A DNA stretch of 17,507 bases. Origin: Candidatus Latescibacterota bacterium. GTDB taxonomy: Bacteria > Latescibacterota > UBA2968 > UBA8231. Both the position numbers and the translations under genes were made by a program. Numbering within the stretch: position 1 is the stretch's first letter; each line of letters starts with the position of its first letter. The notes under the pieces are model-generated. The model was not told the origin of the DNA. It did not search any database and saw nothing but the letters and a program-made list of their open reading frames with translations. Of the stretch, positions 1 to 17,507 are shown piece after piece. The stretch is from assembly GCA_965242865.1 (NCBI GenBank), contig CBDETK010000003.1, positions 1 to 17,507 of the forward strand, written 5' to 3'.

Positions 1-3000
1 CAGACCCGCGCGCGGCGTCACGGCCACCCCGCCGTCCATCGGCAGGCGCTTCCCGACCTCCACGCCCAGGGCGTAGCCACGGCCGTTCACGTCGTTCTTC
101 AGCGTGGCGCCGGTCATCGATTCCAGATCCGCCTGGTACCACGTCACCGCGGCCTGCGCGTCCACGTGGAAGCCTCCGTCGAGCGCCCTCGTGGCATGCA
201 CGCCCACCCCGGCGCCCGACAGATCGATCTCGCCACCCCCTGTCATCTCCGCCGAACCCCGCAAGCCGTGGACCGACACGCCGACACCCCCGGCGTCGCC
301 CATCGCGAAGTCCATCCCCGCGCGCACCCCGTGGCGGCGATGGTCATAGGCGACGTTCTCCAGTGGCGTCGAAGTGTCCGCCGTCTGTTGCTGATGCGTC
401 GAGCTGTCTGCCTTCCACTTGCCGCGCGCGGCTTCCACCCGCGCCCAACCACCCTTGGCGTCCCGCGCCGCCGACGTCCGCTCCTCGTAGGTCGGGAGGC
501 CGTTCATCGCCAGCAGCGCCGATGGCAGCGCCGCGTACAGGCCGCACCGTTCCGGCACAGTGACGCAATTCATCATCATCGGTTCCGGTGCCGGTGCCGG
601 TGCCGGTGGCGGTGCCGGTTTCGGATCGAACCTGGGGTCTTCGTCGGAGCCCAGGTCCGGCACGCCGTCCGGGCGAAGGGGCACGGGCCGCGTTTCCATG
701 CCGGTGTTCTCGCCATCCGAGTCGACCGGGGAGAAGGTCACCCCTCCGGAGGCATCAATGCCAGAGCCGTCGATGCTGCCCCGCACCCTCGCCACCGCAT
801 TCTCGGCACCTTGCTGATACGGTCTTCCGGTAGTGGGATTCACGTCGTCGGCCGCGACCAGATAGATCACCTTGGTCGCCGGGCCGTCGCCCTGGATGGC
901 ATCGTCGGCGCCGTTGGCGTCCACGAGGGCCTCCAGGCCGACGGTCACGCTGCCGCCGCCGGTGAGATGCACCGCCGCCTCTGCGCCCGTGCTGCCCCGC
1001 ACCTGGCCGTCGATGACGATGACCGCTTCGCCCGGATCGTTGACCAGAACCGCCGGCTGCCCGGCACCGGCGTTCAGCATGCCGGTCTCGCCGACCAGCA
1101 GCACCCCACCGCCATGGAGATGGACGGCCGCGGCCCCCGTGCCGCCCATCACCGTGCCGTGCACCGTGACGAAGTGCTGGCGCAGGTCCGTCATGTCTTC
1201 CCGCAGATACAGGGACTCGCCCCGCTCGGTGTCCTTCCCCACATCGCCCAGACCCGCGTTCGCCACGTAGATGCCCGCCTCGGGGCCGGCGCTCGTGACG
1301 GTCGTGCCCGCGGCCACGGTGATGTCGATGAGGCCGTTGCTGTCGCTGGACTCCGCGTAGAGGGCGCGGATGCCGGTGCTCCGCGATGTATTGATGTCGA
1401 TGCTGAGGCATGGGTTCGGCTCCGAGCTGCAATCGTAGTCCGGAGCCGAGGGCAAGGGCGTATCCGTGGGCGGGACCCGGCACATGCCCATGCCGTCATC
1501 ACCGCGGGTCTGACCCTCGGGGCACGACGGCAGCGGAGCCTCTTGAAGGCCGGAGACGTTCAGCAAGCCCTCCGCGTTGAGCGGAACCCGCATCTCCATG
1601 CCGGTCGAGCCTTCCGAGTCGAGCACGGCCAGCCTCACCCCTTCGGAGGCGTCGATGCCAGAGCCGCCGATGCCGCCCTGCACCCTCGCCGCCGCCGCTT
1701 CGGCGCCTTCCCGATACACGACTCCGGCATCGGACACGTGCCGGCGCCCGGTCTCGGTCGTGCCGCCGGCCGCGACCAGCAGCCTCACCGTGGTCGCCGC
1801 GTCGTCGCCCCGGATGGCCCTGCGGGCGCCGTTGGCATCCACCCTACCGCTCGTGCCGACGGTCACGCTGCCGCCGCCGGTCAGATGCACCGCCGCATCC
1901 GCGTTCATGCTGCCCTGCACCTGGCCGTCGATGACGATGACCGCTTCGCCCGGGTCGTTGACCAGAACAGCCGGCTGCCCGGCGGAGGCATTCAGCCTGC
2001 CGGTCCGGCCGACCAGCAGCACCCCACCGCCCACGAGACGAACGGCCGCGTCCTCCGTGCCGCCCGTCACCGTGCCGTGCACCGTGACGAAGTGCTGGCG
2101 CAGGCCCGTCACGTCTTCCCGCAGATACAGGGACCTGCCCCGCTCGGAGTCCATCTCCACATCGCCCAGACCCGCGTTCGCCACGTAGATGCCCGCCTCG
2201 GCGCCGGCGCTCGTGACGGTCGTGCCCGCGGCCACGGTGACGTCGATGCGGCCGTTGCTGTCGTCGGGCGAAAAATAGAAGGCGCGGATGCCGGAGCTCC
2301 GCGATTCTTCGATGTCGATGCGGAGGCATGGGTTCGGCTCCGAGCTGCAATCGAAGTGCGGGGGCGGCGGAGCCCGCATATAGCCGGAGACGTTCAGCAA
2401 GCCCTCCTCGTTGAGCGTAACCGGCATCTCCATGCCGGTCGGGCCTTCCGAGTCGACCACGGCGAGGTGCACCCCTCCGCCGTCGGAGCCCGTGATGCCG
2501 TCACCGGCGATGCCGCCTTTCAACCTCTCATTCACATTCTCGACGCCCTGCCGATACGGGGTTCCGTCGTCGTCCACATACCGGTGTCCAGTAGTTTCAC
2601 TCGTGCCGCTGGCCGCAACCTCCACGACCACCTTGGTCATCTCGCCGTCGCCCAGGATGGCGTCGGTGGCGCCGTTGGCGTCCACGCTGCCGACCGGACC
2701 GAGGGTCACCACGCTGCCGCCACCGGTGAGATGCACCGCCGCCGGCGCGCCCGCGCCGCCCCTCACCTCGCCTTCGATGCGGACCTCCGCCCGGCCGGAG
2801 CCGTTGATCCAGATCGCGCGGCCCGAAGAGCCGGCGCCGGCGTATACCTTGCCCATCTCGCCGACCGTCAGCGTACCGCCGCCGACCAGATGGACGGCCG
2901 CGTCCGTGCCGCCCGTCACCGTGCCGTTCATGACCCTCACGGTCTGCTTCAGGATGCGGTCGACACCGGTTCCCATGGCGCCCGCGTTGGCGACGTAGAT

Positions 3001-5679
3001 GCCGGCCATGGCGCCGGTGACGGTGGCCTCGGTGCCGGTGTTGGTCGTCGTGCCATCGGCCGCAATGACGGGAGCGACGCCCACGGTGACGCTGATGGCG
3101 CCGTTGTTGGCGTTCGGCGTCGCGTAGTAGGCGCGGATGCCGTCACCCCGCGAATTGATGGAGCCCCCGGTCATGTTGACCCGGATGTTCCCGACGTTGT
3201 AGCGGTCGAGGAACGCCTTCACCAAGCTCCAGTAGTCCGCGTCGTTCGCCATGTCGTCCATGACGCCCGCGTCGGTGAGCGCGGCGTCCACGGCGGCTTC
3301 GTCACCCGTCGCCACCGCCGCCAGCACCGCCTTCTCCTTGTCCGAGAGGCCCCGCGTCATGAGATCCACCAGGGCGGCCCGGTTGGCGAGGCCGTCATCC
3401 CCCAGGTAGGCCTCGATCTCGGTCTCGGTGTACACGTCGTTGTTATCGGTGTCGATGGCGTCGAGGGCCGTGGCGAGCGCGCTCCCGTCCTCGACCATGA
3501 CGTCACCGTTGTCGATCGCTGCCTTGGCCTGCTTCACGAGGGCGTCCGTCTGAGTCTCGAGCTCCGAGCCGGCCGCTGCGGCGGGATTGAACTCCAGGAG
3601 CTGGGCCGCGCGATCCGCAATCGCGGTCTCGTCGGCCTTCGCCACCTGCTCCACCACGTCGCGCCAGGTCATGACCTGGGCCTCGATGCCCGCCGGCGCG
3701 CCGTAGCGGATGCTCCCCTCGACCTGCCCGGCCTGCACCTCCCGGTCGAGGTCGAACGCGGAGGCGACGGTCGCCGCCACGAAGCGGTCGTCGTCGTTCG
3801 GGGCGACGGTGGCCGTCGTCCCGTGGGAGAACGTGCCCATCCAGGTGACGTCGATCACTTCCGGTTCCGCGGGGGTCGTCCGAGCCACGGCCGTTGCGGC
3901 GGTGGAGTAGGGCGCCACGAAGGCGTAGACGCCCTTCCGGCCCTGGATCGTCCCGCCCTGGGTGACCTTGATCTGGCTGCCGTTGTTTGTCGTGGTGTCG
4001 GCGTCCTGCGTCCCCTCCCAGAGGCGGGCGAAGATCCCGGCGTTGTACTTCGAGATGAGCATCGTGTCGTCGCCCGAGACCTCGACGATGACGTTGCCCG
4101 TCCCCCGGTTCATGGCGAGGACGGCGGCCCCCTTGCCCCTGCTCGCGGCGGCGGCGGAGGGGGAGGTGGCAAGGGCGGCGGCGACGGGGTCGGCCTTGGC
4201 GCTCGCCCGGACCGTACCGCCCGTCACCTTGACGGTCACGGGGTCCGTGCTCGCCGTCGCGCCGGCCCCCCTGTTCTCGACGAAGATGCCGTTCCACCCC
4301 GAGGCGACGATCGTGCCGCCGGTATTGGTGATGGAGGTCGCGCCGTTGCCCCTCCTCGACACGTAGAGGCCGTGGCTCCCCGCGGTGACGTCGGCGCCGT
4401 TGGAGATCGTGACCGCGCCCGTATACATGGAGTTGTCCCGCACTTCGATACCGTGCCTCGGGGCGGTGATCGAGCCGCCCTCGGTCGTGACGGTCATGGC
4501 GCCGCTGTTCGTTGCCTCGTTGCCGGCGGAGTTCGGGGCCCTCTGGATGAACATGCCATCGGTGTTATCGGCTGTCGCCACGAGGTCACCGCCGGTCATC
4601 TTGACCGTGATATCGCCCGTGCCCTCGATCTGGTAGAGCTCGACGGCGTTGCGGGCGGCGGCTGTGATGTCGCCGCCGATGTTGATCGTGGTATCGCCGG
4701 AGCCGGCGGCTGTGTTGGCGCCGCCGGTTTGCCCGTGGCGCACGAAGACGCCTTGATGATTCGAGGTGATGGCGCCCCCGGTGTGCCCGACCGTGAGGTC
4801 ACCGTGGCCTTCGTAATCCACCGAGATGCCCCGGCCCGAGGCGGCCGTCGTCGTGATGTCGCCATTGCTGGTGACTGTGAGGTCGCCAGTATCCGTGGTG
4901 TCCGTGGAGCGGGCATACCACGCGTAGATGCCGTGGCCGCCGGTCACATGGATATTGCCGGTGTTCTCGACCCTCGAGTCTGCCGTGGTGCCGCTGTTCG
5001 CGCCGTTCCGAGAGAACCAGATGCCCAGCCGGTTGGCGTAGATCTTCGCCGCGGACGTTATGGTCGCTGCGCCAGCGGTCTCCTGCAGGATGCGGACGCC
5101 CGCGGTATTGTTGTTGGTAGCTATCGGGCTTCCACTCGCGCCGATTGTCACGTCGCCTTCGATGGTTATCGTCGACGTCCCGTCGCCGCTGCCACGCCAG
5201 ATGTAGACGCCACTCGAGACTCCTCCTCCCGTGACGGTCACTTCGGACACGCCGCCCACTTCGAGCGCGGCGTTGCCGCCGCTGGCGTTCATGAAGACGG
5301 CGCCCGAACCCGTGGCCGTGAGCACGATCTTTGCCTGGGATCCCGTCTGGCTGCCCACGTAGACCGTGCCTGCCATATTGGCGGTCGAATGGGTGTAGGA
5401 GATGGGCGAATAGGTACCGGTTGAGACACCGTCTGAGGTGGTGACGGTCGCGCCGGTGCCAATACCATCGCAGTTGGCCGTAAGCGGGCTGCCGGACAGG
5501 GTACCGCACGTGTTCGCCCTCGCCTCGCCCGGCAGGAGGAGGAGCGCGGCGAGGAAGGCGACGGCCGCGGCCGCCATCCCCCTCGGCGACGCCCCGGACT
5601 CGCGAGCCGCGGGGCCCTCCCCCGAGCGCCCGCGCCAGATGCGGCTGCTGGAGCCGTTCCCAACTGCAAGTACGTTCAT
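1..5679 (-). CDS. Large autotransporter (type Va) surface protein / adhesin-like; 3' end beyond the window
   Basis: ATG at 5679 preceded by GAGGA. The N-terminus MNVLAVGNGSS...MAAAAVAFLAALLLLPGEARA looks like an extended signal peptide. It is followed by a G/T/V/D-rich beta-helix-like passenger, a Pro-rich linker (PKPAPPPAPAPAPEP, ~580-630) and beta-barrel-type strands (GFHVDAQAAVTWYQADL...GRGYALGVEVGKRL...VTPRAGL) at the left edge. The ORF track lists no minus-strand ORF ending in this frame, consistent with the frame being open to position 1 (1893 codons). Confidence 0.9.
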   Translation of the reverse strand, partial: MNVLAVGNGSSSRIWRGRSGEGPAARESGASPRGMAAAAVAFLAALLLLPGEARANTCGTLSGSPLTANCDGIGTGATVTTSDGVSTGTYSPISYTHSTANMAGTVYVGSQTGSQAKIVLTATGSGAVFMNASGGNAALEVGGVSEVTVTGGGVSSGVYIWRGSGDGTSTITIEGDVTIGASGSPIATNNNTAGVRILQETAGAATITSAAKIYANRLGIWFSRNGANSGTTADSRVENTGNIHVTGGHGIYAWYARSTDTTDTGDLTVTSNGDITTTAASGRGISVDYEGHGDLTVGHTGGAITSNHQGVFVRHGQTGGANTAAGSGDTTINIGGDITAAARNAVELYQIEGTGDITVKMTGGDLVATADNTDGMFIQRAPNSAGNEATNSGAMTVTTEGGSITAPRHGIEVRDNSMYTGAVTISNGADVTAGSHGLYVSRRGNGATSITNTGGTIVASGWNGIFVENRGAGATASTDPVTVKVTGGTVRASAKADPVAAALATSPSAAAASRGKGAAVLAMNRGTGNVIVEVSGDDTMLISKYNAGIFARLWEGTQDADTTTNNGSQIKVTQGGTIQGRKGVYAFVAPYSTAATAVARTTPAEPEVIDVTWMGTFSHGTTATVAPNDDDRFVAATVASAFDLDREVQAGQVEGSIRYGAPAGIEAQVMTWRDVVEQVAKADETAIADRAAQLLEFNPAAAAGSELETQTDALVKQAKAAIDNGDVMVEDGSALATALDAIDTDNNDVYTETEIEAYLGDDGLANRAALVDLMTRGLSDKEKAVLAAVATGDEAAVDAALTDAGVMDDMANDADYWSLVKAFLDRYNVGNIRVNMTGGSINSRGDGIRAYYATPNANNGAISVTVGVAPVIAADGTTTNTGTEATVTGAMAGIYVANAGAMGTGVDRILKQTVRVMNGTVTGGTDAAVHLVGGGTLTVGEMGKVYAGAGSSGRAIWINGSGRAEVRIEGEVRGGAGAPAAVHLTGGGSVVTLGPVGSVDANGATDAILGDGEMTKVVVEVAASGTSETTGHRYVDDDGTPYRQGVENVNERLKGGIAGDGITGSDGGGVHLAVVDSEGPTGMEMPVTLNEEGLLNVSGYMRAPPPPHFDCSSEPNPCLRIDIEESRSSGIRAFYFSPDDSNGRIDVTVAAGTTVTSAGAEAGIYVANAGLGDVEMDSERGRSLYLREDVTGLRQHFVTVHGTVTGGTEDAAVRLVGGGVLLVGRTGRLNASAGQPAVLVNDPGEAVIVIDGQVQGSMNADAAVHLTGGGSVTVGTSGRVDANGARRAIRGDDAATTVRLLVAAGGTTETGRRHVSDAGVVYREGAEAAAARVQGGIGGSGIDASEGVRLAVLDSEGSTGMEMRVPLNAEGLLNVSGLQEAPLPSCPEGQTRGDDGMGMCRVPPTDTPLPSAPDYDCSSEPNPCLSIDINTSRSTGIRALYAESSDSNGLIDITVAAGTTVTSAGPEAGIYVANAGLGDVGKDTERGESLYLREDMTDLRQHFVTVHGTVMGGTGAAAVHLHGGGVLLVGETGMLNAGAGQPAVLVNDPGEAVIVIDGQVRGSTGAEAAVHLTGGGSVTVGLEALVDANGADDAIQGDGPATKVIYLVAADDVNPTTGRPYQQGAENAVARVRGSIDGSGIDASGGVTFSPVDSDGENTGMETRPVPLRPDGVPDLGSDEDPRFDPKPAPPPAPAPAPEPMMMNCVTVPERCGLYAALPSALLAMNGLPTYEERTSAARDAKGGWARVEAARGKWKADSSTHQQQTADTSTPLENVAYDHRRHGVRAGMDFAMGDAGGVGVSVHGLRGSAEMTGGGEIDLSGAGVGVHATRALDGGFHVDAQAAVTWYQADLESMTGATLKNDVNGRGYALGVEVGKRLPMDGGVAVTPRAGL
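700..3140 (-). repeat. Three large (~850-920 bp, ~280-306 aa) tandem repeats in the autotransporter passenger
   Basis: A GTCACGCTGCCGCCGCCGGTnAGATGCACCGCCG-type anchor recurs at ~944, ~1862 and ~2710. GCCGGAGACGTTCAGCAAGCCCTCC occurs at ~1549 and ~2383. Segments ~940-1430 and ~1860-2350 are highly similar. Confidence 0.85.
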
Positions 5680-5771
5680 TGCCTGTTTCCTCTTGTTGAG
5701 ATCGCCCCCTGAGCCGCTTGGGCGGGGTTGGGGCATTCAGCCAGCCGTCGCGGCCAGCCCACGCGGGCGGA

Positions 5772-5799
5772 AGTATACCCCCCGAAGTTCGACGTGCAA
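5772..5799 (-). promoter_or_regulatory. Putative sigma70 promoter of the autotransporter
   Basis: Minus strand TTGCAC-N16-TATACT, ~90 bp upstream of the ATG. A 12-bp direct repeat (CCCCTGATCCCG x2, 5801-5824) sits just upstream of the -35 box. Confidence 0.5.
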
Positions 5800-5927
5800 C
5801 CCCCTGATCCCGCCCCTGATCCCGCGCACGTCAACGCGGGCGGAGAGGCCCCCGCCCCGCTCCGGGAGGCAGGTGCGCGGGGGGGACCTTCGCCGGTCGC
5901 CGGGTGCGCCTCCCGCGAACGCTCCCG

Positions 5928-6643
5928 GGGGCGGCGCGCCCTCGATCCGAAGCTCCCCGGGTCACGGTTCGGCGGCGAGTCGCCGCGACGATGGGGGCGG
6001 CGCACCCCCCAATCCGAAGTCCGAAGCTCCCCGGGTCGCGCGGCCCGGCCGGGCCGACGGCCCCGATGGGGCGGCGCGCCCCCAATCCGATGCTCCCCGG
6101 GTCTTCCCGTGCCGGCGGGACGCCGGCGTACCCGGGGCGGGGCGGCCCCAATCCGGCTCCCCGGGTCTTCCCGTGCCGGCGGGACGCCGGCGTACCCGGG
6201 GCGGGGCGGCCCCCAATCCGGGCTCCCCGGGTCTTCCCGTGCCGGCGGGACGCCGGCGTACCCGGGGCGGGGCGGCCCCAATCCGGAGCTCCCCGGAGTC
6301 TTCCCGTGCCGGCGGGACGCCGGCGTACCCGGCGGGGCGTCCCCCAATCCGGGCTCACCGGGTCTTCCCGTGCCGGCGGGACGCCGGCGTACCCGGGGCG
6401 GGGGTACCCGGGGCGGGGCGGCCCCCAATCCGGGCTCCCCGGGTCTTCCCGTACCGGCGGGACGCCGGCGTACCCGGGGCGGGGCGGCCCCAATCCGAAG
6501 CTCCCCGGAGTCTTCCCGTACCGGCGGGACGCCGGCGTACCCGGGGCGGGGCGGCCCCCAATCCGGGCTCCCCGGGTCTTCCCGTGCCGGCGGGACGCCG
6601 GCGTACCCGGGGCGGGGCAGCCCCAATCCGGGCTCCCCGGGTC
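5928..6643. repeat. CRISPR-like repeat/spacer array without cas genes: 11 ~36-bp repeats and 10 spacers (2 unique, plus 8 copies of a third)
   Basis: Repeat consensus GGGGCGGCGCGCCCCCAATCCGAAGCTCCCCGGGTC at 5928-5963, 5994-6037 (with an internal 7-bp duplication) and 6068-6103, then 8 more variant copies. Spacers 5964-5993, 6038-6067 and 6104-6133 are each 30 bp and unrelated apart from a shared CGAT near the 3' end of the first two. Spacer 3 recurs with a 64-67 bp period (one 81-bp unit has a 15-bp internal duplication). Confidence 0.85.
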
Positions 6644-6973
6644 GGGCAAGGCTCGACTGGTTATCCGGATTCGGATTTTTCAGCTCTCGGAGGTTCCCGG
6701 TACCGGGAACGATTCGATGAGGCGTGCGGCGCGGCGCCGGGTCGGCGCCGGCTCGGTGGGCACGGACAGGGCCGGGGCCGAGGGGCCGGCCGGAACCCGG
6801 CAGGTGTTGCGGCAGCGGGCCGCGAGCTCGCCGAGCAGGGTGTCGAGGCCGTGAAGGGGCGCTCCGTCGTCGCTGCGCCGGGATGCTTTCCCGTGCCGGG
6901 CGCGAGCGGTGGGTTGGGCCGCGGCGACGGGGTCGCGGGTGCGCCGGGCGTCGGCCAGGGTCCCGTCGTCGAA

Positions 6974-7320
6974 CCGCAGCGGCGCCCAGGCGCGGCGCAG
7001 GCGCCATCGGTGCGCCACCGTCCCCACCCCGACGCCCGCGGTGGCGCCCAGGCGCGGCGCAGGCGCCATTCGGTGCGCCACCGTCCCCACCCCGACGCCC
7101 GCAGCGGCGCCCAGGCGCGGCGCAGATGCCATCGGTGCGCCACCGTCCCCACCTCGACGCCCACGGTGGCGCCCAGGCGCGGCGCAGATGCCATCGGTGC
7201 GCCACCGTCCCCACCTCGACGCCCACGGTGGCGCCCAGGCGCGGCGCAGATGCCATCGGTGCGCCACCGTCCCCACCTCGACGCCCACGGTGGCGCCCAG
7301 GCGCGGCGCAGGCGCCATTC
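6974..7320. repeat. 62-63-bp tandem array: 6 copies of a transposase segment separated by 5 copies of a non-transposase insert
   Basis: GGCGCCCAGGCGCGGCGCAG starts at 6981, 7043, 7106, 7168, 7230 and 7292 and encodes part of W(R/H)LRRAWAP. The intervening sequence is GGTGCGCCACCGTCCCCACCYCGACGC. Confidence 0.9.
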
Positions 7321-7337
7321 CAGGCAGCCGGCCAGCA

Positions 7338-7450
7338 GGCACACGAGCCGATGCGCCCCGACCCGGCGCTCCTCATGTTGAAGGTCGCGATGGTGTGCTG
7401 CTCGCCCTGGGAGGGCACACGAGCCGATGCGCCCCGACCCGGCGCTCCTC
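7338..7450. repeat. Perfect 37-bp direct repeat flanking a 39-bp foreign insert
   Basis: GGCACACGAGCCGATGCGCCCCGACCCGGCGCTCCTC at 7338-7374 and 7414-7450. The insert 7375-7413 reads SQGEQHTIATFN(M) on the minus strand. Confidence 0.92.
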
Positions 7451-7567
7451 GCGGTGGCGGATGGGACGCACCCGGACGTCGAGCCCCTTCAGCGTGCGGA
7501 ACCAGCGTTCGGCGTCGGCCAGCCCCTTGCAGGTGCGCACCGTGTCTTCGGGGGAGAGCCGCCCGGC

Positions 7568-7791
7568 GGGCTCGCTGGTGCGAAGCACGTACGGGCTCGC
7601 CGGTGCGCAGCACGTACGGGCTCGCCGGTGCGAAGCACGTACGGGCTCGCCGGTGCGCAGCACGTACGGGCTCGCCGGTGCGCAGCACGTATGGGCTCGC
7701 CGGTGCGCAGCACGTATGGGCTCGCCGGTGCGAAGCACGTACGGGCTCGCCGGTGCGAAGCACGTATGGGCTCGCTGGTGCGCAGCACGTA
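7568..7791. repeat. 25-bp tandem repeat x9 (transposase YVLRT(S/G)EP segment plus 1 nt)
   Basis: GGGCTCGCYGGTGCGMAGCACGTAY starts at 7568, 7593 and so on to 7768. Confidence 0.93.
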
Positions 7792-7798
7792 GATGCCG

Positions 7799-8037
7799 TC
7801 GAGGCGCGCCTCGGCGTCGGTCCGCGCGTGGTCCCGTTCATGGACATCGAGGCGCGCCTCGGCGTCGATCCGCGCGTGGTCCCGTTCATGGACATCGAGG
7901 CGCGCCTCGGCGTCGATCCGCGCGTGGTCCCGTTCATGGACATCGAGGCGCGCCTCGGCGTCGGTCCGCGGGTGGTCCCGTTCATGGACATCGAGGCGCG
8001 CCCCGGCGTCGGTCCGCGCGTGGTCCCGTTCATGGAC
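7799..8037. repeat. 48-bp tandem repeat x5 (transposase [16 protein letters not shown])
   Basis: GAGGCGCGCCTCGGCGTCG...CATGGAC starts at 7801, 7849, 7897, 7945 and 7993. Confidence 0.93.
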
Positions 8038-8130
8038 CAGGCGCCCGTCGTGGACCGTCCACCGGAAGTGCTTGGCCATCCCCCGATGGGACTCGGGGGC
8101 AGGCTCGTGCCGTGCGATGACCCGGCCCGC

Positions 8131-8313
8131 CTCGTGCCCGGGCCGTGCCGCGTGCCCGGGCCGTGCCGCGTGCCCGGGCCGTGCCGCGTGCCCGGGCCGT
8201 GCCTCGTGCCCGGGCCGTGCCTCGTGCCCGGGCCGTGCCTCGTGCCCGGGCCGTGCCGCGTGCCCGGGCCGTGCCGCGTGCCCGGGCCGTGCCGCGTGCC
8301 CGGGCCGTGCCGC
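8131..8313. repeat. 18-bp tandem repeat x10 ((A/E)ARPGH)
   Basis: CGTGCCCGGGCCGTGCCK repeated between the transposase segments RTPLD and EAGRVIARH. Confidence 0.93.
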
Positions 8314-8694
8314 GTCGAGCGGCGTGCGGGTGCGCCGGGCGGCCTCGCGCGCGATGCGTCCGGGTCGTCCTCGTCGTCCTCGTCGTCGCCCAAGTCGAGC
8401 TCCTGGACCAGCGTGGTGGTATGCCACCGCCGGGCGGTGCGAGCTTCGAGCCGGGGTGGAGCAGCCGTCCCACGACCATGGCCAGGACCCGATCACGCTC
8501 GGGCGAGCGCTTCGGGGCGATGAGCCGGTCCAGCCCCAAACGCCGGGTCATGGCCAGCACCGCTTCGACATGGCCATGGGGGAGGGAGCGTTCGATGGTG
8601 AAGGCTTCCTCGGGGCCGGCCCGTCCGGGCTTCTCCCGCTCCACGTTGCGCTCCGGTTGCGCCCGTCCCATTACGGCGCACTGGGAAATGCGGG

Positions 8695-10398
8695 CTATTG
8701 ATTCGCACATTCAAGATTCGCACCTCCAAGCTTCGCACCTAAAAGCTTCGCACCTTCAAGATTCGCACCTTCAAACTTCGCACCTTCAAACTTCGCACCT
8801 TCAAGCTTCGTACACTCAAGATTCGCACCTTCGAGATTCGCACCTTCGAGATTCGCACCTTCGAGATTCGCATCTTCGAGATTCGCACCTTCGAGATTCG
8901 CACCTTCGAGATTCGCATCCCTCAAGTCTGCGCGAAGAAGCTTCGCATTTTGCAGCTTTGCCCGAGTCAGATTCGCTCCTTGCAACCGGGCTGATAAAAT
9001 ATTCGCGCCTCGTAGATCTGCCCGAGTCAGATTCGCTCCTTGCAACCTGGTTGATATGATATTCGCGCGTTGTAGATTTGCCCGATTCAGATCCGCCTCT
9101 TGCAACCGAGTGTTCGATAATTTTGCATCCTGAAGAGAAGCCAGATTAAGATTCGCATTCTGCATACTTGCGCTTGCGAGGTCGGCGTTCTGCAACCGCG
9201 CACCTCTCAGATCTGCATCCTGCAGTTTCGCTTTCGAGAAATTTGCACTCTGCAATCGCATGCCTCGCATCTCCGCACCCCGTAAATCTGTTTCTTCGAA
9301 GTTCCCTCCATGTATCCAAGTGGATGTCAATTTGGCGAAAAGAAATTTTCGCGAGCTCAGGTCGACTATATCCTTGTAAAATCGGTTGATTCCATTCTCG
9401 TCTTTGGATTCCTCGGATGATCGAGCTTTCAGCTCCCGGTCTGACATTCTGACCAGCTCCCTGTTTCTGACATCGAGATAACGGCAGGCGATGCCCCATG
9501 ATTCGCAGGGTACCGCATCGAGAAAATTTCTTCTCATGAGCACTACGTCGATGATCTTCTGTAACTGCGATATTTCATCGGCCTCAGGGAATTCGCGCCA
9601 GATCTGCTTTCGATCTTCTTCTACGGTTTCGTGATCGAATACCGGAGGACGGGCTGCGAATAGTGCAATTGACACCATGAAGATGGGGACAACAAGTAAC
9701 AGTAACGTTTTCCACAACGTCGTCCACGAAATGGGTCTGGGATTTCCGCGTGGCCGAGGGCCTCCATCCTCCATGAGTCTCTTTTCTGCCCACCTTTTAC
9801 TATTGAGTACGATCCACGCAACAAATATCAAATCCGTTAAGAACAAGGTATCATGGATCAGGGTAATCGTACCAGATTGATAACGAACAAAAGAAAGATC
9901 GACAGCGAACAGCAACCCCAATGGTATTGCCACAATGACCAGGAATGCCAACAGTCTTGACAGCCAGTTTGAACTTTCCTGGCAGTTTGAACTTTCCTGG
10001 CAGTTTGAACTTTCCTGAATCGCTTGAACGAAAATGGAGGCGGAAAGCCGATCTCGCAATTCCTGTCTGGTTATACCGGAACCGGGAGTTCGAGGACATT
10101 CCTCTTTCAACACTAAATCGAATCTTGATGTTTTAAATCTGAGCTCTCGCAATACGAACAAGAAATAGATATGCAGAAAGAACAGGATCAATGGCCCAAT
10201 GATATAGCTATCCCTCAGTGAAAGTCCGATGTCCAACTGCCCCACTATCAAGTTGAGGAAAAGATTTTCATCGGTAGAGGAGATCACTATCCATAACAGG
10301 TAGAGCGCCACCACCAGGAACAGGAGCATCGTGGCCTGCGCCTTCCGGGCCGTGTCGTTGACTGCTTCAATCAGTCGGTGCAATCGCTCGTCATTCAT
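8695..10398 (-). CDS. Membrane-anchored pentapeptide-repeat protein 1 (567 aa)
   Basis: ATG at 10398 follows AAGGGGAG and aligns with the paralogue start ([19 protein letters not shown] vs MNRKDLDRLSRLRESANDSARS). About five hydrophobic segments precede long A(D/N)Lxx pentapeptide repeats, ending in a 15-bp ANLEG tandem run (~8700-8920). Confidence 0.9.
9964..10017 (-). repeat. In-frame 18-bp tandem repeat x3 (QESSNC/W)
   Basis: CAGTTTGAACTTTCCTG at 9965, 9983 and 10001. Confidence 0.9.
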
Positions 10399-10770
10399 CC
10401 GGAACTCCCCTTTCGGGCTATTCAAGGACGGGTTGCCGCCGCAAAGCCGGAACCCCGGCATGTCGCCGCTATTCGTGTTTGCAACGCTTGCCCCCGCGGC
10501 GGCAGGCATTGCCGCGCTCGTTCCCTCCATGTCGCCCGGTCAGGATCCGGAGGCAGGCATTGCTTCCGTGCCCTGGTGAGAGAAGCAGGCTAAAGCCCGA
10601 AGCCGACCTGTCCCGCCAGCAAGGCGGGAACCACTTCCTTCATCCATCCGCAGCACTACGTCTCTACCCGCCCATCTGATCCGGGGCCTCTGCCCACCTC
10701 TTGATTGCGATTCGACCGCCACTGCCGGTTGATGGGAGGACAGCCTCGAAGGAGTCACCTGCTCGCAACA

Positions 10771-10935
10771 CTATTCTCTGGAGCAATCGTCGTGACATTC
10801 ATCCTCTGATCCGCCATCGCGTTCGCAGACGTCTATACATGTAGCATAGTCCGCATTGGCCGCTGGCGGAGACGCCAAGAGCGGAATTGCGAGCACCAAG
10901 CCGACAAGCCACGACGGCAAACGCTTCCTGTTCAT
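10771..10935 (-). CDS. Small secreted Cys-rich peptide (54 aa; mature ~26 aa with CX3C-X9-CX3C)
   Basis: AGGAG RBS. Sec-type signal MNRKRLPSWLVGLVLAIPLLASPPAANA. Mature DYATCIDVCERDGGSEDECHDDCSRE. Confidence 0.65.
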   Translation of the reverse strand: MNRKRLPSWLVGLVLAIPLLASPPAANADYATCIDVCERDGGSEDECHDDCSRE

Positions 10936-11341
10936 GTTTTGCTCTCCTGTCACTGGTCACCGGTCACTGGACCGGCGGTTGGCTGCGCGCGAAGCGGCCG
11001 ACGTCTCGAAGCGAGCACTCCCGCTCTCGAACGCGAGGCCGGCCGCTGCACCCTGTCATGTCAGCACGTCCTGTCCCGCGAGGTCGTCGAGCGGGGTCCA
11101 GGCGAGAAAGAGGTCTCCTGCGTTTCATTGCACGGCGGCTTCCAGCAGCCCGCCGTAGTAGAGTGCCATGGCGTCTTGGCCGATGATTTCGTCGCAGTGC
11201 CGGCCCGGGGCGCAGGGCACTGAACACGGCGGTCAGCGTCGCGTTCGCGACCATGAGGCCCGGTGCGGCTTGGCAGAGGCAGGCGCGCGCCACGGCCGGG
11301 GATGCTCGGAGGCCGGGGATGCCGCATCCGATCGTCGAGCC

Positions 11342-13332
11342 TTATTCGCCAGTGATTTTCTTCAGATCAGCACGCAACTGTTCCGGCAACATGTTTGCCA
11401 CGGCAGGACACTTCGCTTTCAGCAGATTCTCCGCGAGCTGGGGACCAAGCAAGCGATCTGCAAAAGCCCGACGAGCAATTCCCTTGGCGACGTAGCCACT
11501 TGATCCGTCTTCACAGGCCAACTCATCGACAAGGTAAGTTGCAAGTTTCTCTCGATATCTTTCGCCGATTGATTCTTCTTCGGAATGTGGGAAACCGTGT
11601 GCATCATCATCATCAATAGAATATCTATGTTTTATGGAGAGTTGATCAATTGTCTCATGATTCTTTGCATTTGCAATTCTATCCTGTATTTTCTCGAAGA
11701 CCTCCATATCATCAACAGTTTTCCTTATCTGCGTGTGTAATTCAGAAAGATCTGGCTCACAAGAATCGATGGTGCGCAGATCTGCATAATCGAAATTGGT
11801 TCCGATCAATTCTGTACCACAAAATTTAGCTCCTCTCAAATCCGCACCACCAAGATCGGCATTTGTCAAATCCGCTCCATAAAGCTTGGCCTTTCTTAGA
11901 TCTGCACCTCTGAGGTCAGCATCCCTTAAATCCGCCCCATGAAGTTCGGCCCCGACCAAGTCTGCCCCATGAAGTTCGGCCCCGACCAAGTCTGCGCCAT
12001 GAAGTTCGGCCCTGTTCAAGTTTGCGCCATGGAGTTTGGCCCTGCCCAAATTTGCGTCATGAAGTTCGGCTTCGTCCAGATTTGCGCCATGAAGTTCGGC
12101 CCTGTTCAAGTTTGCGCCATGGAGTTCGGCCCTGTTCAAGTTTGCGCCATGGAGTTTGGCCCCGCCCAAGTTTGCCCCATGAAGTTCGGCCTCGTCCAGG
12201 ATTGTATCGTGAAGTTCAGCGTTGAGAAAATTTGCACCGTGAAGTTTAGCTCTGCTCATCTCTGAACCGTTAAGTATTGCGAGCTCAAAATCTACTGCAC
12301 ACAATATTGCGCCGGATAAATCTGCGTCCCTAAAAACACGATCTTTCAGATCAAGCGGTCGGGCATATTTGCACCAGACAGGTGTGCCAGGATCGATTGC
12401 TTCTTCGTCACATCGATTCTCGCCGCAGGTGTCAAGATAGGCTGATAAAATTTCAGGTGGAGGTCTCTCCTGTACCAATTCACGATCTTGAAATTCATAC
12501 TTCCGTCGAAAGCATGATATAAAATGTAAGCTAATCCCGATATTGATATTGCGATTATTATCACACTTTCAATTGTTCGTCGTAGGTTCTCAAACGACCG
12601 TCTCCTCTGATTCCGAACCCACTGTATCCGTGTCTTTTTTGGTGCAACGATTCCAGGCCATAGCCACCACAGGATACCGACATCTGCCACCACGAGTATA
12701 AATTGCAAAATCGTGATGCGTCCCGATTGATACTCTAGAAATCGTACTCCAGTGACAACTAAGATGACGAGTGGTATTATAATAATAGGGATTATAACCA
12801 AGAATAGATTCTGCCATGTACAGTCAGAGTCTCCTTCTGCAATCATATGGGCGAGCGGTGCGGGAAACAGAAGATTACGCATCTCCTTCTTCTCGCCGTC
12901 CTTCTTCTCGCCGTCCCTCTCCTCGCCGTCCCTCTCCTCGCCGTCCCTCTCCTCGCCGTCCCTCTCCTCGCCGTCCCTCTCCTCGTCGTTTGACGACGAC
13001 GGCAATCGGTGCGAATAAATCTCCGAAATCGCCAATGCATACCGATGCACTTTGTACGAGAGAAATTTTGCTTGAATAAGTAGATTGAAGTGCAGGGCCA
13101 GAAGAATCAACGGTGAGACGATGAAGAACGATCTAATTGGTACACTAAAATTGACAATAGCTATTTGTAAACTACCATTACGAAACAACTCCTCCTTCTC
13201 CCTGAACATCACGATAGAGAGGATGTAAAGCACGATGACGAGGTAAGAGACGTACACCGTGCGAAAGCTGCGTGCACTGTCATTCGCGGATTCGCGCAGA
13301 CGGCTCAATCGATCCAAATCTTTCCTATTCAA
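11342..13332 (-). pseudogene. Membrane-anchored pentapeptide-repeat protein 2, split by a frameshift near 12500-12530
   Basis: TTG start with AGGAGG RBS. The N-terminal TM half (ORF 12346-13332) is homologous to protein 1. The pentapeptide half (ORF 11342-12478) is in the -1 frame, which already reads FRRKYEFQDRELVQERPPPE upstream of its listed start, matching [12 protein letters not shown] in protein 1. Confidence 0.8.
12886..12990 (-). repeat. In-frame 15-bp tandem repeat (NDEER, DGEER x4, DGEKK x2)
   Basis: CTCGCCGTC at 12892, 12907, 12922, 12937, 12952 and 12967. Confidence 0.92.
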
Positions 13333-13383
13333 GGTTTATCCTCCTGACCACCTTTCCCTTACGTATATGAAGATCAGGCTATC

Positions 13384-13410
13384 CTGTCGATTGTATGTTC
13401 TCATCGACAG
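13384..13410. promoter_or_regulatory. Inverted repeat CTGTCGAT-N11-ATCGACAG overlapping a minus-strand TACAAT; possible operator or terminator hairpin
   Basis: Perfect 8-bp arms ~50-80 bp upstream of the pentapeptide-2 start and just after the 43-aa ORF stop. No convincing -35 box found. Confidence 0.35.
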
Positions 13411-13418
13411 AAGTATGG

Positions 13419-13550
13419 CTATGTGACTTCTTGAGATGGAACAAGGCAACGGATCGCCAGATCACCCATTTCGATGGGGATCGGGAGATATGATTTCGCA
13501 TATCGGATCTGACAGCATTCATGGTTGTACGTCACTCGCCTGGATTTCAT
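13419..13550 (-). CDS. Possible 43-aa ORF, or frameshifted C-terminus of the upstream secreted protein
   Basis: GGAGG 5 nt before an ATG that overlaps the upstream stop (ATGA). Sequence MKSRRVTYNHECCQIRYAKSYLPIPIEMGDLAIRCLVPSQEVT. Too short for the ORF track. Confidence 0.35.
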   Translation of the reverse strand: MKSRRVTYNHECCQIRYAKSYLPIPIEMGDLAIRCLVPSQEVT

Positions 13551-13837
13551 CTGGTCCTCCGTTTGAGATATTCGTATCCATCCAGTGCTTTCCTCCCATC
13601 ACCATCCGCTTCGGGTACGCATACGTAGCTATTGGCGATATCTCGACACTCACTGTCGGAAATTCTACTCTGGGTATCGCACCTTTTCGAAGCACGATCG
13701 CAGAGATGATTGCTGGCACTTGCATGGGTGGTCACGAACATCATGGCACCAAGGACGAGCGCCAGGATACCGCTTGCGTTCAGCTTGACGGGGATGGCCC
13801 CGGTGGCCGCCGCCGCTCTTTGGACCGTCTCTTTCAT
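13547..13837 (-). CDS. Small secreted Cys-rich protein (96 aa)
   Basis: Purine-rich GAGGAGAAGTGGAG before the ATG at 13837. Hydrophobic GILALVLGAMMFVTTHASA ends in an AxA cleavage site. Four Cys in the mature part. Confidence 0.6.
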   Translation of the reverse strand: MKETVQRAAAATGAIPVKLNASGILALVLGAMMFVTTHASASNHLCDRASKRCDTQSRISDSECRDIANSYVCVPEADGDGRKALDGYEYLKRRTR

Positions 13838-13919
13838 CTCCACTTCTCCTCTTCTGGATCGATACCGGATACGACGCTGAACGTGCCGGCGCCGGCTCCG
13901 CCTGCGACCGTCATCCATT

Positions 13920-14155
13920 GTCCGCGGCCCCCGAACTCGTCCCCGCCCGGCTCCAGTGCCTGCGCGCTGAGGGTGCGCGCCTCATCGACCGGCAGGGTGA
14001 GATGCACCTCGCCCTCGGGGGCGTCTCGCTCCCTGGCCGTCCAGCCCGGTGGTGATGACCACTTCCGTATCGATGTCCGATGTGTTGACCAAGCATAGCC
14101 GACCGCGATTTTCGAGATTGTTCGCTGGGTTGAAGGTCAGCACGTGGTCCGGCAT
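13920..14155 (-). pseudogene. Frameshifted relic of a 'FNPxxN...LxLVN...GLDxxG..P.GEV.LTL...ARTLSAQ.LE.G' extracellular repeat domain
   Basis: HVLTFNPANNLENRGRLCLVNTSDIDTEVVITTGLDGQG is followed, after a frameshift at ~14025, by PEGEVHLTLPVDEARTLSAQALEPGGDEFGGRG. I recall this motif from uncharacterised secreted proteins of marine host-associated Gammaproteobacteria; not verified by search. Confidence 0.55.
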
Positions 14156-14235
14156 GATCCGGACATACTCCGGCGATGGAGAGAATTGGAGTCGAAACAC
14201 TCGCCAAAATCAACCCCTGAAGCGATTGCCCTGCC

Positions 14236-14637
14236 TCATGCCGGCAGTCCGGCGCCCGAGTCCTCATTGTGCCCCGCAGCCCCGGCGACCCGGGAGACGA
14301 AGCACGCCGCCTCGGCCTCCTTGCGCAAGGCGCGAAACGCCTCGATGCGCTTCCTCGACTGCGGGGCCGCGTCGCGGAACATGCCCCCCCTCTCCCCCGG
14401 GGTGCCGTAGAGAAAGCTCAGGGTCTCGGCCGCGGTGTAGTCCCGGTACGCCATCCGGGACGCGATCCTGTCGATCGTGCAGATGCACGGGTAGAGGGTG
14501 TCGTAGCTCTGGCCCCCGTGCTCGCCCATGCAGGCAAGCACGAACTCGACGCGGGCCTGGGTCGGGAAGTCGTTCGCCGTCGCACCGCCTCCGTAGGATA
14601 ATGCGGCGAGCGCCAGCGCAAGCAGCGGCTTTTTCAT
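14236..14637 (-). CDS. Conserved secreted/periplasmic Cys-containing protein (NDFPT.ARVEFVL.CM...C.C.ID.IA family)
   Basis: Signal peptide MKKPLLALALAALSYGGGATA and high-GC codon usage. Motifs NDFPTQARVEFVLACM, YPCICTIDRIAS and GERGGMFRD resemble a hypothetical family I recall near PQQ-dependent alcohol/methanol dehydrogenase clusters (unverified). Confidence 0.8.
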   Translation of the reverse strand: MKKPLLALALAALSYGGGATANDFPTQARVEFVLACMGEHGGQSYDTLYPCICTIDRIASRMAYRDYTAAETLSFLYGTPGERGGMFRDAAPQSRKRIEAFRALRKEAEAACFVSRVAGAAGHNEDSGAGLPA

Positions 14638-14690
14638 GACGTGGACACCGGGAGGAACGAGGGATGGATGGTAACGGACGCTCGCGCGAT

Positions 14691-15029
14691 TGTCAGGGCA
14701 GGGGCATGCCGGGATGCTTTCTTGTGCCGGGCGTGAGCGGTGGGCTTGGCCGGGGCGACGGGGTCGCGGGTGCGCCGGGCGGCCTCGCGCGCGATGCGTT
14801 CAAGGTCGTCCTCGTCGTCGCCCAAGTCGAACTCCTGGGCCAGCGTGGTGGTATGCCACCGCCGGGTGGTGGCGAGCTTCGAGCCGGGGTGGAGCAGCCG
14901 TCCCACGACCATGGCCAGGACCCGGTCGCGCTACGCCAAGCGCTTCGGGGCGATGAGCCGGTCCAGCCCCAAACGCCGGGTCATGGCCAGCACCGCTTCG
15001 ACATGGCCATGGGGGAGGGAGCGTTCGAT
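14691..15029 (-). mobile_element. IS1634-family remnant 2 (minimal deletion derivative)
   Basis: Closely similar to 8325-8598 and 6880-6950. Reads [10 protein letters not shown]...[47 protein letters not shown]|[12 protein letters not shown]|DPVAPAKPTAHARHKKASRH|APALT, with an in-frame TAG. Confidence 0.88.
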
Positions 15030-15081
15030 AAGGCGTGCCCAGCAGTGGACAGGTGAAGAAGTGACCACGCATCAAACTACT

Positions 15082-17310
15082 TCAACAGCATTTTGGACAC
15101 TCGCCGGGAGTGTCCGGTGCATGAGTGAGAAGAGAAACTACCTCGGGCTCATCTTGGATACTGGCGTAATGTAGAGGCAATTTTCCTTGTCCATCCTCCA
15201 TCGAAACTGCACCAGCGCTCAACAAAATTCTAATAATCATGACATCACCAGTGTAAGCGGCCGCATGCAGTGCGGTGAGTCCATTTTCGTTCTGAAGATT
15301 GACGTCTGCATCAATCTCCAGTAGGGAGCAAACGACCTTGGAATTAGCCTTTCTAACGGCCTCATGCAGGGCAGTATCGCCCCGGTTGTCGCGCTGATTC
15401 ACATCAGCACCCCATTTATGCAGGAGAACAACGAAAGCAGGGCGATCTCGTTGAGCTGCACGATGCAAGGGAGTCTTTCCAAAGATGTTACGCGCATCCA
15501 ATCGGCTACCAGCCTCCAACAAAATCTCACCGATCTCAAGATGACTTTGAGAGGCAGCTTGATGCAGAGGAGAATGGTCAAACTTATCTTGTGAATTCGG
15601 ATCTGCCCCGAATTTGAGCAGTATACGTACAATCTCGACATAGCCTCGAGTAGCGGCCAAGTGTAGGGGGGTGCGGGTCCTGGTCTGTAAATTGAAATTC
15701 GCGCCAGCCTTGAGCAAGAGATCCACAGTGTCTTTGTGGTCATTCTCAACTGCCAAGTGTAAAGGGGAATAGCCAAAATTGTTCTGCAAATCCGGATTTC
15801 CGCCATTGTCAAGAAGACGTTTGACAACCTCGTTGTTGCCCCTAATCGAGGCCCAATGCAAAGGGGTTAATCCATTGCTATCGGGAGCATTGGGATTGAG
15901 GCGACGGTGAAGGCGAGGAACGTGAACAACCTCATTAGTGGTATATGAAGGGTGCGGGTCAGGATAACGGAGGGAAGTGGTTTCTGAAGAGGACAACTGA
16001 GGAACACGAGTTTTTATGGCAACGGCAGATTCCAAGGTATCGACAAGTCCGTACTTTTTGGAGAAGTCGGATGGGGGTTCAGCATCACGAACCTTCGTAG
16101 GATGAAGGAGATCGGCATAGCGTTGGAAAGATACAGGGTCAGATCCAAAAGCGAGTAGTTTGTCAACAGTCGTGAGGTCGCCGTTGAAGGCGGCTTGGTG
16201 GAGCGCGGTGAATCCATAATCACCCCACATATCCGAATCAATAACTTCCAAATCAGCGCCCATCGTGGCTAGGGCGATAACAGTCTCAGAGTGACCTTGA
16301 TCCTTGGCCCGCTGGATCGGAGTCAACCCCTCCTCGTCCTGCACACTCGGGTCGGCGCCAGCGATAATCAAAGCGATGGCAATCTCGGAGTATCCATGAG
16401 CCGCTGCCTGATGCAACGGGGTAGACCCGTTGTTGATCTGCACATTCGGGTCGGCACCACCTGCAAGCAGCTCATCGACAACCTCGGAATAGCCCTGAGT
16501 GGAAGCTTTGTGCAGAGGGGTACATCCACCTTCGGTCAGCGCATTCGGATCAGCACCATAAGAGAGCAGACTGGAAACAATCCGAGGACGATCCAGAGCA
16601 GTGGCGATATACAGAGGATTGCATGCAGTGTCCTTCGCATTGGGATCGGCACCAGCCTTTAACAAAATATCAACGGCCTCGATATGGTCTTCGAGAATAG
16701 CGATGACCAGGGGAGTATACCCGTCGACACTCTGGATATTCGGATCAGCGTTAGCCTTCAACAAGGCATTTATAGTCTCTGGAAAACCCAGAACAGCCAT
16801 ATGCAGAGGGGCGAAACCGTCGATGTCCCGCGCATTCGGATCAGCACCGCCACGCAGCAGCGCGTCGACAACATCAGGAGCATCTTGAAGAGTGGCGATA
16901 TACAGTGGGGTAATCAGGTTGTCATCCGGAATATCTACTAAGCCAGCATCAGCCTCCAGCAAAACACCAACTGCCTCGGAACCACCTTGAAATGCGGCCA
17001 AGTGCAGGGGACTGAATCCGTCAGTGCTCTGGACAGCTAAATCAGCACCAGCCTCCAACAGCGCTGTGATATTAGCGGGGTCGCCTTCGAAGGCAGCCAA
17101 GAGCAGAGGGGTCAAGGCATCGACAGTCGGCAAGTTGGGATCGGCACCTGCCTTCAGCAGAGCAGCAACCTCCTCGACATTCCCACGGATAACGGCGTCG
17201 TGGAGCGGACCGAAATGGCCGGCGGCTTGGGCCGCATAGGCCAACACCGTGAATATAAATGCGATGAGAACTCGGAATCTCATAGGAACACGTAGACCCG
17301 GATAATTCAT
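15082..17310 (-). CDS. Secreted ankyrin-repeat protein (~19 repeats); start at 17310 or 17283
   Basis: Signal peptide MRFRVLIAFIFTVLAYAAQA. Eleven TPLHxA...LLxxGADPN-type repeats, an ~80-aa non-repeat insert, then eight more repeats. C-terminus GECPKCC. Confidence 0.95.
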   Translation of the reverse strand: MNYPGLRVPMRFRVLIAFIFTVLAYAAQAAGHFGPLHDAVIRGNVEEVAALLKAGADPNLPTVDALTPLLLAAFEGDPANITALLEAGADLAVQSTDGFSPLHLAAFQGGSEAVGVLLEADAGLVDIPDDNLITPLYIATLQDAPDVVDALLRGGADPNARDIDGFAPLHMAVLGFPETINALLKANADPNIQSVDGYTPLVIAILEDHIEAVDILLKAGADPNAKDTACNPLYIATALDRPRIVSSLLSYGADPNALTEGGCTPLHKASTQGYSEVVDELLAGGADPNVQINNGSTPLHQAAAHGYSEIAIALIIAGADPSVQDEEGLTPIQRAKDQGHSETVIALATMGADLEVIDSDMWGDYGFTALHQAAFNGDLTTVDKLLAFGSDPVSFQRYADLLHPTKVRDAEPPSDFSKKYGLVDTLESAVAIKTRVPQLSSSETTSLRYPDPHPSYTTNEVVHVPRLHRRLNPNAPDSNGLTPLHWASIRGNNEVVKRLLDNGGNPDLQNNFGYSPLHLAVENDHKDTVDLLLKAGANFNLQTRTRTPLHLAATRGYVEIVRILLKFGADPNSQDKFDHSPLHQAASQSHLEIGEILLEAGSRLDARNIFGKTPLHRAAQRDRPAFVVLLHKWGADVNQRDNRGDTALHEAVRKANSKVVCSLLEIDADVNLQNENGLTALHAAAYTGDVMIIRILLSAGAVSMEDGQGKLPLHYASIQDEPEVVSLLTHAPDTPGECPKCC

Positions 17311-17403
17311 ACCTTACATGGAACGCATGAGGAACACACTGCAACTTACTGATCTAGTAGCAATTTTCCGACCAACTAAGGCGTCCCTCGCACTAGGTGG
17401 CGG

Positions 17404-17433
17404 CTTATACCAGAAAAAAGAGGGGAATGTCAA
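17404..17433 (-). promoter_or_regulatory. Sigma70 promoter of the ankyrin gene
   Basis: Minus strand TTGACA-N18-TATAAG with an extended -10 TG, ~95 bp upstream of the start. Confidence 0.65.
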
Positions 17434-17507
17434 GTCTCTCCGACCGAGACAGGCGTCCACGCTGACAGACCTTGAATTATGCTTATATTTCAACGAGTTA
17501 AATGATT

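Follow-up and report, generated by a model that had tools for sequence, protein, structure and literature searches.

It is still an open question how new CRISPR arrays and their repeats originate. In Escherichia coli, off-target integration is established as a source of arrays (Nivala et al. 2018, as described in 10.1101/148544, PMC6698737 and PMC11788318). According to these accounts, Nivala, Shipman & Church (2018) over-expressed the type I-E proteins, and the natural cases, from two other species, are circumstantial (10.1101/148544). The evidence for off-target integration in nature is thin. In these neo-CRISPR arrays, as described there, a fixed length of an arbitrary target is duplicated around an insert of measured length, more inserts may be added at the same new repeat, and the inserts come from the cell's own DNA. 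Another process, SPDIR, likewise deposits ectopic pieces of a cell's DNA, from 3 to about 100 bp long, at unrelated sites; it joins them at microhomologies and leaves variable microindels, and a constant flanking duplication of ~37 bp with measured insert lengths does not belong to its description in the text consulted (10.1101/2023.11.22.568220). Here we describe a window of 17,507 nucleotides (the whole stretch analysed, positions 1 to 17,507 of contig CBDETK010000003.1) whose composite loci appear to share these features with the neo-CRISPR arrays of Nivala et al. (2018). They differ from them in that the events are natural, lie in a dead insertion sequence, apparently fall into two size classes and were amplified in the manner of minisatellites.

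The contig is small, derived from long reads and mosaic in G+C, and it is foreign to the genome in which it was binned (G000), where it represents a mis-binning. The 37-bp CRISPR repeats and the Cas1 genes of G000 were therefore set aside, and G045 was used as the nearest relative in comparisons. No cas gene was found on the contig, in agreement with the sequence-only reading, according to which the window encodes no suitable integrase. Positions 6644 to 8618 (minus strand) hold a remnant of an IS1634-family insertion sequence, identified by pieces of the NF033559 profile and by DNA identity to L022, the closest intact copy (85-92%). The remnant has lost its left end, the first ~60 codons and a ~300-codon DDE core, and the right end alone survives; owing to the core deletion, the two profile matches (positions 37-86 and 361-416 of the profile) stay under the cut-off of 100 bits, at 18 and 46 bits. 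Full-length relatives of the transposase measure 576-588 aa, and near-identical intact relatives carry PF01609. Intact copies, 11 of which served for the definition, have terminal inverted repeats of 15-17 bp and a target duplication of 6 bp, the latter present in 6 of 6 intact copies in one genome. The element is an IS remnant and not a working member of the family. Five repeat loci lie inside it and a further one, array A, abuts its right end; native DNA was separated from non-native by alignment to L022 and to the 576-588-aa proteins. A second, shorter copy of the same remnant (14708-15029, minus strand, 91-92% identity) shares the core deletion, has lost additional sequence between direct repeats of 16 bp (two copies, codons ARRTR) and contains no arrays.

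Array A (5927-6643) is made of 11 copies of a 36-37-bp repeat with a period of 66 bp, separated by the inserts S1 (5964-5992, 29 bp) and S2 (6038-6067, 30 bp), each in a single copy, and by eight copies of the 30-bp S3 (starting at 6104, 6168, 6234, 6301, 6365, 6446, 6513 and 6579). Of the 37 bp in the repeat at 5927-5963, 14 nt are chromosomal flank (in G045 the conservation extends to window position 5941), 6 nt occupy the position of the target site and 17 nt belong to the terminal inverted repeat of the IS. Block duplication within the array is evident from a higher-order repeat of 212 bp at 96% identity. The first S3 insert (6104-6133, plus strand) is an internal 30-bp piece from the right arm of a ~100-bp REPIN. 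With up to 3 mismatches S3 occurs at 69 places in G045 and at none in 60 other genomes (reversed control 0), nor does it occur in the other 12 contigs of G000; all six of the G045 copies inspected are REPIN right arms, arranged in inverted pairs. S3 is the only insert that belongs to such a dispersed palindromic unit. As in REP, REPIN and BIME clusters, a REP hairpin arm stands here in tandem with a constant linker; unlike them, the window has single arms only, 8 of 8 in one direction, the linker is flank plus IS end, and S1 and S2 are other sequences. The uniform direction of the REP arms led us to reject a BIME, and a MITE reading of the units was set aside because the second inverted repeat agrees, by eye, at no more than 10-12 of 16-17 positions. 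In its donor, S3 is followed by GGGGCG, the letters with which the next repeat also begins, so that a microhomology of 6 nt is possible there. Beside the last repeat, G+C falls locally to 56% from about 80% (6650-6724); this dip is leader-like in position only, and in nothing else does the target resemble a genuine repeat or leader junction. A 19-mer of the IS end gave two matches in public metagenome contigs, both unrelated, and a protein search with the reading frame of array A gave none.

Inside the transposase gene, locus d consists of an exact 37-bp native repeat (7338-7374, minus strand, codons EERRVGAHRLVC), a 39-bp insert (7375-7413; minus strand SQGEQHTIATFNM) and the second exact copy of the repeat (7414-7450, minus strand). 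The insert is a fragment of a gene for GTP cyclohydrolase FolE2: 36 of its 39 positions are identical to folE2 in 2 of 61 genomes (reversed control 0), and the gene containing the match is assigned to PF02649 with an E value of 5.5e-99. At its two junctions the insert has 1 nt and 0 nt, respectively, in common with the donor. Viral contigs of public collections contain no exact match to the 39-mer. Locus e (6974-7320, minus strand) alternates native codons WRLRRAWAP with a non-native filler of 27-35 bp at a period of 62-63 bp. Native sequence accounts for 27 bp of every unit and reaches as much as 35-36 bp in a single one; there are five extra units, and removal of 311 bp restores the reading frame of the native protein. 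Its size, whether taken as 35-36 + 27-28 bp or as 27 + 35 bp, matches no measured array.

The repeat-insert-repeat architecture that the sequence-only reading had pointed out is thus present at all three loci, at very nearly the coordinates it gave, with non-native inserts flanked by duplicated native DNA. An exact 37-bp repeat recurring 76 bp away, together with arrays of period 62 and 66, is far beyond chance. That the inserts are unrelated to their sites was borne out by alignment to the intact IS, in which none of them proved to be native sequence. The similar length claimed for the duplications holds for array A and locus d (37 bp each); in locus e it is ambiguous (27-36 bp). The duplicated sequences had been taken for unrelated stretches, two of them ordinary transposase DNA. 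Those of d and e are indeed transposase codons; the third is not anonymous, being the junction of chromosome and IS end. With locus e read at 35-36 bp, the duplications measure 37, 37 and 35-36 bp, where the relatives' arrays commonly have repeats of 36-37 bp, and the insert lengths cluster (28, 29, 30, 30 and 39 bp). The 39-bp insert lies within the 35-40-bp spacer class, the 29/30/30-bp inserts match the 37/30 array of G044 and no array of G045, and the 27-28-bp insert of locus e is outside every measured spacer class.

Two of the five inserts, the folE2 fragment and the REPIN arm, were traced to DNA elsewhere; both are copies, and the folE2 fragment has nearly blunt junctions. No donors were found for S1, S2 and the locus e filler, and within G000 the search returned chance matches only, of 17 nt or less. 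Copying of the inserts from nearby DNA or from the intact IS, on either strand, was rejected (0 of 25 tests at or below 0.02, the lowest value being 0.040). Another set of local-template tests gave one nominal result in 30, the 35-nt filler of locus e against window positions 1-5900, with a score of 30 that was reached in 0 of 40 shuffles and a 16-nt match behind it. The window's repeats were significantly similar to measured CRISPR repeats in 0 of 24 and, in another set, 0 of 28 comparisons, and no Rfam family, CRISPR repeats included, matched the region.

Three further arrays of the remnant, all on the minus strand, are plain minisatellites: 25 bp x 9 at 7567-7791 (native codons YVLRTSEP), 48 bp x 5 at 7799-8037 (native codons) and 18 bp x 10.4 at 8129-8315 (native codons AAQLGH). 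They are purely native and hold no insert, which shows that ordinary slippage is at work in the remnant too. Their TRF arrays run head to tail and vary in copy number between assemblies: the 25-bp array has 9 copies here, 7 in P0001 and 4 in P0002, and the corresponding counts for the 48-bp array are 5, 5 and 2. These arrays are a separate, ordinary slippage phenomenon in unconstrained G+C-rich DNA. The composite loci share with minisatellites and VNTRs the head-to-tail copies, the higher-order blocks and the copy numbers that vary between assemblies. In contrast to them, their units are half local and half DNA from elsewhere, a composition that, as the earlier statement had it, simple slippage does not account for.

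Genuine arrays were measured in the relatives for comparison. In G044, which carries the same IS family, an array with a 37-bp repeat and 30-bp spacers lies beside a Cas9-like gene and includes a spacer duplication; arrays of 36-37/35-40 bp exist in G041, G044 and G045, and further classes in these genomes are 37/31-36 and 28-29/31-40. In repeat and spacer length these canonical arrays match array A and locus d, and the multiplication of one insert has its like in the spacer duplication of G044. The loci of the window differ from them in lacking adjacent cas genes, in having repeats made of local coding or junction DNA and in that the traced inserts copy genomic DNA and no known invader. All of the related genomes searched for Cas1 (5 of 5) contain it. 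Of 53 genomes from the order, 7 have a Cas9 match above the family cut-off; the nearest relative G045, together with G042 and G046-G051, has none (0 of 8). A search for Cas12a in 13 relatives found none, and its control was likewise silent everywhere. From the Cas9 and Cas12a results it follows that no 36-37/30 module is known near the true host.

G044 also contains events matching those of the window. In one, an array of five repeats with period 66, the repeat is a 36-bp stretch of integrase/junction DNA; the PF13356 match extends across the first repeat copy, and an intact paralogue reads on natively. All three of its distinct 30-bp spacers have 100% identical copies elsewhere in G044, and AGCGC stands 3' of each of the three donors, at offset 0-1. 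A G+C dip (32%) adjoins this array. In a second event an exact 36-bp repeat encloses a 38-bp insert, copied at 100% identity from a gene that G041 and G043 have conserved as well. When 2.4 Mb of G044 and G045 were scanned and clusters counted after removal of tandem and simple repeats, all but one of the repeat-gap-repeat clusters fell into measured CRISPR size classes. In 538 kb of loci, only L028 and L040 appeared besides the cas-linked arrays.

We think it rather probable that the three composite loci go back to Cas1-Cas2 integrating off target, with tandem amplification afterwards. On this view an integrase of that kind, encoded at another place in the true host's genome, would have joined a fragment of the cell's own DNA, of measured length, to the dead IS by two strand transfers spaced about 36-37 bp, and gap repair would then have duplicated the target to give repeat-insert-repeat. 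Array A would represent three successive captures at one site, and ordinary tandem duplication would later have multiplied the units (S3 to eight copies, locus e by five). The two size classes, ~37 + 29-30 in array A and 37 + 39 in locus d, would fit two adaptation modules of the kinds measured in the relatives. No working crRNA is expected, since the new repeats are arbitrary local DNA, and self-derived inserts may therefore be tolerated. The data show how the loci are built, that the inserts are foreign to their sites, two donors, polymorphism in copy number and corresponding events in relatives; which enzyme acted, that it did so on this contig and in what sequence the steps took place, we infer. 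The proposal of a ruler-like integrase acting in trans, with later amplification, which the sequence-only reading had put forward, is supported in part. It came through every test that was run and gained two traced captures, the G044 counterparts with their exact self donors and the agreement of the size classes with CRISPR arrays measured in the relatives; against it stand the sizes of locus e, the fact that no cas gene is tied to the contig's host and the dissimilarity between the repeats and measured CRISPR repeats.

Errors of replication and repair driven by structure could produce part of this picture. A very G+C-rich dead IS would stall forks; slippage of the nascent strands would give the plain 18-, 25- and 48-bp arrays, and now and then there would be template switching, in which the strand moves to an ectopic template, or takes up an ectopic single strand as in SPDIR, and re-enters about 36 bp upstream, with unequal exchange amplifying the product. 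The region may be locally unstable: it has six repeat loci in 2.7 kb, where the G000 chromosome has 2.5 arrays per 100 kb and the relatives' loci 5 in 286 kb, the three composite sites lie within 1.5 kb beside the insert-free minisatellites, copy numbers differ between assemblies, and other copies of the IS (P0119, P0121, P0125 and P0102) have deletion breakpoints in the same stretch. The possible microhomology at the S3 junction also fits, as does work on Acinetobacter that documents the integration of short ectopic patches at microhomologies (10.1101/2023.11.22.568220). Such errors do not predict, however, 35-37-bp duplications of three unrelated sequences, a cluster of 28-30-bp inserts or three different inserts at the same repeat boundaries, and the nearly blunt junctions of locus d speak against them. 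They also leave unexplained the exact 30-nt self donors with their AGCGC flank and the agreement in size class with each genome's CRISPR arrays, and neither the repeats nor the inserts form hairpins beyond the strength seen in shuffled sequences (z below -2 in 0 of 8). We regard this explanation as unlikely. An enzyme of a mobile element, either the IS transposase of intact copies cutting at the right end with sloppy repair or a REP-associated tyrosine transposase placing REP hairpins, seems very unlikely. It would account for a repeat of array A centred on the flank/IS-end junction, where the transposase would cut, and for S3 being REP DNA, and intact copies are numerous in the relatives (P0013 cluster, 29 member sequences). 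But loci d and e are internal to the gene and distant from any end sequence, intact copies generate 6-bp and not 37-bp duplications, S3 is an internal REPIN fragment in a single orientation rather than a whole mobile unit, folE2 DNA is not mobile, and L040 in G044 is a repeat-insert-repeat of the same size class with neither IS end nor REP.

The period of 66, the 36-37-bp repeat and the 29-30-bp spacers of array A, with a G+C dip adjoining, look like class 2, and a worn-out genuine CRISPR array beside which the IS landed would have this appearance. Yet its repeat is chromosomal flank conserved in G045 joined to an IS terminal inverted repeat; the repeats in the window are transposase codons or a flank/IS junction and not dedicated sequences, and the comparisons with Rfam and with measured repeats were negative, which makes this reading extremely improbable. 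That the structures are an artefact of assembly is hardly credible, even though the contig is small, mis-binned and mosaic. Array copy numbers are those of the assembly only and, among the matches listed, no Logan piece spans any array. Nevertheless, Logan contigs derived from short reads (4 runs of 3 studies) match positions 5801-6066 and 7128-7219, pieces of arrays A and e, without differences. Furthermore, other assemblies contain three proteins, P0001, P0002 and P0118, in which these junctions and arrays recur with different copy numbers (the locus d insert is in P0001 and P0002, and locus e in P0118 shows two differences), and copies within arrays differ by point changes in orderly patterns.

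If off-target integration is indeed the origin, the birth of CRISPR-like arrays would have been caught in nature, and the new repeats, having no working guide RNA, would preserve an unfiltered record of what the integrase captures. The loci would show what adaptation takes up when there is no selection against self-derived inserts. Taken together with their counterparts in G044, they give access to the sequence before insertion (intact IS or integrase), the donor and a flank motif, and such natural cases make the off-target idea testable with real enzymes and targets. It seems to us an evenly balanced proposition that, in this sponge-associated order of Gammaproteobacteria, adaptation modules belonging to two or more CRISPR types insert self DNA outside arrays time and again, so that arbitrary sequences become new repeats, gain spacers and expand in tandem. 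A practical consequence is that repeat finders may label arrays like 5927-6643 as CRISPR although the repeat is an IS end.

Some smaller observations were made on the repeats. The sequences turned into repeats are of varied nature: an IS end, transposase codons and integrase codons. The integrase repeat of G044 resembles the type II repeat of the same genome by eye, a likeness that was equalled in 360 of 1000 shuffles and was dismissed as not significant. Its similarity to the type II repeat of G058 was reached in 0 of 1000 shuffles, in one of 42 tests. In G045, repeat-gap-repeat candidates are located at 492652 (36 + 37) and 4045340 (28 + 33).

A remnant of an IS1634-family insertion sequence occupies positions ~8618 to 6644 on the minus strand, recognized from fragments matching NF033559 (profile positions 37-86 and 361-416) and from intact relatives. 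The protein search gave 117 relatives, including full-length transposases (576-588 aa, 85-92% identity), and intact DNA copies for comparison were taken from gammaproteobacterial MAG chromosomes. The intact element is ~1935 bp long, ends in CCGAAGTTCCCCGGG inverted repeats and is flanked by 6-bp target duplications (6 of 6 copies in one genome). The window copy lacks the left end, the first ~60 codons and a ~300-codon catalytic core. A second, shorter copy at 14708-15029 has the core deletion in common with the first and carries no arrays; an extra deletion in it is bounded by a pair of 16-bp direct repeats that encode ARRTR, a motif present twice in the native protein. At sites where intact copies agree, native stretches of the larger remnant (6625-8614) have 28 AT-to-GC changes versus 9 GC-to-AT, a strong G+C-ward drift although this DNA is already G+C-rich.

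Six repeat loci, defined with Tandem Repeats Finder and a repeat finder, lie inside or abut the remnant, native and non-native bases being told apart by alignment to the closest intact copy and to intact proteins. Three are plain tandem arrays of native codons: 18 bp in ten copies (AAQLGH), 48 bp in five and 25 bp in nine. The other three are composite. In locus d an exact native 37-mer occurs twice (7338-7374 and 7414-7450) with 39 non-native bases between. Locus e (6974-7320) alternates 27 native bases (35-36 at most, in one unit) with 27-35 non-native ones and has five extra units. Array A (5927-6643) consists of eleven copies of a 36-37-mer with three different inserts of 29, 30 and 30 bp (S1, S2 and S3), the third present eight times. 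Its repeat is a junction to which chromosomal flank contributes 14 nt, the target-site position six and the IS end 17; the flank part is conserved in the nearest relative of the window, the gammaproteobacterial MAG G045, up to position 5941. The sequence-only reading had proposed that a local stretch of ~36-37 bp is duplicated around an unrelated insert at three loci. With these refinements the architecture was right, and the length holds for locus d and array A and is ambiguous for locus e (27-36 bp). The density of arrays is exceptional, with 9 in 17.5 kb versus 143 in the 5.6-Mb main chromosome, and versus 5 across 286 kb of loci from relatives. No Rfam family matched the region. Further along, two pentapeptide-repeat genes on the minus strand (8695-10530 and 11342-12478) contain DNA-level arrays of 15 and 30 bp with 83-88% identity, a separate 15-bp array at 12884-12989 has seven copies 96% identical, and an ankyrin-repeat gene lies at 15082-17310.

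The arrays are real and polymorphic, since pieces of array A and locus e are matched with no differences by contigs from three studies (four public runs, sponge metagenomes included), and the same structures recur in three proteins of other assemblies. The 48-bp and 25-bp arrays leading into the 39-bp insert are also found in P0001 and P0002, with five and two copies of the 48-bp unit (five in the window) and seven and four of the 25-bp unit (nine in the window), and P0118 covers locus e, with two differences. No piece among those listed runs the length of an array, and copy numbers in the window are as assembled.

As the proposed comparison with intact IS copies proved, none of the inserts is native IS DNA. 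Nor were they copied from either strand of the IS or of the remaining window: one set of 30 tests gave one nominal result, and a second set 0 of 25 at 0.02 or below. Two of the inserts could be traced. Among 61 genomes, two match the 39-mer of locus d at 36 of its 39 bases (none for the reversed control), in both cases inside a FolE2 GTP cyclohydrolase gene (PF02649, E 5.5e-99); its junctions have 1 nt in common with the donor sequence at one side and none at the other. S3 was found at 69 places in G045 and in none of 60 other genomes. The six matches inspected all proved to be right arms of a REPIN, an inverted pair of ~100 bp, and S3 is a fragment from within it. The REPIN donor goes on with six bases that also start the next array A repeat, therefore this junction could be microhomology-mediated. 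The claim that foreign DNA had been captured stands for these two, but no donor appeared for S1 (0 of 5 and 0 of 53 genomes), S2 (0 of 5) or the non-native filler of locus e (0 of 5 and 0 of 61).

The window is the entire contig C3 (17,507 bp) of a 13-contig assembly. There is no DNA match to it in the other 12 contigs, from which the REP element that is the source of S3 is also absent, and 40 relatives of the binned genome gave only chance matches of 48 nt or less. It is matched by five gammaproteobacterial MAGs; G045 gave 98 matches to positions 1-5900, with an intergenic flank 85% identical. In its 16S the binned genome shares 78-80% identity with those MAGs, versus 98% with its own genus. 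Together this indicates that the contig is mis-binned, its true host being a G045-like organism outside the genomes compared. Since the contig is foreign to the binned genome, the two Cas1 genes and the arrays with 37-bp repeats found there have no bearing on it. G+C content along C3 is a mosaic: 65-72% (1-5500), 72-81% (5500-8500) and 45-65% in most of the remainder, with 70% at 14501-15000. An open frame at 1-5424 on the plus strand (1807 aa) runs off the contig start and has no Pfam match; given the 98 matches in G045, it is a member of a large multi-copy gene family there.

The same architecture is found in a relative. A scan for exact repeats of 25 bp or more, 20-45 bp apart, in 538 kb of loci from relatives gave 19 clusters, of which 17 were arrays in loci taken around cas genes and two, both in the MAG G044, lay elsewhere. 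One, in locus L028, is a 36-mer in five copies with 30-bp spacers, three distinct and one of them doubled. The Arm-DNA-binding domain of a phage-type integrase (PF13356, E 4e-8) crosses its first copy, and an intact paralogue continues natively where the L028 copy breaks off, so its repeat is local integrase/junction DNA. Each of the three distinct spacers has a 100% identical 30-31-nt copy elsewhere on the same chromosome, directly followed in the three donors by AGCGCC, CAGCGCC and CAGCGCG. One of these donors sits just upstream of members of the family of the 1-5424 frame. The second G044 cluster, in L040, has two exact copies of a 36-mer with 38 bp between them, and these 38 bp are a 100% copy of a gene conserved at 92% in G041 and G043. 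G044 also carries a Cas9-like gene adjoining a Cas1, as well as a genuine array in which 37-bp repeats, nine in all, alternate with 30-bp spacers. Further genuine arrays in G041, G043, G044 and G045 measure 36-37/35-40, 37/31-36 and 28-29/31-40 (repeat/spacer, bp). One spacer occurs twice in succession both in the genuine type II array of G044 (L095 15509-16085) and in the integrase-derived one (L028 9909-10208), therefore repeat-spacer units duplicate there even without new acquisition.

Over 2.4 Mb from G044 and G045, a census of repeats around unrelated gaps yielded ten clusters: four tandem or simple repeats, one 25+50, and 36+30, 36+38, 38+36 (with a genuine-looking repeat), 36+37 and 28+33. 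Beside Cas1 fragments it also found an array of 103 pairs, 28-30/31-33. The lengths, whose distribution the sequence-only reading had suggested as a test, are therefore discrete and equal to the CRISPR geometries of these genomes. Two of the pairs, at G045 C1:492652-492761 (36+37) and 4045340-4045429 (28+33), lie outside known cas loci.

We consider it more probable than not that the composite loci are products of off-target CRISPR adaptation. An integrase would measure both the captured fragment and the spacing of its two strand transfers, and repair would then duplicate the target. In array A the same site would have been used three times (37/30 class), while locus d (37/39) and locus e (class uncertain) would each go back to a single capture, the units being multiplied later by ordinary tandem duplication. 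For this last step, already suspected in the sequence-only reading, a 212-bp higher-order repeat within array A provides direct evidence. Since a functional guide RNA is not expected from arbitrary repeats, the cell would tolerate inserts of its own DNA. The near-blunt folE2 junctions, the CRISPR-sized events and the G044 donors with a common flank favor the ruler-like integrase acting in trans that had been postulated, but the window repeats resemble no measured CRISPR repeat (0 of 24 and 0 of 28 comparisons) and the geometry of locus e fits no measured array. Profile matches revealed no Cas9 over the family's cut-off in G045 and its seven nearest relatives, and Cas12a had no match in 13 genomes, in a search whose control likewise matched nowhere.

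Slippage with template switching, or SPDIR-like uptake of ectopic single strands, would account for the clustering of the loci. The DNA of the remnant is indeed unstable in its own right, as indicated by three insert-free minisatellites in it and by the deletion breakpoints of other IS copies, which fall in the same stretch. We still regard such an origin as unlikely, since it explains neither the constant ~37 bp nor the narrow insert sizes, and the folE2 junctions and the flank of the G044 donors are equally foreign to it. Hairpins as a cause were rejected, being no stronger than in shuffled sequence. Among the internally deleted IS copies, P0119, P0121, P0125, P0102 and P0111 are independent, come from other genomes and break within or beside the locus d-e stretch (around LVCLLAGYLEWHLRRAWAP); in one of them 30 bp are deleted between two repeats of RVR codons.

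As described in 10.1101/148544, PMC6698737 and PMC11788318, Nivala et al. 2018 showed in E. coli that off-target integration can seed new arrays; the first of these calls the natural evidence, from two other species, circumstantial. The window loci work alike. Their repeats consist of IS and flank DNA, which sets them apart from genuine CRISPR arrays. Full membership in the off-target class cannot be claimed, as the duplication and insert lengths could be set only against arrays of relatives and the targets are unlike a genuine CRISPR repeat. The finding is real and unusual, better supported than could be seen from the sequence alone, of a kind known but thinly documented, and the set of natural analogues makes the mechanism testable.

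The discrete lengths evident in G044 and G045 did not extend to the unrelated binned genome, where no length peak was found among 91 two-copy loci (1-2 at each of the lengths 35-38; most loci were protein repeats or REP-like). Another small contig of that assembly has small CRISPR-like pairs at C4:12434-12540 and C4:27019-27173, their repeat being similar to the one in the first array of the chromosome. At C13:3499537-3499645 (L061 2038-2146), an exact 38-bp repeat surrounds a 33-bp gap; on one side lies an IS1595-family transposase gene, on the other a multi-copy AAA-ATPase gene with its 3' end. The gap sequence recurs 7 times elsewhere in the binned genome, with 89-100% identity. In the array of that genome itself, repeats measure 37 bp and spacers 34-37 bp, and the C13 pair may reflect a similar event in a different phylum.

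Follow-up and report, generated by a model that had tools for sequence, protein, structure and literature searches.

The window comprises 17,507 bp and represents the entire contig C3 of G000, a metagenome-assembled genome (MAG) of 13 contigs and 6.0 Mb. It contains the remnant of an insertion sequence (IS), in whose transposase gene a short foreign DNA segment is enclosed between two copies of a perfect direct repeat. Neither an Rfam family nor a tRNA gene was matched within the window. The features considered in the following are listed with their coordinates in the window:

6624..8614, minus strand: internally deleted remnant of an IS1634-family (PF01609) transposase gene; residues 58–136 and approximately 340–576 of the intact relative P0006 are kept, and the DDE core (approximately 137–339) is missing
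7338..7374, no strand assigned: direct repeat copy 1, 37 bp; native transposase sequence, corresponding to nt 405–441 of the intact IS copy in locus L142
7375..7413, minus strand (the sense of folE2 and of the transposase): insert of 39 bp, gammaproteobacterial folE2 gene fragment, coding for SQGEQHTIATFNM when base 7374 is included
7414..7450, no strand assigned: direct repeat copy 2, 37 bp, identical to copy 1
5925..6646, no strand assigned: array of 11 copies of a unit of about 36 nt (16 nt of flank and the first 20 nt of the IS end), with hairpin-like spacers of 29–30 nt
6981..7318, no strand assigned: 62/63-nt array of six copies of a 27-nt native segment and five copies of a 35–36-nt non-native insert
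7567..7791, no strand assigned: 25-nt tandem array, nine copies, native sequence only; the copy number varies between assemblies
7799..8037, no strand assigned: 48-nt tandem array, five copies, native sequence; two or five copies in other assemblies
8129..8315, no strand assigned: 18-nt tandem array, 10.4 copies, native sequence; about three copies in P0123
14236..14637, minus strand: small conserved gene serving as lineage marker of the contig; 93% nucleotide identity to G002 and G049, 89% to G001 and 74–81% to more distant relatives
14708..15029, minus strand: a further and shorter remnant of this IS, which has the internal deletion in common with the first

Three further minus-strand genes (8695–10530, 11342–12478, and 15082–17310) encode two pentapeptide-repeat proteins and an ankyrin-repeat protein of 742 amino acids. 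These pentapeptide and ankyrin genes are situated in islands of 45–53% G+C adjoining DNA of 70% G+C. The contig starts with an open frame of 1,912 codons without a Pfam match, the family of which recurs many times in the gammaproteobacterial MAG G001.

A script comparison of the window sequence showed the 37-mers at 7338–7374 and 7414–7450 to be identical (37/37). The bases outside the repeats are unlike (A at 7337 versus G at 7413; A at 7375 versus G at 7451), which sets the direct repeat at exactly 37 bp and the insert (7375–7413) at 39 bp. This bears out the first-pass annotation, which had described a 39-bp fragment between perfect 37-bp direct repeats from the letters of the window. The return of a perfect 37-mer at a distance of 76 bp cannot be explained by chance. 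Base 7374 (C) is ambiguous, because it is equal in the donor gene described below, and the event can be parsed as 37 + 39 or 36 + 40 bp. Apart from this single nucleotide of microhomology with the donor on one side, the junctions show none (0 nt on the other side), and the long microhomologies that the first-pass annotation had regarded as a sign of template switching did not occur. The minus strand of the insert from 7412 to 7374 codes for SQGEQHTIATFNM; in the frame of the transposase, the insert reads PPRASSTPSRPST and is followed by a stop. Folding of the single strand revealed no special hairpin at the insertion site (z +0.8 and +1.7) and thus gave no support to a fragile hairpin at this position.

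The acceptor gene was characterized by comparison with related proteins. Of 351 candidates, 311 proteins matched a 59-residue piece of the window transposase at E ≤ 0.001. PF01609 is present in most of the listed relatives of approximately 576 amino acids, one of which is an IS1634 family transposase by its NCBI name. The window transposase is colinear with the intact relative P0006, lacks the N-terminal 57 residues as well as the left end, and contains several frameshifts. The DDE catalytic core is not intact (deletion of residues approximately 137–339). According to the first-pass annotation, removal of one repeat together with the insert restores the transposase, which was confirmed with P0006: the resulting ...REERRVGAHRLVC-LLAGCLEW... 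is colinear with ...REERRVRAHLLVCLLAGYLEW... of this protein, and the restored frame reads ...HRLVCLLAGCLEW..., which is likewise colinear with it. The remnants at 14708–15029 and 8309–8614 share one internal deletion (residues approximately 137–339), indicating that both originate from an already deleted, non-autonomous copy. An extra deletion at an RRTR microhomology was detected in the remnant at 14708–15029. Since the site is located within a dead mobile element, the insertion event has no evident function.

To identify the insert, 185,579 species genomes were searched in a degenerate scan for DNA encoding GEQHTIATFNM. At least 120 loci were obtained, which, among the matches listed, belong nearly all to gammaproteobacterial MAGs. 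In 119 of the 120 matches listed, GTHMSRF follows within 20 residues; the preceding SQ is also present in only four of these 120. The closest among the matches listed, L046 and L026, are located on the chromosomes of two gammaproteobacterial MAGs and are identical to the insert in 38 of 39 positions (39 of 40 including base 7374), the sole difference being the third base of one glycine codon. Their open frames were assigned to PF02649 (FolE2) with E values of 6.3e-99 and 3.6e-99, respectively. Judged by these sequence matches, the insert is a folE2 gene fragment, which covers 13 codons of FolE2 (GTP cyclohydrolase IB, PF02649) rather than a full-length domain, while the donors are full PF02649 genes. 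The identification as folE2 in the first-pass annotation holds in view of the GTHMSRF context in 119 of the 120 matches listed and the PF02649 assignment of the closest loci.

The presence of the unit in independent data was analyzed with Logan contigs of four runs from two studies, one run of which may be the source sample, in comparison with positions 7250–7600. Exact Logan contigs covered 7338–7413 (X7), 7338–7403 (X8 and X11), and 7384–7443 (X7 and X11). Both junctions were spanned in X7 and X11, and the left junction alone in X8. The junction contigs were 60–76 nt long and had a depth of 60–620, like the unique flank 7291–7367 of each run; those across the right junction extended 30 letters to either side, one under the 31-letter criterion. 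A joint skipping the insert was not listed among the Logan contigs of the four runs over 7250–7600. A chimeric read, as considered in the initial annotation, is not in accordance with the occurrence of the junctions in contigs of several runs (at least two to three). Furthermore, the proteins P0003 (251-kb contig) and P0004 (4.32-Mb contig) from two other near-identical assemblies end in ...RVGAHRLVCPPRASSTPSRPST, which is the insert read in the frame of the transposase. In these two assemblies and in a third one (P0123, P0150; 21-kb contig), the copy numbers of the 18-, 25-, and 48-nt arrays are unlike those of the window. The insertion is thereby shown to be real and inherited, and the insert is older and more stable than the arrays. 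Alternative inserts at this site were not seen in other strains among the assemblies compared, and the exact 37-mer and the exact 39-mer had no match in public metagenome contigs (0 each). At position 7512, the window has a G and all compared Logan contigs of all four runs have an A, which may be due to an assembly error or to the filtering of exact-locus contigs at this position.

Arrays with periods of 66, 62, 25, 48, and 18 nt are located between 5.9 and 8.3 kb of the window. In the 62/63-nt array, unit 2 begins with TC and ends with CCGCAGC, which correspond to the native flanks. Its preservation of the native flanks points to an ancestral duplication of 35–36 bp around an insert of 27–28 bp. 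The spacers of the array at 5925–6646 are of three kinds, the third of which is repeated eight times, and the last copy of the unit is the real IS terminus. The layout of this array is CRISPR-like, but it may just be a REP-like array. Searches of G000, G001, G002, and 650 kb of further loci gave no donor for the 35-nt insert or for any of the three hairpin spacers. The 25-, 48-, and 18-nt arrays of the transposase vary like VNTRs. In four near-identical assemblies, the copy number of the 48-nt unit is 2, 5, 5, and 2 and that of the 25-nt unit approximately 4, 7, 9, and 10; the 18-nt array has about three versus about ten copies between near-identical assemblies. Loose ends that stem from intact relatives in the reads show that these relatives lack the 25-nt array. 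A perfect 76-nt tandem duplication (2.0 copies, 100%) was observed at L170:3674–3826 in G001, where a partial copy of this IS is located approximately 400 nt away. Its period is probably equal to that of the studied event by coincidence.

The donor gene is not part of the binned genome. In all 13 contigs of G000, the 39-mer had no other match longer than 15 nt (blastn-short), PF02649 was matched by no protein (0 matches), and tblastn with a full FolE2 recovered only the 13 residues of the insert. G000 was ruled out as donor on these grounds, and the near-exact folE2 match expected in the host genome by the first-pass annotation failed to appear in the binned MAG. The genus of the bin was also rejected as donor: FolE2 is found in 6 of its 30 genomes, and the two FolE2 genes compared match the 40-mer at 21 of 40 positions, which is the random level. 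An orthologous locus was detected in none of 24 genomes of the same genus (eight gave short spurious matches of 26–46 nt), and the rest of contig C3 had matches in none of 30 such genomes. In the runs, other contigs match the insert and then extend as true folE2 on both sides; their ends translate to IRHPVRVRDR upstream and YVELPHNFKG downstream, and no differing letter was listed inside the insert. The samples of these runs therefore also contain a donor gene whose 40-mer is identical or nearly so.

Contig C3 is probably mis-binned and, judging from its composition and its matches, appears to belong to the folE2-bearing gammaproteobacterial sponge-symbiont clade. It had no blastn match at E ≤ 1e-8 to the other contigs of G000, and of eight C3 proteins, the ankyrin protein alone has (generic) relatives there. 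The first 8.6 kb of C3 have a G+C content of 70–72%, and none of the 2,244 5-kb windows of the main G000 contig reaches 70%. The folE2-bearing gammaproteobacterial MAGs G001 and G002 gave 50 and 36 DNA matches to C3, respectively, including several intact copies of the IS, the large repeat protein family, and pentapeptide proteins. The identity of the gene at 14236–14637 falls in steps across the relatives, which is the pattern of an orthologue. Five of five further gammaproteobacterial relatives encode one FolE2 each, with 28–38 of 40 positions identical to the 40-mer. The host genome was not found when the first 5.9 kb of the contig were compared with 26 relatives of G002; only weak matches (65–81%) were obtained, in G001. 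Because the contig looks mis-binned and appears to stem from a folE2-bearing clade, a self donor is plausible, and the insert would most simply be a copy of the host's own folE2. The "possibly self" donor of the first-pass annotation is accordingly not encoded in the binned MAG but gains plausibility from the resemblance of the contig to this clade. In G002, folE2 is located 8 kb from the orthologue of the 14236–14637 gene (C1:2531466/2539463 pair); in G001 and G049, the two genes are megabases apart. A remnant of a native folE2 at this position was rejected, because the 8-kb proximity is found only in G002 and not in G001 and G049 and because the orientation differs.

CRISPR arrays were compared in both candidate hosts, the bin G000 and the gammaproteobacterial MAGs G001 and G002. 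G000 harbors two large Cas1-linked arrays of 41 and 57 repeats (C13:3522935–3525849 and 4796507–4800849), both with 37-nt repeats; the spacers comprise 34–37 nt in one of them and 36–49 nt in array B, where 10 of 56 intervals have a period of 76. The second array is preceded by genes for Cas_APE2256 (CARF-type), Cas1, and Cas2. True CRISPR arrays of small size, with two repeats each, are also situated at C4:12434 and C4:27026. Cas1 was matched in the bin by two genes, which are confined to C13, with none on contig C3. In G001 and G002, the CRISPR repeats have lengths of 37, 37, 37, and 36 nt and the spacers of 31–40 nt (35–40 nt in G001 L163 and G002 L167); L165 also contains a repeat of approximately 38 nt with a period of 67–68. 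Of the intervals in the G001/G002 arrays, 3 of 41 and 1 of 115 have a period of 76; these arrays adjoin I-G-like cas genes and Cas4-Cas1 fusions. Three Cas1 matches each were obtained in G001 and G002, two of those in G002 lying within one Cas4-Cas1 gene. The duplication of 37 (or 36) bp corresponds to the CRISPR repeat length in both candidate hosts, and the insert of 39–40 nt is within the spacer range of both. Since 36–37 nt is a common CRISPR repeat length, the coincidence in length is less specific than it appears. When the 37-bp target was aligned with four CRISPR repeats in both orientations, the best in-register match was 15 of 37 (shuffle p = 0.14). The donor flanks on the sense strand are CCG before and GTA after the fragment and do not contain TTN, which we take to be the type I-G PAM.

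From the geometry of the unit, we tentatively favor, with somewhat less than even confidence, an off-target spacer integration by Cas1-Cas2 as its origin. A fragment of 39–40 bp of folE2, from the gammaproteobacterial sponge-symbiont clade to which the contig itself most likely belongs, would have been inserted once into an already dead IS1634-family copy, whereby 36–37 bp of the target were duplicated. An off-target reaction of a CRISPR adaptation integrase, either Cas1-Cas2 or Cas4-Cas1/Cas2, would have been responsible. Two strand transfers on opposite strands, one repeat-length apart, would be followed by gap repair, which duplicates the stretch on either side of the spacer-sized insert. 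The product would be a repeat-spacer-repeat unit outside any CRISPR array, with the cell's own folE2 as the presumed donor. The nearby 18-, 25-, and 48-nt tandem arrays would reflect a separate, minisatellite-type instability of the dead gene.

Off-target integration with duplication of a repeat-length stretch is documented for Cas1-Cas2 of E. coli (Nivala 2018), as reported in passages of 10.1101/148544, PMC6698737, and PMC7054753, and passages among the same sources describe that the off-target integration sites of P. furiosus share features with repeats. The microhomology of 1 nt and 0 nt fits a ligation or transesterification and not an annealing-primed switch. In addition, a second event can be read from the 62/63-nt array, in which 35–36 bp were duplicated around a foreign insert of 27–28 bp. 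Several observations count against an integrase. The target appears to have no detectable likeness to any of the four repeats compared. The 27–28-nt insert of the second event is shorter than any spacer in the arrays examined. Finally, at least five other duplication arrays within 2.5 kb point to a local non-CRISPR instability, which the integration leaves unexplained. No other clean duplication-plus-insert event was found in the 6-Mb bin G000. Among the isolated candidates there, C13:3499537 (38 + 33) was discarded as a relic of a paralogous gene end, C13:17963 (37 + 43) as REP-like hairpins, and two on C4 as the small CRISPR arrays described above.

Template switching is less probable but remains a serious rival, as the locus is full of plain tandem arrays. 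In a FoSTeS/MMBIR-like event or by serial slippage, a nascent strand would have switched from the IS template to folE2, where it copied 39 nt, and then returned to the IS at a point 37 nt behind its exit; the same local instability would have made the neighboring tandem arrays. The position of the insert within a 2.5-kb stretch of arrays with periods of 18, 25, 48, 62, and 66 is consistent with such an origin, as is the variation in array copy number among the four near-identical assemblies. Breaks within residues 458–478 are also found in other fragments of this IS family, which is partly an effect of ascertainment, and perfect tandem duplications also occur in sampled gammaproteobacterial MAG DNA, for example the two 76-nt copies in L170. 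However, template switching usually shows 2 nt or more of microhomology, whereas the junctions have just 1 nt and 0 nt. The donor is distant in two of the three relatives with both genes mapped (8 kb in G002 only, megabases in G001 and G049), the insertion site has no special hairpin (z +0.8 and +1.7), and template switching offers no reason why two events share a duplication of approximately 36 bp.

A more far-reaching version of the integration is that the locus is a natural snapshot of the birth of a CRISPR array, which we consider doubtful. A Cas1-Cas2 integrase with a 36–37-bp ruler would have acted two or more times on the dead IS copy, inserting DNA of spacer size at sites 20 bp apart, one insert being a piece of the cell's own folE2 and the other a 27–28-nt piece whose source was not found. 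One of the units would have expanded by recombination to six repeats, and the array at 5925–6646 would perhaps be a third, older product.

A staggered double-strand break is unlikely to have produced the unit. Nicks approximately 37 bp apart would have been filled in and ligated to a stray fragment (filler capture), and the break was possibly made by an IS1634-type transposase, some relatives of which generate long, variable target duplications. According to passages of De Palmenaer (2008; PMC2266710), the direct repeats of IS1549 and IS1634 range from 8 to 514 bp, and no mechanistic model is proposed there for them. Intact copies of this IS are numerous in the clade, and filler capture could also account for the insert-free 18-, 25-, and 48-bp duplications. 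On the other hand, three intact IS copies were inspected in G001 and G002, and none of them has a long target duplication (0–5 bp at most). Ku was found in none of five gammaproteobacterial relatives, which weakens a capture of filler DNA by end joining. To our knowledge, excision footprints of this kind have not been described for bacterial IS elements.

Template jumping of a reverse transcriptase, in which cDNA synthesis passes from the transposase mRNA to the folE2 mRNA and back and the cDNA later recombines into the locus, is very improbable. The folE2 fragment and the transposase do have the same sense, template switching by reverse transcriptases requires little or no homology, and the remnant also contains internal deletions at short homologies; but the proposal is pure inference, and we know of no route by which such a cDNA replaces chromosomal DNA in bacteria. 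An assembly or sequencing artifact such as a chimeric read can practically be dismissed: the window contig is short (17.5 kb), repeat-rich, and probably mis-binned, and all compared Logan contigs disagree with it at 7512, but exact contigs with a depth like that of the flank run over both junctions (X7, X11) or the left junction (X8), and P0003 and P0004 from two other assemblies end with the insert in the transposase frame.

Of the known systems, the off-target integration favored here has its closest counterpart in neo-CRISPR loci, as far as these are portrayed in the passages citing the E. coli type I-E experiments (Nivala, Shipman & Church 2018). Both have a spacer-sized insert, a repeat-length duplication outside an array, and junctions without homology, and Cas1-Cas2 systems of matching geometry are present in the candidate hosts. 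In contrast to the over-expression experiment, the event described here is a natural one in an uncultured symbiont. It involves a housekeeping gene as donor, which probably comes from the cell itself; no likeness to a repeat was detectable in the target, and the participation of an integrase is presumed. The structure works in part like the seed of a neo-CRISPR locus: the two lengths and the type of junction agree, and mimicry of a repeat by the target was not found in the comparison with four repeats. With a canonical CRISPR array, the unit has in common the repeat-spacer-repeat layout, the 37-nt repeat, and the 39-nt spacer; unlike such an array, it consists of two repeats only, its "repeat" is transposase coding sequence, and there is no leader, no cas gene on the contig, and no Rfam match. 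The FoSTeS/MMBIR rearrangements known from human and E. coli genetics also combine a duplication with a templated insert from elsewhere and are surrounded by many duplications, but the microhomology here is 0–1 nt and two neighboring events share a duplication of about 36 bp. The long, variable target duplications of IS1634 and IS1549 (Vilei 1999; Plikaytis 1998; both as treated in passages of PMC2266710) concern the same IS family and are likewise direct repeats of tens of base pairs. They differ in that the repeats described here flank a gene fragment inside the IS and that intact copies in the relatives are without long duplications.

The locus is neither a CRISPR array nor a functional transposase nor a folE2 gene. 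In a search of the open PMC full text and of bioRxiv, no published account was encountered of a natural repeat-spacer-repeat unit that lies within a transposase and has a housekeeping gene as donor. For natural off-target integration, passages of 10.1101/148544 offer circumstantial evidence only, from two other species. If an integrase is indeed responsible, the unit would be a wild example with an identified donor and both junctions intact, and hence a substrate on which the choice of non-CRISPR targets by the integrase can be tested. It would help to explain the origin of new arrays and would reveal the frequency of self-DNA sampling in a situation where no guide is expressed from the product. 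If an integrase is not responsible, the locus would still offer, within a small region, a natural series of duplications with and without inserts for the study of illegitimate recombination, in a bacterium that apparently lacks Ku.
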